Source of the DNA: an uncultured Actinomycetota bacterium
GTDB lineage: Bacteria > Actinomycetota > Acidimicrobiia > Acidimicrobiales > SZUA-35
DNA: 64,000 bases
Assembly (NCBI GenBank): GCA_963732695.1
Contig: CAVTAP010000013.1
Location: 265,611 to 329,610 of the forward strand
Reading direction: 5' to 3'
Shown here piece after piece: positions 1 through 64,000 of this stretch (within the stretch, counting starts at the first letter, position 1; each line of letters opens with the position of its first letter). The notes below the pieces were generated by a model. It saw nothing but the letters and a program-made list of their open reading frames with translations. It made no database searches and was not told where the DNA came from. The translations under genes and the position numbers were made by a program.

Positions 1-808
1 CCTCCGCCTGGCCATCGGCAGCGTCGCCGCCACCGTGGTGCTGGTGCCCGAGGCCACCGACGCCGTGCGGGGCCGCCCCCTCGATGCGGACGCCGCCACG
101 GCCGCCGCCGAGGCGGTGCGGGCCGCCATCCATCCGATCGACGACCTGCGGGGCACGGCGGCGTACCGCCTCCACACCGCCGCCACCATGACGGCCCGGG
201 CGCTCATGGCCCTGGTCGCCGGGGCCGAGCTGGCCCACCGGCCGGCCGATCCGCCCCGCCTGTGGCGCCCCGGGTTCACCGGCCGCTACCCGGCGGGCGC
301 GGAGCAGGCGGCCAGCGTCGACGACGCCACCACCGTCACCACCACCGTCAACGGCTACACGGTGCGGGGCACGGGCGCCGCCTCGGCCACCCTGCTCGAC
401 TGGCTCCGCGACCACGCCGGCACCAACGGGGTGAAGGAGGGCTGCGCCGAAGGGGAGTGCGGGGCCTGCACCGTCCACCTCGACGGGGCGGCCGTGATGT
501 CCTGCCTCGTGCCCGCCGGCCGGGCCCACGGGGCCGAGATCACCACGGTGGAAGGCCTCGCCCCCGACACCGGCCTGCTCAGCCCGGTGCAGGAGGCCTA
601 CGTGGCCTGCGGCGCCGTCCAGTGCGGGTTCTGCACGCCAGGCCTGCTGATGGCCACCACCGCCCTGCTGGAGGAGAACCCCCGGCCCACCCTGGCCCAG
701 GTGGAGGCCGGTCTGGCCGGCAACCTGTGCCGCTGCACCGGCTACGGCGCCATCCATCGGGCTGTACACCAGGCTTCCACCATCTCCCCGGAGGACGGGC
801 GGGCATGA
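1..808 (+). CDS. XDH/CODH-family accessory subunit, 5'-truncated at window edge: C-terminal FAD-subunit (CoxM-like) domain fused to a [2Fe-2S] (CoxS-like) domain
   Basis: The frame of ORF 35..808 is open back to the window start. It has an HPIDDLRGTAAYR motif (CO_deh_flav_C-like), then Fe-S cysteine clusters CAEGECGACTV, CGFCTPG and CRCTGY. Its stop overlaps the next start (ATGA at 805-808). Confidence 0.85.
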   Translation, partial: LRLAIGSVAATVVLVPEATDAVRGRPLDADAATAAAEAVRAAIHPIDDLRGTAAYRLHTAATMTARALMALVAGAELAHRPADPPRLWRPGFTGRYPAGAEQAASVDDATTVTTTVNGYTVRGTGAASATLLDWLRDHAGTNGVKEGCAEGECGACTVHLDGAAVMSCLVPAGRAHGAEITTVEGLAPDTGLLSPVQEAYVACGAVQCGFCTPGLLMATTALLEENPRPTLAQVEAGLAGNLCRCTGYGAIHRAVHQASTISPEDGRA

Positions 809-3051
809 CCGTCGGCGGCACCACCAGGCGGATCGACAGCGAGGGCAAGGTCACCGGCGTCACCGAGTATCCGGCCGACCGGATCCCGCCCGACGCCCTG
901 GTGGCCCGGGTGGTGTTCACCAACCAGGCCCACGCCCGCCTCACCTCGCTCGACGTGTCGGCGGCCGAGGCGGTGCCCGGCGTGGTGGCCGTGTTCACCG
1001 CCCCCGACGTGCCGGTCAACGTCTACGGCCTCACCCTGCCCGACCAGCCGGTGTTCGTGGGCACCAGCCACACCGGCCGCACCGACGTGCCGTGCGACGT
1101 GAGCCGGTGGGAGGCCGACCACCTGGCCCTGGTGGTGGCCGAGACGGCGCACGCCGCCGAGGATGCCGTCGCCGCCATCACCGCCACCTGGGAACCCCGC
1201 CCGGTGCTGGGCACGATCGACGAGGCCATGGCCCCCGGCGCCCCCCTTCTCCACCCCGAGAACGGGCTCGATCACAACGTCTACACCACCTACAACATCC
1301 GCAAGGGCGACATGGCCGCCGGCTGGGCCGCCGCCGCCGCCGTGGTGGAGGCGGTCTACGAGGTCCCCTATCAGGAGCACGCCTACCTCCAGCCCGAGGC
1401 CGGCATGGCCTACATCGACGACCACGGCCGGGTGACGGTGGAGATCGCCGGCCAGTGGACCCACGAGGACCGGGAGCAGATCGCCCACGCGTTGGACCTG
1501 CCGGAAGACGAGATCCGGGTCATCTACCCCGCCATCGGCGGCGCCTTCGGGGGCCGGGAAGACACGTCGCTCCAGATCGTGCTGGCCCTGGCCGCCTGGC
1601 ACCTCCACCAGCAGGGCGAGCACCGGCCGGTGGGTTGCGTGTGGAGCCGGGAGGAGTCGATCGTCGGCCATCACAAGCGGCACCGGGGCCGGATCCGGGC
1701 CCGGTGGGGGGCCGACGCCGACGGCAGGATCACGGCGGTGGAGAGCGAGGCCTGGCTCGACGCCGGCGGCTACAACTACACGTCGAACAAGGTGCTGGGG
1801 AACCTCCACCTGGGGCAGGGCGGCCCCTACGAGGTGCCCAACGCCCACATCACCAGCCACGCCGTCTACACCAACGCCGTCCCCGGCGGCGCCTTCCGGG
1901 GGTTCGGCGGGCCCCAGGCGGCCTACGTGGCCGAGTGCCAGATGAACAAGCTGGCCGAGGCCCTGGGGCTCGACCCGGTGGAGATCCGCCGCCGCAACCT
2001 GCTGCACGACGGGTCGATCGGCATCACCCAGACCCCCATGCCCGACGGCGTCACCATCGCCGAGGTGGTCGACGCCTGCGCCGCCGCGGCGGCCCGGCCG
2101 TCGCCGGTGGGGTCTCCGCCCGCCCCCTACACGCCGTTCGCCAGCCTGGGCCCGGTCGAGAGCGACCTGCGCCGGGGCCGGGGGTTCGCCTGCGCCTTCA
2201 AGAACGTCGGGTTCAGCTTCGGCTTCCCCGAGCGGTGTGAGGCCGAGATCGTCCTGCACGGCGAGGCGGGCGACGACCAGCCCCACGGCGCCGACCTGTT
2301 CCACGCCGGGGCCGACGTGGGCCAGGGCGCCCACACCGTGTTCACCCAGATGGCGGCGGAGGCCCTGGGCCTGCCGGTGGAGCGGGTGCACGGCCACTTC
2401 TCCGACACCGCCATCACCGGAGACTCCGGCTCGGCGTCGGCCTCCCGCCTCACCTGGATGGCCGGCAACGCCATCCTGGGGGCGGCCGAGGAGGCCGACA
2501 AGGCGTGGCGCAACGGCGACCGCCCGGCGGTGGGCCGGTTCCGGTACGTGCCCCCGCCCACCGAGGCCCTCGACCCCGAGACCGGGGCCTGCGTCCCCAA
2601 CTTCACCTACGGCTACGTGGCCCAGGCGGTGGAGCTGACGGTCGACATCGGCACCGGCCACATCCGGGTGGACCGGGTGGTCTCCACCCACGACGTCGGC
2701 CGGGCCATCAACCCCGACCTGGTGGTGGCCCAGATCGAGGGCGGCGTCGTGCAGGCCCACGGCTACGTGCTGAGCGAGAACCTCCAGGTCCACGAGGCCC
2801 GGATCCAGACGCCCCGCCTCAGCACGTATCTCATCCCCGGCATCGGCGACGTGCCGGTGGTGATCGAGCCCGTGATCCTCGAGCTGGCCGACCCCATCGG
2901 GCCGTGGGGGGCCCGGGGCATGGCCGAGATGCCGATGATGACCTACGCCCCGGCCGTGGTGGCCGCCCTCCACGACGCCACCGGCATCTGGTTCGACGCC
3001 TTCCCCCTCACCCCCTCCCGGGTCCTGGCCCGGCTCAACGAAAGCGCCTGA
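805..3051 (+). CDS. Molybdopterin-binding large subunit of xanthine dehydrogenase / aldehyde oxidase / CO dehydrogenase family
   Basis: 749 aa from ATG 805, in-frame inside ORF 262..3051 whose upstream part is Arg/Pro-rich junk. The N-terminus reads [12 protein letters not shown], and GGAFGGRED and later Moco-domain blocks follow. It is translationally coupled to the upstream Fe-S subunit. Confidence 0.9.
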
Positions 3052-3053
3052 CC

Positions 3054-4055
3054 ATGACCCGCCTCGCCCTCTACCTGCAGGACGCCCACAGCTTCAGCGA
3101 GGCCATAGAGCACACCCGGTACGCCGAGAGCCAGGGCTTCGAAGCGGTGTGGCAGGCCGACTCCCGCCTGGTGCGGGAGGCCGGCGTGGCCATGGCCGCC
3201 TTCGCCGCCACCACCGGCACGATCAAGGTGGGCTCGGGCGTCATCGACATCTGGACCCGCAACCCGGCCCGCCTGGCCTCCCTGTTCTCCACCCTCGACG
3301 ACCTGGCCCCGGGCCGGATCATCTGCGGCCTCGGCGCCTGGTGGGATCCGCTGGCGGCCAAGGTGGGAATCGATCGGGCCCGGCCCCTGCTGGCCATGCG
3401 GGAGATCGTCACCGCCGTACGGGCCCTGCTCAACAACGAGACCGTCACCATGCACGGTACGTTCGTGGACCTCGACGGGGTGGAGCTCGACTACGTCCAC
3501 CAGGAGCGCCGGCCGAAAGACGTGCCGATCTACATCGGGGCCACCGGCATGCAGATGATGGAGCTGACGGGCCAGATCGCCGACGGGGTGGTGCTCAACT
3601 ACCTGGTGTCGCCCACGTACAACACCGAGGCCCTGGAGCACCTGGCCATCGGGGCGGCCAAGGCCGGCCGCTCGCTCGACGACATCGACCGGCCCCAGCT
3701 CGTGGTGTGCTCGGTCGACGACGACCGCCAGGCCGCCCTCGACGGCGCCCGCCTGCTCGTCACCCAGTACCTGGGCCAGCAGCCCCACATCATGAAGGCC
3801 AGCGGGGTGCCCCAGTCGATCCTCGACGCGGTGGGCGAGGTGCTCACCTGGCCCGCCACCCACGACCAGGTGGTGGCCGCCTCGAAGCGGGTGCCCGACG
3901 AGATCGTGCAGATGATCTGCGCTGCCGGCACCCCCGACGAGTGCCGGGCCAAGGTGGCCGAGTACATCGCCAACGGCTGCACCTGCCCCATCCTCTATCC
4001 CCTGGGGCCCGACGTGCGGAAGATGATCGACACCTTCGCCGGCTGGCAGCCCTAG
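3054..4055 (+). CDS. Luciferase-like monooxygenase (LLM) family flavin/F420-dependent oxidoreductase
   Basis: 334 aa from ATG 3054 ([10 protein letters not shown]...), 2 nt after the previous stop. Typical LLM TIM-barrel sequence. The cofactor cannot be decided by eye. Confidence 0.8.
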
Positions 4056-4099
4056 GTGTCCCCTTCGGGGACCTGGAGTTCGCCTCCGGCGAACGTCCG
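4052..4099 (+). repeat. Double stem-loop repeat, copy 1 (ctag-gtgtcccc-ttc-ggggac-ctggag-ttcgcc-tcc-ggcgaa-cgtcc)
   Basis: Starts at the TAG stop of the LLM gene. Hairpins at 4058-4072 and 4078-4094. Near-identical to the minus-strand sequence at 20701-20756 and related to 60514-60586. Confidence 0.8.
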
Positions 4100-4109
4100 G
4101 CGACCGGCC

Positions 4110-5735
4110 GTGGCTGCCGGCGCCGACGTCATCGTGGTGGGGGGCGGGCACAACGGGCTCATCTGCGCCGCTTACCTGGCCCGGGCCGGGGTCGACACCC
4201 TGGTACTGGAGGCCCGCAGCGAAGTGGGTGGGTGCGCCTCCACCGTCACCGACCTGGGGGCCCGGTTCAACATCTGCCACTGCGACCACACGATGATCCG
4301 GGCCCTGCCCATCGTCGACGAGTTGGAGCTGGAGCACCACGGCCTGCGCTACCTGTCGCCCGACGCCGTCAACGTCCACCTGTTCCACGACCACAGCCCG
4401 CCCTGGGTCCAGTTCCACAGCCCCGAGGCCACGGTGGACGGCCTGGCCCACCACTACCCCCACCAGGTCGACGCCTACCGCCGCTACCTGGCCGACGCCT
4501 TGCCGGTGTCCCGCTTCGTGCTCGACGTCGTGCGCACCCAGCCCTCGGTGGCCCGGCTGTCGGCCCGGGCCGCCGGCGGCCATCGGCGGGAAGCGGCGGC
4601 CCGCCTCATGCGCTGGGCCCGGCGCAGCGCCCAGGACGTGCTGGCCTCCTACTTCGACGACTGGCACCTCCGCCTGCCGGCCATCAGCACCGGCCCCACC
4701 GTGTGGGGCATCCCGGCCACCACCCCCAACACCGGGCTGGCCGCCCTGAACTACGCCACCCGCCATCTCGTCGGCACCGGCCGCCCCCAAGGCGGGAGCG
4801 GGATGCTGCCGGCGGCCACCCGGGCCTCGCTCGAGGCGGCCGGGGGCCGGGTCCGGTGCGGGGCGAAGGTGGCGGCGCTCACCGTACGCGACGGGACGGT
4901 GACCGGGGTCCGGCTGATCGACGGCACCGAGATGCCGGCCCGGGCGGTGGTGGCGGCCTGCGATCCCCACGAGGTGTTCCTCCACTGGCTCGACGGGGCT
5001 CTGCCCCCGGCGGCGGCCCGGTCGGCCGCCCGGTGGCGGGCCCGTCCCACGTTCGACGGGTACGAGTCGAAGCTCGACGCCGTGCTCTCCGCCCCACCCC
5101 GCTTCGCCGCCCTGGCCGAGCTGGAGGGGCTGTTCCCCGGGGTGAACCTGCTGACCCCCACCGCCACCGTCAACCCCACGCCGGCCGAGCTCGACGAGGC
5201 CCACCGGCTCAAGACCGACGGGCGGGTGGCGGAGCACCCGACCCACCTGGTCAACGCCCCCTCGGTGCTCGATCCGACGATGGCGCCGGCCCCGGGCCAG
5301 CACGTGTTCAGCCTGGAGACGCTGTTCACGCCGTACGCCCTGCCCGGCGGGTGGCCGGGGTCCGACGAGCCGGGCCGCTGGCTCGACCTGTGGGCCGGTC
5401 TGGCCGAGCCCGGTTTCCGGGAGACCGTGATCCGGTGGCGGGCCATGACCCCCGACCGCTACGAGAGCGAGTTCTTCATGGCCCGGGGCCACGCCCCGTC
5501 GTACGTGGCCTCGCCCCTGGCCACCCTCACCGGGCGTAACCGGGAGCTGAGCCGGTACCGCACCCCGATCGGCGGGCTGTACCTCACCGGGGCCGCCACC
5601 TTCCCCGGCGCCGGGATCTTCGGGGCGTCGGGCCGCAACACCGCCCACACGGTGCGGGCCGACCTGCGGGGCCCGCTGCGACGCCCCCTGGCCGCCGCCC
5701 GCCGGGCCGGCCGCCGCTTCCCCCTCCCCGCCTGA
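4110..5735 (+). CDS. NAD(P)/FAD-dependent oxidoreductase, phytoene-desaturase (CrtI)-like family
   Basis: Dinucleotide-binding motif DVIVVGGGHNGLICAAYLARAG near the N-terminus. The ORF track starts at GTG 4056, but those 18 codons are the intergenic repeat element, so in-frame GTG 4110 (MAAGADVIVVGGG) is preferred. Confidence 0.75.
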   Translation: MAAGADVIVVGGGHNGLICAAYLARAGVDTLVLEARSEVGGCASTVTDLGARFNICHCDHTMIRALPIVDELELEHHGLRYLSPDAVNVHLFHDHSPPWVQFHSPEATVDGLAHHYPHQVDAYRRYLADALPVSRFVLDVVRTQPSVARLSARAAGGHRREAAARLMRWARRSAQDVLASYFDDWHLRLPAISTGPTVWGIPATTPNTGLAALNYATRHLVGTGRPQGGSGMLPAATRASLEAAGGRVRCGAKVAALTVRDGTVTGVRLIDGTEMPARAVVAACDPHEVFLHWLDGALPPAAARSAARWRARPTFDGYESKLDAVLSAPPRFAALAELEGLFPGVNLLTPTATVNPTPAELDEAHRLKTDGRVAEHPTHLVNAPSVLDPTMAPAPGQHVFSLETLFTPYALPGGWPGSDEPGRWLDLWAGLAEPGFRETVIRWRAMTPDRYESEFFMARGHAPSYVASPLATLTGRNRELSRYRTPIGGLYLTGAATFPGAGIFGASGRNTAHTVRADLRGPLRRPLAAARRAGRRFPLPA

Positions 5736-5761
5736 CCCGGCCGCCCGGCGAGGGCGGGACG

Positions 5762-5874
5762 GGAACTTCGGACCGAGGGCGTCACCGGCGGTGCCGTGGG
5801 TGAGAAGTTGGCGGCAGGCGGGAACGTTGGACGGCGGCCGTCACCGGCGGTGCCGTGGGTGAGAAGTTGGCGGC
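5762..5874. repeat. Tandem direct duplication, period 59 bp, with a 34-bp perfect core
   Basis: gtcaccggcggtgccgtgggtgagaagttggcgg occurs at 5781-5814 and 5840-5873. The flanks (ggaacttcgg / ggaacgttgg) are similar. Lies between convergent genes. Confidence 0.9.
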
Positions 5875-5901
5875 CGGGCTGCGTCGACGGGGGGTCAGGG
5901 G

Positions 5902-7173
5902 TCAGGGGGTGATGCGGATGGGGTCGGCGGCGGCCAGGGTCGCTTCCGCCCAGGCGGCGGGGCCGAACAGGGCGGCGTCGCTCCAGCGGCGGCCGGTGAG
6001 CTGCACGCCCAGCGGCAGGCCGAGCGGGCCGGTGCCGGCCGGGAGCTGGATGGCGGGGACGCCGAGCGTGCTCCAGGTGGCGTTGAAGATCGAGTCGCCG
6101 GTGGTGTCGATGGGCACGGCCTCACCGGGGGCCGACGGGGTGAGCAGAGCGTCGAGGCCGAGGTCGTCGAGCCACCGGTCGTGGGCGGCCCGGGCGGCGG
6201 CCACCGTGCGCTGGGCGTCGTGATAGTCGGCCCGGTCGGTGCGGTCGCCCTTGGCGAACAACCTGAGGATCTTCTCGTGGATCTGGTCGACGTGGTGGGC
6301 CCGTTCCCAGGCGAACACCAGGGCCGACTCGACGGCCAGGATCACGGCGCCGGCGTCGATCACGGGGGCCAGGTGAGGGGCGGGATCGAGCTCCACCACG
6401 TCGGCCCCCGCCGCCCGCAGCCGATCGGCCACCGCAGCCAGCAGAGGCTCCAACTCGGGCTGGGCCCGGTCCCAGGCGTGGGAGCGGTAGAGGCCGAGCC
6501 GGGGCGCCCCGGTGCCGCCGGCGGTCGGGGCCGGGTGGCCGGCGCCGGCCCCAGCACCGGTGAGCACCGCCTGCAGGGCGGCGGCGTCGGCCACCGACCG
6601 GGTGTGCCAGCCCAGGGTGTCGAGCGACAGGGCCAGAGCGCCGACCCCGTTCATGGGCACCGCGCCGTGGCTGCCCTTGAATCCGACCACCCCGCAGAAG
6701 GCCGCCGGCCGCAGCACCGAGCCGACGGTCTGGGTGCCGAAGGCGACCCGGACCATGCCGGCCGCCACCGCCGCCGCCGACCCGCTCGACGACCCGCCGG
6801 GGGTACGGGTTCCGTTGTGGGGGTTGGTGGTGGCGGTCGGCGTGAACAGGGCGAACTCGGTGGTGGCGGTCTTGCCCGCCACCACGGCGCCAGCGGCCCG
6901 GGCCAGGGCAACGCAGGCCGCGTCCTCCGTGGGCCGCCGCCCGGTGTAGATGGGGGAGCCCCGCCCGGTGGGAAGGTCGGCGGTGTCGATGACGTCCTTC
7001 ACCCCCAGCGTCCAGCCGGCCAGGGGCCCGCCGCCGGCGGCCGCCTCGGCCACCCTGGCCCGCAACTCGTCGTCGTCGTGGCGGGCGGTCCAGGCCTGCA
7101 CCGCCGCCTCCCGGGCGGCCACCGCCGCCAGCTCCGCTTCCAGGTCGTCCAGTGCCGTCACCCGGCCAATCAT
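5902..7173 (-). CDS. Amidase (amidase-signature family)
   Basis: GGSSSGSAAAVAAG signature with conserved Ser/Lys context. Start chosen at ATG 7173 (MIGRVTALDD); the upstream 22 codons of ORF 5902..7239 look non-coding. Confidence 0.85.
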   Translation of the reverse strand: MIGRVTALDDLEAELAAVAAREAAVQAWTARHDDDELRARVAEAAAGGGPLAGWTLGVKDVIDTADLPTGRGSPIYTGRRPTEDAACVALARAAGAVVAGKTATTEFALFTPTATTNPHNGTRTPGGSSSGSAAAVAAGMVRVAFGTQTVGSVLRPAAFCGVVGFKGSHGAVPMNGVGALALSLDTLGWHTRSVADAAALQAVLTGAGAGAGHPAPTAGGTGAPRLGLYRSHAWDRAQPELEPLLAAVADRLRAAGADVVELDPAPHLAPVIDAGAVILAVESALVFAWERAHHVDQIHEKILRLFAKGDRTDRADYHDAQRTVAAARAAHDRWLDDLGLDALLTPSAPGEAVPIDTTGDSIFNATWSTLGVPAIQLPAGTGPLGLPLGVQLTGRRWSDAALFGPAAWAEATLAAADPIRITP

Positions 7174-7240
7174 GGCCCAACGCCCATTGCCTGGTCGATG
7201 CCCGGGCGATGTCCGAGCCGATGGGCGGCGGCCAGTCAAG

Positions 7241-7290
7241 CGATCTGGTGTCCGACGACGTCACCGGTGACGGGTGGGGACACCAGATCG
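7241..7290. promoter_or_regulatory. Nested perfect palindrome in a divergent promoter region (candidate operator)
   Basis: 13-bp arms cgatctggtgtcc (7241-7253) and ggacaccagatcg (7278-7290) enclose the 14-bp palindrome cgtcaccggtgacg (7259-7272). Located between the amidase start (7173, minus) and the WXG-hydrolase start (7363, plus). Confidence 0.4.
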
Positions 7291-7362
7291 GGATTGGAGG
7301 GCTCGGACGGGAGGGATCGATCCCGATGGGCGACGGGGGTGGGGGAACGTAGCGTCCGGGTC

Positions 7363-8775
7363 ATGGTTGGACCGGGACTGGTCGGAGCGGATCTGGAGCG
7401 ACTGGGCGGGCTGGCGTCGGGCCTGCGGCGCCACGGCGGGGAGCTGGAGCGCCTCGTGGGGGCGGCCAACGGCGCCGTGGGTCAGCTCGGGCACCTGTGG
7501 GAGGGGCCAGACGCCGGCCAGTTCGCCCGGTACTGGTCATTTCAGCACCGGCCGGCCCTCCTGGCCGCGGTGCGGGCCCTGGGCACGGCGGCCGACACGA
7601 TCGAACGCAACCGCCGGGAGCAGGAGCAGGCCAGCGCCTCCCTCGACGGTCCGGCGGCCCCGAGCGGCGGAGGTGGCGGTGGCGGGTTCGGACTGGGCGA
7701 CGTGTTCGGGTGGGTCGGTGACGGGGCCCGGTGGGTGGGGGGCCAGGTGGCCGACGGCGGCCGCTGGGTGGCCGACCAGGCCGACGACGTGCTGCTCGAC
7801 AGCCTGTTCTACAGCCACGAAGCGTTCGCCAGTGCCGAGGCGCTCGCCCTGACCGGCATGAACCCCCTGCTCTACCCGGTGGTGGCCGACCTCCAGAACC
7901 GCTACGTGACCCCGTTCGCGGTGGAGCAGCTCGACCGCTTCGTGGCCGAGCCGATCGTCGACGTCCTCTCCGGCCCGCCCGGTCCCCGCAGCGGCGATCC
8001 CGGCGGTCGCCTCGACACCCGGCCCAACGGCACGTTCCAGGTGGGCGGGGCCACCGACCGGGACCGGGGCCGGGCCGCCGTGGTCGACGCCTTCGACGCC
8101 ACCGCCGACGGCAGCCGGATCCGGAGCGACGAGTTCCAGATCATCGACCACGGCAACGGCAACTACACCGTGGTCCTCCCCGGCGTGACCGACCTGACCG
8201 ATCCCCACGCCGGTTTCGACCCCGTCGACCAGTCGGTGCGGGACACCGACCAGGTGGCTGCGGTGTCGGCCGGCAGCACCGGCATCGACGGCAACCGCTA
8301 CGCCCAGATGGTGCGGGAGCACCTGCAGCGGGCCGACGTGCCGCCGGGGGCCAACCTGATGATCGTGGGCCACAGCTTCGGGGCCGACACCGCCCTCGAC
8401 CTGGCCAGCGATCCGGGCTTCAACGGCCGGGACTACCACGTCACCCACGTGGTCGCCGCCGCCTACTACTCCCAGCCCCAGCTGCCCCACGTCCAGCCCG
8501 GCACCGAGGTGCTCGTGCTCCAGAACAACAAGGACGTGCCGGTGATGGCCGAGCAGATCGGCCACACCCCCACCACCCCGTTCCCCGGCGACAACGGCGC
8601 CATCGTCGACCGGTTCAGCGGCGGGTGGGACGGCGCCGGCCACGCCCAGTCGAACTACATCGACCACCTCAACTCGGGCGATCCCGGCCTCGACGCCTAC
8701 TTCGCCTCGGTGGCCGCCGTCGGGTACACCACCAGCGGTCAGTCGACCGCGGTGGACGTGTCGATCACCCCGTGA
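7363..8775 (+). CDS. Two-domain protein: WXG100-like helical N-terminal domain, Gly-rich linker, C-terminal alpha/beta-hydrolase (lipase/esterase-like)
   Basis: 471 aa from ATG 7363; the upstream part of ORF 6181..8775 is antisense to the amidase. The N-terminal ~95 aa are helical with HLWEGPDA (W-x-G). The linker reads GGGGGGGFGLGD. The C-terminal domain has the nucleophile elbow MIVGHSFGADTAL and a later GAGHAQSNYIDHL. Confidence 0.7.
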   Translation: MVGPGLVGADLERLGGLASGLRRHGGELERLVGAANGAVGQLGHLWEGPDAGQFARYWSFQHRPALLAAVRALGTAADTIERNRREQEQASASLDGPAAPSGGGGGGGFGLGDVFGWVGDGARWVGGQVADGGRWVADQADDVLLDSLFYSHEAFASAEALALTGMNPLLYPVVADLQNRYVTPFAVEQLDRFVAEPIVDVLSGPPGPRSGDPGGRLDTRPNGTFQVGGATDRDRGRAAVVDAFDATADGSRIRSDEFQIIDHGNGNYTVVLPGVTDLTDPHAGFDPVDQSVRDTDQVAAVSAGSTGIDGNRYAQMVREHLQRADVPPGANLMIVGHSFGADTALDLASDPGFNGRDYHVTHVVAAAYYSQPQLPHVQPGTEVLVLQNNKDVPVMAEQIGHTPTTPFPGDNGAIVDRFSGGWDGAGHAQSNYIDHLNSGDPGLDAYFASVAAVGYTTSGQSTAVDVSITP

Positions 8776-8812
8776 CCACAGGTTGAGGACGACGATGAGG
8801 AAGGGAACCGGT

Positions 8813-9193
8813 ATGCGGCCCAGCGACGGACAGACCAACGGAGAGGCAAAGGACGGAGACAGCGAGTACGAGCGGCGGCTGAAGGGCCAGCCGGCCGACC
8901 CGGCCCAGTTCGAGTTGTCGGGCGTGCGGTGCGAGCGGCGGCCCGACCGCCTGGCCGTCACCGGGGTGGTGCGCAACACCGGCACCGGGCGGCGGGTCTT
9001 CGACGCCGCCATCCGGGTCCGCCAGCTCGACGGCTCGTGGGCCGAGGGCCGGCGCCTGCTCGACTGGCTGGAGCCCGGCGCCACGGCTGGCATCGACCAG
9101 TGGTTCGGCCGTCCCGAGCTGTTCGCCGCCGCCCCCGAGTGCGAGGTGACCGTGCTCGACGGGCCCGAGGAGGCCCTGGTCAACGGCGCCTGA
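8813..9193 (+). CDS. Small hypothetical protein (predicted beta-sandwich, FxLYD/DUF4352-like); possible cognate partner of the upstream hydrolase
   Basis: ORF 8783..9193 has good GC3 codon bias. Alternative starts are TTG 8783, ATG 8795 and ATG 8813 (aggaaggga Shine-Dalgarno 7 nt upstream of 8813). No signal peptide is visible. Confidence 0.55.
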   Translation: MRPSDGQTNGEAKDGDSEYERRLKGQPADPAQFELSGVRCERRPDRLAVTGVVRNTGTGRRVFDAAIRVRQLDGSWAEGRRLLDWLEPGATAGIDQWFGRPELFAAAPECEVTVLDGPEEALVNGA

Positions 9194-9218
9194 GCCCGGG
9201 CCGGTACCGTGGTGGGCC

Positions 9219-10502
9219 ATGGTGACGGCGGCTGACGATGTTCCCGGTGAGGCCCGTCGAACGGTGCTGGCCAACGCCCGCCTGGTCGACGGTGAGATGG
9301 TCGACCTGACGGTGGTGGGCGGCCGGATCGCGGCTGTGACGCCCGCCCAGCCCCAGCCGCCGCCGGCGGCGGACCCGGCCCGGGAGGATCGGGTGGACCT
9401 GCAGGGCTGGTTGCTGCTGCCGGCCATGGCCGAGCCCCACGCCCATCTCGACAAGGCCCTCACGGCCGAGATGGTGCCCAACCCCACCGGCGACCTGCTG
9501 GGCGCCATCGACGCCTGGGTGGCGGCCGCCGCCGCCGGCCGCTTCACCCACGAGGGCACGGTGGCCCGGGCCACCGCCGCCCTGGAGTTGCTGGCCGTCC
9601 ACGGCGTCACCGCCGTGCGCAGCCACGTGAACGTGACGGCCGACGTGGGGGCCCGCAGCGTGGTGGCCGTGCGGGAGGCGGCGGCCGCCTTCGAGGGCCT
9701 GATCGACGTCCAGCTCGTGGCCCTGTGCGGCACCCCACTCGTCGGCCCGGAGGGAACCGGCACCCGGGCCGCCCTGGCCGAGGCCCTGGCCGCCGGAGTG
9801 GACCTGGTGGGCGGCTGCCCCCACCTCGACGAGCACGGCGACGGGCCGGGCGTGATCAAGGTCTGCCTCGATGCCGCTCTGGAGGCCGGCCTGCCGGTCG
9901 ACCTGCACGTCGACGAGACCCTCGATCCCGGCACGCTCACCCTGCGGGACCTGGCCCGGGCCGTGATCGACCGGGGCTTCGAGCACCCGGTGACGGCCAG
10001 CCATTGCGTCAGCCTCGGTATGCAGCCACCCGACGTGCAGGCGGCGGTGGCGGCCGAGGTGGCGGCGGCCGGTATCTCGGTGGTGCCCCTGCCCCAGACC
10101 AACCTGTTCCTCCAGGGGCGGGGCCATCCGGCCGCCACCCCCCGGGGCCTCACCGCCATCGCCGCCCTGCGCCACGCCGGGGTGGTGGTGGCCGCCGGGG
10201 GCGACAACGTGCAGGACCCGTTCAACCTGGTCGGCCGGAGCGACCCGCTGGAGACGGCGTCGCTGCTGGTGATGGCGGCCCACCAGCTCCCCGACGACGC
10301 CTACGACCTGGTGTCGAACCAGGTGCGGCGGGCCCTGGGACTCGAGCCGGTCACGCTCGCCGTGGGCGACCCGGCCGATCTGGTGGCCATCGACGCCCCG
10401 TCGATCCGGGCCGCCATCGCCGACGCCCCCCGTTCCCGCCGGGTGTTCCGCCGGGGCCGACTCGTCGCCTCCTGCGACCAGCAGCTCCGCCTCCATCGCT
10501 GA
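9219..10502 (+). CDS. Metal-dependent amidohydrolase, cytosine-deaminase-like
   Basis: 427 aa. Metal-ligand blocks EPHAHLDKAL, DLHVDE and GGDNVQDPF are typical of the CodA-like amidohydrolase subfamily. Confidence 0.8.
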   Translation: MVTAADDVPGEARRTVLANARLVDGEMVDLTVVGGRIAAVTPAQPQPPPAADPAREDRVDLQGWLLLPAMAEPHAHLDKALTAEMVPNPTGDLLGAIDAWVAAAAAGRFTHEGTVARATAALELLAVHGVTAVRSHVNVTADVGARSVVAVREAAAAFEGLIDVQLVALCGTPLVGPEGTGTRAALAEALAAGVDLVGGCPHLDEHGDGPGVIKVCLDAALEAGLPVDLHVDETLDPGTLTLRDLARAVIDRGFEHPVTASHCVSLGMQPPDVQAAVAAEVAAAGISVVPLPQTNLFLQGRGHPAATPRGLTAIAALRHAGVVVAAGGDNVQDPFNLVGRSDPLETASLLVMAAHQLPDDAYDLVSNQVRRALGLEPVTLAVGDPADLVAIDAPSIRAAIADAPRSRRVFRRGRLVASCDQQLRLHR

Positions 10503-10578
10503 CCGGCCAGCTCGGCCGCCAGCTCGCCGGGCCGGCGGGACCGAGGTCCGTTGTGGAGCGTCGGCCTGACCTGCGACA

Positions 10579-11778
10579 ATGCCTCGCATGGCGGCAACGA
10601 TCGATGATGGGCGGGCCTACGGGCGCCAGCCCGGCACGTGGGACCCCCGGCTGGTGGAGACGGGCCCCGGCACCCCGTCGGGGGAGCTGCTCCGCCGCTA
10701 CTGGCACCCGGTGGCCCGCTCCAGCGAGGCCACCGCCGTGCCCCGCCAGGTCCGGCTGCTGGGGGAGGACCTCGTCCTGTACCGGTCGACCGACGGCACG
10801 CCCGGCCTCCTCACCCCCCGCTGCTGCCACCGGGGCACCACGCTCTACTTCGGCCGGGTGGAGGACAACGGGATCCGCTGCCCCTACCACGGCTGGCTGT
10901 TCGCCGCCGACGGCACCTGCCTCGACCAGCCCTGCGAGCCGGGCCGCACCACGGTGACGCTGCGGGAGCCCAACCGGTTCCGCCAGCCCTGGTACCCGGT
11001 GGTGGAGTACCACGGCCTGGTGTTCGCCTACCTCGGGCCGCCCGCCCGCCAGCCCGTCTTCCCCCGCTACGACATCTTCGAGGACCTGGGCGACGACGAG
11101 GAGATCGTGGTGATCGACCACTTCGCCTTCGGCGGCCCCACCGAGGCCCCCTGCAACTGGTTCCAGACGCACGAGAACGCCATGGACGCCTACCACGTGT
11201 TCATTCTCCACAACACGATCAGCGGCCCCCAGTTCGATCCCCGCCTGGAGATCTGGCCCCGGGTGAGCTGGGAGCGCCATCCCTGGGGGGTGTCGTCGGC
11301 CCAGGACCGTGACCTACCCGACGGCACCGTGCTGCACCGGGTGACCGAGGTGCGGGTGCCCACCATCCGGGTCATCCCCACCCCCACCCTCAGCGTGCTG
11401 GGCAAGACCAACAACATGAGCTGGGCCGTGCCCATCGACGACACCCACACCAAGGTGTACGCCCTCGTGCGCAAGCGGCGGAGCGAGCCGCCCCAGGGGC
11501 TCCCGGTGTACGGCGAGGGACGGAGCTGGTTCGATCTCAACGAGGAGGAACACCAGCGGTTCCCCGGCGACTACGAGACCCAGGTGGGCCAGGGCCCGAT
11601 CACGCTCCACACCGAGGAGCGGCTGGCCACCTCGGACCGGGGGGTGAGCCTGGTGCGCCGCCAGTTCCTGGAGCAGGTGGCGGTGGTGGAAGCCGGCGGC
11701 GACCCGGTGGGGGTGAGCTTCGAGCCCGACGCCCCACCGGTGTCGCTGATCGCCGGCAATTACATCGTGGCCGGTTGA
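10579..11778 (+). CDS. Rieske [2Fe-2S] non-heme-iron oxygenase, alpha subunit-like
   Basis: Rieske motif CCHRGTTL...CPYHGWLF, followed by a catalytic domain with NWFQTHENAMDAYHVFILH. Confidence 0.85.
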   Translation: MPRMAATIDDGRAYGRQPGTWDPRLVETGPGTPSGELLRRYWHPVARSSEATAVPRQVRLLGEDLVLYRSTDGTPGLLTPRCCHRGTTLYFGRVEDNGIRCPYHGWLFAADGTCLDQPCEPGRTTVTLREPNRFRQPWYPVVEYHGLVFAYLGPPARQPVFPRYDIFEDLGDDEEIVVIDHFAFGGPTEAPCNWFQTHENAMDAYHVFILHNTISGPQFDPRLEIWPRVSWERHPWGVSSAQDRDLPDGTVLHRVTEVRVPTIRVIPTPTLSVLGKTNNMSWAVPIDDTHTKVYALVRKRRSEPPQGLPVYGEGRSWFDLNEEEHQRFPGDYETQVGQGPITLHTEERLATSDRGVSLVRRQFLEQVAVVEAGGDPVGVSFEPDAPPVSLIAGNYIVAG

Positions 11779-11799
11779 TCGCCGGCGCTCACATCGTGG

Positions 11800-13032
11800 C
11801 TACTTGAAGCCGATGCTGGTGTCGATGAACTCGTTGGTGACGAGCTTGTCGGGGGTGATGTCGGCCGGGAAATCCATCTTCGCCGTGGTCAGGGCGTCGA
11901 TGACCTTCTGGACCCGGGCCGTGTCGAAGTTGCCGACGGTCTTGTCCGGGCCGTTTCCGGCCAGGCCCAGCTCCAGCTGCTTGTCGACCGAGAAGGTGGC
12001 CAGCTCGGCCGGGTAGGTCCAGAACGTGTCGTAGGTCTTCACCGTCTCGACGATCTTGGCGTTGGTGGCGGCCGGGTCACCGTAGTAGTCGACCGTGGCC
12101 TGCTGGATCACGGGCACGAGCTCGGTCAAGCAGGGGGTCAGCTCCTCCAGCCGGTCGGGGACGATGGCCAGCGTCTGCGAGTAGACCGGGAAGCCGGCGT
12201 CGTTCAGCAGCTGGAAGGCCAGATCCTTGCCGTACTCCGGCACCTGATTCTTGTAGATCCAGGGCTCGGCCGAGGCGAAGCCCTGCTGGGCGATGTCGAG
12301 CTTGGACACGAACCGGCTGGGGGAGCCGTCGTACGACGGGTCGATCTGGCTTTCCTTCCAGATGCCCTGGGCCACGAACACGTCGGCGAAGGTGCCGCCG
12401 CCGAAGACGTTGATCGTGATGTCCTTCTTGCCGAGGTCGGCCAGCGACTTCACGTCGGGGTAGGTCGTGGGGTCCCAGTAGATGATCTGGGGGTTCAGCT
12501 CCAGCGGGGCCATGACCGACAGCAGGGGGGTCTTGTCGGCAGTCAGGATCTGGCCGTCGGTGGTGGCGTAGCCCAGCGTGACAGCGTCGTCGCTGTACAT
12601 CACCGACTCTACGTTGCCGTCGCCGATGGCGGGGCCGCCGGCCCGGATCTCGATGTCGACGCCGGTGTCCTTGCCACCGGCGGTGAGCGAGCCGGTGACC
12701 ACCTTCTGCCCGGCGTCGATCTTGTAGTCGTCACCCAGCAGCTGGTAGAGGGCGCCGTGCTCGGCCTCCGGGAACCAGTCGGTCTGGACGACGATGGTGG
12801 CGGGGCACGCCTTCGACAGGTCGACCGCCGCCCCCGCCGCCTCGGAGCTGGCGGTGGACGCCTCGGTGGTGCTGCCGGCCGTGGTGGTGGCCGAGCTGCC
12901 TTCGGTGGTGGCCGATCCCGAGTCGGTGGTGGCCGTCTCGGCGTCGTCGCTGCCGCACGCCGCAGCGGCCAGGCCCAGTGTCAACAGCAGGGCCGCGGCC
13001 CGTGTCCGGTTGCTTGCTCTCATAGGTGTCAA
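11800..13032 (-). CDS. ABC transporter substrate-binding lipoprotein (NMT1/THI5-like, NitT/TauT family)
   Basis: Signal peptide plus lipobox LGLAAAACGSDD, an S/T-rich linker, then a periplasmic-binding fold. Last gene of the ATPase-permease-SBP operon. Confidence 0.85.
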   Translation of the reverse strand: MTPMRASNRTRAAALLLTLGLAAAACGSDDAETATTDSGSATTEGSSATTTAGSTTEASTASSEAAGAAVDLSKACPATIVVQTDWFPEAEHGALYQLLGDDYKIDAGQKVVTGSLTAGGKDTGVDIEIRAGGPAIGDGNVESVMYSDDAVTLGYATTDGQILTADKTPLLSVMAPLELNPQIIYWDPTTYPDVKSLADLGKKDITINVFGGGTFADVFVAQGIWKESQIDPSYDGSPSRFVSKLDIAQQGFASAEPWIYKNQVPEYGKDLAFQLLNDAGFPVYSQTLAIVPDRLEELTPCLTELVPVIQQATVDYYGDPAATNAKIVETVKTYDTFWTYPAELATFSVDKQLELGLAGNGPDKTVGNFDTARVQKVIDALTTAKMDFPADITPDKLVTNEFIDTSIGFK

Positions 13033-13102
13033 TCTCTCCCTTGATGATGGACGGTGCTCTCGGGGCGCGGCGGCACCCCGGGATCATTCGGCTGAGGGCC
13101 GC

Positions 13103-14002
13103 TCAGCGGCCGCCGCCTCCGGCGGAGTCGTACCACTTGCCGATCGCTCGGTTCTGGAGCCAGCCGAAGAGCAGGAACACACTGATGCCGAGCAGCGACG
13201 ACATGATCACCGACGCCAGGAGTTGCTCGCCCGAGAGGTCGTTGGCGAACTTCCTCAGCAGCTGGCCGATGCCCTTGTCGCCCTTGCCGAAGAAGAAGTC
13301 GCCCACGATGGCGCCGATCACCGACAGGCCGGCCGAGATGCGCAGGCCGGCGAAGACGGCGGGGAGGGCCGAGGGGAACATCAGCTTGCGGAGTCGGGTG
13401 GCCCGGCTGGCGTTGTGCAGGGTGAAGAGGTCGTGCATGCCCTTCTCGGCCGACGACAGCCCGAACAGTGTGTTCACGAGGATGGGGAACACTGCGATGA
13501 TGATGCACACCATCACCCGGGCTGTCTGGCCGGTGCCCCACCAGAACTGGATCAGGGGCACCAGGGCCAGGATGGGGATGGCCTGCAGGGTCACCATGAA
13601 CGGGAACAGGGCCCGCTCCACCACCTTGGCCTGGCTCATCACGATGGCCAGGGCGAACCCGATGATGATGGACAGGACGAGGCCGATCAAGGCCACCTTG
13701 GTGCTCGACCACAGTGCCTGGAGGATCTCGGAGAACGAATTCCAGTCGAAGAAGCCCTCGGTGAGCACCCGGTGGGGCGGCTCCAGCAGGAACCGTTTAC
13801 GGGGCGACAGCACGCCGTAGCTGATGAAGTACCAGACGCCGAGCAGCACGGCACCCAGCGCCACCGGAGGCAGCACGGTGGTGGCGAACCAGCGGGAGCG
13901 GCTGATGCCGGGGGCGGCCCGGGGGGCGTCGGGGGGGAGTTGGCCCAGCTCGGCGGCCACGTCGGCCGCGGCGGTGCTGGACAGCTGGTCGACGTCGGTC
14001 AC
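13103..14002 (-). CDS. ABC transporter permease (NitT/TauT family)
   Basis: Multi-TM protein. GTG start at 14002 overlaps the ATPase stop (GTGA). The rest of ORF 13103..14494 is out-of-frame ATPase sequence. Confidence 0.85.
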   Translation of the reverse strand: MTDVDQLSSTAAADVAAELGQLPPDAPRAAPGISRSRWFATTVLPPVALGAVLLGVWYFISYGVLSPRKRFLLEPPHRVLTEGFFDWNSFSEILQALWSSTKVALIGLVLSIIIGFALAIVMSQAKVVERALFPFMVTLQAIPILALVPLIQFWWGTGQTARVMVCIIIAVFPILVNTLFGLSSAEKGMHDLFTLHNASRATRLRKLMFPSALPAVFAGLRISAGLSVIGAIVGDFFFGKGDKGIGQLLRKFANDLSGEQLLASVIMSSLLGISVFLLFGWLQNRAIGKWYDSAGGGGR

Positions 14003-14730
14003 TGGTGCGCTCCTCGCAGTGCGTGCGACACCTCGCCGCTGAGTTTGGCGAACTCGGGATCGAAGCGGAGGTCGGGCACCCGGGGGTAGGCGAACGGGAC
14101 CTGGAACTCGGCCACGATCCGCCCCGGCCGGGCCGACATGACCAGCACCTTGGTGCTCATGAACACCGCCTCGGGTATGGAGTGGGTGATGAACAGCCCG
14201 GCGAACCCCTCGGCCTGGAACAGCTGTTGGGTCTCGTCGTTCAGGTGCTCCCGGGTGATCTCGTCCACCGCCCCGAAGGGCTCGTCGAACAGGAACACGG
14301 GGGGCTTGAGGGTGAGGGTGCGGGCCAGCGAAGCCCGCATCTTCATGCCGCCCGACAGCGACCGGGGGTAGTGGTTCTCGAACCCGCCCAGGCCCACGGT
14401 GGCGATGGCGTCGCGGGCCAGTTGCTGGCGCTCGGCCTTGCCGATGCCGTGCAGCTCGGCCAGGAGCTCCACGTTCTGGCGGACGGTGCGCCACGGCAGC
14501 AGGGTGGCGTCCTGGAAGACGTAACCCAGGTTCTGGCGGTCCACCACGATGCGTCCCGAGGTGGGCTCCAGCAGGCCGGAGGCGATCTTGAGGAGGGTCG
14601 ACTTCCCGCAGCCCGACGGGCCGACGATCGTGACGAACTCACCCCGATCGATGTCGAGAGTCACCTCGTCGACGGCACGTGTGCCGTCGGGGAACACCAT
14701 GCCGACCCGGTCGAAGGCGAGCGCAGTCAT
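13999..14730 (-). CDS. ABC transporter ATP-binding protein (NitT/TauT family)
   Basis: Walker A GPSGCGKST, signature LSGGMKMR, Walker B FLFDEP. Confidence 0.9.
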   Translation of the reverse strand: MTALAFDRVGMVFPDGTRAVDEVTLDIDRGEFVTIVGPSGCGKSTLLKIASGLLEPTSGRIVVDRQNLGYVFQDATLLPWRTVRQNVELLAELHGIGKAERQQLARDAIATVGLGGFENHYPRSLSGGMKMRASLARTLTLKPPVFLFDEPFGAVDEITREHLNDETQQLFQAEGFAGLFITHSIPEAVFMSTKVLVMSARPGRIVAEFQVPFAYPRVPDLRFDPEFAKLSGEVSHALRGAHQ

Positions 14731-14898
14731 CGAATGTCACCTCCCGCTACCGCAGCCAGCGACAACGAACTGTACCTTGCCACCCTCCGTGATCTCACGT
14801 TGGCGAGGGCTCGCACGACGAGTGTTCTTCCGCCTGTGACACATTCTTAACAGATTGGGTGGTGGCGTCGCTCCCCGAGTCGGGCCAGCCTGGGGGGC

Positions 14899-15384
14899 AT
14901 GGCAGCCGGCGGTGGCGACGTGGTGGTGCAGGTGCATCCGTTGGAGGACAGCTACAGCGCCGCGCTCCGGGGGGCGGTGCTGGGGGCGCTGGGCCCCGCC
15001 GATACCCCCTGCTACCGCCTCTGCCAGGGAGAACGCCCGCAGCGGGGCGTGCTCCAGGCCGCCGAGCGCATCGTTCTGGTCTATCCGACGTGGAGCGGCG
15101 GCCTGCCGTCGCACCTGCTCGGGTGGCTCCACGAGCTGTTCGACCAGGGCGTACGGCTGGGCCGGACCACCGAACTGGTGGCGGTGACGACGTGCGGATC
15201 GTCGCAGTTCGTGAACCGGGTGCAGGGGGAGTGGGGTCGACGGTACCTCCGCACCGAGTTGCTGGGGCGTTGCGCTCCCGGGGCCCGGTTCCGCTGGCTG
15301 TGCCTCTACAAGGTCGACCGCCGGAGCCGGGATGAGATGTCGGCCCACCTCGATCGGGTGGCCCAGGCGTTCGCCCGGCCCTGA
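14899..15384 (+). CDS. Flavodoxin-like fold NAD(P)H dehydrogenase (quinone) family protein
   Basis: VLVYPTWSGGLPSHLLGWLHELF block typical of the Flavodoxin_2 family. The exact start is uncertain. Confidence 0.65.
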   Translation: MAAGGGDVVVQVHPLEDSYSAALRGAVLGALGPADTPCYRLCQGERPQRGVLQAAERIVLVYPTWSGGLPSHLLGWLHELFDQGVRLGRTTELVAVTTCGSSQFVNRVQGEWGRRYLRTELLGRCAPGARFRWLCLYKVDRRSRDEMSAHLDRVAQAFARP

Positions 15385-15402
15385 TCCCTCCTCCTCACCC
15401 CC

Positions 15403-15539
15403 CGAACTGCGCGACCGCTGACCCCGAACTGCGCGACGGAAACCGCGCCCCGCCGGCGAACTGCGTCACGAAACCACCGAAAACCGGCGAAAAAGTGGCG
15501 CAGGTTGCTCGTGAGGCGCGGTTTCCGTCGCGCAGTTCG
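15403..15539. repeat. Array of a 13-mer (cgaactgcgYSac: three direct copies, one inverted), including a 25-bp perfect inverted repeat
   Basis: Direct copies at 15403-15415, 15425-15437 and 15457-15469; inverted copy at 15527-15539. 15425-15449 (cgaactgcgcgacggaaaccgcgcc) is the exact reverse complement of 15515-15539. Confidence 0.9.
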
Positions 15540-15547
15540 CAGGGGCG

Positions 15548-15579
15548 GATGGCCGGATGGCCGGATGGCCGGACGGCCG
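15548..15579. repeat. Tandem octamer gatggccg x4 (last copy gacggccg)
   Basis: Read directly, 14 nt from the stop of the minus-strand gene 15594..16175. Confidence 0.85.
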
Positions 15580-15593
15580 GTGTCGGGCGAGGC

Positions 15594-16175
15594 TCAGCGG
15601 GTGGACCAGCGGCTGATCTGACGGCGGGCCCGATCGGTGCCGGTGGGCAGGGTCACGTAGCGGGACCGGCAGGTCCGGTTCGAGCTGAGCCAGAACGACC
15701 GGGCCAGGCAGGGGCCGAAGGCGTTGCGTCGCCCCGGGTCCTGGCGCCACCGGGTGAGGGGCGCCGGGGCCGGCTGGTCGTCGGTGACGCCGAGCACGAG
15801 GGCGTGGTGCAGGTGATCGAGGGCGCCGGTGATCCGTCCCGACGGGGCGAAGCGGAAGGCCAGGCCGAGCACGAACACCCGCTCCTGCCAGCTCTTGACC
15901 CGGGCCGGGGCGGTGCCGTGAACGACCGGGTAGCAGATCACGACGGCCTCGGCCGCCAGCACGGCGTCGGCCGCGGCCCGGGCCTCTCGTGTGATCAGGG
16001 GCTCGTCGGTGTGGTAGGCCTCCCGCTCGGCCGCCGTCATGCAGGCGTCGAACCCGCCCCCGGCCAGTGAGAACGGGTGCACCTGCTGGCCCCCATCGCG
16101 AAGCCAGCCGGTCACCTGGCCGATGCGGGCCTCGCCCTGCCCGACCTCGAAACCGTCGACCACCAGCACACGCAT
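15594..16175 (-). CDS. Flavodoxin-like fold NAD(P)H dehydrogenase (quinone) family protein (divergent paralogue of 14899..15384)
   Basis: MRVLVVDGF... and VVICYPVVHGTAPARVKSWQERVF blocks. 193 aa. Confidence 0.65.
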   Translation of the reverse strand: MRVLVVDGFEVGQGEARIGQVTGWLRDGGQQVHPFSLAGGGFDACMTAAEREAYHTDEPLITREARAAADAVLAAEAVVICYPVVHGTAPARVKSWQERVFVLGLAFRFAPSGRITGALDHLHHALVLGVTDDQPAPAPLTRWRQDPGRRNAFGPCLARSFWLSSNRTCRSRYVTLPTGTDRARRQISRWSTR

Positions 16176-16214
16176 TCGGCGAGGCTACTGCGGGCGGTGG
16201 GTGGAGATCCCTCC

Positions 16215-16264
16215 GCCGAAAAGCAGAGGTGGGCGTCGGGCCCGACCCAGGCCCGACGCCCACC
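16215..16264 (-). terminator. Intrinsic terminator candidate
   Basis: 14-bp perfect stem (16228-16241 / 16251-16264) with a 9-nt loop. On the minus strand it is followed by cugcuuuucgg. Sits 55 nt downstream of the stop of gene 16319..16606. Confidence 0.7.
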
Positions 16265-16318
16265 AGTTTCGCGCCTCTCGCTCCCCGAAAGGCGGCGACC
16301 TTGTGTGCTGTTCTGTTG

Positions 16319-16606
16319 TTAGTGATGCTCGGGGGTGTTGTGCAGGTGGTCGGCGATGGCCGAGCCGGCGGCGATCAGGCCGAAGCCCCCACCGAGCCAG
16401 AAGGTGCAGAACAGGGCCATGCCGAGGCGGCCGGCCAGCGGAACACCGTCGATCGTGGTGGACACGAAGAAGGAGAAGGCGAACAGGACCACGCAGGCGG
16501 ACACGAGGGCCGTGGCGCCCCGGCGGGTCAGTGAGATCGCACGGGCCGGTTTGGCAGCGGTAGTGGTGGTTCTGGGAGCGACTGCGGTTGCCATGGACAC
16601 GATCAT
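16319..16606 (-). CDS. Small membrane protein (two predicted TM helices), hypothetical
   Basis: 95 aa with hydrophobic stretches ALVSACVVLFAFSFFV and MALFCTFWLGGGFGLIAAG. Lies downstream of hsp20 on the same strand. Confidence 0.55.
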   Translation of the reverse strand: MIVSMATAVAPRTTTTAAKPARAISLTRRGATALVSACVVLFAFSFFVSTTIDGVPLAGRLGMALFCTFWLGGGFGLIAAGSAIADHLHNTPEHH

Positions 16607-16643
16607 CGTTTGGCCGCCTGGGCCGTAGTAGGGACCATGGTCC

Positions 16644-17195
16644 CTATTCCGGCCGCCTGACCGGGATCGACACCGAGTCGGCCCGCTCGGGCCGGCGGAT
16701 GCGGATCTCGAGCACGCCGGCGTCGTAGCTGGCGGTCACGTCGTCGGCCGTGGCACCCGACGGCAGGCGGACCCGGCGTCGGAACGTGCCGTAGCTGAAC
16801 TCGGAGTGGTACACCTCGCCCCGGGTCTCGGACCGGCGTTCCCGGGTGGCGGCGATCGTGAGGATGTCGCCCTCCACATCCACCGAGATGTCGGTGTCGG
16901 GGTCGATGCCGGGGATCTCGGCCCGGATGACGTGCGTGCGCTCGTCTTCCTCGTACTCCTCGATCCGGAACGTCTCCGTGCCGGCGCCGGGCGGGGCGGG
17001 GACGGGGAAGCGGGTGGGGAACAGATCGTCCCAGTGTCCGAGCCAGTTCGTGGTGGTCAGCCAGTTGGGGCCGAACCATTCCGGCCCGAGCCGGCGGAGG
17101 GGGAACCGGGCGAACGGCTCGAAGGCGGGCGGGGACGGGCGGTCCTCGCCTTCCTCGGGTCGCTTGCGAGGTTCGCGGTGGGGCTTGGGGCTCAT
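16644..17195 (-). CDS. Hsp20/alpha-crystallin family small heat-shock protein
   Basis: The alpha-crystallin domain reads FRIEEYEEDERTHVIRAEIPGIDPDTDISVDVEGDILTIAA...GVLEIRI. Confidence 0.9.
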   Translation of the reverse strand: MSPKPHREPRKRPEEGEDRPSPPAFEPFARFPLRRLGPEWFGPNWLTTTNWLGHWDDLFPTRFPVPAPPGAGTETFRIEEYEEDERTHVIRAEIPGIDPDTDISVDVEGDILTIAATRERRSETRGEVYHSEFSYGTFRRRVRLPSGATADDVTASYDAGVLEIRIRRPERADSVSIPVRRPE

Positions 17196-17326
17196 GGTCG
17201 TGACCTCCTTCCGTGTGCTTCACGAGGACGGTGAGCCACACTTCGATCACACTCCTCGGAGGGGTTCGGGGCCAGTGCCCAAGGTCCCGGGGCGCGTGTG
17301 CGGGGTCGTCGTGGCAGGATGATGCG

Positions 17327-18445
17327 ATGGAGACAACCCTGGGGCGGGCACCGGAGGTGGTGCGGGTCGAGGCGGTCGATCTCGACGACGACGAGGCGCG
17401 GATACGGCTGGGCGTGGAGATCGCCGCGCTGGCCAATTCGGGCGGTGGCCGGTTGGCGGTGGGAATCGGCGCCGCCGACGGTCCCCGATGGAGCGGGCCG
17501 GAGCTGGCGGCCCTGCTCGACCCGCTGATCGCACCCGACCGACTCGATCTCGATGTGACGGTGGCCCCGGTGGAGCTGCCCCCGGGGCGGGCGGTGGTGG
17601 AGATCGACGTGCCCCGGTGCGACGATCCGCCCCTGGTGGTGACCGATGGTGGCCCCCACGGGCCCCACGCCGTGGTGGTCCGGCGCAACGGCCGGGTGGA
17701 GCCGGCCCGGCGGGTCGATCACCTCCGCTGGCGCCAGGAGCTGCGCTACCGGCTCCTGCAGCAGTTCCAGATGCTGGTGGAAGCACCCGAATCGGCCCTG
17801 GTCCGGGTGGTCGGCGGCGACGAGGTGCGCGACGAGCCCAGCTTCCTGCTGTCCCGGGCGGTCGACCTGTTCCGTCAGCGGCCGGAGAAGCTGCTCGACG
17901 GCGACGACCTGCTCTACCTGTTCCAGCACCGCCACACGATCGACCTCACCGCCGCCGGCGGGCTGGTGGGTGAGCTGCTGGTCCACAGTGCCCTGCGCCG
18001 CCGGGCCACCCTGTTCTTCTGGCTGGCCTTCGCCCAGCTCGACGGGCCGGCGGTCTACCGCCTGTTGCGCGAGGCGCTGGCCATGACCGACCGCGACAAG
18101 TCCGACATGGGCACGGTCCTGCCGCTGGTGGCGGCCCTCTACCTGGGAGAGGACGACTACCACACCCTGATCGCCGAGATGGGGGCGTCACGCTACGCCC
18201 ACCTGGCCAGCGCCGCCCAGGAGCTGCCCACCTGGGCCAGCGCCCGCCAGGCGGTGGAGGAGCGCCGCCGGGGCGAGCTCGACGGCCGGCCTCTGGCCCG
18301 CCTGGGCGACGACGAGCTCATCGAGCGGGCGGCCGAGCTGGCCACCCCGGGCTCGGGTACCCGGGCCAGCCGGCGGATGCCGCTGCTGGGCATGGAGTAC
18401 CTGGCCCGTCGCCTCGACGATCGGGCCCGGGCCTCCAGCGCCTGA
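17327..18445 (+). CDS. AlbA_2 (Schlafen-like, divergent-AAA) domain protein with an uncharacterised helical C-terminal half
   Basis: 372 aa from ATG 17327. IAALANSGGGRLAVGIG, VVEIDVPRCDDPPLVV and VVVRRNGRVEPA match the AlbA_2 pattern. I recognise no family for the C-terminal 230 aa. Confidence 0.55.
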   Translation: METTLGRAPEVVRVEAVDLDDDEARIRLGVEIAALANSGGGRLAVGIGAADGPRWSGPELAALLDPLIAPDRLDLDVTVAPVELPPGRAVVEIDVPRCDDPPLVVTDGGPHGPHAVVVRRNGRVEPARRVDHLRWRQELRYRLLQQFQMLVEAPESALVRVVGGDEVRDEPSFLLSRAVDLFRQRPEKLLDGDDLLYLFQHRHTIDLTAAGGLVGELLVHSALRRRATLFFWLAFAQLDGPAVYRLLREALAMTDRDKSDMGTVLPLVAALYLGEDDYHTLIAEMGASRYAHLASAAQELPTWASARQAVEERRRGELDGRPLARLGDDELIERAAELATPGSGTRASRRMPLLGMEYLARRLDDRARASSA

Positions 18446-18459
18446 GCCCCGGGCTCCCG

Positions 18460-18474
18460 GAACCCGAAGGGTTC
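18460..18474 (-). terminator. GC hairpin with UUC loop 2 nt after the kinase stop codon (gaaccc-uuc-ggguuc on the minus strand)
   Basis: The same 15-mer occurs on the plus strand at 24775-24789. Lies between the convergent stops at 18445 and 18477. Confidence 0.5.
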
Positions 18475-18476
18475 GG

Positions 18477-20684
18477 CTACGGGCTGGTGAAGCTCACGGC
18501 GCTGACCATGCAGTGGTCGGCCGGTTTCGAGGCCACGTCGATGTTGGAATAGAAGTCGCCGGTCTTGTCCTGGACCGTGCCGGCCGGCGGGATGTTGTAG
18601 ACCGTGCGCTCGAACGACTGGTCGATGATGGCGCCGTCGGCGTCGACCACCGAGAACGTCACGTCGGCGTCCATGGCGGTGGTGCCGGGGTTGGTGACGG
18701 TGAACGTGATGTCGTAGTAGTCGCCGAAGAACGTGTCGAGCTCGCAGGACTTGATCGTCACGTTGGCCGCGTTCGACGCCACCGCGGTGGCCATGGGGGA
18801 GGCGGTGAGCGACTCGATCTCGCACCGCACCGCCGTCTCCTCCGTGCCGGCCACGTTGAGCCAGGCTCCCTGGCCGGGGCCGACGCCCATCACCGAGTCG
18901 TAGGACTCACCCACCCGGACCCCGTTGGCGTCGAACTGGTAGGAGTGGATGTCGTAGTTGACGGGGGTGCCGGCGCTGTTCACCACCTGGATCAGGGTCG
19001 GCTTGGCCCCGCTGGCGTCGCAGGCCGGCCCCGCCAGGTGGGACCGGGCGTCGATGCTGCTGCCGCCGGGGGCGGTGGTGGCGTTGGGATCGATGGCCAC
19101 GCCGGGCCCGATGGTGACACCGTTGCCGATCTGGACGTCGGGGATGCTCACCTCGGGTGTGCTCACGCCCGGGATGGTCGCCACCACGCCGTTGTCGTCC
19201 GGCTGCACCGTGCTGTCGGTCACCGTGCTGTTGCCCGACTCGTCGCCCCCGCTGGTGAGGGCCCACAGGCCGGCCGCCATGGCGGCCACCAGCACCAGGC
19301 CGGCCAACGAGCCGGCCAGCATCACCGCCGTGCGGGGGCGGGGGGCGGGGGCCGGGCCCGGGCCGTCGACGGGGCCGCCCCCCGGCGGCCCCCACGGCCC
19401 GGAGGGCGGGTTGCCGCCGGGGCTGGCCGGCTGCCCGTAGGGCCAGTTCGCCTGGTTGGGAGCGGCCGGGTTGGGAGCGGCCGGTGCCGCGCCGGGAGGG
19501 GCGGCTCCGTAGGGTCCGCCGGGGCCCGAGGGGGTGGGGACGGGATAGCCGTAGGGCGTGGCCAGTGGCTGCCCGCTGTGCAGCGTGGGGCCCGACGGCG
19601 TTGGTGGCGGGCCGTAGGGCGACGCCGGCGCCGGACCCGAGATCACCGTGGGCGCAGAGGGGCCCGAGAGCGCCGAGGGCCCTGAGGGCGGCCCCCATGC
19701 CGCGGCCAGCGGTTGCCCGGAGTGGCTGGTCGGGCCCGAAGCCGGGGGTGGGTAGGGGAGGGGCCCGGGGGTCACCTGGGTGGCGGCCGCCGGGGCCGAG
19801 CGGGCCGGCACCTCGCCCCGCTTGGCCGCCGCCACCATGTCGACCAGCTCGGCCGCCGTGGGTCGCAGCGTCGGGTCGGGGTGGGTGCACCGGCTCACGA
19901 TCCCGTGGAGGGCGGGATGGAGGGCGGGGTCGATGGCGGGGGGCTGGGTGGCCACGTTGTGGACCAGGATCGGGCCGGCCCCGGTGTGGAGGTGGCGCCC
20001 GGTGGCGCACACGTGGGCCAGCACACCCATGGCGTAGATGTCCGACGCCGGCGTGGCCGAGATGGCCGAGAACAGCTCGGGGGCCATGAACAGCGGAGTG
20101 CCGATCAGGGTGCCGGCCCGGTGGTAGCTGCCGGTGGCGCTCAGGTCGCGCATCAGGCCGAAGTCGGCCAGCTTCCAGCGGCCGTCGGACCACAGCACGT
20201 TGCCCGGCTTGATGTCGCGGTGGATGAGGCCCTGCTGGTGGAGGTGGGCCAGGCCGGCGGCCACGTCGGCCAGCACCGTCAGCGTCTCGGCCGGGGGTAG
20301 AGATCCGGTGGTGGAGCGGCGCCCGTGGTCCGACAGCGACATGGCGCACCGCTCGGTGACCAGGAACGGGCGGACCTCGTCGTCGAACCGGGTCACGCCG
20401 TCGGCCGGCAGCTGGAGCTGGCCCGAGTCGAGGTAGCCCACCAGGTTGGGATGGCGCAGGGTGGCGATCTTCTTCACCTCGGTGAGGAAGTCGGCCCGCT
20501 CCTGAGGGGTGGTGCCGGGGTGCAGCACCTTCACCGCCGCCTCGCCCAGGGCCACCTCGGACGTGTCGACCGCCAGCAGCACCTGCCCGAACCCGCCCTC
20601 GCCCAGCACGCCGGTGATCTCCCATCGCCGGCCCACGAGCGTGCCCACCGGTATCGACGCCTGCATGCCCTGTCCTCTCCCCAC
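18477..20684 (-). CDS. Hanks-type Ser/Thr protein kinase with Pro-rich linker, one TM helix and an extracellular beta-sandwich (FxLYD-like) region
   Basis: Kinase motifs GEGGFGQV, AVKVL, HRDIKPGN, DFG and APE. Pro-rich repeats (SGPTxHSGQPLA twice). TM segment AVMLAGSLAGLVLVAAMAAGLWAL. Confidence 0.9.
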   Translation of the reverse strand: MGRGQGMQASIPVGTLVGRRWEITGVLGEGGFGQVLLAVDTSEVALGEAAVKVLHPGTTPQERADFLTEVKKIATLRHPNLVGYLDSGQLQLPADGVTRFDDEVRPFLVTERCAMSLSDHGRRSTTGSLPPAETLTVLADVAAGLAHLHQQGLIHRDIKPGNVLWSDGRWKLADFGLMRDLSATGSYHRAGTLIGTPLFMAPELFSAISATPASDIYAMGVLAHVCATGRHLHTGAGPILVHNVATQPPAIDPALHPALHGIVSRCTHPDPTLRPTAAELVDMVAAAKRGEVPARSAPAAATQVTPGPLPYPPPASGPTSHSGQPLAAAWGPPSGPSALSGPSAPTVISGPAPASPYGPPPTPSGPTLHSGQPLATPYGYPVPTPSGPGGPYGAAPPGAAPAAPNPAAPNQANWPYGQPASPGGNPPSGPWGPPGGGPVDGPGPAPAPRPRTAVMLAGSLAGLVLVAAMAAGLWALTSGGDESGNSTVTDSTVQPDDNGVVATIPGVSTPEVSIPDVQIGNGVTIGPGVAIDPNATTAPGGSSIDARSHLAGPACDASGAKPTLIQVVNSAGTPVNYDIHSYQFDANGVRVGESYDSVMGVGPGQGAWLNVAGTEETAVRCEIESLTASPMATAVASNAANVTIKSCELDTFFGDYYDITFTVTNPGTTAMDADVTFSVVDADGAIIDQSFERTVYNIPPAGTVQDKTGDFYSNIDVASKPADHCMVSAVSFTSP

Positions 20685-20700
20685 GAACTGCCCGGAGTCA

Positions 20701-20756
20701 GACTAGGACGTTTCGCCGCAGGCGAAACTCCAGGTCCCCGAAGGGGTCACCTAGGC
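20701..20756 (-). repeat. Double stem-loop repeat, copy 2 (sense orientation on the minus strand)
   Basis: The reverse complement reads ctag-gtgacccc-ttc-ggggac-ctggag-tttcgcc-tgc-ggcgaaa-cgtcc-tag. Differences from copy 1 preserve pairing. Sits 17-26 nt upstream of the kinase start codon. Confidence 0.8.
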
Positions 20757-20862
20757 GGCTGGGGGCATCGGGCATTCCGCGCATCCACGGCGGCGCCGGG
20801 GCCGGAGTGACCCGGTACATGCGGCATGTGCCGATGTGCAATTCGTCAAAGGAGCTACCGCA

Positions 20863-21489
20863 ATGAAGCGTACTCGTACCGCCGCCCTCGTTCTGGCCAC
20901 CGCCCTGGTCGTCGCCGCCTGTGGTGACGACCCCGCATCCCAGACTCTCGGTGGGAGCACGACCGACGGTGGATCGTCGGCTGCCGCCTCGTCGGCCACC
21001 ACCGGAGCCACCGGCTCGTCGGCGTCCACCGCCTCCACCATGGCCTCGGGCAGCACCACGGCCGCCAGCGGCACCATCGTCGACGTGGCCACCGAGGCCG
21101 GCGACTTCACCACTCTGCTGGCTGCGGCCCAGGCCGCCGGCCTGGTGGAGACGCTGAGCGGGCCCGGCCCCCTCACCGTGTTCGCCCCCACCGACGAGGC
21201 GTTCGCCACCGCCCTCCAGACGCTCGGCCTCACCGCCGACGAGCTGCTGGCCGACAAGCCCACCCTCACCTCGATCCTCACCTATCACGTGGTGAAGGGT
21301 GAGGTGCTGAGCACCGACCTGACCGACGGCATGATGGCCCCCACCGTGAACGGGGCCGAGCTGACCATCGACATCAACGGCAGCACGGTGAAGGTCGACG
21401 ACGCCACCGTCACCACCGCCGATGTGATGGCCAGCAACGGCGTTGTCCACATCGTCGACGGCGTGCTGCTGCCCCCCGCCGCCAGCTGA
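20863..21489 (+). CDS. Fasciclin (FAS1) domain lipoprotein
   Basis: aaaggag Shine-Dalgarno sequence before ATG 20863. Signal peptide with lipobox LVVAACG. FAS1 blocks TVFAPTDEAF, LTYHVV and NGVVHIVDGVLLP. Confidence 0.9.
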   Translation: MKRTRTAALVLATALVVAACGDDPASQTLGGSTTDGGSSAAASSATTGATGSSASTASTMASGSTTAASGTIVDVATEAGDFTTLLAAAQAAGLVETLSGPGPLTVFAPTDEAFATALQTLGLTADELLADKPTLTSILTYHVVKGEVLSTDLTDGMMAPTVNGAELTIDINGSTVKVDDATVTTADVMASNGVVHIVDGVLLPPAAS

Positions 21490-21498
21490 TCCGGTGCC

Positions 21499-22959
21499 TC
21501 AGCCCAGGAGGGCTTTTACCTCCTGGGCCACCACCGTGCCCTCGAAGAACGAGGGGTTGGCCTCGGCCCACAGGCGGGCCGGGTTCTCGAAGGTGAAGCG
21601 GCGGAAGTCGTCGTGATCGATGAGCCCGTCGGTGACCAGCTCGTAGGCCTCGGGTAGCACCTCGGCCATGTCGAGCACGTCGAAGTGGCCGATGTCGGAC
21701 CCGAAGATCGCCTTCACCTGGGTGCCGCCCGGGTTCTGGGCCCGGTTGAAGGCCAGGGCGTTGGTGCGGTCGTCGGCCTCGCACCCGAAGTAGAAGTTGT
21801 CGACGAACAGGCGCACGATGTCGCTCACGTCGCCGACGGCGCAGGCCGAGAAGTCGTCGAGGTCGTCGATCCCGCCCACCAGGTCCACCCGGGGCGAGCG
21901 GAGGTGGTCGGCCCGGGCCTCCAGGGCGGCGGCCATGTCGGGGTCGTAGCGCCGGGCGAGATCGACGAGGCCGTCGACGTCGAGGTTGGTGGGCTTGGTG
22001 GCCTCCAACGCCGAGAGGTTCCGCTTCTCCCAGTGGCCCACCAGGTCGGCCAGCAGGGTGCAGGCCCACGCCACCCCACCCTCCAGGAACGCCACCCGGA
22101 GCTGGGGGAACCGGCGGGTGACACCCCCCAGGTAGAGGGCCTTGGCCACCGCCTCGCTGGCGGCGGCGAAGTGGCCGATGTGGTTGTAGACGAAGTTCGA
22201 CGGCGACGTGCGCAGCCCGTACCGCCGGCTGCCGGTGTGGAAGGTGGGGGCGAAGCCCAGCTCCACGCAACGGGCCCACACCGGGTCGTAGTCGTGGGCC
22301 GAGTCCAGCCCCAGCGGGTCGAGCCAGCCGAAGCGGAGGGCCAGCGCCGGGTCGGTGTCGGCCAGCTCGCCCAGGGGGCGGGCCATGAGGCTGCCCAGCA
22401 TGATCGCCTTGAGGCCGAGGGAGGCCACGTGGTCGAGTTCGGCCAGGGCCTCGTCGGGGGTGTGCATGGGGATCACGGCGGCCGGGGTCATACGGTCGCC
22501 GAAGGGGTCGAACAGCTCGGCCGAGTAGGTGTTGAAGGCCCGGCAGGTGGCGGCCCGATCGCCGGCGTCGGCGATGCGGACCGTGCCCAGGCCGGCCGTG
22601 GGGTAGAGGACGGCGAAGTCGATGCCCAGATCGTCGAGCCGCTCGTAGAGCAGGCGGGGCAGCATGGACGTGGCCCGGTCGAGGGTGTTGGCGGTGGGGG
22701 ATCCCCAGAACGCCTCCTGCGACAGGCCCTGGTGCCGGCGCTCGGCCACCCCCATGGCCAGCGACCGCTCCACGGTCGACGAGAACGAGGCGAAGCCCCG
22801 GGCCGCCGCCTCACCCCCGATCCGCTGCATGGCGTCCCGAACCACAGGGCCGTACTCCACCCAATGGCCGTCGGCGTCGATCACCGGATGGCCCAGCTGG
22901 CTCCGCAGCTCGGCCGCCGGTACATGCGCGTGCCCGTTCGATCCGGTCGTGTCTGACAT
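21499..22959 (-). CDS. Amidohydrolase-2 family metal-dependent hydrolase
   Basis: 486 aa. The N-terminus reads VIDADGHWVEY, and later blocks FHTGS and FGSDIGHFD fit ACMSD-like amidohydrolases. Confidence 0.75.
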   Translation of the reverse strand: MSDTTGSNGHAHVPAAELRSQLGHPVIDADGHWVEYGPVVRDAMQRIGGEAAARGFASFSSTVERSLAMGVAERRHQGLSQEAFWGSPTANTLDRATSMLPRLLYERLDDLGIDFAVLYPTAGLGTVRIADAGDRAATCRAFNTYSAELFDPFGDRMTPAAVIPMHTPDEALAELDHVASLGLKAIMLGSLMARPLGELADTDPALALRFGWLDPLGLDSAHDYDPVWARCVELGFAPTFHTGSRRYGLRTSPSNFVYNHIGHFAAASEAVAKALYLGGVTRRFPQLRVAFLEGGVAWACTLLADLVGHWEKRNLSALEATKPTNLDVDGLVDLARRYDPDMAAALEARADHLRSPRVDLVGGIDDLDDFSACAVGDVSDIVRLFVDNFYFGCEADDRTNALAFNRAQNPGGTQVKAIFGSDIGHFDVLDMAEVLPEAYELVTDGLIDHDDFRRFTFENPARLWAEANPSFFEGTVVAQEVKALLG

Positions 22960-23038
22960 CCCGTCTCACCCCCTGCTCGACGTGTCTCCCCGAGCGTAAG
23001 CCCACCCGTCCCGCGTGACGAATCCGCCCCGGGGGCGA

Positions 23039-23719
23039 TCAGCCGGGCTGGCGGCGGGCCCCGGCGCCGGGCCGGGAGCCCCATTGGCCGGCGGTGGTGG
23101 TGAACGTGAACAGCCGTGGGGGCAGCGGGGCGGCCGGGGCCCCCGTCACCCGCTGCAGACCGAGGGCGAAGCCGCCGGGGCCCGACGACACCCAGGCCTC
23201 GGCCGGGCACCCGGCGTCGTGGAACCGCTGGCGGATCCAGGGGGAGACGTCGGGGTGGCGGCGGTGGCGGGTCCACAGCACGGCGGCACCCGGTGAGGTC
23301 AGCGTCGGGACGGCGGCCACGGTGGCGGCGATGTCGTCCGGGGCCACGTTGCCGAAGATCCCGCACAGCAGCAGCACATCGGCCGGGAGGTGGCTGGCGC
23401 ACGAGGCCGGGTCACCGGCGTCGGCGCAACGGACGGCGAGCCCGGGGGCGACGGCGGCCAGGTTGGCCTCCGCTCCGGCTGCCAGGTCGGGGTCGGCCTC
23501 CACCAGCAGGCCGGTCACGTCGCCGGCCCGGGGGTGGTCGGCCAGGGCGCCGGCCAGGTCCCGCCCGTCACCCGAACACAGCGACAGCACCCGGATGGGC
23601 CCGGCCGGGGCGGCGGCGAAGACGTCGGCCAGCATGGCCACCACCGCCTCCAGGCGGCGGCTGTTCATGCTGGCCGGGTCGTCGTAGGCCTGATGCCACC
23701 GCACCCAGTGGCTGGTCAC
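23039..23719 (-). CDS. Class I SAM-dependent methyltransferase-like protein
   Basis: Motif I-like VLSLCSGDGRD and a following acidic loop. Weak family assignment made by eye. Confidence 0.5.
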   Translation of the reverse strand: MTSHWVRWHQAYDDPASMNSRRLEAVVAMLADVFAAAPAGPIRVLSLCSGDGRDLAGALADHPRAGDVTGLLVEADPDLAAGAEANLAAVAPGLAVRCADAGDPASCASHLPADVLLLCGIFGNVAPDDIAATVAAVPTLTSPGAAVLWTRHRRHPDVSPWIRQRFHDAGCPAEAWVSSGPGGFALGLQRVTGAPAAPLPPRLFTFTTTAGQWGSRPGAGARRQPG

Positions 23720-23747
23720 GGCCGGTACCGCTCGGCAGGCTCCGACG

Positions 23748-24032
23748 TCAACACACCTTGTCGACCATGGCCAGGACCATCTCGGTCACCGGGCTCTCGA
23801 AGCCCTCGAAGGCGGCCTTGCGTTCGGGCGACTCGTTGTAGGTGTCTACCGCGGCGTCGAAGTCGCCGGCGTGGCTGACCGACCACACGAACTGGCTGTG
23901 CTCCCGGTCGGCGTAGGCCCAGTCGACGGTGAAGCCGTAGGCCTCCCGGGCCGGGATGATGGTGGGGAACCAGGCGACGAACCGGTCCATCTGGCCGTCG
24001 GCGATCGTGTAGCGGCGGAGCTGGGTGGGCAT
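23748..24032 (-). CDS. NIPSNAP-family / dimeric alpha-beta-barrel protein
   Basis: 94 aa. LRRYTIADGQMDRFVAWF...FVWSVSH...SPERKAAF pattern. Confidence 0.6.
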   Translation of the reverse strand: MPTQLRRYTIADGQMDRFVAWFPTIIPAREAYGFTVDWAYADREHSQFVWSVSHAGDFDAAVDTYNESPERKAAFEGFESPVTEMVLAMVDKVC

Positions 24033-24152
24033 CGGGGTCTCCTGGTGTTTCGGGGGAGCGGACGCTCACGTTCTAGCAAAGACTTGCACCGCCGGCCGGA
24101 GCGGGGAAGGGTCGGTGGCGTGATCCACCTCGATCCCCCGGCCGAGCTGGCC

Positions 24153-24764
24153 ATGCCCCTGGCCGACGCCATGTTCACCCAACGGGCCATCCGCCGGCTC
24201 GACCCCGACCGTCCGATCACCGACGCCGAGATCAAGCTCGTGCTCGATGCCGCCTCCAAGGCCCCCAGCGGGGCCAACACCCAGCCGGCCCGCTTCCTGG
24301 TAATCCGGGATCGGGCCCGCATCGAGGCCTTCGGGCGCCTCTACCACGAGGCGTGGTGGGCCAAGCGGGCCGACGAGCTGGGATGGACGGTGGACCAGGA
24401 GGTCCCGGCCGACTCTCCCTACCGGATGGCGGCGCTGCTGGCGGCCGAGATGCACCAGGCACCGGCGGTGATCCTGGCCTTCGCCCCGGGTCGGCGGCCC
24501 GAGGCCACGGCCAGCTCGGTGTTCCCCGCCTGCCAGAACCTGATGCTGGCGGCCCGGGCCCTCGGCCTGGGGTCGGTGCTCACCACCCTGCACCCGTCGG
24601 TGATGGAGCGGGTGTACACCCTGCTCGGCGTGCCCGACGACGTGAGCTTCCACGCCTGCATCCCCCTCGGCCGGCCCCGGGGCCGGTTCGGCCCCACCCG
24701 CCGCCGCCCCACGGCCGAGACCACCAGCTGGGACACCTGGGGCTCCCCGCCCCCCTGGTCCTGA
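24153..24764 (+). CDS. Nitroreductase family protein
   Basis: MFTQRAIRRLDPDRPITDAEIKLVLDAASKAPSGANTQPARFLVI. The start is ATG 24153 (GTG 24120 also possible). Confidence 0.85.
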   Translation: MPLADAMFTQRAIRRLDPDRPITDAEIKLVLDAASKAPSGANTQPARFLVIRDRARIEAFGRLYHEAWWAKRADELGWTVDQEVPADSPYRMAALLAAEMHQAPAVILAFAPGRRPEATASSVFPACQNLMLAARALGLGSVLTTLHPSVMERVYTLLGVPDDVSFHACIPLGRPRGRFGPTRRRPTAETTSWDTWGSPPPWS

Positions 24765-24773
24765 GAGCGCGGG

Positions 24774-24801
24774 GGAACCCTTCGGGTTCCGTGCTTCGCA
24801 C
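24774..24801 (+). terminator. Two adjacent UUC-loop hairpins 10 nt after the nitroreductase stop
   Basis: ggaaccc-ttc-gggttcc (24774-24790) and gtgc-ttc-gcac (24791-24801), followed by the palindrome cccgggcccggg. Confidence 0.5.
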
Positions 24802-24832
24802 CCGGGCCCGGGGGCCACGTAAGGTGCCGATC

Positions 24833-26029
24833 ATGGGACTCACAGGAGACGCCGCCATCGTCGGTATCGCCGATCATCCGCCGGAGCGCCGCTTCACCGG
24901 CGAGCGCCACACCATGCTGGAGCAGTGGGCCGAGCTGGCCGCCCTGGCCCTGGCCGACGCCGGGCTGTCGAGCCACGACGTCAACGGCCTGGTGTGCGCC
25001 AACCTCCGGGAGTCGGAGATGTTCGTGCCCTCCACCATCGCCGAGTACATGGGCTGGCGGGTCAACTTCGCCGAGCGGGTGGATCTGGGCGGCGCCACCC
25101 CGATCGGGATGGTGTGGCGGGCGGCGGCCGCCATCGAGCTGGGCCTGTGCGACGTGGTGGTGTGCGCCGCCCCGGGCCGGCCCACCCCGTCGCTGCCGCC
25201 CCACATGCCCCGGGCGTGGTCGCCCTTCGGGGCGTCGTCCAACATCATGGGCTCGCCCCAGGCCGAGTTCGACATCCCCTACGGCAACCTGGCCCAGAAC
25301 TGCGGCTACGCCATGATCGCCAACCGCTATGCCGCCGAGCACGGCTACGACCCCCGCTCCACGGCCAAGATCGCCGCCGACCAGCGCTTCAACGCCACCG
25401 CCCACCCCGACGCCATCTTCCGTAACGAACCCATCACGATCGACGACGTGCTGGCCTCCAAGATGGTGGCCGACCCCCTCCACCTACTGGAGATCGTGAT
25501 GCCGGTGGCCGGCGGCTCGGCCGTGGTGGTGACGTCGAAGGAGGTGGCCCGGCGCACGAAGCACCGCCCGGCCTTCATCACCGGCTTCGGCGAGCACCTG
25601 ATGCACAAGACGCCCACCTACTCGCCCGACCTGCTCCACACGCCGATCGGCCCCGCCGCCGACCAGGCCTTCGGCATGGCCGGGATCAAGCGGAGCGACG
25701 TGGACGTGGTGCAGCTCTACGACTGCTACACGATCACCGTGCTGCTCTCGATCGAGGACTCCGGGTTCTGCGGCAAGGGCGAGGGCATGGGCTTCGTGCG
25801 GGATCACGACCTCACGTTCCGGGGCGACTTCCCGGTCAACACCCATGGCGGCCAGCTCAGCTACGGCCAGACCGGCCTGGCCGGCGGGTTCACCCAGGTG
25901 TTGGAAGGGGTCCGTCAGATCCGGGGCCAGGCCGATACAAGACAGGTGGCCGGCTGCGACACGGCCTACTGCTCGGGCACGGGCGGGATCATGAGCGAGC
26001 AGACGGCCCTGCTGCTCCAGGGAGCGTGA
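24833..26029 (+). CDS. Thiolase-like protein (SCP-x/lipid-transfer-type, non-condensing thiolase partner of DUF35)
   Basis: 398 aa from ATG 24833 (MGLTGDAAIVGIADHP...). Thiolase C-terminal blocks NTHGGQLS and GTGG. Coupled to the downstream DUF35 gene. Confidence 0.8.
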   Translation: MGLTGDAAIVGIADHPPERRFTGERHTMLEQWAELAALALADAGLSSHDVNGLVCANLRESEMFVPSTIAEYMGWRVNFAERVDLGGATPIGMVWRAAAAIELGLCDVVVCAAPGRPTPSLPPHMPRAWSPFGASSNIMGSPQAEFDIPYGNLAQNCGYAMIANRYAAEHGYDPRSTAKIAADQRFNATAHPDAIFRNEPITIDDVLASKMVADPLHLLEIVMPVAGGSAVVVTSKEVARRTKHRPAFITGFGEHLMHKTPTYSPDLLHTPIGPAADQAFGMAGIKRSDVDVVQLYDCYTITVLLSIEDSGFCGKGEGMGFVRDHDLTFRGDFPVNTHGGQLSYGQTGLAGGFTQVLEGVRQIRGQADTRQVAGCDTAYCSGTGGIMSEQTALLLQGA

Positions 26030-26472
26030 GCGCCATGACCGACACCGCCCGCACCAACTCCCCGCCGGCTGGCCCGGAGAAGCCCCGGCCCCACCCCATC
26101 GACGTCACCCGCCCCTTCTGGGAGGGCCTGGCCACCGAGCGCCTCCGCCTCCAGCGCTGTGACGACTGCGAGGCCTGGATCTACTACCCCCGGCGGCGCT
26201 GCTCGTCGTGCCTGTCGGACCACCTCACCTGGCACGACACGTCGGGCCGGGGCACGATCTACACCTACACGGTGGCTCGCCAGCCCACCCACCCCGCCTT
26301 CGCCGACGAGGTCCCCCAGCTGCTGGGGGTGGTGGAGCTGGCCGAAGGGCCCCGCCTCACCACCACCTTCGTCGGCCTCGGCCCCGACGACCTGGTGGTC
26401 GGCCTCCCGGTGGAAGCCGTCTACGACCACGGCGACGACGGCATGACCCTGCTGCGATTCCGAGGGGCCTGA
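26026..26472 (+). CDS. Zn-ribbon/OB-fold protein (DUF35 family)
   Basis: CDDCEAWIYYPRRRCSSC rubredoxin-like knuckle followed by an OB-fold. Its start overlaps the thiolase stop. Confidence 0.85.
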   Translation: MSAMTDTARTNSPPAGPEKPRPHPIDVTRPFWEGLATERLRLQRCDDCEAWIYYPRRRCSSCLSDHLTWHDTSGRGTIYTYTVARQPTHPAFADEVPQLLGVVELAEGPRLTTTFVGLGPDDLVVGLPVEAVYDHGDDGMTLLRFRGA

Positions 26473-26480
26473 GCATTCTG

Positions 26481-26517
26481 AGGAGCCTGAGCCGCACTCG
26501 GTGCGGCTCAGGCTCCT
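26481..26517. terminator. Bidirectional terminator candidate
   Basis: 17-bp perfect stem aggagcctgagccgcac / gtgcggctcaggctcct with a 3-nt loop, between convergent genes. Followed on the plus strand by aatttcgg. Confidence 0.8.
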
Positions 26518-26537
26518 AATTTCGGAAAGGCGTCCAG

Positions 26538-28886
26538 TTACTTGCCGCCCGGCTGCACCACGCCGTTCACCGTGAGGGTGTAGGGGGCGTACCGGATGGC
26601 CGTCTCCGACGGATCGTCGTAGGTGACCACGGCGGCAACGAAGTCGGCATCGGAGTCGATGTACTTGTCCACCTCGGCCTTCCGCTTGAGCTGGAAGTCG
26701 GCCGTGAGCGGGAGCCGCTTGATCGTGATCTTCGCTCCCCGGCGGGTACCCCGGTTGCGCTCCGACACGTCGCCGCTCTCGCCCCGGGTACGCACGCTGA
26801 TCAGCGTGACCACGTAGCCCGACACGGGAACCGGCTTGATCTCGGTGAACGACTTCCACCCGGCGGTGGACGAGCCGTCGGTCAGCACCGTGGTGCCCAC
26901 CTTCACGTTGTCGACCCAGAAGCCGGGCGGGATGGTCGCGTCGGTGCCGAGGCTGGCCGGGTCGTCGAAGACCCGGAAGGCGAGCAGCACCGTCTGGCCG
27001 GCGTAGGCGGCCAGGCTGCACGTCTCGGCCTTCCAGCCCCCCGAGTCGCCGGTGAAGCCGGGCACGTTGTCCTTGGCCGTGGGCAGCGCGTCGATGTTGG
27101 TGAGGGTGGTGGTGTCGGTGCAGGCCACGCTGGTATAGGTGGTCCCGCCGTCGGTCGACACCTGCACGAAGCCGAAGTCCCACCCCTCCTCGGTGTTCCA
27201 CCGGGCATCGAACGTGACGGCCGCCCCGGTGGTCGGCACTGCCACCTGCTGCACCGCCATCTCGTCGAGGTTGCTGGTGGCGCCGGCGTAGAGGGCCGGG
27301 TCACCGGGGTGCCCCGGAGGGTTGGGGTCGGAGGTCCAGGCCAGCGCGGCCGGCGGCAGCGACGTGGCCCCCTTGAAGCTCAGCGACTTGATCCGTTTGC
27401 CCTTGAGGTAACCGCCCTTGGCGTCCCGCAGGCGCACGTAATCGCTGCCGTTGGAGGGCGCCCCGGGGGTGGAGTACGCCTCCGGCGTGTCCCAGTTGAT
27501 CGTGGCGTGCAGCCCCGGAGTCGACAGGTTGGCCGCCTTGGGGCCGCCCTTGTTGATCGTGGCCCCGTCGTCGAGCAGGCCGTCCACGGCCACCATGATC
27601 GTCCAGTCGTGGAAGACGTCGATGGCCTTCTGCCTGCGCACCCCGAACTGGTCGAGCACCGCTTGGAGGCCGGCGAAGCCGTTCCCGTCGTTGCGGTGCA
27701 ACGCCGTCATGAACGGCGTGCCATAGCGGCCGGCCAGCATCAGCATGAAGCTGTAGGCGGCGCCGTAGTCGCACAGGATTTCGCCCGGGCCCTGGTCCTC
27801 CCAGCGGGTGAGCGAATTCTCCGGCCCACTGGCGGCCCGGGGGTTGGGGTTGGCCGGTGTCTGCTGCGACAGGTACCCCAGGAAGCACTGGATGTGGGAG
27901 TCGAACCCCAGGTCGGTGATCGGCTTCAGCGTGTCGACGTAGCCGGTGAGGGTCTGGGCCCAGTCCGACAGGCCCTCGTTGATCCAGTTGACCTCGTCGC
28001 CGTCCTCGTAGCTCTCCAGCAGATGCTGGTACTCGTGGGCGAACACGCCCTCGTACAGGTTGGGCCGGGCGGGGGCGCTGGTGCAGCCGTCCCCCGGCAC
28101 CGGCTCGTTGGGCGGGTTGGGTCCGGTGCGGTGCAGCCAGTCGAACCCGTCGATCGTCATCACGTTGCGGTCGAAGAACCCGTTGAGCTGGGACGAGAAG
28201 AACCCGGCGATGTACGACAACTCCTTGCTGTTGTTCAGGTCGTAGAAGTTGTCGTCCCGCACGTTGTCCACCAGCACCACCGTGCGCTGGCCCGGGCCCG
28301 ACGGGTTGTACGGTCGGGTTCGGCAGAGCGGTGTTGGTGCCGTCACGGGCCGGTGCCACGCTGAAGGCCGCCGACTCCTTGGGCAGGATGTTGTTCTGGA
28401 ACTGGTCGGCCAGGTAGCCGGCCTGGGTGTCGGATATCTCGGTGCGGGCGCCGTTGCGGCAGTCGTGTCGAGGAAGCCGAGACCCGACGACTGGCCCGAC
28501 GGTACCGGTATCGGCGGGTAGCAGGGTCCGGTCGACCCCGGACGCCACCCAGATCTCCACGTTGTTGCGGATGGCCCGCAGGGTGAACGTCTTCGCGGTA
28601 GTAGAAGCCGTAGACGTCGTCGAGGCCGAGCCAGTTGCGGGATTCGCCCACAGTCGGGTCTACAGGTGCCGCCGGCCGCGGCCTGAGGGGCAGCGCGCCC
28701 GGCTGCGGCCGCCGGTTCGGCCCCCACCACCGGAAGCGTGCCGTTGAGGACCTGCATCGACGGGTGCTCGGTGTCGTCGGCCGGTGGCGACGAACCGCCC
28801 GATTGGGCGCCGGCCGGCCCGACGGCCAGTAGCGAGGCGAGCATGCTCACCGATCCGACCAGAGCCAACAAGAGCTTCCTGCTCAT
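26538..28886 (-). CDS. Secreted M6 (immune inhibitor A/InhA-like) zinc metalloprotease; the native reading frame is disrupted three times in the 5' third
   Basis: Signal peptide MSRKLLLALVGSVSMLASLLAVGPAGA and zinc motif HEYQHLL. Codons ~70-200 of the long ORF are Arg/Pro-rich junk. Natural sequence (NWLGLDDVYGFYY; AKTFTLRAIRNNVEIWVASG...DCRNGARTEISDTQAGYLADQFQNNILPKE) lies in the other two frames (ORFs 28343..28651 and 27301..28560). Confidence 0.8.
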   Translation of the reverse strand: MSRKLLLALVGSVSMLASLLAVGPAGAQSGGSSPPADDTEHPSMQVLNGTLPVVGAEPAAAAGRAAPQAAAGGTCRPDCGRIPQLARPRRRLRLLLPRRRSPCGPSATTWRSGWRPGSTGPCYPPIPVPSGQSSGLGFLDTTAATAPAPRYPTPRPATWPTSSRTTSCPRSRRPSAWHRPVTAPTPLCRTRPYNPSGPGQRTVVLVDNVRDDNFYDLNNSKELSYIAGFFSSQLNGFFDRNVMTIDGFDWLHRTGPNPPNEPVPGDGCTSAPARPNLYEGVFAHEYQHLLESYEDGDEVNWINEGLSDWAQTLTGYVDTLKPITDLGFDSHIQCFLGYLSQQTPANPNPRAASGPENSLTRWEDQGPGEILCDYGAAYSFMLMLAGRYGTPFMTALHRNDGNGFAGLQAVLDQFGVRRQKAIDVFHDWTIMVAVDGLLDDGATINKGGPKAANLSTPGLHATINWDTPEAYSTPGAPSNGSDYVRLRDAKGGYLKGKRIKSLSFKGATSLPPAALAWTSDPNPPGHPGDPALYAGATSNLDEMAVQQVAVPTTGAAVTFDARWNTEEGWDFGFVQVSTDGGTTYTSVACTDTTTLTNIDALPTAKDNVPGFTGDSGGWKAETCSLAAYAGQTVLLAFRVFDDPASLGTDATIPPGFWVDNVKVGTTVLTDGSSTAGWKSFTEIKPVPVSGYVVTLISVRTRGESGDVSERNRGTRRGAKITIKRLPLTADFQLKRKAEVDKYIDSDADFVAAVVTYDDPSETAIRYAPYTLTVNGVVQPGGK

Positions 28887-28946
28887 CTACCCCCCTTTGT
28901 TGAAGGTGGCGCCAGTATCGATGAACAGGCATGGCCAGGCAACAGC

Positions 28947-28978
28947 AACGGCCCGGGGCCGTCGAGCCCCGGGCCGTT
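28947..28978 (-). terminator. Terminator candidate downstream of the MoaD-like gene
   Basis: 12-bp stem aacggcccgggg / ccccgggccgtt with an 8-nt loop. Confidence 0.55.
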
Positions 28979-29009
28979 TGCCCGCTTGATCAGTTGTGGG
29001 CGGTGAGCG

Positions 29010-29255
29010 TCAGCCGCCGGCCAGCGTGGGCAGGAAATGCACCTCGGCATCGGTCGGCAGCGATTCGAACACGGCGTCGGCGACGATCTCGCCGTTGATG
29101 GCCACCGACGTGCCGTGTTCCAGCCGTTCCCCGATGCCGGGGAACCGTGCGTCGAGGGTGCGGAACAGCTCCCGCACCGTCGACGCCTCGACCTCCACGT
29201 TGGCCTGGCCCCCCGTGAGATCACGCAGGGCCTGGCCGAAGTGCACGCGGATCAC
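29010..29255 (-). CDS. MoaD/ThiS-family ubiquitin-like sulfur-carrier protein
   Basis: 81 aa ending in ...LPTLAGG (C-terminal Gly-Gly). Beta-grasp-size protein directly after the molybdoenzyme genes. Confidence 0.75.
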   Translation of the reverse strand: MIRVHFGQALRDLTGGQANVEVEASTVRELFRTLDARFPGIGERLEHGTSVAINGEIVADAVFESLPTDAEVHFLPTLAGG

Positions 29256-31537
29256 AACGCCACCTAGTGCCCGTTCCCCGCTTCTTCTGGTTCAACGCGT
29301 CGAGCACCCGCATGGGCGACATCGGCAGGTCGGTGAGCCGGCAGCCGGTGGCGTTGGACACGGCGTTGGCCACGGCCGCCAGCGGCGGCACGATGCCCAC
29401 CTCACCCACGCCCCGCACGCCCCAGGGGTGACCAGGGTTGGGGACCTCCACGATGATCGTGTCGATCATCGGCAGGTCGGAGGCCACCGGGATCCGATAG
29501 TCGAGGAACGACGGGTTGTCCATCGTGCCGGACTCGGTGTGGACGTACTCCTCGTTGAGGGCCCAGCCGATGCCCTGGACGACGCCGCCCTGGAACTGGC
29601 CCTCCACGTAGCTGGGGTGGATGGCCCGCCCGGCGTCCTGGGCCGTGAGGTACCGCAGCACCCGCACCACCCCGGTCTCGGGATCGACCTCCACGTCGCA
29701 CACCTGGGTGCTGAAGGCGGAACCCACGCCCCGGGCGTTGAGCGACGCCGTGGCCGACACCGGGCCGCCGGTGCGGCCCCAGCCCTTGGCCAGCTTGGCC
29801 ATCGACAGCGGCGGCTCGGAGCCGTCGAGCTTCTGCACCTGGCCGTCGACCCATTCGACGTCGGCCACGTCGCAGTTCCACGTCTTGGCCGCCCGGGCCA
29901 TCAGGTCGACCTTGACCTTCTCGCACGCCTCGGTGACCGCCTGGCCGGTGGCCAGCGTGGTGCGGGAGCCGCCGGTGACGTCGTTGAAGCCGACGGTCTC
30001 GGTGTCGCCGATGAACGGCTGCACCCGGGCCACGTCGATACCGAAGGTCTCGGCCGCCATCAGAGCCATCGAGGCCCGGCTGCCGCCGATGTCGGGGGAG
30101 CCGACCACCACGGTGACGTTGCCGTCCTCGTTGAGGTGCACGGTGGCCGACGAGTTCATGCCGGCGTTGAACCAGAACCCGCTGGCCACACCCCGGCCCT
30201 GGTTGGGGCCGAGGGGGATCTGGTAGTTCGGGTGGCCCTTGATCGCCTCCAGCGTCTCCACGAACCCGATCTTGGGGAACTTGGGCCCGTAGGCGGCCTG
30301 GCTCCCCTCCACCGAGGCGTTCTTGAGCCGCAGCTCGATCGGGTCCAGGCCGACCTTCTGGCAGATCTCGTCGATCACGCTCTCCACGGCGTAGGCCGCC
30401 ATGGGGGCCCCGGGGGCCCGGTAGGCGGCCACCTTGGGCTTGTTCACCAGCACGTCGTAGCCCTCCAGCAGGAGGTTCTCGAACTGGTAGGGGGCGATCA
30501 TGGTCATGGTGGCGGCACCCACGGGAGAGCCGGCGAACGCCCCGGCCTCGTAGTACAGCTGGCTCTGGCAGGCCGTGAGCTTGCCGTCGTTGGTGGCCCC
30601 GATCTTCACCGTGATCTTGGTGCCCGACGCCGGGCCGGTGCCCTTGAACACCTCGTCCCGGTTCATCACGATGCGCACCGGGCGGCCCGTCTTCTGCGAC
30701 AGCCGGCCGGCCAGCGGCTCCAGGTAGATGCACGAGCTTGCCGCCGAACCCGCCGCCGATCTCGGCCGGGGTGACCTTGATCCGGGTGGGGTCGCAGCCC
30801 AGCACGGTGGCCGTCATCGTCCGCATGGCGAAGTGGCCCTGCGACGAGCACCACACGTGCACCCGGCCGCTGGGCAGGGCGTCGGCCACGGCGGCGTGGG
30901 GCTCGATGTAGCCCTGGTGCACCGGCTTGGTGGTGAACGTGCGCTCCACCACCACATCGGCGGCGGCGAAGCCGGCGTCGATGTCGCCCAGTTGCTGGAC
31001 CACCCGGCTCACCACGTTGGAGTCGGCCTCGGGGGCCGGCTCCACGTTCTTGGTGCGGGTGCCGGGGTGGAGGATGGGGGCTCCGGAGGCCATGGCGTCG
31101 TCCACGGTGAGCACGTGGCCGAGGACCTCGTAGTTCACCTTGATGGCCTTGATGGCGGCCTGGGCCTGCTTGCGGGTGTCGGCCGCCACCGCCGCCACCA
31201 CATGGCCCTCGTAGAGGACCTTGTCGCGGGCGATGATGTTGACGGCCAGATCGACGTCGGCGGCGCCGGCCCCGGCCTCCTTCAGGTCGGGGAAGTCGGC
31301 CCCGGTGACGATGGCCTTCACCCCCGGCATGGTCTCGGCCTCACTGGTGTCGATCGACACGATGCGGGCGTGGGCGTGGGGGGAGCGCAGCACGGCGCCC
31401 TCCAACTGCCCCGGCAGCATCATGTCGGCCCCGAAGCGGGCCTTACCCGTCACCTTCTCGTAGCCGTCGGGCCGGATCGGGCGGGTGCCGATCCATTTGA
31501 AGCCCGGGTTGGTGGTGTCCTGTTCGATGATCGCCAT
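29221..31537 (-). pseudogene. XDH/CODH-family molybdopterin-binding large subunit (second locus), one frameshift in this assembly
   Basis: The N-terminal part is natural in ORF 29402..31537 up to AEIGGGFGGKL. The C-terminal part is natural in ORF 29221..30678 from IYLEPLAGRLSQKTGRPVRIVMNRDEVF. The frames meet at about 30727-30733 (gtgcatctac). Confidence 0.85.
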
Positions 31538-31551
31538 GGTGGGTGTCCCCT

Positions 31552-32031
31552 TTACCCTTCAGATCCGTTGTAGTCAGCAGCGGCCAGCACGGCCCGGATG
31601 ATCTTGTCGTACCCCGTGCAGCGGCAAAGGTTGCCGGCCAGGGCGTAGCGCACCTCGGTTTCGGTGGGGTGCGGGTTCTCGTCGAGCAGGGCCTTCGCCG
31701 CCACCAGGAAGCCGGGGGTGCAGACCCCGCACTGCAGGGCCGCCCCCTCGAGGAACGTCTGCTGGAGGGGGTGGAGCTTGTTGCCGTCGGCGATGCCCTC
31801 GACGGTCACCACCGTGGCCCCTTCGGCTTCGGGGGCGAACACCAGGCAGGCGCAGGTGAGGGCGCCGTCCATGATGATCGAGCAGGCGCCGCAGTCGCCG
31901 GTGCCGCAGCCTTCCTTGGACCCGGTGAGGCCCACCTCGTCGCGCAGGGCGTTCAGCAGGGTGGTGTCGTCCTCGCAGAGGAACTCCACCTCGTCGCCGT
32001 TGACAATGCAGGTGACGTGGGTGCGGCTCAT
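31552..32031 (-). CDS. [2Fe-2S]-binding small subunit (CoxS-like)
   Basis: CGTGDCGACS, CGVCTPG and CRCTGY clusters. 159 aa, intact. Confidence 0.9.
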   Translation of the reverse strand: MSRTHVTCIVNGDEVEFLCEDDTTLLNALRDEVGLTGSKEGCGTGDCGACSIIMDGALTCACLVFAPEAEGATVVTVEGIADGNKLHPLQQTFLEGAALQCGVCTPGFLVAAKALLDENPHPTETEVRYALAGNLCRCTGYDKIIRAVLAAADYNGSEG

Positions 32032-32923
32032 CGTGATCCTCCGTTGGTGCTGGCTCCGTTGCTGCGGGCGGCGGCCCGTTCGGCAGCGGCGACCACGGCC
32101 CGCCGGGCCAGGACGCCGGCCACCTGTCGCCGGTAGGCGATGGTGCCCCGCTTGTCGTCGATGGGGTTGCAGGCGGCGGAGGCGGCTTCGGCCACCGCAG
32201 CCAGCGTCGGTGTCGTTGATGGGGTTGCCGACGAGGGCCGTCCTCGGCCGCCGTCACCCGGCGCGGCGGTGGGAGCCACGGCGCCGATGGCGATGGTGGC
32301 CGAGGCCACGTTGCCGGCGTCGTCGAGGGTGATGCGGGCGCCCGCCCCCACCACCGCGATGTCCATCTCGGTGCGGGGGATGAGGCGGAGGTAGGCGTCG
32401 CCGGTGCGGGCCGGGGCGTGGTCGAGCTCGAAGCTGACCACGAACTCGCCGGCGTTGCAGCTGGGTGCTGCCGGGGCCGGTGGGGATGTCCTCCACGGCC
32501 ACGGTGCGGGTGCCGCCGGGGCCGACGATCACGGCCCGCATGCCGTTGGCGATCATGGCCGGAACCGAGTCTGCCGCCGGGGAGGCGTTGCACAGGTTGC
32601 CGCCGAGCGTGGCCCGGCTCTGCACCTGGTCCGACCCGATGAGGCCGGCCGCTTCCACCAGCCCGGGGAACTCGGCGGCCAGCGCCTGGTTGCCCGTGAG
32701 CTTGGCGGTGGCGGTGGCGGCCCCGATCGACCAGTGGCCGCCCTCGTCGGACACCGACGACGGCCTGGCTGATCTTCTTCAGATCGACCAGCGCCTCCGG
32801 CTCGGGCCGGCCCGATTTGAGCTGCGGGATCACGTCGGTCGCCCCGGCGAAGACCTTGGCTCCGGGGTGTTCCGCCAGCAGTGTCGTTGCTTCTTCCACC
32901 GTCTTCGGTGCCAGATACTTCAC
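32028..32923 (-). pseudogene. FAD-binding medium subunit (CoxM-like), at least five frame disruptions in this assembly
   Basis: Natural segments are spread over three frames: MKYLAPKTVEEATTLLAEHPGAKVFAGATDVIPQLK... (ORF 31574..32923); VSDEGGHWSIGAATATAKL...GGNLCNASPAADS (32254..32754); EFVVSFELDHAPARTGDAYLRLIPRTEMDIAVVG... and ...CNPIDDKRGTIAYRRQV (32028..32441). ATGA overlap with coxS. Confidence 0.8.
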
Positions 32924-33064
32924 ACCATCTCCTTGTCGTCGTCGGTGCGGTGTCTCGTCGGTGCGCCCCCAGACGCCTCGGAGTGGTGGTTCCCGGGGCG
33001 CGCATCGGGCCGAGCGTCGTCGGTCAACCTATCGCGGGTGGCCGGGCGCGATCGAACGGGCTGG

Positions 33065-33961
33065 TCAGTCGCTGTTCTCGGCCCACCACGCCTCCACCGC
33101 CGCCCGCAGATGAGCGGGGTGGAAACCGGCCTTGGAATGGAACATGGCGCCGATGTGCTCGTCCAGCGTCTGGTCCAGCAATTTGTCGATGTCGGTGCGG
33201 CTGGTCATGGGCTCGTCCCAGCACATGTTGAGGATCGGATCGTCCCACGGATAGTGCCCGGCCTGGTGGAGCCCGAGCACCTCCTCGGCGTACACGCCGT
33301 ACAGCGTGTACTCGCTGAACCTCAGCTCCCGGGCGATGGTGGCCGCCCATCCGCCCCGGTGGTGGGTCTCCACGTGGGCCACCATCGCCTGCACCACGTC
33401 CCGGTGCCAGGGAATGAGGTTCGACACGTAGTTGACGGTGGCGAATGCCCCAGGCTCACCCAGGCCGAGCAACCGGGCACTAGCCCGGCGCCAATGGGGC
33501 AGGTCCTCGAACTCGGACCGCACCCGTGACAGGGCCAGCCGGTTCCCGTCGGTGAACCGGTCGATCCCGAACGGGCGGAGGAACACGACATCGGAGTCGG
33601 CGAACAGCACGAACGGCCGGTCCGAGCGGCAGGCGGCGGCGATCTTCATCAGCTGCTGGGCGATCCAGTTGCGGACGGGAGGGAAGCGGGTGCTGACCCA
33701 GGCCGAGCGGCCGGCGACGGTGACCTTGCGCACCCGGCCGGGGAGCACGTCCTCGGCCGTCGTGAGCCGCATGCGCTCGTGGCGGAAGGGCTCGAACAGG
33801 GGGAGGTCGGCCCGGTCGACGATGACCTGGTGGACCAGCCCCGGTGGGGCGAACCGCAGGAACGACTCGGTGAGGAGAGCGAACTGGTCCCGATCACCAC
33901 GGTAGGTGGGCGTGACCATGAGCCACGCCTCCGCCCGATCGTGCCCCTGAGCGTCGGCCAT
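33065..33961 (-). CDS. Hypothetical protein, possibly nucleotide-diphospho-sugar-transferase-like (DUF6492-type)
   Basis: Intact 298-aa ORF from ATG 33961 (gagggga Shine-Dalgarno). The block FVLFADSDVVF resembles a GT-A DxD region. Function uncertain. Confidence 0.35.
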   Translation of the reverse strand: MADAQGHDRAEAWLMVTPTYRGDRDQFALLTESFLRFAPPGLVHQVIVDRADLPLFEPFRHERMRLTTAEDVLPGRVRKVTVAGRSAWVSTRFPPVRNWIAQQLMKIAAACRSDRPFVLFADSDVVFLRPFGIDRFTDGNRLALSRVRSEFEDLPHWRRASARLLGLGEPGAFATVNYVSNLIPWHRDVVQAMVAHVETHHRGGWAATIARELRFSEYTLYGVYAEEVLGLHQAGHYPWDDPILNMCWDEPMTSRTDIDKLLDQTLDEHIGAMFHSKAGFHPAHLRAAVEAWWAENSD

Positions 33962-34047
33962 CGCCGTTCCCCTCGCCTGGTCCAGCCCCAAGGAGGTTGA
34001 TCATAGCGATATGAGAGCGGAGAAGAACGATCTGTACTGATGGTTGC

Positions 34048-35887
34048 TCAGGCGGGGGCGTTGGCGTTCTTGCGCTGCTTGGCCGCTCGGCCCCGCACGT
34101 TGGGGTCGAGCTCCACCTTGCGGAGCCGCACGCTGATCGGGGTCACCTCGACGCACTCGTCGGTGGCGATGAACTCCAGCGCCTGCTCCAGCGAGAGCAC
34201 CCGGGCCGGGGTGAGCTTCACCGTGTTGTCGGACCCGGCGGCCCGGTGGTTGGTGAGCTGCTTCTCCCGGGTCACGTTGACGTCCATGTCATCCGAGCGG
34301 GAGTTCTCGCCCACGATCATCCCGCAGTAGACGCCAACACCGGGGGCCACGTGCATGTCGGCCCGCTCCTGCAGGCTGATCAGGGCGTAGGCGGTCACCG
34401 GGCCCATGCGGTCGGCCACCAGGGAGCCGGTGCGGCGGGTGCGGATCTCGCCGCACCAGGGCTCGAAGCCCTCCATCGACTGGTTCAGCACGCCGGTGCC
34501 CCGGGTCTCGGTGAGGAACTCGGTGCGGAACCCGATGAGGCCCCGGGCCGGCACCAGGTAGTCGAGGCGGACCCAGCCCAGGCCGTGGTTGACCATGTCG
34601 GCCAGCCGGCCCTTGCGGGCGGCCAGCAGCTGGGTGACGGCCCCCAGGTGCTCCTCGGGCACGTCGATCGTGACCCGCTCCACCGGCTCGTGGACCACGC
34701 CGTCGATCTCCCGGGTCACCACCTCGGGCTTGCCGACGTTCAGCTCGAAGCCCTCCCGGCGCATGGTCTCCACCAGCACCGCCAGCTGGAGCTCGCCCCG
34801 GGCCTGGACCTCCCAGGCGTCGGGCCGGTCGGTGTTCAGCACCCGGATGCTCACGTTGCCCACCAGCTCGGCGTCGAGCCGGTTGCGGATCATGCGGGCG
34901 GTGACCTTCGACCCCTCCCGGCCGGCCAGGGGCGAGGTGTTGCACCCGATCGTCATCGACAGGGCGGGCTGGTCGACCTCGATCACGGGCAGGGGCCGGG
35001 GATCGGCCATGTCCACCAGCGACTCGCCGATCATGATGTCGTCGATGCCGGCCACCGCCACCAGGTCGCCCGGGCCGGCCTCGTCGGCCGGGACCCGGGT
35101 GAGGGCCTCGGTGAGGTACAGCTCCGACAGCTTCACCGAATCGAGGCGGCCGTCGACGCGCTGCAGGCCTACGGTCTGGCCCCGCTTCAGCGTGCCGTTC
35201 ATGACCCGGCACAGGGCCAGGCGGCCCAGGTAGGGGGAGGCGTCGAGGTTGGTGACCCAGGCCTGGAGGGGGTGGCCCTCGGTGTAGGTGGGGGCCGGGA
35301 TGGTGTCGCGGATCGTCTCGAACAGGGGACCGAGGTCGCCCCCGCCGTCTTCGAGGATGGGGGAGGCCCAGCCGTCGCGGGCGGCGCAGTAGAGGATGGG
35401 GAAGTCCACCTGGTCGTCGCGGGCGTCGATGTCGAAGAACAGCTCGTACACCTCGTCGACCACCTCGGCCGCCCGGGCGTCGGGCCGGTCGACCTTGTTG
35501 ATCACCAGGATCACGGGCAGGTTGCGGGCCAGGGCCTTGCGCAGCACGAACCGGGTCTGGGGCAAGGGGCCCCTCGGCCGCGTCGACCAGGAGCACGATC
35601 CCGTCGACCATGGTGAGCGCCCGCTCCACCTCGCCTCCGAAGTCGGCGTGGCCCGGGGTGTCGACGATGTTGAACGTGAAGTCCTTCCACCGCACCGAGG
35701 TGTTCTTGGCCAGGATGGTGATGCCCTTCTCCCGCTCCAGGTCGCTCGAGTCCATCACCCGGTCGACCACGGCCTCGTTGGCCCGGAACACACCGGTCTG
35801 GCGGAGCATGGCGTCGACCAGGGTTGTCTTTCCGTGATCGACATGGGCCACGATGGCCACGTTTCGCAGGTCATGGCGCGAAGCCAT
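34048..35887 (-). pseudogene. typA: Translational GTPase TypA/BipA, one frameshift in this assembly
   Basis: [31 protein letters not shown] and VINKVDR. The N-terminus is in ORF 34289..35920 up to VDAAEGPL and the remainder in ORF 34048..35565 ([12 protein letters not shown]...). An extra base lies near 35561-35574 (ggggccccttgcccc). Confidence 0.9.
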
Positions 35888-35989
35888 CCCATTCACCTCG
35901 TTCTGGTCGGCCTTGGCCACCGAACGGCAGTAGGCACAGCCCTCCAGCCTATCCGGCGTAAGGCGCTCCCGGTCAGTCCGGGCTCCGCC

Positions 35990-36583
35990 TCAGCTCGACG
36001 GGGGGCGTTCGGGGGCGGGGGTGGCTTCGCTCCAGTAGTCGGGGCGCACGTCGAAGGCCTCGATCATGCGCTGCCAGCCCGACGCCACCGACAGGGCGTA
36101 GCCCAGCTCCAGGATCTGGCCGTGGTCGAAGTGTTCCAGCAACTCGGCCATCAGCTCGGGGGCCACCTGGGGCTTGCCGTGCTCGGTGAGGGCGTCGGCC
36201 AGCTTGAGGGCGGCGATGGTGGCCGGGGGCAGGATGCCGACGGCGTCGGCCAGGTCACCGGCGGCGGCGTCGGCCTCTTCGGCGGTCAGTCCTTTGCGCA
36301 CCAACGATGCGCTACGGGCGAGGCTTCAATGGACGCACTGGTTGCGGAAGGCGAGCCGGATCCGGCCCAGCTCGACCATCTTGGGATCGAGGCTGGACCG
36401 GTCGGTGTAGATGAAGGTCACCCAGTTGAGGAACTGGTTCAGCACCTCGGGCTTACGGGCCAGGGTGAGGAACAGGTTGTCGTCGGTGTAGGCCTTCTCG
36501 AACCAGACGTCGAGCCGCTTGCGTAGCTCGGGGTCCAGCTCGGCCGGATCGGCCTTGGGGAGCATCCCGTGGTCGTTCGCCAT
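35990..36583 (-). CDS. Carboxymuconolactone decarboxylase (CMD)/AhpD-like protein interrupted by one in-frame TGA (36328..36326): candidate selenocysteine codon or nonsense mutation
   Basis: ORFs 36326..36634 and 35990..36304 share one frame. The junction reads RNQ-C-V-H-TGA-SLARSASLVRKGLTAEE, so the TGA sits at the second Cys position of the family CxxC motif. A hairpin lies at 36296-36312. Confidence 0.6.
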
Positions 36584-36638
36584 GATTCCGACAGTACCCG
36601 GCGGTGGAGTTGGGCCCCCAACGCCCGAAAACACAGCT

Positions 36639-37874
36639 TCAGCGTTCGCCCCGGCCCACTTCTTTCACCTTGGCGTAGACGTTGGCGTTCATGCGGGAGG
36701 CGCCCACCACCGGGATGTCCTCGTCGGCCAGCTCCGGCATCCAGTTCTTGCGTTGCAACGCCGCCTCCACGTAGGGGGCGAGCCGTTCGGCCTTCTCCGC
36801 TTCCACCCGCTCCCGGGCATCGACGAAACCGGGCAGCACCTCGTCGCCGAACAGCTGGAGGCTCTCGCAGATGTGCTCGTGACGGTTGAGGCCGCCCTGC
36901 TGGAGGAAGATCACCTGGTCGATGCCGGCGGCCTCGTAGTCGCGCACCAGGGCCCCGAAGTCGGCCGGGGTGCCGATGCCGGGGGCCCGCCGGGTGAGGG
37001 GCTTGGCCTTGGCCTGGGCCATGTAGTCGGCCCACAGGGTGGTGCGGCCGGGCCGGTTGTCCTGGGTGACGAGGGCGCCCATGGCGTAGTTGAAGAAGCG
37101 GAACCCGTGGATGCCCCGGTCGACCGCCTGGTCGGGGTCGTGGTGGAGGGAGAACGGGGCCACCATGGCGATGTTGGCGTTCACCACGTGGGTGAGGGGC
37201 ACGCACTCCTCGGAGCGGATGATGTCGTAGTACACGTCGGCCCAGCGCTTGGCCTCGTCGGGGTCGAGGAAGCTGAAGGCCAGCGCCCCCAGGCCGTTGC
37301 GGGCCGCCACCTCGATCGTCGAGCGGTTGGTGCAGGCGATCCACATCGGCGGGTGGGGCTTCTGGAACGGCTTGGGCAGCACGTTGCGGCAGGGCATGGT
37401 GAAGCCCTCGCCCTCGTAGCCGGGGTAGGGGTCCATCACCATCATGTTGGCGATCTGCTCCGCCGCCTCCAGCGACAGGTCCCGCTTCTGGCGGGCCGAG
37501 ATGCCGAAGCCCCGCAGCTCCATGCGGGTGGCGCTCTCGCCGATCCCGAAGTCCACCCGGCCCGACGAGATCAGGTCGAGCATGGCCACCGTCTCGGCCG
37601 TGCGGGCCGGCGGGTTGTACTGGGGGATGACCTGGCGGATGCCGAAACCGACCCGGATGTTCTTCGTCCGGGCGGCCAGGGCGGTCAGGAACACGTCGGA
37701 CGCCGAGCAGTGCGAGTACTCGTCGAGGAAGTGGTGCTCGACGGCCCAGGCGTGGTGGATGCCGAGCCGGTCGGCCAGCTCCACCTGCTCGATGGCCTCC
37801 TGCACCAGCTGGTGCTCGGCCCCTTCGCCCCACGGCTTGGGCAGTTGCAGCTCGTAGAACACCCCGAAGCGCAT
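36639..37874 (-). CDS. Luciferase-like monooxygenase (LLM) family flavin-dependent oxidoreductase
   Basis: 411 aa from ATG 37874 (MRFGVFYELQLPKPW...). Typical LLM blocks. Confidence 0.85.
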   Translation of the reverse strand: MRFGVFYELQLPKPWGEGAEHQLVQEAIEQVELADRLGIHHAWAVEHHFLDEYSHCSASDVFLTALAARTKNIRVGFGIRQVIPQYNPPARTAETVAMLDLISSGRVDFGIGESATRMELRGFGISARQKRDLSLEAAEQIANMMVMDPYPGYEGEGFTMPCRNVLPKPFQKPHPPMWIACTNRSTIEVAARNGLGALAFSFLDPDEAKRWADVYYDIIRSEECVPLTHVVNANIAMVAPFSLHHDPDQAVDRGIHGFRFFNYAMGALVTQDNRPGRTTLWADYMAQAKAKPLTRRAPGIGTPADFGALVRDYEAAGIDQVIFLQQGGLNRHEHICESLQLFGDEVLPGFVDARERVEAEKAERLAPYVEAALQRKNWMPELADEDIPVVGASRMNANVYAKVKEVGRGER

Positions 37875-37960
37875 CTCGTTCTCCTCGTTCGTTTTCGAAA
37901 CGTGATCAGACCCGGTGTGCCTGTCAGTCTGTCTCGCCCGCCCCGTCAGGAGAAATCGCC

Positions 37961-37995
37961 GGCGTCCGGCGTCCGGCGTCCGGCGTCCGGCGCGT
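37961..37995. repeat. Tandem heptamer ggcgtcc x4 plus one degenerate copy
   Basis: Read directly. Intergenic, upstream of the LLM gene. Confidence 0.9.
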
Positions 37996-38001
37996 GGGCG
38001 T

Positions 38002-38118
38002 GGTGCGTGGCGCACCCGGTGCGGGGAGCACCGCCGGTGGTGCGTGGCGCGCCTGGTGCGGGGAACACCGGGATCTCGGTGCGTGGGACGTCGCCGATGG
38101 TGCCTGGTGCACCGGGAT
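38002..38118. repeat. Three degenerate tandem units of ~37-40 bp, each containing a short GC hairpin
   Basis: ggtgcgtggcgcacccggtgcggggagcaccg (38002-) and ggtgcgtggcgcgcctggtgcggggaacaccg (38039-), with a third diverged unit from 38078. caccgggatct occurs twice. Confidence 0.8.
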
Positions 38119-38171
38119 CTGGCGACGGCCTGGGACGGCCAGGGTGACGGGCGATCGGAGGGCCGGAGGCG

Positions 38172-38778
38172 TCAGGCGGCGGTGCCGAGGAGGCGATCGA
38201 CGAAGCGGGAGGTGATCCCGAAGTTGGTGCCGTCGTCGCGATGGTGGTGGCGGAGATGGCTGGCCCGCAGCTGGCGGAACCAGGCGGTGCGGCCCCGGTA
38301 CCCGCTGTGGGACAGCAGGTGGACCCATTCGTAGGCCAGGAGCCCGGCCTCGCCCGCCGCCACGGCCGAACCCACCGCCACCGGCCCGCCCACCGCCGCC
38401 CCGATCCCGGCGGCGGCCGCCGCCGCCACCGCCCCGTTCGACAGGGCGAAGCCGGTGCCCAGCAGGGCGCCCCCCACGTCTTCGGGCACCCGGTGGTGGC
38501 CCCGGTGGGCCGCCCCCGGATCGAACCGCCGCCCGGCCACCGTACGGGCCGGCGTGTGCAGGACGAAGCGGTGGAGGCCCCACTCGATCAGGGGCTGGAG
38601 GGCGACGACGGCCAGCACGGCGGCGGCGTCGCCCCGGCCCGGCCGGGGCCCCCGGCCGCCGGAGCGCCAACCCGCCGGCGATGGCGGCCACCAGCACGTA
38701 GCCCGACCCGTGGTGGGCCAACTCGGCGGCCACTTCCCGCTTGGTGGCGAGCTCCCGGGTGTTGACGGCACGTGCCAT
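38172..38778 (-). pseudogene. Fatty acid hydroxylase / sterol desaturase family membrane protein, one frameshift in this assembly
   Basis: His boxes HRFVLH and HLRHHH are in ORF 38172..38951. The natural N-terminus MARAVNTRELATKREVAAELAHHGSGYVLVAAIAGGLAL is in another frame (ATG 38778). The frames meet at the G/C run around 38640-38665. Confidence 0.7.
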
Positions 38779-38941
38779 GCCCCATTGTGGCTCGTGGCCG
38801 GGTTCGGCACAGCGTCGGGCCGGATCGTCCGGAGGGATCGCCCAGCGCCGCCGGCCCCCGGGCCCACCGCCGCCCGGGTCGACCGACCCACCTTCGGGGC
38901 CGTCATGCTCAGGGCCGGGGCGGAGCGTCCGATGGGCACGG

Positions 38942-40087
38942 GTGGCACCACAGGAGCTGGCAGTATCCCATGAGCCGAACGGGCCGGCGGCCTCGCCGTT
39001 CGGCCTGCTGTCCCGGGAACCGGCGGCGCCGGTGGACCCCCGGACCGACCTCGACGACCCCACCCCGCCCACCAGTCCGAGCGGGCTGAGTGGGCTCAGC
39101 GGCGAGCTGGCCCGTCGGGTGGAGGAGCTGGGCGGCCTGGCCGCCGATACCTTCCACGCCCCCGACCGGGCCTCGCTGGTGGCGGCCGCGGCCCGCCGGA
39201 TCGGGGCCTGCTGTCCCCTCGACCACCTTGTCGTCGGGGTGCTCGACGACGGCAACTGGCACCCCCGCTCGGCGGTGCGCACGGCGGCCGAGACGGGCGA
39301 GCTGATCTACGAGCCCGACACCGCCCTGTCCCCCTATCCCGACGTGGCCGAGCTCGCCGCCCGGGGCCTGGTCAGCGCCGTGGTGGTGCCCATGCGGTCC
39401 ATCGAACGGCCGGTGGGTGCCCTGTTGGCGGCGCGGGCCACGATCGGGTTCACCGGGCCCGACCTCATGACGCTCGACCAGGCCGCCTCGGTGGTGGCCG
39501 CCGCCCTGGAGTTGTGCCGCACCACCGAGATCGCCCTGCGGGCCGAGACCGAGCGGTCCAAGGCGGCCCTCATCGCCGACCGCCGGGCCGACGAGCTGGC
39601 CGCCCTCCACGTGGTGGCCAACGCCTTCGACCGGCTCGACGCCGGTCACGCGGCGACCGTGGCCGCCGGTGAGCTGGCTGCCCTGCGGGGGATAGAGGTG
39701 TGCCGGGTGTGCCTGGTCGCCCCCGGCGGCGAGCTGGTGACGGTGGCCGCGGCCGCCAGCCACGGGTCGCCGATCCCGCCCCTCGACCCCTGGTCGCCCG
39801 ACGCCCTGGCCCTGTCCACCGGCGACCTCGTGCTGTGGCGCCGCCCCGACGAGTCCGACGAGGTGGCGGTGGATGGCCTGGCCCGGACCCGGCTCACCTC
39901 GGCCTTCGCCGTGCCGGTGGTGGCCGACGACAAGGTGGTGGGCACGATCATGGCCGGCTCCACCGGCGGCCACCGCCTCGTCACCGACGAGCATCTCCTC
40001 CTGGCCGACCTGGCCGGCCAGCTCCTGGTGGAAGCGGCGGGCGGGGTCGACGGCCTCCACGCCCTCGCCACCCGGCACCTCGTCTAG
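38942..40087 (+). CDS. Tandem GAF-domain protein
   Basis: Two GAF-like modules (..LVVGVLDDGNWHPRSAV..SAVVVPMRSIERPVGALLA.. and ..VCRVCLVAPGGELVTVAA..FAVPVVADDKVVGTIMAG..). The start is uncertain; GTG 38942 was chosen. Confidence 0.65.
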   Translation: MAPQELAVSHEPNGPAASPFGLLSREPAAPVDPRTDLDDPTPPTSPSGLSGLSGELARRVEELGGLAADTFHAPDRASLVAAAARRIGACCPLDHLVVGVLDDGNWHPRSAVRTAAETGELIYEPDTALSPYPDVAELAARGLVSAVVVPMRSIERPVGALLAARATIGFTGPDLMTLDQAASVVAAALELCRTTEIALRAETERSKAALIADRRADELAALHVVANAFDRLDAGHAATVAAGELAALRGIEVCRVCLVAPGGELVTVAAAASHGSPIPPLDPWSPDALALSTGDLVLWRRPDESDEVAVDGLARTRLTSAFAVPVVADDKVVGTIMAGSTGGHRLVTDEHLLLADLAGQLLVEAAGGVDGLHALATRHLV

Positions 40088-40106
40088 CGGGGGCTGGCAC
40101 CCCCGG

Positions 40107-40125
40107 CGCCCGGCTTCGCCGGGCG
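40107..40125 (+). terminator. UUC-loop GC hairpin 20 nt after the GAF gene stop
   Basis: cgcccggc-ttc-gccgggcg, an 8-bp stem. Confidence 0.45.
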
Positions 40126-40196
40126 GGAGGCTGCACGTTCGGGGGGTGGGCCGGCGCTAGAGTTCGGCAGGCCCCTGGCGCGGCTGGAAGGAGACC

Positions 40197-42095
40197 ATGG
40201 CTTCCGATGCCGCCGCTCGGAGCCCGTTGGAGGCTGTCCTCCCCGAGTTCGAGATCCAGGGTGAGCTGGGCCGGGGGGCCATGGGCGTGGTGCTGGCCGC
40301 CCGCCACCGCACCCTCGACCGGGAGGTGGCGATCAAGGAGCTGCCGTTCGGCTTCGCCCTCGACGACACCGTGCGCCAGCGGTTCGTGCACGAGGCCCAG
40401 ACTCTGGCCTCCCTCAACCATCCCCACGTGGTGCAGGTGTTCGACTTCGTCGACCGGTCCGGCCATCTGGCGCTGATCATGGAGCGCCTGCCCGGCGGCA
40501 CGGTATGGGAGCGGTTCACGTCGCGCGGGGTGACGGCCCCGGTGGCCTGCGGGCTGATCCTGGCCGCCGCCGCCGGCCTCGACCACGCCCACCGTCACGG
40601 GGTCCTCCATCGCGACGTGAAACCCGACAACCTCATGTTCACCGGACAGGGCTGGCTGAAGGTCACCGATTTCGGCATCGCCAAGGTGATGGGGGGCGAC
40701 CGGACCCTGGCCACGGCCGAAGGCGCCATCCTCGGCACCCCCGCCTACATGGCGCCGGAACAGGCCGAGGGCCTGGCCGTGGGGCCGGCGGCCGACGTCT
40801 ACGCCTGCGCCACCATGCTGCACGAGATGCTGTGCGGCCTGCTCCCGTTCGCCCGGGCCGGCACCCCCATGGCCACCCTCATCGCCAGGATCCGGGACGA
40901 CGCTCCGCCCCTCCGGCCCCGAGCCCCCCACGTGCCGCCGGCCATCGCCGACGTGGTCGACCAGGGCCTGGCCCGCTCGGTGGCCGACCGCCACCCCACG
41001 GTAGAGGACTTCGCCGTGGCCCTGGGCCAGGCGGCGGCCGGAGCGTGGGGCTCGAACTGGCTGGCCGCCACCGGGCTCTCGGTCGCCATGTCCGACGCCA
41101 TCACCTGGGCCTGCCGCACCCCCCGCCCCGGCGGCGGGGGCACGCTGGTCCCCGGCATGACGCCCTCGCTCGACCGGGGCCCGGCCCCGGCCACCGTCGT
41201 CGATCACGGTCGGGCTCTGGTGTCGGTCGATCTGACCGGCGTGACGCCGTCCGAGGTGGTCGACGTGCGCCACGTCGCCGCCGGATCCGCAGTGGGGGCC
41301 GACCCCGGTTATCCCGGTCCGCTGGCCGCCGGGGCCGACAGCCGTCGGCCCCGGCGATCCACCGGTGACGGGCTCCGCCGGCGCCGGTCCGCCGCCCCGC
41401 TGGCCCGCCTGCTGGCTGCTCTGCTGGCGGTGGCGATGGTGGCCGTGGCCCTTCGGGGCCCCGGAACGGCGGCCGACGCCGACAGCTCCGCCGCCACCGA
41501 CCCCGCGATCGTCGCCGACGGCTCCGACGGCTCCGGCCTCTCCACGGTCGACCTGTCGGCCGAGTCGGCCCACCTGCCGATCGCCGATCCCAGCAAGGGG
41601 AGATCCCGTTGGCTGGTGCGATTCAGCGTCCTCGGGGTGCCGCTGGGTCGGGTCCAGAACGACGAGGACAGCAGCGGGGATGGCCTCGTGGGCTTTCTGC
41701 CCGGCTACCTGCGCTGGACGGTGGCCGGCACGGTGGACGCGTCGGCCCAGCTCGTCGGCGTCACCGATCCGCCCCACGAGGTGGAGGTGCGGGCCATCCA
41801 GCCCTGGTTCACCACCGCCCCCGCCATTGTCGTAACCCTGGTGGCCCTGTTCGGGCTGGCCAGCGCCTCGTCGCACCGCAAGGGACTGGCCCGCCGGCCC
41901 GACGCCCTCGGCTCCCTGCTGGGCCTCGGCCTGGCCGGGGCGGTGCTGGGGGTGGCCGCCGCCGGCTTCGCCTGGGTGGCGGGCGACCGCCGCCTGGTCG
42001 TGGCCACGCTCGCCGCCTGCGCCGCCCTCGGTGCCCTGGCCGGGCTCAGCCTGGGGTGGGCGACGCGGTCACGCCGGCCGGCCACACCCCGCTGA
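40197..42095 (+). CDS. Hanks-type Ser/Thr protein kinase with a multi-TM C-terminal region
   Basis: GRGAMGVV, AIKEL, HRDVKPDN, DFG and APE motifs. The C-terminal half has several hydrophobic helices. Confidence 0.9.
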   Translation: MASDAAARSPLEAVLPEFEIQGELGRGAMGVVLAARHRTLDREVAIKELPFGFALDDTVRQRFVHEAQTLASLNHPHVVQVFDFVDRSGHLALIMERLPGGTVWERFTSRGVTAPVACGLILAAAAGLDHAHRHGVLHRDVKPDNLMFTGQGWLKVTDFGIAKVMGGDRTLATAEGAILGTPAYMAPEQAEGLAVGPAADVYACATMLHEMLCGLLPFARAGTPMATLIARIRDDAPPLRPRAPHVPPAIADVVDQGLARSVADRHPTVEDFAVALGQAAAGAWGSNWLAATGLSVAMSDAITWACRTPRPGGGGTLVPGMTPSLDRGPAPATVVDHGRALVSVDLTGVTPSEVVDVRHVAAGSAVGADPGYPGPLAAGADSRRPRRSTGDGLRRRRSAAPLARLLAALLAVAMVAVALRGPGTAADADSSAATDPAIVADGSDGSGLSTVDLSAESAHLPIADPSKGRSRWLVRFSVLGVPLGRVQNDEDSSGDGLVGFLPGYLRWTVAGTVDASAQLVGVTDPPHEVEVRAIQPWFTTAPAIVVTLVALFGLASASSHRKGLARRPDALGSLLGLGLAGAVLGVAAAGFAWVAGDRRLVVATLAACAALGALAGLSLGWATRSRRPATPR

Positions 42096-42537
42096 GGTTG
42101 GTGGTCGGCTGGCGCAGACAGGGCTGGTCGGCCTCCGGGTCCTGATCGGCGGCCGGTGCGCCCCCGTCGGCGGCGACGGCCGTCGACGGCGGGCCGGCCG
42201 GGTTCCGGCCGGGCAGCGGGGCCACGCCGAGCAGGCGGATCGAGGTGGTGCCGAGGGTGATGGTGGACAGGGGCTCGAGCACCATCGGCGCCCGGACGCG
42301 GAGGCCGTCGACGAAGGTGCCGTTGCTGGAGCCCAGGTCGGCCACCACCATGCGCCCCTCCACCAGCTCCAGGCGCAGGTGGAGGCGCGACACCTGTTGG
42401 TCGGCCAGCAGGAGGCCGTCGCACTCCCGGCCCACGTCGAGCCGGTTGACCACCACCACGTGGAGGGGGATGCGGCCGTCCTGGCTCACGGCGATGAGCG
42501 CTCCGGTCCGGGTGGGGCTGGCGGTGGCGGCCGTCAT
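42046..42537 (-). CDS. FHA domain protein
   Basis: GRECDGLLLADQQVSRLHLRLE...DLGSSNGTFVDG is the FHA core. The start overlaps the upstream stop (ATGA). The 3' end overlaps the convergent kinase by 50 nt. Confidence 0.85.
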   Translation of the reverse strand: MTAATASPTRTGALIAVSQDGRIPLHVVVVNRLDVGRECDGLLLADQQVSRLHLRLELVEGRMVVADLGSSNGTFVDGLRVRAPMVLEPLSTITLGTTSIRLLGVAPLPGRNPAGPPSTAVAADGGAPAADQDPEADQPCLRQPTTNLSGVWPAGVTASPTPG

Positions 42538-43764
42538 GATGCCTCCCCGGCGGCCCGGCGGACCCGCCGCCGGTTGAACGGCCCAGGCCGGCCGACCAGG
42601 GCCGCCATCGAGGCCAGCCCCATGCCTCCGGCCAGCACGATGCTGTTGGCCTCGCCCCGGGCCGCCCCGTTCTGACGGAAGATGCTCACCGTGGCCCGCG
42701 CCGGCGAGCCGGTCCCGCAGTCGAGCTGGAGGAGATGGGTGCCCACGGCCAGCTTGGTCGTGTCGACCACGACGATGGCCGGGTCGGCTGATGTGAGACG
42801 GGTCAGGCGCACCGGCCCCCCGCCGTCGGCGGTGTCGGTGGGGGTGGCCACCACCCGGGTCACGTCGGGGCAGCCGGCCGGGAGGTCGAGGGCCAGGGGA
42901 TCGCCGCCCCGGGCCACGGCCTCAGGCCCGGCGGGGGCGGCACCGGCCGGCGTGGCCGCTGGGGTGGTCGAGGATTGGGAGGCCGAGCCGGCGGCGCTGA
43001 GCGGGGCCCCGGGCGGGACGAGCACGGTGGACAGCGTGGCCTGAGGGGCGAACGGCGCGGGACCGGGGGAGGAGGCCGACGCGGGGGGCGAGGTCACGGT
43101 GGTGGAGCGGGCCGGGCGCCGGGTGGTGCCGGTCGAGTCGGGGCTGGTGGCTGCCGGGTCGCGGGGGCCCGGCGTCAGTTGCACCACCACCGAGCTGGGG
43201 CCGGCGGTGGGTACCGGCGTGGCCGGAGCGCTGGGGATCAGGGTGAGGGTGGAGCGGGCGGCCGTGGTGGGGACGGTGGCCCTGGTCGGTGGCAACCACG
43301 GGGAACACGGTGGGGGCCGCCGTGGTGGTGGCCCGGGCCGTGGTGGTGGTCGGGCGGGCTGTGGTCACCACGGTCGTCACCGTGGTGGTGGGGGCGGCGG
43401 TGGTGATCGGGGCGGCCGTGGCTGCGGTGGTGGGTGCGGCGGTGCTTGGGGTGGTTGGTGCGGCCGTGGTGGTGGGGGCGATGCTGATCGGGGCCACCGA
43501 CGGCGGGGGGTTGGTGGTGGTGGTCGTCGTCGTGGGCGCGGCGGTGGTGGGGGGCGCGGTCGTGGTCGTCCTCGGTTGGGTGGTGGTCGTGGAGGCGGCG
43601 GTGGGCGGGGGGCCCACGTCGGGAGCGGTGTTCGGCGGGGGGTCGCCCTGGGCCTCGGCCGGCGGGCTGAGGCCGGCTCCGATGGCCAGGGTCAGCGCCA
43701 GGGTCGCGACCGTCCGTGTGGCCCACGGACGCCTCTCCGAGATTGTCAGCAACGGTCCCTCCAC
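42534..43764 (-). pseudogene. Thr/Pro-rich cell-surface protein with signal peptide and C-terminal TM anchor; apparently split by one frameshift
   Basis: The signal peptide (RTVATLALTLAIGAGLSPPAEA) and T/P-rich run are in ORF 42922..43860. The T/P-rich run continues, followed by a globular domain and TM anchor (IVLAGGMGLASMAALVG RPGPFNRRRVRR), in ORF 42534..43295. The junction is near 43290-43300. Confidence 0.55.
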
Positions 43765-43847
43765 CGCAGACGGGTGTTGTACGCTCCGAGCCGGTACGAA
43801 CAATAGAGGCAGAACTTGTGGTCGCAAAACCATCAAAGGGTTTGTCC

Positions 43848-44879
43848 ATGCGGATGCCAAATTGGCTCAAATTGTTGCTCGTTGTCGCTGCGGTATCGAT
43901 CTCAGGGTGTTCCAGCCGGCACGACGCCGGGCCGCTCGTCGTCACCGGCCGGCTAGCCGATCGGGACCTGGGCTCGGGCACGGCCGACAGCCCCATCGAG
44001 CTACGGCCCGAGCAGGTGACGACGCTCGAGGTCGAGCTCACCAACATCACCGCCTACCCGGTGACGGTGGGCCACGTCCGCCTCGAAGGCGAGCTGCTCG
44101 ACCTGATCTTCCTCACCTACGACACCGGCGTCCACACCACCATCGCTCCTGGTCAGAAGAAGACGGTGGCGTTCGATGTCGACTTCTTCGACCTGAGAGG
44201 GCAGGCGCACGGCCTGCTCCGGGGCAAGGTGAGCCTCTACAGCGACGAGCGCGAGCCGCTCGGCGCCATCCCGATCGTCCTCGACGGCCGAGGCGGGCCG
44301 TGGGCCACCACGGTGACGTTCAACCTCGTGCTGCTGGCGGTTTCGGTGGCCAGCTTCGGCTGGAACCTCTACCGCCTGGGCCAGCGGCGCCTACCTCCTC
44401 ACCGCTTCGCCCGTGGTCTCCGTTTTCTCCACAGCGGCGCAGCCGCCGGGCTCACGGTTTCTGCCGCTTCGTCCACCCTGCGGATCTGGCCATTGGGCAC
44501 GACGGGGTGGGTGTCGATCACGGTGTCCATGGCGCTCTTCGCCTTCGCCATGGGCTACCTCGGCCCCGGCTCCGACGAGGGCGCCGAGGCGGTCCCCGGG
44601 GCCCGGCCCGGGCACAACCCCCCCGACGCTGGGGCCGCGGCCGGCGCCGACGTGATCGACCTCGTGGCCGCCGATCGGCCGGCCCCCGCACCGCCGGTGG
44701 CGCCGTCTCCGGCTCTGGTACCGGCCGACGTTGGCCCCACCATCGTGCCCCGGGCCGACGGGTCGGCTCCCGTGCCGTCGGGGCCCGTGCTCGTGAGCGA
44801 GGGTCCGGTGGCAGTCCCGACCACGGGGCCCGAGCCCACGGTGCGCCTCGAAGGGGAGCCGACCACGCCGGGGTCGTAG
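43848..44879 (+). CDS. Membrane lipoprotein, hypothetical (beta-sandwich domain, TM helices, Pro-rich tail)
   Basis: MRMPNWLKLLLVVAAVSISGCSS lipobox. Two or three later TM helices. The C-terminus is Pro/Ala-rich. Confidence 0.65.
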   Translation: MRMPNWLKLLLVVAAVSISGCSSRHDAGPLVVTGRLADRDLGSGTADSPIELRPEQVTTLEVELTNITAYPVTVGHVRLEGELLDLIFLTYDTGVHTTIAPGQKKTVAFDVDFFDLRGQAHGLLRGKVSLYSDEREPLGAIPIVLDGRGGPWATTVTFNLVLLAVSVASFGWNLYRLGQRRLPPHRFARGLRFLHSGAAAGLTVSAASSTLRIWPLGTTGWVSITVSMALFAFAMGYLGPGSDEGAEAVPGARPGHNPPDAGAAAGADVIDLVAADRPAPAPPVAPSPALVPADVGPTIVPRADGSAPVPSGPVLVSEGPVAVPTTGPEPTVRLEGEPTTPGS

Positions 44880-44888
44880 AGTCGGAGG

Positions 44889-45605
44889 ATGGACGAACGA
44901 CTCTACTTCCGGCAGCTGCTCAGCGGCCGGGACTTCGCCGCCTCCGACATGATCGCCCGCCAGATGGTCAACTTCAGCTACCTGATCGGTGACCGCCAGA
45001 CCGGTGAAGCGGTGGTGGTGGACCCGGCCTACGACGTCGGTGGGCTGTTCGAGGCGCTGGAGGCCGACGGGATGACGCTGGTGGGCGTGCTCGGAACCCA
45101 CTACCACGCCGACCACATCGGCGGGAACATGATGGGCCACCAGATCCAGGGCATCGCCGACCTGCTGGAGCGGGCCGACGTGCCCATCCACCTCCAGGAG
45201 CCCGAGGTGGAGTTCGTGTCGAAGACCACCGGCCTCACCCGGGACGTGCTGAGCGGCCACCACTCGGGCGACACGGTGACGGTGGGCGGCATCGAGATCG
45301 AGCTGATCCACACGCCCGGCCACACCCCGGGCAGCCAGTGCTTCCTGGTGCGGGACTGCCTGGTGTCGGGCGACACCCTGTTCCTCGACGGCTGCGGCCG
45401 CACCGACCTCCCCGGGGGCGATCCCGAGGAGCTGTACCGGTCGCTGACCGACCGGCTGGCCAAGGTGCCCGACAGTGCCACCCTGTTCCCCGGGCACCTC
45501 TACTCGGCCGAGCCGTCGCAGTCGATGGGCGAGACCCGGGCCCTGAACGTGGTGTACCGGCCCCGTTCGCTGGAGCAGTGGATGATGATGTTCGGCTTCG
45601 GCTGA
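44889..45605 (+). CDS. MBL-fold metallo-hydrolase (glyoxalase II-like)
   Basis: THYHADHIGG, HTPGHTPGS and a later DTLF..GCGRTD. Confidence 0.85.
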   Translation: MDERLYFRQLLSGRDFAASDMIARQMVNFSYLIGDRQTGEAVVVDPAYDVGGLFEALEADGMTLVGVLGTHYHADHIGGNMMGHQIQGIADLLERADVPIHLQEPEVEFVSKTTGLTRDVLSGHHSGDTVTVGGIEIELIHTPGHTPGSQCFLVRDCLVSGDTLFLDGCGRTDLPGGDPEELYRSLTDRLAKVPDSATLFPGHLYSAEPSQSMGETRALNVVYRPRSLEQWMMMFGFG

Positions 45606-45659
45606 TCCGCCCATCGGCGCGCCCCTCAACGGCCCGCACCAGCGGCCGACAGGGGGCAC

Positions 45660-45941
45660 ATGGAACTGACCCAGGACCACGTCGCCGCCCTCGAGCACGA
45701 GATCACCGAGCTCCGCCGCCAGCTCGATCGCCTCACGGCCGTGCGCGACGAGCTGGTGAGCATCTACTGCTTCGACGACGACGACGAGGACGCCCAGGCG
45801 TTCGACCACTTCTACGGCGCCTACGATGAGGTGCATGCCAAGATCCGGAGCTTCCTGCTCGATTCGAGCGCGCCGGCCGACCTCGTGCCGGCGGCGCCCG
45901 CTGGACGCTGGCCGGGTTGGGCGTGCTGGGCACGGCGGTGA
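45660..45941 (+). CDS. Small coiled-coil hypothetical protein (possibly the N-terminus of the next gene)
   Basis: Natural-looking sequence MELTQDHVAALEHEITELRRQLDRLTAVRDELV...AKIRSFLLDS. The last ~15 codons look out of frame. Confidence 0.4.
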   Translation: MELTQDHVAALEHEITELRRQLDRLTAVRDELVSIYCFDDDDEDAQAFDHFYGAYDEVHAKIRSFLLDSSAPADLVPAAPAGRWPGWACWARR

Positions 45942-46486
45942 TCGCCGCGCTGGTCGGTCCGTCGGTGGCCCTGGCCGAGTCGCCCACGGCCCTGGCCTCG
46001 GAGCTGGCCATCGACGGGGCCTACGTGGCTCCCGAGCGCACCGACGTGGCCGAGGCCGACCTGGTGGAGCAGACCAACCACGCCCGGGCCCTCGGCCTGC
46101 GGCTCGTGGTGGTGGTACCCAACGATCCCCGCCCCAGTCCCGAGGCCTTCGCCCGCCGGATCCTGGAGGCCACGGACTCCGACGTGGCCCTGGTGTTCCC
46201 TGCCGGGGGCGGCCTGGAGGCCAGTGTGGCCGACGATCTCCAGAGCCCGAACCTGCGGGCCCTGTCGGCCGCCCGGTCCAAGGCCGATCCCGTGCTGGCC
46301 ACCGAGGTCTACATCGACACCGTGCTGGCCGAGCCGTCGCGCTCGGTGCCGGCTGTGGTGAGCCGCACCATCCTCGGTGTCCTCATCCTGGCTGTCGCCC
46401 TGGGGGCCGTGGTGCTGGCGGAGCAGGGCATCCGGCGGGGCACCCGCTCGCCCGGCGACCTGTCGCCCAAACGGGCGCGGGGGTAG
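45917..46486 (+). CDS. Membrane protein with N-terminal signal/anchor, TPM-like extracytoplasmic domain and C-terminal TM helix
   Basis: GVLGTAVIAALVGPSVALA, then ...LGLRLVVVVPNDP..., then ILGVLILAVALGAVVLA. There is no ATG or GTG with an upstream basic region; the track start is TTG. Confidence 0.5.
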   Translation: MGVLGTAVIAALVGPSVALAESPTALASELAIDGAYVAPERTDVAEADLVEQTNHARALGLRLVVVVPNDPRPSPEAFARRILEATDSDVALVFPAGGGLEASVADDLQSPNLRALSAARSKADPVLATEVYIDTVLAEPSRSVPAVVSRTILGVLILAVALGAVVLAEQGIRRGTRSPGDLSPKRARG

Positions 46487-46540
46487 GCCAGCCCCCCGGC
46501 AGGCCGGGGCGACCGACCGGGGGGCAGTAGGATCACAGCG

Positions 46541-47500
46541 ATGGTTGTCCCGCCGCCGACCAAGAACAAGGCGCCTCGCCGCGCCCGGGCCGATGCCCCC
46601 GATGCCGCCCCTGAACCTCTCGACCCCGGGGCCGGCACCGTCCCGGGAACCGACGCCGGCCCGACGGTGACCGGCACCAAGGTCCGTTCCCGCCGGTCCG
46701 TGGTGCTCGCGCTGCTGGTCCTGGCTGTGGTGATCGGCGCCGGCCTGGCCTGGGCCGCTGTCGACCGCGGTTCCGGGCCCCCCGGCTCCACTGCCACCGA
46801 CCCGGAGGCCACCGTCGCTCCGGCCGGCCCGGCGGCCGAACCGCCGCCGTCGTCGGTCGTGCCCGGCTCGGTGGTCACGGTCTCGGCCAGCCAGTCCACC
46901 GTGATCGTGGCCGGTGCCGTGCCCAGCCAGGCCATCGCCGAGGAGCTGGTGGGCCGGGCCGGTGCCGTGTACACCCTGGACCAGGTACAGAATCAGCTGG
47001 CCGCCGATCCCGCCACCCGGTCGCCCATCGTGGTGGTGGTGAAGGGCGCCACCACCGACCCCGCCCTCTTCAACCGGCTCACGTCGGCCTTCACCGGCAT
47101 CGTGGGGATCGACACGATCGAGCTGGCCGGGCTCCGGCTCGACGAGCCGAGCGAGTTGGAGGCGGCGCTGATGGCCCTGCCCTCGATCCAGTTCGCCCCG
47201 GCCACGGCCGGTCTCCTCCCCGAGTCGCTGCCGGTGCTCGACCAGATGACGGCCCTGCTGGCCGCCGCGCCCGGTACCGCCATCGAGATCGGGGCCCACA
47301 CCGACACGAGGGGCAGCGCCGAGGCCAACCGGGCGCTCAGCCAGGCCCGGGCCGACGCCGTGCTCGACGCCCTCACCCAGCGTGGGGTGGTGAACTCCAT
47401 GGCGGCCCGGGGCTTCGGCGAGAGCCGCCCCGCCGTCGTCCCCGACGACACCCCTCTCACCCAGGAGGTCAACCGCCGGGTCGAGCTCCGGGTCCTCTAA
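46541..47500 (+). CDS. OmpA/MotB-domain protein with TM anchor and BON-like domain (ArfA-like)
   Basis: The C-terminus reads IEIGAHTDTRGSAEANRALSQARADAV...NRRVELRV. TM helix SVVLALLVLAVVIGAGLAWAA. Confidence 0.85.
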   Translation: MVVPPPTKNKAPRRARADAPDAAPEPLDPGAGTVPGTDAGPTVTGTKVRSRRSVVLALLVLAVVIGAGLAWAAVDRGSGPPGSTATDPEATVAPAGPAAEPPPSSVVPGSVVTVSASQSTVIVAGAVPSQAIAEELVGRAGAVYTLDQVQNQLAADPATRSPIVVVVKGATTDPALFNRLTSAFTGIVGIDTIELAGLRLDEPSELEAALMALPSIQFAPATAGLLPESLPVLDQMTALLAAAPGTAIEIGAHTDTRGSAEANRALSQARADAVLDALTQRGVVNSMAARGFGESRPAVVPDDTPLTQEVNRRVELRVL

Positions 47501-48197
47501 CCTTCCCGTGCTCGATCCCGTGCTCCACGATCCAGGCGTGCATGGCGATGCCGGCGGCGACGCCGGCGTTGATCGAGCGGGTGGACCCGAACTGGGGGAT
47601 CGAGCGGCACTCGGTCACCGCCGCCCGCATCCCGGCCGACAGGCCGGGCCCCTCCTGGCCGAACACCAGCACGCAGGCCCGGGGCAGCGGTGCCTCGCCC
47701 AGGGGCCGGGAGCCGGGGAGGTTGTCGATCCCCACCAGGGGCAGCCCGGCGCCGTCGGCCCACGCCGCCAGCTCCTCCGGCGTGGCGTGGTGGCGGATGT
47801 GCTGGTAGCGGTCGGTCACCATCGCCCCCCGCCGGTTCCAGCGCCGCCGCCCCACGATGTGCACCTCGGCGGCCAGGAAGGCGTTGGCCGTGCGCACCAC
47901 GGTGCCGATGTTCATGTCGTGCTGCCAGTTCTCGATGGCCACGTGGAAGGGGTGGCGGCGGGTGTCGAGATCGGCCCGGATGGCCTCCACCGTCCAGTAG
48001 CGGTAGGCGTCCACCACGTTGCGGCGGTCGCCGCCGGCCAGCAACTCGGGGTCGAGGCGGGGGTCGTCGGGCCACGGCCGGGGATGGGGGCCCACGCCGA
48101 TCCCGTCGCCCGGCTCACCACCGGGCCTATCACCGGACCAGCCACCGGTCTCGTCATCGGACTCGTCAGGAAGGTCCACCGCGTTCCGCCCGATCAT
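47469..48197 (-). CDS. TrmH/SpoU-family RNA 2'-O-methyltransferase
   Basis: NIGTVVRTANAF, VFGQEGPGLS and IPQFGSTRSINAGVAAGIAMH. Confidence 0.85.
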   Translation of the reverse strand: MIGRNAVDLPDESDDETGGWSGDRPGGEPGDGIGVGPHPRPWPDDPRLDPELLAGGDRRNVVDAYRYWTVEAIRADLDTRRHPFHVAIENWQHDMNIGTVVRTANAFLAAEVHIVGRRRWNRRGAMVTDRYQHIRHHATPEELAAWADGAGLPLVGIDNLPGSRPLGEAPLPRACVLVFGQEGPGLSAGMRAAVTECRSIPQFGSTRSINAGVAAGIAMHAWIVEHGIEHGKVRGPGARPGG

Positions 48198-48222
48198 CGT
48201 GTCGCGCCGGCGGCCGGCCGGC

Positions 48223-48720
48223 TCAGGCCCCGCCGGGAGCCGTCGTGAACGGGGCGGGCACCGCTCCGGTGATGGCGACCAGCCGGTCGGGGGCGATGGG
48301 GAACACGTGGCGGGGGGTACCGGCGGCGGCCCACACCTCGTCGAAGCCGAGCAGGTGGGGGTCGACCCAGGTCCGGACCGGATGGTCGTGGCCGAACGGG
48401 GGCACCCCGCCGATGGCGTAGCCGGTGACGGCCCGCACCCGGTCGGCGTCGGCCCGGCCGCAGCGGCCGGCTCCGGCCAGGCGGGCCAGGGCCTCGGGGT
48501 CGACCTGGTGGGCCCCGCTGGTGAGGGCGAGCACGATCTCGTCGTCGGCGGCGAAGATCATCGACTTCACGATCTGATCGACGGCGCAGCCCACGGCGGC
48601 GGCGGCATCCTCCGCGGTGCGGGTGCCGTCGGGGAACTCGGCCACGGCGAGGGTGAGGCCGTGCCCGGCGGCGGCCTCCACCACCCGGGCGGCGCTGGTG
48701 GGCAACGAGGTGGGTGACAT
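48223..48720 (-). CDS. YbaK/EbsC-type aminoacyl-tRNA editing domain protein
   Basis: IVKSMIF...TGYAIGGVPPFGH blocks. Confidence 0.8.
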   Translation of the reverse strand: MSPTSLPTSAARVVEAAAGHGLTLAVAEFPDGTRTAEDAAAAVGCAVDQIVKSMIFAADDEIVLALTSGAHQVDPEALARLAGAGRCGRADADRVRAVTGYAIGGVPPFGHDHPVRTWVDPHLLGFDEVWAAAGTPRHVFPIAPDRLVAITGAVPAPFTTAPGGA

Positions 48721-48791
48721 CGTCTCCGACGGTAGCGACCGTGATGGGCCGTACGGCTCAAGACGGGCCCGCTTCCGCCGATGGCCGGAGC

Positions 48792-50060
48792 ATGGCTCGA
48801 CCGCTGGGAGTAGTGCTGTTCGTGGGCTTGGCCCTGGTGTCGATCACCTGGTCGGTGACCAACATGCCCGAACCCACCGTCACCCTGGCCTACACCGGCG
48901 ATCCGGCCGGCTCCGGCACCGGTGGAGCCGGCAACGGCACCGGCGGAGCCGGCAACGGCACCGGCGGAGCCGGCAACGGGGAGGCGGCGCTCGGGGGTCT
49001 CGAGGATCCCGCCCCCGACGACGGTGGCGGCTCGGAGCTGGTGGACGTGCTGGCCCGGTCGGGCTTCGAGAGCCGCCAGGACCTGCTGGTGCCGGTGGGC
49101 CCCGGCCTGGAGGCCGGCCTGTACCGGGTGGCCGCGGTGGAGCCCCCCACCACCAAGCACCGCAAGACCACGTCGAGCACCACCGTCCCCTCCACCACCA
49201 AGGCCGGCACCAAGGCGGGCAAGACGGGGACCAAGACCACCAAGGGCAAGAAGGGCGCCGATCCCGTGCTCGGTCAGCGCGGCAGCCCCCGCCAGGCCCC
49301 TACCCCGGAGAACGTCGACCTCCACGTGGAGGGTGGCACCGGGCCGGTGACGCCGGTGGTGGATCGGGGCGAGATCGAGCCCGGCCTCTACGCCACCACC
49401 TACGACGCCGCCGGGTGCAGCTACCAGCTGACCAGGGTGATGGCCGACCGCACCGTGGCCGTGATCGGTGAGGATTCGCTGGGCTCGGGCCGGATGCTGG
49501 TGAACATCAACGACCTCGAGCCCGACTGGTTCACCTCCAGCAGCGGGTGCGGCGCCTGGTACCGGTGGACGGCGCTGAGCGTGCCCCTGACCCGGGCCGG
49601 CAACGGCGACTACTGGGTGGGCGACCTGGCCAAGGGCGTGTGGCAGCTCTCCTCGGGCTGCCGGTGGGAGAAGGTGGTCAGCTTCCGGGGCGCCATGCTC
49701 CACGACGTCACCGCCTACGGCACGGCCCCCCGGCCGCTCATCGTGGACGACGACACCTTCGGGGTCCGGATCCGGGGCTGCTCCGGGGAGCTCACCCTCG
49801 ACCTGAAGGCCACCGAGCTGTGGGTTACCGAGGAGGCGCTGCGGGCCGAGACGGGCCAGCGGGGCGGCGACGACGGCCGGACCACGTCCACCCACGCCAA
49901 GGCCAAGGCCAAGCCGAAGGCCAAGCGCAAGCCAACGACCACCACCACCGCCGTCGCCCCGGCCGAGACCACCCCGGCGCCGGCACCCGAACCGACCCCG
50001 GCGCCCGAGCCGGCTCCGACCCCCGCGCCCACCAACCCCGCGCCCACTCCCACGGGCTGA
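48792..50060 (+). CDS. Membrane-anchored hypothetical protein with Gly-rich tandem repeat, Lys/Thr-rich segments and a four-Cys domain
   Basis: ATG 48792 (MARPLGVVLFVGLALVSITWSV). GTGGAGN x3. TKAGTKAGKTGTKTTKGKKG and HAKAKAKPKAKRKP. I recognise no family. Confidence 0.6.
   Translation: MARPLGVVLFVGLALVSITWSVTNMPEPTVTLAYTGDPAGSGTGGAGNGTGGAGNGTGGAGNGEAALGGLEDPAPDDGGGSELVDVLARSGFESRQDLLVPVGPGLEAGLYRVAAVEPPTTKHRKTTSSTTVPSTTKAGTKAGKTGTKTTKGKKGADPVLGQRGSPRQAPTPENVDLHVEGGTGPVTPVVDRGEIEPGLYATTYDAAGCSYQLTRVMADRTVAVIGEDSLGSGRMLVNINDLEPDWFTSSSGCGAWYRWTALSVPLTRAGNGDYWVGDLAKGVWQLSSGCRWEKVVSFRGAMLHDVTAYGTAPRPLIVDDDTFGVRIRGCSGELTLDLKATELWVTEEALRAETGQRGGDDGRTTSTHAKAKAKPKAKRKPTTTTTAVAPAETTPAPAPEPTPAPEPAPTPAPTNPAPTPTG
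48915..48977 (+). repeat. In-frame 21-bp tandem repeat x3 (ggcaccggYggagccggcaac)
   Basis: Read directly. Encodes GTGGAGN three times. Confidence 0.9.
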
Positions 50061-50082
50061 GCCCGACGAGCTGAGCCGACAG

Positions 50083-51399
50083 TCAGAAGCGGATGCCGGT
50101 GGGATCCTGCCCGGCCTGGCGCATGCCCCGGGCCACGTCGACCGGCAGCAGCAGGGCGGTGCCGGCCACGAAGAACACGATCAGCGACAGGATGGCCTGG
50201 CGTTGGGAGCCGAGCACCTGGTTGGCGATGCCGAAGGCGGCCGGCCCCAACCACGACGTCCCCCGCGACGAGATCTCGTAGAACCCGAAGTACTCGGCCT
50301 CCCGCCCGGCCGGGATCATCTGGGCGAACAGCGACCGGGCCAGGGCCTGGGCCCCGCCCAGCACGAGGGCCAGGAACACGCCCAGCACCCACAGCTCGGG
50401 GATCGAGTCGAGGGCGGCGAAGGCGTAGACCACCAGGACGATCCAGACCACGAGGTTGGCCACCAGCGTGCGCTTGGCTCCGGCCCGCCGGGCCACCCGG
50501 GCGAAGGCCAGGGCCCCGCCGATGCCGACGAACTGGATGAGCAGCACCACGCCCAACAGGGTGGTGGCGCTGGCGTCGAGCTCGTCGGCGGCGAACGAGG
50601 TGGACACCGTGATCACGGTGAGGATTCCGTCGGCGAACAGGAGGTAGGCCATCAGGTAGCGGAACGCCTCCGGCTGGTTGCGCCGCATCTCCCGCAGGGT
50701 GGCCAGGGCCGAGCCGAAGCTGAAGCGCATCCAGCCCAGCCCCGCCGGCTTGGCCCGCAGGGCGGGCCGGGGCCGCAGCATGCGCCCCGGGAACAACCAG
50801 AAGAACAGGGCGCACCACAACCCGGTGGCGCCCAGGCACAGGCGCACGGCCAGCGCCGTGTCGCTCATGAACGAGATGAGGGCGAAGTTGGCGGCCAACC
50901 ACAGGCCCCCGCCGGCGTAGCCGTAGGCGTAGGCCACCGAGCTGATCCGGTCCCGCTCCCCGGGCCCGGCCAACTCGGGCAGGAAGGAGTTGTAGACCAC
51001 CGAGGCGGCCGAGAAGGCCACGCTGGCCAGCACGAACAGCGCCCCGCCGAGCACCACGGTGGATCCCGTGACGGCGAACAGGCCGGTCAACAGCACGCTG
51101 CCGGCGTAGGCCAGCGTCATCATCAGCCGCTTCTTGTGGGTGGTGTGGTCGGCCACCGCTCCCAGCACCGGCAGGAACAGCACCTGCACGATCGTCGCCA
51201 GCGACACGGCGAAGGGAAAGAACGAGGCGGGAGCGATCCGCAGCCCGGCCAGGCGCACCCCGTCGGACTTCTCGGCCAGATCGAGCAGATACGGCCCGAG
51301 CAGCGCCGTGACCACCGTGGTGTCGAAGGCCGACCACGCCCAGTCGTACAGCTGCCAGCCGCGAATCTCGCGTGATGTTGAGATCCCGGCGGCGGTCAT
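50083..51399 (-). CDS. MFS transporter (UMF1/Atg22-like family)
   Basis: 438 aa from ATG 51399 (MTAAGISTSREIRGWQLYDWAWSAFDTT...). 12-TM pattern. The longer ORF reading through 51561 overlaps the tRNA. Confidence 0.85.
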   Translation of the reverse strand: MTAAGISTSREIRGWQLYDWAWSAFDTTVVTALLGPYLLDLAEKSDGVRLAGLRIAPASFFPFAVSLATIVQVLFLPVLGAVADHTTHKKRLMMTLAYAGSVLLTGLFAVTGSTVVLGGALFVLASVAFSAASVVYNSFLPELAGPGERDRISSVAYAYGYAGGGLWLAANFALISFMSDTALAVRLCLGATGLWCALFFWLFPGRMLRPRPALRAKPAGLGWMRFSFGSALATLREMRRNQPEAFRYLMAYLLFADGILTVITVSTSFAADELDASATTLLGVVLLIQFVGIGGALAFARVARRAGAKRTLVANLVVWIVLVVYAFAALDSIPELWVLGVFLALVLGGAQALARSLFAQMIPAGREAEYFGFYEISSRGTSWLGPAAFGIANQVLGSQRQAILSLIVFFVAGTALLLPVDVARGMRQAGQDPTGIRF

Positions 51400-51407
51400 T
51401 TGTCTTG

Positions 51408-51491
<84 letters not shown>

Positions 51492-51629
51492 GAGTGGTGC
51501 CGAGGCATCGTAGCGGAGGTTCGCCTGCTCGACACCGATCTTTCGCCGAACGGTGCCGCACCCAGGCGAGCGCAAGCCGGACGTCGTTCGTGGCATGCTG
51601 GTCGCCAGCTACAAGCCCCTTGGTAGAGG

Positions 51630-52298
51630 ATGGCAGTGGTCTTACGAAGTTTCGAGGATCGCCTGGAACGACTGGTGGAGGGGATGTTCGCCCGCGCTTT
51701 CCGAAGCGGCCTGCAACCGGTGGAGATCGGTCGTCGGCTCATAAAAGAGATGGACACCAGCCGCACGATCGACGTGCGGGGTCAGGCGCTGGCCCCGAAC
51801 CGGTTCGTGATCCGGGTGTCGGTCGAGGACCATGCCCGGTTCGGCCAGGTGCAGCAGTCGCTCACCAACGAGCTCACCGCCATCGTGCGGGACCACGCCA
51901 AGGCCGAAGGTCTCGGGTTCCTGGGCCGGGTCTCGGTGGAGCTCCAGGCCGACCACAACCTCAAGGTCGGGCTGTTCCGGGTCCACCCCTCGTACGACGA
52001 GCGGATCCCGGTGGCCGAGCCCACGGCCTGGCTCGAGGGCCCCGACGGTGCCCATCACCTCCTCACCGGCATGGTGTCCACCATCGGCCGCCTGTCCGAC
52101 TCCGACATCGTCATCAACGATCAGAACGTTTCCCGGCGCCACGCCGAGCTCCACGCAGCCGGCGACGGCTACGAGCTCATCGATCTCGGGTCCACCAACG
52201 GAAGCAAGGTGAACGGCCAGAGGATCCAACGTTGCGCACTGTCCGACGGCGACCAGGTGACGTTCGGTGCGATCACCCTGCGATTCAGACGGCTCTGA
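51630..52298 (+). CDS. fhaA: FhaA-like protein (DUF3662 N-terminal domain plus C-terminal FHA domain)
   Basis: FEDRLERLVEGMFARAF N-terminus. FHA core IGRLSDSDIVINDQNVSRRHAEL...DLGSTNGSKVNG. Confidence 0.85.
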   Translation: MAVVLRSFEDRLERLVEGMFARAFRSGLQPVEIGRRLIKEMDTSRTIDVRGQALAPNRFVIRVSVEDHARFGQVQQSLTNELTAIVRDHAKAEGLGFLGRVSVELQADHNLKVGLFRVHPSYDERIPVAEPTAWLEGPDGAHHLLTGMVSTIGRLSDSDIVINDQNVSRRHAELHAAGDGYELIDLGSTNGSKVNGQRIQRCALSDGDQVTFGAITLRFRRL

Positions 52299-52336
52299 GC
52301 CCACGGTGGGCCTGAACCTGGCTAGCCTGCGCACTG

Positions 52337-52831
52337 GTGACCGATGCCCTACTCACGCTTCTCAAGTGGTGCCTGCTCGGTCTTCTCTATTTGTTCTTCT
52401 TCCGGGTGCTCCAGGCCACCTGGGCCGGATCCCGTCCGGTGGCCGCCGTTCGCCGGGTGGCGGCGGCCGTGCCCGATGCCGGAGCGCCGGCCCGCGGGAG
52501 ATCGCGGCGCGGCGGTGGGGGGCGGGCGGCCAAGGGTCGTCAGGGCCCGCCCAAGCTGGTCATGGTCGAGCCCCCGGCTCTGGCCGGTCGGGAGTACGTC
52601 GTGAACGGTGAGCTCACCATCGGCCGGGCCGCCAGCTGCCACGTGACCCTGGACGACACCTACATATCCCAGCTCCATGCCCGGATCTGGCTCGACGGAG
52701 ACCAGGTGGCGGTGGAAGACCTGGGCTCCACGAACGGCACCTACCTCAACAACCAGCGGGTCACCACCAAGCAGTTCGCCTCCTTCGGTGACCAGCTCCG
52801 CCTCGGCGGGATCGTGATGGAGCTCCGCTGA
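52337..52831 (+). CDS. fhaB: FhaB/FipA-like membrane-anchored FHA domain protein
   Basis: N-terminal TM helix LLTLLKWCLLGLLYLFFF. FHA core IGRAASCHVTLDDTYISQLHARI...DLGSTNGTYLNN. Confidence 0.85.
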   Translation: MTDALLTLLKWCLLGLLYLFFFRVLQATWAGSRPVAAVRRVAAAVPDAGAPARGRSRRGGGGRAAKGRQGPPKLVMVEPPALAGREYVVNGELTIGRAASCHVTLDDTYISQLHARIWLDGDQVAVEDLGSTNGTYLNNQRVTTKQFASFGDQLRLGGIVMELR

Positions 52832-54520
52832 TGGAACTGCTCGGTGCCACCGTCACCCATGTGGGCAACGTGCGGGAGTCCAACCAGGACCGCGGCCACT
52901 TCGGCGGCTTCGTGGCCGTCGTGGCCGACGGCATGGGCGGCCACCAGGGCGGAGAGACGGCGGCCACCATCGCCATCTCCGAGTTCGTCGGCATCACCGA
53001 CCCCGTCGGCCCCAGCGGCCTGGTCGAGCTGGTGGAAGACGCCAACCGGGCCGTGTTCGAACGGGCCGCCGACCCCGACCTGCGGGGCATGGGCACCACG
53101 CTGGTGGCGCTCACCCTGCGGCCGGCCGAAGGCAAGATCAGCGTGGTCAACGTGGGCGACAGCCGGGCCTACGTGGTCGACGGGCACTCGCTCCAGCAGC
53201 TCACCAACGACCACAGCCTGGTGGAAGACCTGGTACGCCAGAAGCGGCTGACCCCCGAGGAGGCGGCCCACCACCCCCAGCGCAACATCCTCACCCGGGC
53301 CCTCGGCATCTCGTCCCACGTCGAGGTCGACCAGTTCCTCCGCCAGACACGGGTGGGCGACCGGTTCCTGCTCTGCAGCGACGGCCTGTTCAACGAGGTG
53401 TCGGAAGAAGACATCCTCCGCATCCTCACCAGCTTCGTCTCCCCGCTGGAAGCGGCCCAGACGCTGGTGGCCTCGGCCCTGTCGGGCGCCGGCCGCGACA
53501 ACATCACCGTGGTGGTGGTCGACGTGGTGGAAGACGGTCACGGCGGATCGCTCACGCCCACGGCCGAGGCCGTCACCGTGCCGGCCATGCCCGCGGCGCT
53601 GGTCGACACCGATCCCGCCGCCCTGGCCGACGCCGGATTCGACAACGGCCAGGGGGCGGCCGTGCCGCCGGCCGGTGCCCCCCACGGCGGCGTCCCCGCC
53701 GCCGGCCTCTACGCCGACGCCGGCCAGAGCCACCGCCCGCCATCGCTGGCCCGCCCGGCCGGCAGCGTGCTCGAGCTCGACACCGCCTCCCCCACCCCCC
53801 TCCGCCGGCAGGAGCTGTCGGGCTGGAGCAGCAGCCCACGGTGGGCCTGGAGGGAGCGGGCGCCGACCACACGATGGTGGCCCACACCGTGCCGGTGCCC
53901 GATTCGGCCGTGGCCACCGCCGAGATCGCCAGCGAGCCCCCTGGGGCCCCTACACCTTCGAGCCCGATCGGCCGGAACCCCGACGGGGCCGGAGGGCGTT
54001 CGCCCTGGTGGCGCTGGGCGTTCTGCTGGGCGCGCTGGTGGCGGCGGCCTATCTGGGGGTCGGCTACTACTACCAGGCGAAGTGGTTCGTGACGCAGGTC
54101 GACGGCCAGGTGGCGATGTTCCAAGGCCGCCCCGGTGGCCTGCTGTGGCTCGAGCCGGAACGGGTGCCCCTGGATGGCCCGAACGTCGACACCCTCATCC
54201 CCCAGGACAAGGAACGGGTGGCCGAAGACCGCCCGCAGGAGTTCGATTCGAAGGCCGAGGCCACCGCCTTCGTCGACTCGTTGATGCTGGCCGAGGAGAT
54301 CGTGAAGGACCCGGCGGCGCAACTGGGCGGGGTCGAGGCCTCCACCAGCACCGTCCCGGGAGACCCCAACGCCGTCACCACCACCGTGCCGGTCGGCGGG
54401 CTGGTCACCGTGCCCGGAGCGGCCGGGGCCGCCGGCGGGGCCGAACCTGCCTCTCCCGCTTCCACCGCCACCGCGGCCACCGCCGCCAGCGCCGGCTCGT
54501 CCACCTCCTCAGCCGGCTGA
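52831..54520 (+). pseudogene. pstP: PP2C-family Ser/Thr phosphatase PstP (catalytic domain, linker, TM helix, extracellular domain); two frameshifts in the linker in this assembly
   Basis: RESNQD, ADGMGGH, DGLF and GRDNITVVVVD motifs. The linker continues in a second frame (LEQQPTVGLEGAGADHTMVAH...) and the TM plus C-terminal domain in a third (PYTFEPDRPEPRRGRRAFALVALGVLLGALVAAAYLG...). The shifts fall at C/G runs near 53790-53800 and 53935-53950. Confidence 0.85.
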
Positions 54521-54521
54521 G

Positions 54522-55829
54522 ATGGCGCCCCGGCGCCTGGAGCTCGGCCTGCTCATCCTGGGCACGCTGATCACAGCCCTGGCCTACGGCCTGCTCAACA
54601 TCGACGACACGGTGAGCGCCCGGGCCGACGTGGCCGTGTTCTTCGGCGTGATCCTTCTGCTCCTCCTGGGGGCCCATCTCGTCATCCGGTTCGTGGCCCC
54701 CAACGCCGACGGCCTCCTGCTCCCCCTGGCCGCCCTGCTCAACGGGCTGGGCTACGTGGTGATCGCCCGCCTCGACCCCGGCCTGGCCGACAGCCAGGCG
54801 GCCTGGACGTTCATCGGCATCGGGGCCTTCAGCGCCGTGCTGCTCCTCCTGCCGGACCTGCGGTGGCTGGCCGACTTCCGCTACACGCTCGCCCTGCTGG
54901 GCGTGGCCATGCTGCTGCTGCCGCTGATCCCGGGCCTGGGCCGCACGATCAACGGGGCCCGGATCTGGCTGCGGGCCGGGCCGTTCTCCATTCAGCCCGG
55001 TGAGTTCGCCAAGATCGTGCTGGCCGCCTTCCTGGCGGGGTATCTCACCGACAAGCGCGAGCTGCTCACGATTTCCAACCGCCGGCTGGGCCCGCTGAAC
55101 GTGCCCGATTTCAAGCACTTCGGGCCGATGCTCCTGGCCCTCGGGGTGGCCCTGATGGTGATGGTGTTCCAGCGTGACCTGGGATCGTCGCTGCTGTTCT
55201 TCACCCTGTTCCTGGTGATGTTCTACGTGGCCACGGGCCGGGCCGCCTACGTTGCCGCCGGCCTGGTGCTGTTCTCCGGCGCCTCGTTCCTGTCGTGGAG
55301 GCTCTTCTCCCACGTCCAGCGGCGGGTCGACATCTGGCTCCATCCGTTCGCCGATCCCAAGGACAAGGGGTTCCAGATCGTCGAGGCCTGGTTCGGGCTG
55401 GCCGACGGGGGCGTCACCGGCACCGGACTGGGGCGGGGTCTGCCCACCAAGGTCCCCTACGCCGAGACCGACATGATCTTCGCCGCCATCGGCGAGGAAC
55501 TCGGCCTGCTGGGGGCGACGGCGGTGCTGGCGGCCTTCATGTTCCTGGTGGCCGCCGGGTTCCGGGTGGCGGCCTCGGCCCACCGCCCGTTCGAGAAGCT
55601 GCTGGCCACCGGCCTCACGTCTCTGCTCGGCTTCCAGGCCTTCATCATCGTCGGCGGGGTGCTGCGGGTGCTGCCCCTCACCGGCGTGACCCTGCCCTAC
55701 GTGTCCTACGGCGGGTCGTCGCTGATCTCGAACTACGTGATCCTGGCTCTGCTGGTGCGGATCTCGGATTCCTCGGCCCGTTCCGAGGCGGCGGCGGCCG
55801 CCGCCACGGCCCAGCCGGTACTGGTGTGA
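54522..55829 (+). CDS. rodA: FtsW/RodA/SpoVE-family peptidoglycan polymerase (SEDS)
   Basis: 435 aa, about 10 TM helices. Blocks IQPGEFAKI and LPLTGVTLPYVSYGGSS. Confidence 0.9.
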   Translation: MAPRRLELGLLILGTLITALAYGLLNIDDTVSARADVAVFFGVILLLLLGAHLVIRFVAPNADGLLLPLAALLNGLGYVVIARLDPGLADSQAAWTFIGIGAFSAVLLLLPDLRWLADFRYTLALLGVAMLLLPLIPGLGRTINGARIWLRAGPFSIQPGEFAKIVLAAFLAGYLTDKRELLTISNRRLGPLNVPDFKHFGPMLLALGVALMVMVFQRDLGSSLLFFTLFLVMFYVATGRAAYVAAGLVLFSGASFLSWRLFSHVQRRVDIWLHPFADPKDKGFQIVEAWFGLADGGVTGTGLGRGLPTKVPYAETDMIFAAIGEELGLLGATAVLAAFMFLVAAGFRVAASAHRPFEKLLATGLTSLLGFQAFIIVGGVLRVLPLTGVTLPYVSYGGSSLISNYVILALLVRISDSSARSEAAAAAATAQPVLV

Positions 55830-57331
55830 ACGGCTCGCTGCGCCACGTGATGGTGGTCCTGCTGGGCTGCTTCACCCTGCTGTTCGTGCAGCTCAACCGG
55901 GTGCAGATCCTGGAGGCGGAGTCGCTGAAGGACAACCCGTCCAACACCCGCACCGTGCAGCGGGAGTTCAACCGTCCCCGGGGAGACATCGTCACCAGCG
56001 ACGGCGTGGTGGTGGCCACCTCGGTGGAGACGCCGGGCCAGCGCTTCGGTCGCCAGCGCACCTACCCCGAGGGGCCCCTGTACGCCCACACGGTGGGGTA
56101 CCTGTCGTTCAACCTGGGGGCCGACGGGGCGGAGAAGGTGTTCAACACCGAGCTGACCGGGTCCACCGCGGCCCAGCAGCTGGCCGACTTCACCAGCCTG
56201 CTCGACCCCGACCCCGACGGCGGCTCGGTCACGCTCACGCTCGACGACAAGCTGCAGAAGGTGGCCCGCGACACCCTGGGCGACCGGCCGGGCTCGGTGG
56301 TGGCCATCGACCCCCGCACCGGCGCCATCCGGGCCATGTGGAGCTACCCCTCGTTCGACCCGAACCTGCTGGCCACGAACGACGGCGGCGCCGCCAACAC
56401 GTCGTACCAGGAGCTGCTCGAGGCCGACGGCAACCCGCTGCGGGCCAAGTCCTACAAGGACCGGGAGTTCCCCGGGTCCACGTTCAAGCTGATCACGGCG
56501 GCCGCCGCCCTGGAGTCGGGGGCGGCCACGCTGGAGGAGCCGGTGTTCGAGGCCACCAGCTCCTACACCCCGCCGCTCACCAACAAACCCATCACGAACT
56601 TCAGCGGCGGGCCTTGTGGCGGCAACCTCACCACGATCCTGGCCCGGTCCTGCAACACCCCGTTCGCCAAGCTGGCGGCCGAGACGCTGGGCCCGCTGGT
56701 GATGGTCAACCAGGCCGAGGCGGCCGGGTTCAACACCGATGTCCCCTTCGATCTGCCCGGCGCCGCCGTCAGCAACTACCCGACCGACTACGGCAAGCGG
56801 ATCCAGTCGCCCACCGCAGAGCGGCCGGCCGGCCTCTACGAGAACACCCCCAAGCTGGCCCAGACCGCCATCGGCCAGAACGACGTGCAGGCCAGCCCGC
56901 TGATGATGGCCCTGGTGGCGGCGGGGGTGGCCAACGACGGGGTGATTCCCAAGCCCCACGTGCTGGCCGAGGTGCGCGATGCCACCGGCAAGGTGGTACG
57001 CACCGACAAGGGCGAGGAGTGGCGCATGTCGATGCGCACCGAGAACGCCCTGATCCTCCAGCAGGCGATGATCGAGGCGGCCGAGCGGGGCAAAACGGCC
57101 ACGGTGGACGGCCTGCGGATCGGGGTGAAGACCGGTACCGCCCAGCTCGGCACCGACCCGCCGCGGTCCCACGCCTGGATCGTGGGATTCGGGGGCCGGC
57201 CCGACGGTGAGCCCGAGTTGGTGGTGTCGGTACTGGTGGAAGGCCAGGAGGGCTCGGTCGACCAGACGGGCGGCGCAGTCGCCGGCCCGATCGCCAGAGC
57301 ACTGTTCGCCGAGTGGTTCAACCGGGGGTGA
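55826..57331 (+). CDS. pbpA: Class B penicillin-binding protein (PbpA-like transpeptidase)
   Basis: GTG 55826 overlaps the rodA stop. SxxK motif in PGSTFKLITAAAAL. KTGTA motif present. Confidence 0.9.
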   Translation: MNGSLRHVMVVLLGCFTLLFVQLNRVQILEAESLKDNPSNTRTVQREFNRPRGDIVTSDGVVVATSVETPGQRFGRQRTYPEGPLYAHTVGYLSFNLGADGAEKVFNTELTGSTAAQQLADFTSLLDPDPDGGSVTLTLDDKLQKVARDTLGDRPGSVVAIDPRTGAIRAMWSYPSFDPNLLATNDGGAANTSYQELLEADGNPLRAKSYKDREFPGSTFKLITAAAALESGAATLEEPVFEATSSYTPPLTNKPITNFSGGPCGGNLTTILARSCNTPFAKLAAETLGPLVMVNQAEAAGFNTDVPFDLPGAAVSNYPTDYGKRIQSPTAERPAGLYENTPKLAQTAIGQNDVQASPLMMALVAAGVANDGVIPKPHVLAEVRDATGKVVRTDKGEEWRMSMRTENALILQQAMIEAAERGKTATVDGLRIGVKTGTAQLGTDPPRSHAWIVGFGGRPDGEPELVVSVLVEGQEGSVDQTGGAVAGPIARALFAEWFNRG

Positions 57332-57388
57332 CCGCGTGCTGGCAGCGTGCGCCGTTTGGACCGGTGCAATGAGTAGGCTGACCCTGCT

Positions 57389-59605
57389 GTGACTGATGCC
57401 TCGACTGCGCGCCCGGTGCTCAGCGGACGCTATGAGCTTCATCGCCGGATCGCCCGCGGCGGTATGGCCGACGTCTTCCTGGCCCGTGACCAGCTGCTCG
57501 ACCGGCCTGTGGCCGTCAAGGTGCTGTTTCCCCAGTACGCGGCGGAACCCACGTTCGTGGCCCGCTTCCGCCGGGAAGCCCAGGCGGCGGCGAACCTGAA
57601 CCACCCCTCGGTGGTGGCCGTGTACGACTGGGGCTCGCACGACGACACGTACTTCATCGTGATGGAGTACGTGGAGGGTCGCAGCCTGGCCGACGTGCTG
57701 GCGGCCGAGGGCCACCTCCACCCCGACCGGGCGGCCGAGATCGCAACCGACGTGGCCGCCGCCCTCGGCTTCGCCCACCGCAACGGCACCGTCCACCGCG
57801 ACGTGAAGCCGGGCAACATCATGATCACGCCGGCCGGCCAGGTGAAGGTGACCGACTTCGGCATCGCCCGGGCCTTCGGCGGCGACGACGACGAACTCAC
57901 CCAGACCGGCTCGGTCATGGGCACGGCCAGCTACTTCTCGCCCGAGCAGGCCCAGGGCCGGGCGGTCGACCCCCGCTCCGACCTGTACTCGCTGGGTGTG
58001 GTGCTGTTCGAGATGGTCACGGGCGAGCCGCCGTTCACCGGCTCCTCACCGGTGTCGATCGCCTACAAGCACGTGCAGGAGCCGGCCCCCCGGGCCAGCG
58101 ACCGCAACCCGTCGGTGCCCCCGGCGCTCGATGCCATCATCACCCGTCTCCTGGCCAAGAACCCCGACCACCGCTACCCCACGGCGGAAGACGTCCGGGC
58201 CGACCTGCGCCGGTTCCGGGAGGGTCATCCGCTCGTCGGGGCCGCCCCCATGCACGGCGGCAACGGCGGAGGCGGGGGTGGCGTGCCCACCGCCGCCTAT
58301 CGGCCGCCCCTGCCCCCCGATCCGGGCGCCACCCGGGCCATGCCCCGGCCGGCGGCCGACACCGGCTCCAGCCGGGCCATCATCGACACCACCCGGGCCA
58401 TGCCGGCCTCGGCCGCCGTGCGCCAGCACGAGCCGGTGGAGGAGTACTACGAGCCGCCCAGCCGCACCGGGGTGTTCGTGGCCATGCTGGCCGGCCTCCT
58501 CCTCCTGCTGATCGGCCTGATCTTCCTGATCTCGCTGAAGCTCAACGGCAACTCCGATGGCACCGACACCACCCAGGGCGGCGCGGTGCTGAAGGATGTG
58601 CCCACGGTGCTGGGCGAAGATCTCACGTCGGCCACCAACAAGCTCAAGGATCTGGGGTTCGAGGTCACGTCGAAGTTCGAGCCACGCGAGGGCGAGGAGC
58701 CCAACACGGTGTTCGACCAGGACCCCAAGGGCGGCGAGCAGGCCGAGGAGGGCAGCACGATCACGCTGTCGGTGGTGCAGGCGGCCAAGACGGTTCCCGT
58801 GCCCGACGTGGCGGGCAAGACCCAGCAGGAGGCCGAGCAGCTGCTCGACCAGGCCGGGCTCACCGTCACCGTCACCCGGGAGGAGAGCGACACGGTGGCC
58901 GAGGGCCTGGTGATCCGCCAGTCGATCCAGCCCGGCCAGCAGGTCAACGAGGGGGCCGAGGTGGAGATCGTCGTTTCCGGCGGCACCTCGCAGGCCGCCA
59001 TCCCCGATCTCAAGAACCAGCCGCTGAACACGGCCACCAGCCAGCTCCAGGGGCTCGGCTTCTCGGTGATGGTGAAGCAGGAGCCCAGCGCCGACGTGCC
59101 CGCCGGCTCGGTCACCCGCACCGATCCGCCGGCCGGCAGCCAGGTGCCCAAGACCACCCCGATCACGGTCTACCAGTCGAGCGGCCCGGAGCTGAAGGCC
59201 GTGCCGTCGGTGCAGAACCTCACCCAGGCGGCGGCCGAGCAGCAACTGACCAACGCCGGCTTCCAGCCGGTGGTGGAGTTGCAGGATGTCGACGCCGGGT
59301 CGGGCCTGGTCGACAAGGTGATCGCCCAGCAGCCTCAGGCCGGCACCCAGATGCCGACGGGCAGCGAGATCATCATCACCGTGGGCAAGGCGGGCTCGAC
59401 CACCTCGTCGCAGACCACGTCGACGACCTCGGCGTCATCGTCGTCGACGAGCTCCACGCTCGACCACCAGCGGCAACTAGCTCAAGGCGGCGATCAGCTC
59501 CGAACGGTGGCCCGGGCCAGGAAGTTGGTGAGCAGGTCCCGCCCGCCCACGGTGAGGATCGACTCGGGGTGGAACTGCACACCCTCCACGTCGAGCTCCC
59601 GGTGA
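57389..59605 (+). CDS. pknB: Ser/Thr protein kinase PknB with four PASTA domains; 3' end uncertain
   Basis: [23 protein letters not shown] and SPE motifs, a TM helix, four PASTA repeats and an S/T-rich tail. The last ~40 codons overlap convergent trpG and look non-native. Confidence 0.9.
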
Positions 59606-60087
59606 CGCAGCCCCATGATCAAACCGTTTCCCCTGGTCTCGGCCGTGATCTCCAGGCAGTCGGGCAGGGTGTCACGCTCCACGATCAGCGAGTGGTAGCG
59701 GGTGGCCTCCAACGGCTGCGGGAGGCCGGCGAACACACCGGAGTCGGTGTGGTCGATCACCGAGGTCTTGCCGTGCATCAGCTCCGGGGCCCGGATCACC
59801 TGCCCCCCGTAGATCTGGCCGATGCACTGATGGCCCAGGCACACGCCGAGCACGGGCCGCCGGCCGGCGAAGTGGCTGATCACCTCGTTCGACACCCCGG
59901 CGTCGTCGGGGGTACCGGGCCCGGGCGACACCAGCACGGCGTCGGGCTCCATGGCGTCCAGCTCGGCCAGGGTCATGGCGTCGTTGCGAACCACCACCGG
60001 ATCCGCTCCCAGCTCGCCCAGGTACTGGACGAGGATGTAGACGAACGAGTCGTAGTTGTCGATCACCAGCACACGGGGGCCCTTCAC
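59494..60087 (-). CDS. trpG: Glutamine amidotransferase component II of anthranilate/aminodeoxychorismate synthase
   Basis: [27 protein letters not shown] (catalytic Cys) and GVQFHPES. The start was taken at GTG 60087. Confidence 0.85.
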
Positions 60088-60170
60088 GCTGATCAACCTA
60101 GCGCGAGCCGCCGATCCCTCTACCCCGATAAGTTGGGGGCGTGGTACGTCAGGACAAGACGCGGTCCAGA

Positions 60171-60434
60171 GTGACGCCGAAGGGCACGCCGCCGGCGCGA
60201 ACGCCGGCCGGAGCGGGGCCATCGGGGGTGAGCCGCACGCCGGTGAGGGTGGGCGGGGGCCGGTTCCAGGCCGTCATCCCCGTCCTGATGTTCGGCCTGA
60301 TCGGCCTGGGCCTGATCGTGATCCTGGGCAACTACATCATCCAGGACCGCCTCGGGGCCCCGTCGAACTGGTACCTGCTGGGCGGGCTCGGCCTGATCCT
60401 GGCCGGCATCGTCGCCGCCACCCAGTACGAGTAG
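60171..60434 (+). CDS. crgA: Cell division protein CrgA
   Basis: Basic N-terminus [11 protein letters not shown]...RTPVRVGGG, then two TM helices ([19 protein letters not shown]; [17 protein letters not shown]). Conserved position next to trpG/pknB. GTG 60141 is an alternative start. Confidence 0.8.
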
Positions 60435-60462
60435 GCGGACGCTCGAACCAGGGCTATTCACG

Positions 60463-60510
60463 CTATCCACAACTGTTGTCCACAGCTGTGGATTCCGTCA
60501 CACGTGACGG
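60463..60510. promoter_or_regulatory. Cluster of DnaA-box-like motifs and palindromes
   Basis: A perfect TTGTCCACA at 60476-60484, CTATCCACA at 60463-60471, and an inverted TCCACA core (tgtgga) at 60487-60492. Palindromes acaacTgttgt (60469-79), ccacagctgtgg (60480-91) and ccgtcacACgtgacgg (60495-510). Confidence 0.35.
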
Positions 60511-60513
60511 CAC

Positions 60514-60586
60514 GGAGTTTCCGCGAAGCGAAACTCCAGGTCCCGAAGGGACACGGTCCCGAAGGGACACGGTCCCGAAGGGACAC
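60514..60586 (-). repeat. Double stem-loop repeat, copy 3, with the first hairpin triplicated (3 perfect 16-bp units at 60539-60586)
   Basis: The minus strand, directly after the TGA stop (60589..60587), reads (gtgtccc-ttcg-ggacc) x3, then tggag-tttcgc-ttc-gcggaaactcc. Confidence 0.85.
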
Positions 60587-61009
60587 TCAGACGTCTTCCA
60601 TCGCCGTGACCAGATCCATCTCGTCTGAGCAGTGGCGGGGCGGGGCGGGGATGCGGTCGTTGGCCAGCGTCATGCGCAGCTCGGCCCCGCAGGTGGAGCA
60701 CCGGTACTGGAGCTTCACCCGGCGCAACTCGCCTGGCGGCGGCGGCTCGGGTAGGGGGCGGGCGAAGGCACCGAGCACGGCCAGGCCGGTGGAGAGGATC
60801 ACGTAGCCCAGCACCACGGCGATGGCCGTGCGCCACAGGGGCTGACCCTGGGCCAGCAGCACGCCGCCGATCACCAGCACGAAGGCCCGCATGGCCCACT
60901 TGCGGCGCTTGCGGATGATCAGGTCCCGCGAGCGGGCCGTCGACTCCACCGGCGTGTCGTCGTCGTCGATCCGATCGGGATTGTCGATCGTGGGCTCGAA
61001 GTCGGTCAC
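60587..61009 (-). CDS. Hypothetical membrane protein: acidic N-terminus, two TM helices, C-terminal CxxC...HC zinc-ribbon-like motif
   Basis: The natural-looking C-terminal 140 aa of ORF 60587..62074 from GTG 61009 (MTDFEPTIDNPDRIDDDD...RCSTCGAELRMTLANDRIPAPPRHCSDEMDLV). The upstream part of that ORF is antisense to the thiolase. Confidence 0.55.
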   Translation of the reverse strand: MTDFEPTIDNPDRIDDDDTPVESTARSRDLIIRKRRKWAMRAFVLVIGGVLLAQGQPLWRTAIAVVLGYVILSTGLAVLGAFARPLPEPPPPGELRRVKLQYRCSTCGAELRMTLANDRIPAPPRHCSDEMDLVTAMEDV

Positions 61010-61044
61010 CAGCGTCAAGCCTAGAGCGCAAGCGGTAACGGCGC

Positions 61045-62223
61045 TCAGCCGACCTCGAGCACGAGGGCGGTGGCCAGGCCGCCGGTGCCGCCCATGGTCA
61101 GCAGGCCCCGGCCCCCGCCCCGCCGCTCCAGCTCGGCGGTGAGCGTGGCCAGCATCCGCACGCCCGAGCACCCCAGGGGGTGGCCGAGAGCGATGGCTCC
61201 GCCGTTGGGGTTCACCCGCCCGGGATCGGCCCCGGAGTCGGCCAGCCAGGCCAGCACGGCGGCGGCGTAGCCCTCGTGCACCTCGGCCACGGCGATGTCG
61301 GCCATGGTGAGCCCGGCCCGGGCCAGCGCGGCGGCAGTGGCGGGGGCGGGGGCGGTGTGCATCACCACCGGGTCCACCGCGGCGGTGGCGAACGACAGGA
61401 AGCGGGCCCGGGCCGCCAGGCCCAGCTCGGCCGCCCGGGCCCCGCTCATGATGAGGGCGCCAGCGGCTCCGTCGCTGATCTGGGCGCTGTTGCCGGCGGT
61501 GATCATGCCCGCTTCTTTGTAGGCGGGCCGGAGGGCGGCCAGGCTCTGGGCCGTGGTGGGGCGCACGCCCCCGTCGGCCCGGACCGTCATCCCGGTGTCG
61601 ACCACCCGGTGGCCTTCCCGGTCGAGCAGGCGCCCGGGCACGGCGACGATCTCGGACTCGAACCGGCCGGCGGCGGCGGCCGCCGCCGCCCGTTCCTGGC
61701 TGGCCAGGCTGTAGGCGTCGAGCGCCTCCCGGCTGAGCCCGTAGCGCTCGGCCACCAGCTCGGCGGCGATCCCCTGGGGCTGGAGGCCTCCTGCCGCCTC
61801 GTAGCGATCGTGGATCGACGGCGGGAACGGCTGGCCCACGTCCCGCACGGCCACCGCCGCCCCCAGCGGCACCAGGCTCATCACCTCCACCCCGGCCGCC
61901 ACCACCAGCTCGGCCGCTCCGGCCATCACGCTGTGGACGGCGACGTGGATGGCCTGCTGGCCCGAGGCGCACTGGCGGTCCACCGTGGTGGCCGGCACCG
62001 AGTGGGGCCAGCCGGCGGCCAGCACGGCGTTGCGGCCCACGTCGAGCGACTGGGCCCCCACCTGGGTGACGCACCCCACCACCACGTCGTCGACCAGGGC
62101 CGGATCGAGCCCGTTGCGCTCGGCCAGGGCCCGCAGCACGAAGCCGGTGAGGTCGGCCGGGTGCCAGCCCGACAGCTGCCCGTTACGGGTCCCCAGCGGT
62201 GTGCGCACCACGTCCACGAGCAC
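61045..62223 (-). CDS. Thiolase (acetyl-CoA C-acyltransferase)
   Basis: VDRQCASGQQAI (active Cys), NPNGGAIALGHPLGCSG and GGTGGLA. Confidence 0.9.
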   Translation of the reverse strand: MLVDVVRTPLGTRNGQLSGWHPADLTGFVLRALAERNGLDPALVDDVVVGCVTQVGAQSLDVGRNAVLAAGWPHSVPATTVDRQCASGQQAIHVAVHSVMAGAAELVVAAGVEVMSLVPLGAAVAVRDVGQPFPPSIHDRYEAAGGLQPQGIAAELVAERYGLSREALDAYSLASQERAAAAAAAGRFESEIVAVPGRLLDREGHRVVDTGMTVRADGGVRPTTAQSLAALRPAYKEAGMITAGNSAQISDGAAGALIMSGARAAELGLAARARFLSFATAAVDPVVMHTAPAPATAAALARAGLTMADIAVAEVHEGYAAAVLAWLADSGADPGRVNPNGGAIALGHPLGCSGVRMLATLTAELERRGGGRGLLTMGGTGGLATALVLEVG

Positions 62224-62258
62224 CGCATCGGCCGGTGACGGGGGGAGGGGGCTGCCGG

Positions 62259-62297
62259 GTCACCTGTGACACGGTACCGGTACCCTGTGACACACAG
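62259..62297. promoter_or_regulatory. Operator-like repeats in the thiolase / acyl-CoA ligase divergent region
   Basis: cctgtgacac occurs at 62263-62272 and 62284-62293 (21-bp spacing), flanking ggtaccggtacc. Sub-palindromes gtcac-ct-gtgac and ctgtg-aca-cacag. ctgtgacac also occurs at 14833-14841. Confidence 0.35.
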
Positions 62298-62323
62298 CGG
62301 AGCGGCACCCCCGGAGGAGCGGC

Positions 62324-64000
62324 ATGACCACCAGCGCAGAGATCGACGCCGTGATCGAGGGCCAGACCGTCCCGGTGCTGTTCCTGGCCACCGTGGCCGC
62401 CCACCCTGATCAGGTGGCGCTGCGGTGGAAGGCGGCCGACGACAGCTGGCACGAGCTCACCTACGCCGCTTACGCCGATCAGGTGGCCCGGGTCGCCGCC
62501 GGGTTGGCCGCCCTGGGCCTGGGCCCGGGAGACCGGCTGCTGCTGATGCTGCGCAACCGGCCCGAGTTCCACGTGCTCGACACGGCCGCCCTGTTCCTGG
62601 GGGCCACCCCGGTGTCGATCTACAACTCGTCGTCACCCGACCAGATCGAGTACCTGGCCAACGACGCGGCGGTGAAGCTGGCCGTGGTGGAAGACCGCGG
62701 CTTCTACCAGTCGCTGTCGAAGGTCCGTCAGGGCATCCCCAGCCTGCAGGCCGTCGGCGTGGTCGACGGCACCGGCCTGGACGACTCGGCCGGGGTCGAC
62801 GCCACCTTCGCCCAGCTCCTGGCCCACGACCCGATCGACCTCCAGGCCGCGTCCACCACGGCCGAGCCGGGCGATCTCATCACGCTGATCTACACCTCGG
62901 GCACCACCGGCCCGTCCAAGGGCGTCATGCTCGATCACCGCAACGTGTGCTGGACGATCGAGTGCCTGCGCCGGGCCATGGAGATCGACGACCTCACCGG
63001 CAAGCGGATGGTCAGCTACCTGCCGATGGCCCACATCGCCGAGCGGGTCACCAGCCACTACCAGGGCCTGGCCAACGCCATCGAGGTCACCTGCTGCCCC
63101 GACGTCACCCAGTTCGCCGCCTACGCCGGCGAGGTCCACCCCCACATCATGTTCGGGGTGCCCCGGGTGTGGGAGAAGATCCACGCCGGGGTGTCGGCCG
63201 CCCTGGCCGCCGACCCCGACAAGGAGAAGGCGGTGCGGGAGGCGGTGGAGATGGCCGGCCCCATCCGGGATCGGATGACGTGGGGCACGGCCACCGCCGA
63301 AGACCTCACGAACTACGAGTTCCTCGACGCCGTCGCCTTCTCCACCATCCGGGGCCTGGTGGGGCTCGACCAACTGATCGTGGCCATCACCGGTGCCGCC
63401 CCCATCCCGGCCGAGCTGCTGTCCTGGTTCCGCACCATCGGGGTGCCGCTGTCGGAGATCTACGGCCTGTCCGAGACCTGCGGGCCCATGACCTGGGCCC
63501 CCTACCTGGTCAAGCCGGGCTCGGTCGGCCCGGCCTGCCCCGGCATCGAGGTGCGCCTCGACGACGACGGCGAGGTGCTGTGCCGGGGCGGCAACATCTT
63601 CCGGGGCTACCTGAACCAGCCGGAGAAGACGGCCGACGTGCTCGATGCCGACGGCTGGTTCCGCTCGGGCGACATCGGCGTGCTCGACGGCGACGGCTAC
63701 CTCCGCATCGTCGACCGCAAGAAGGAGCTGATCATCACGGCCGGGGGCAAGAACCTGTCGCCGGCCAACCTGGAAGCGGCACTGAAGACGATCCCGCTCG
63801 TCGGGCAGGCCTGCGCCATCGGCGACAACCGGCCGTTCGTGTCGGCCCTGGTGGTGCTCGACCCCGACGTCGCCCCGTCGTGGGCGGCCCGCAACGGGAT
63901 CCCCTACACCACGCTGGAGGCGCTCGCCGCCGATCCGGCCGTGGTGGCCGCCATCGAGGCCGAGGTCGACCGGGTGATGGGCGAGTTCAACAACGCCGAG
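62324..64000 (+). CDS. AMP-dependent long-chain acyl-CoA synthetase/ligase, 3'-truncated by window edge
   Basis: ggaggag Shine-Dalgarno before ATG 62324. My own translation gives MTTSAEIDAVIEGQTVPVLF... and the AMP-binding motif (L)IYTSGTTGPSKGVML near 62885-62930, plus GWFRSGDIG..DGYLRIVDRKKELI. The frame is open to position 64000. Confidence 0.85.
   Translation, partial: MTTSAEIDAVIEGQTVPVLFLATVAAHPDQVALRWKAADDSWHELTYAAYADQVARVAAGLAALGLGPGDRLLLMLRNRPEFHVLDTAALFLGATPVSIYNSSSPDQIEYLANDAAVKLAVVEDRGFYQSLSKVRQGIPSLQAVGVVDGTGLDDSAGVDATFAQLLAHDPIDLQAASTTAEPGDLITLIYTSGTTGPSKGVMLDHRNVCWTIECLRRAMEIDDLTGKRMVSYLPMAHIAERVTSHYQGLANAIEVTCCPDVTQFAAYAGEVHPHIMFGVPRVWEKIHAGVSAALAADPDKEKAVREAVEMAGPIRDRMTWGTATAEDLTNYEFLDAVAFSTIRGLVGLDQLIVAITGAAPIPAELLSWFRTIGVPLSEIYGLSETCGPMTWAPYLVKPGSVGPACPGIEVRLDDDGEVLCRGGNIFRGYLNQPEKTADVLDADGWFRSGDIGVLDGDGYLRIVDRKKELIITAGGKNLSPANLEAALKTIPLVGQACAIGDNRPFVSALVVLDPDVAPSWAARNGIPYTTLEALAADPAVVAAIEAEVDRVMGEFNNAE

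Follow-up and report, generated by a model that had tools for sequence, protein, structure and literature searches.

A predicted selenocysteine codon at the redox motif of an AhpD/CMD-like gene recorded as two fragments

When two open reading frames share one frame and are parted by nothing but a single TGA, the gene may have been broken, the base may have been misread, or the codon may stand for an amino acid. The 64-kb stretch of DNA analysed here (hereafter the window; G+C ~72%) raises this question on its minus strand, where ORFs 36326..36634 and 35990..36304 are divided in this way and where a first-pass annotation had joined them into a CMD/AhpD-like product of about 197 residues with a candidate selenocysteine (Sec) at the TGA. 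On the comparative sequence evidence set out below, the favoured reading, to which we assign a probability of nearly nine in ten, is that gene 36583..35990 encodes one 197-residue AhpD/CMD-fold thiol-selenol oxidoreductase in which UGA 36328..36326 is decoded as Sec.

One reading frame and its shared TGA

Translation bore out both the coordinates and the frame of the proposed junction: the minus-strand frame comprises 197 codons, runs from ATG 36583 to a terminal TGA at 35992..35990, and apart from its one internal TGA contains no stop or frameshift (Table 1). The site reads CAG TGC GTC CAT TGA AGC CTC GCC CGT AGC GCA TCG TTG GTG CGC AAA GGA, giving the protein context R-N-Q-C-V-H-[TGA]-S-L-A-R-S-A-S-L-V-R-K-G. 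Translated with Cys for the TGA, the two halves together matched Pfam CMD (PF02627) at 33 bits against a gathering score of 23, in agreement with the family first proposed for them; the match, to profile positions 1-83 of 84, covers residues 45-130 and hence both sides of the TGA.

Table 1. Coordinates of the features discussed, in positions of the window
Feature	Position	Strand	Basis
AhpD/CMD-like gene, complete, predicted selenoprotein	35990..36583	-	Translation; Pfam CMD; N-terminus M-A-N-x-x-G-x-L-P-K kept in homologues
In-frame UGA, predicted Sec codon, residue 86, second C-x-x-C/U position	36326..36328	-	TGA in 85/85; Cys in relatives
Cys83 codon, first residue of the C-V-H-U redox motif	36335..36337	-	Invariant in family alignment A6
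Glu71 codon, 11 residues before Cys83	36371..36373	-	Invariant in A6; nearly so with distant homologues
Predicted bacterial SECIS hairpin, within the coding sequence	36296..36312	-	MFE folds, RNAalifold, covariation
Parts of the hairpin	5' arm GCGCAUC 36312..36306; loop GUU 36305..36303; 3' arm GGUGCGC 36302..36296	-	
Possible lower stem, GCCUC 36324..36320 / GAGGC 36277..36273	36273..36324	-	Earlier proposal, not established
Luciferase-like (LLM-class) flavin monooxygenase gene, upstream neighbour	36639..37874	-	ORF; family by eye (MRFGVFYEL...)

The codon after C-[V/F]-H was TGA in 85/85 genes (84 fetched loci and the window), with TAA, TAG, TGC or TGT in 0/85, so that UGA alone is the conserved stop among orthologues, as is looked for in a bacterial selenoprotein gene. 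These genes represent 82 unique 120-nt contexts with protein identities of 44-96%; 80 of the 84 loci came from a scan of one genome per GTDB species (80 of its 122 matches) and four from metagenome look-ups. The scan loci were mostly from Acidimicrobiia, with at least six phyla represented in the set of ~80 species representatives, and the locus was also found in Methylomirabilota/Rokubacteria, Eisenbacteria, Chloroflexota, Limnocylindria, Dehalococcoidia, Verrucomicrobiia, Entotheonellaceae, Deferrimicrobiaceae and Desulfobacteraceae. Assemblies made independently, by many projects and with many technologies, all read TGA; among them are those of the three closest relatives (L005, L006 and L007), which share 92-96% protein and ~90-93% DNA identity with the window and a conserved gene order. 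Judged from these alignments, conservation of the in-frame TGA is beyond chance.

The same codon leaves its mark on protein databases. Among 5.8 billion proteins, only two full-length homologues were found, P0001 (63% identity) and P0002 (47%), both carrying C-V-H-C, and no full-length Sec-annotated protein occurred among the homologues; at least six protein fragments ended exactly at ...RNQCVH and ~20 started just past the site (MRKGL...). Likewise, in a HMMER search with the Cys-form P0001, strong matches stopped at residue 85 or began near residue 95, with very few spanning the site. Fragments that end at one shared point in many independent assemblies are the signature of gene callers halting at one codon, and the gene was split into two fragments in essentially every public record examined, its halves being named 'hypothetical protein' or 'alkylhydroperoxidase family enzyme' in NCBI and JGI records. 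Cys forms were scarce overall, with about three found among billions of database proteins against TGA in 85/85 genes.

The first-pass annotation had placed the TGA at the second Cys column of the CxxC motif, a placement that alignment of the joined protein to Cys-containing homologues confirmed in close homologues, distant CMD proteins and solved structures alike. In the alignment of spanning proteins, the site column is Cys in P0001, P0002, P0034 and all eleven distant CMD homologues, with which Cys83 is the sole invariant column; C-A-Y-C of PA0269 (2O4D, 2IJC, 7XW1) aligned to C-V-H-[TGA]; and positions 9-180 of the family profile matched the AhpD-core protein 2PRR (197 residues) across the TGA (E = 5e-14), pairing C-L-Y-C of that protein with C-V-H-C in the profile, a match to solved AhpD-core structures that decides the fold. 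The locus therefore displays the UGA/Cys pairing by which bacterial selenoprotein genes are recognised. Three database proteins (P0003, P0033 and P0046) have Gly at the site, perhaps because these records were translated with a code that assigns TGA to Gly.

Protein-level conservation, a further criterion for selenoprotein genes, continues downstream of the UGA. After the TGA, pN/pS was 0.17-0.24 against L005, L006 and L007 (0.17 against L005 and L006) and ~0.4-0.53 against more distant relatives, similar in kind to the N-terminal part, and GWQR[MF]IEAF together with further C-terminal columns was invariant family-wide (alignment A6). These substitution patterns show purifying selection downstream of the TGA. 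Elsewhere in the window TGA is an ordinary stop, terminating 13/15 genes checked, including this gene and its upstream neighbour; a genome-wide reassignment of TGA is thereby excluded, and a local recoding signal is needed.

The hairpin downstream of the UGA

A hairpin at 36296-36312 had been put forward as a candidate SECIS with a stem of 5 bp and a loop of 7 nt. Its existence was upheld, whereas its dimensions required revision: a U·G pair and a C-G pair lengthen the stem to 7 bp (GCGCAUC/GGUGCGC) around a GUU triloop, with the stem beginning 13 nt and the loop 20 nt past the UGA. Predictors of bacterial SECIS elements generally allow a UGA-to-loop distance of ~20 nt. A hairpin of identical geometry and offset was the MFE hairpin in 42/82 unique homologue segments, and it formed the only helix in the RNAalifold consensus (65 sequences, 70 nt).

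Comparison across homologues showed the hairpin to be conserved, with compensatory base changes at three pairs. All seven pairs form in 57/57 distinct sequences of class A (399/399 cells), a percentage inflated by the choice of that class on the basis of at least 6/7 pairs, which does not inflate the compensatory changes. Within class A, pair 21-35 is C-G in 54 sequences and U-A in three; pair 22-34 is G-C in 47, U-A in six and U-G in four; pair 24-32 is A-U in 52, G-C in four and G-U in one; and pair 25-31 is either U-A or U-G. Changes on both sides occurred at 3/7 pairs, in 17 cells in all, a number reached by 0/500 shuffles, and control alignments with the 3' arm slid by one to three columns paired in 12-47%. 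Several of these changes alter the protein in step, as when Ala (GCA) becomes Ser (UCA) together with a change of Arg (CGC) to Ser (AGC), which points to constraint on the RNA. Part of the sequence conservation in the hairpin could stem from amino-acid constraint on S-A-S-L-V-R. The hairpin also contains codons that are rare in the window, GCA making up 1.5% of Ala codons and UUG 2.5% of Leu codons.

Divergent subgroups carry hairpins of different sequence, equal size and nearly the same distance from the UGA. Rokubacteria have CCUCGGC-CGUG[A/C]-GCCG[A/G]GG at 16 nt past the UGA, with one compensatory A-U variant, and others have GUCAUCA-AGUU-UGAUGAC or GCUCAUC-CGUGUU-GGUGAGC; in all of them G is among the first two loop bases. 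In the Cys-form genes, an anecdotal sample of two, the helix is lost or weakened (2/7 and 4/7 pairs by eye). Directly past the UGA, then, lies a stem-loop whose small apical loop contains G, as the SECIS criterion used here and described in PMC1088965 asks.

Less became of the outer GCCUC/GAGGC pairing in which the hairpin had been put forward as possibly nested. It is present in the window, but clear conservation across homologues was not found: pairing reaches 78% of cells, where shuffles give 72%, and some double changes occur; no sequence is unpaired at the outermost pair, but each of the other four is open in 8 to 28 sequences. RNAalifold, given the 65 sequences, did not pick the outer stem. 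Two further measures bear little on the hairpin itself. Rfam returned no SECIS or other relevant RNA family in a gathering scan of the window or a permissive scan of 35900-36700, a null result that is uninformative as bacterial SECIS elements are poorly represented there; and the 86-nt region around the hairpin was no stabler than shuffles (z = +1.5), an energy score that is unsuitable for a 17-nt hairpin in sequence of ~70% GC.

Selenocysteine machinery and rival readings

ARAGORN found no tRNA-Sec in the 64-kb window, where the sole tRNA is a tRNA-Leu, and none in 82/84 related loci. Similarly, neither the window nor 1.36 Mb of related loci yielded a recognisable selA, selB or selD in a search that used SelD and SelA motif regexes and tblastn with approximate E. 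coli SelA, SelB and SelD sequences as queries. Scanning the related loci for in-frame TGAs with coding signal on both sides identified two further selenoprotein gene types near the CMD-like gene. In Rokubacteria loci, two UGSC-family paralogues lie within 10 kb, with TGA at the U of U-G-S-C and scores of 129 and 138 bits against an NCBIfam cut-off of 125. In the Actinomycetota loci L035 and L045 the gene next upstream, on the same strand, is PrdB/GrdB-like (...LLVP-x-[TGA]-P-V-C-H-Q-T...); four Methylomirabilota loci have such a gene at a distance of a few kilobases. As predicted from their sequences, these UGSC and PrdB-like genes are indirect support for Sec use in related genomes. Actinobacteria are among the phyla that use Sec (PMC1794560), and a 2026 preprint reports selA, selB, selC and selD from each of the 84 complete genomes of Actinomarina, which belongs to another order of Acidimicrobiia (bioRxiv 10.64898/2026.04.03.716425). 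Some genomes have other selenoprotein genes (PrdB-like, UGSC) no more than 10 kb from the C-[V/F]-H-U gene.

Two of the rival readings treat the TGA as damage, whether to the gene or to its record. A nonsense mutation from TGC or TGT to TGA, inactivating a CMD-family gene in this lineage, would fit with public annotation of the halves as separate hypothetical proteins and with the presence of at least one other damaged gene in the window, a frameshifted typA. Against such a pseudogene, which we hold to be very improbable, stand the occurrence of the same TGA in all 85 homologous genes across several phyla, the purifying selection indicated for the downstream half (pN/pS 0.17-0.5), the lack of any second stop or frameshift in the frame, and the diversity of the homologues (82 unique contexts at 44-96% identity), which shows that they are not copies of a single contaminating sequence. 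The typA lesion, which lies at about 35565..35575 and shows against three close relatives as a 1-nt insertion in G/C homopolymer sequence, might equally be taken as a sign of sequencing or assembly error, with a true codon of TGC or TGT at the site and its A miscalled; that lesion is, however, an indel and not a substitution, and a miscall repeated in independent assemblies, L005-L007 included, is scarcely credible. A universal TGA, together with purifying selection past it, excludes both pseudogene and base-call error.

The remaining rival accepts the TGA as genuine and dispenses with Sec, either through read-through by a near-cognate tRNA (Trp, Cys, Arg or Gly) or through termination and restart at a GTG, TTG or ATG inside the hairpin. 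Such an outcome would sit well with the lack of Sec machinery in the 64-kb window and 1.36 Mb of related loci, with the in-frame starts called by gene callers (TTG 36304, and ATG in homologues with ...SLMRKG...) and with the Gly at the site in P0003, P0033 and P0046. Restart would nevertheless part Cys83 from the fold, the CMD domain and full-length PDB relatives both spanning the TGA, and simple stop and restart leaves nothing for a covarying hairpin to do, placed as it is at SECIS distance and with G first in its apical loop. Furthermore, the site is the catalytic Cys column, known selenoprotein genes occur in related loci and TGA is a normal stop in this genome, all of which leave non-Sec decoding or restart a small chance only.

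Predicted function, significance and comparison with known systems

Under the favoured reading, decoding of UGA 36328..36326 as Sec, hairpin 36312..36296 would direct SelB-dependent Sec insertion: SelB would bind the hairpin and bring Sec in place of termination, and translation would run on to the stop at 35992..35990. The product would bear the active site E71-x11-C83-V-H85-U86, with catalytic roles assigned to these residues by prediction. The AhpD-type active-site arrangement is E-x11-C-x-x-C-x3-H (AhpD/PA0269), and in AhpD of M. tuberculosis the second CxxC residue is the attacking nucleophile, with the first resolving the intermediate. The window family keeps E71-x11-C83-x-x-U86 without variation but has Arg90 where the His at +4 would stand, and its invariant His85 is found inside the motif. 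By analogy with AhpD, the Sec86 selenolate may attack a peroxide or partner disulfide, to be resolved by Cys83 as a selenenyl-sulfide, and the enzyme might act as a peroxide or disulfide reductase, or as the reductant of a partner peroxidase.

Gene neighbourhood adds little to this picture. The LLM-class monooxygenase gene ends 55 nt before the start of the predicted selenoprotein gene and is probably co-transcribed with it, and at the locus of the Cys-form P0001 a Bac_luciferase gene stands two genes upstream. The homologous neighbour cluster of the monooxygenase occurs in only 9 of ~82 loci, and when neighbourhoods were clustered even the most widely kept neighbour was present in at most 12 of ~82; as neighbours are not conserved, context gives no firm functional partner. 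Scanning for promoters and terminators around the gene was no more informative.

Placement among curated families is similarly loose, with weak NCBIfam matches to TIGR01926 'peroxidase-related enzyme', NF053654 'YciW-related (seleno)protein' and the AhpD core domain. TIGR01926 was the best NCBIfam match for 27/27 members scanned (best E = 2.4e-12, still a weak value with this model, rising to 0.01), and the score of the window protein, 34.2 bits against a curated cut-off of 81.8, indicates a distant relationship in sequence. Its match to NF053654 reached 25.4 bits against a cut-off of 310, and NF041238 AhpD_rel_CFYUT and the NF041047 GSU3128 family were matched weakly, below their cut-offs, by 10/27 members and 1/27 respectively. 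The family has a signature of MANxHGxLPKA, DDNLFLTLA, C-[V/F]-H-U and GWQR[MF]IEAF, and occurs mainly in Acidimicrobiia and Methylomirabilota/Rokubacteria. It may tentatively be viewed, at slightly less than even odds, as a distinct selenoprotein family lacking a curated model: AhpD/YciW-like with C-[V/F]-H-U, near-obligate in its Sec, equipped with its own GUU-triloop SECIS, widespread in Acidimicrobiia and Methylomirabilota/Rokubacteria, and mis-annotated as two proteins. Were that so, it would flag Sec use that has gone unrecognised in Actinomycetota abundant in soil, fresh water and the sea.

Split annotation hides a redox enzyme and under-counts Sec use in Acidimicrobiia and Rokubacteria, and a family model allowing Sec at the site column would mend hundreds of annotations. 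Both groups are common in soil, freshwater, marine and sponge communities. A near-exclusive Sec form is unusual for thiol oxidoreductases, where Cys forms usually dominate, making the family a good case for asking why Sec is kept, and its compact, covarying hairpin offers a clean natural example of a predicted SECIS for Actinomycetota. The known picture of selenoprotein biology is unchanged, and a specialist would not be surprised by the gene, which is an unannotated addition to the CxxU AhpD-like/CMD-like selenoproteins already described.

Indeed, the first-pass annotation had held that CMD-domain and AhpD-like selenoproteins were already known, and the literature documents CxxU types of this kind (PMC1088965, PMC13188914). 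CxxU AhpD-like (COG2128/TIGR01926) and CMD-like (PF02627) selenoproteins were reported from the Sargasso Sea in 2005 and appear in current reviews (PMC1088965, PMC9312934, PMC13188914); AhpD-like (COG2128/YciW, TIGR01926) CxxU selenoproteins also occur in genomes such as Alkaliphilus (PMC1088965, PMC1794560, PMC13188914), whilst the Sargasso CMD-like CxxU type comprised four sequences, with MBW1767730.1 as its representative in later reviews (PMC1088965, PMC9312934, PMC13188914). The window family resembles the AhpD-like CxxU selenoproteins in its fold superfamily, in predicted Sec for the second CxxC Cys and in a small G-containing SECIS loop just past the UGA. It departs from those of TIGR01926 in falling far under the cut-off and in having its own signature and its own main taxa. 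With the Sargasso CMD-like selenoprotein, compared by description only, it shares the Pfam CMD domain, CxxU and a candidate redox function.

Resemblance to the E. coli fdhF SECIS is one of arrangement. The fdhF element is a stem-loop within the coding sequence, soon after the UGA, with G (and U) in a small apical loop, and the predicted hairpin likewise lies within its coding sequence and has a small G/U loop; unlike fdhF, it has a GUU triloop in place of a tetraloop and no evident bulged U, and there is no sequence similarity between the two. With M. tuberculosis AhpD, PA0269 and 2PRR, the window family has in common the CxxC column, a Glu 11 residues upstream and an all-helical CMD domain over the whole protein, at an identity of only about 25-30%. 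PA0269 carries a His four residues after its second Cys (C-A-Y-C-V-N-M-H), where the window family has Arg and an invariant His inside the motif, and all three structural relatives use Cys where the window family has its predicted Sec.

Genes with in-frame TGA codons beside the CMD-like selenoprotein gene

The CMD-like selenoprotein gene is found close to a PrdB/GrdB-like gene that carries an in-frame TGA of its own, within the UxxC motif LLVP-x-[TGA]-P-V-C-H-Q-T: in two Actinomycetota loci this gene lies immediately 5' of the CMD-like one, and in four Methylomirabilota loci it lies within a few kb. Its top NCBIfam match is TIGR04483 PrdB, at a score below the cut-off. The gene probably encodes another selenoprotein, linked to the CMD-like one.

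In Rokubacteria MAGs, two UGSC-family paralogues stand on either side of the CMD-like gene, no more than about 10 kb away, and in both the U of U-G-S-C is encoded by TGA. They score 129 and 138 bits, each above the family cut-off of 125 bits, and the same pair recurs in two further loci (L071 and L077). With the CMD-like gene, the two UGSC-family genes make three selenoprotein genes in 20 kb.

Features in the window and in homologous loci (L-numbers)
Feature	Location	Strand	Remark
PrdB/GrdB-like gene	L035:9056-9993	+	Actinomycetota; in-frame TGA
PrdB/GrdB-like gene	L045 ~290-1150	+	Actinomycetota; in-frame TGA
PrdB/GrdB-like gene	L013:6248-7540	-	Methylomirabilota; in-frame TGA
PrdB/GrdB-like gene	L016, L022, L031		Methylomirabilota; in-frame TGA
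UGSC-family (seleno)protein gene, paralogue 1	L070:8413-8949	+	NCBIfam NF041046
UGSC-family (seleno)protein gene, paralogue 2	L070:19285-19920	-	NCBIfam NF041046
typA/bipA GTPase gene, frameshifted	window 34048..35920	-	lesion ~35565..35575
tRNA-Leu(CAG)	window 51407..51491

Glycine-recorded and chimeric-looking database homologues

In the database records of three homologues of the CMD-like protein (P0003, P0033 and P0046), Gly occupies the Sec column (C-V-H-G), which suggests that some pipelines translated these contigs under a code in which TGA is read as Gly. A further database protein (P0029; 144 aa, from a 622-bp contig) looks chimeric, with a TetR-like N-terminus, a middle stretch nearly identical to residues 107-150 of the window's CMD-like protein, and then a tail that matches neither. 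Misassembly, or a frameshift in the short contig, is the probable cause.

Other features of the window

At the typA/bipA lesion the window reads GAGGGGCCCCTTGCCCCAG; in the close relatives L005, L006 and L007 the corresponding sequence is GAGGGCCCCCTGCCCCAG or an equally long variant of it. The lesion is an insertion of 1 nt among runs of G and C, and the frameshift is most likely an indel error of assembly or sequencing, rather than the mark of a true pseudogene.

Read by eye from ORF translations, the plus-strand stretch 51627..59602 appears to encode FHA-domain proteins, a phosphatase, an FtsW/RodA-like protein, a penicillin-binding protein and Ser/Thr kinases, and resembles the cell-division and signalling gene cluster that is conserved in actinobacteria.
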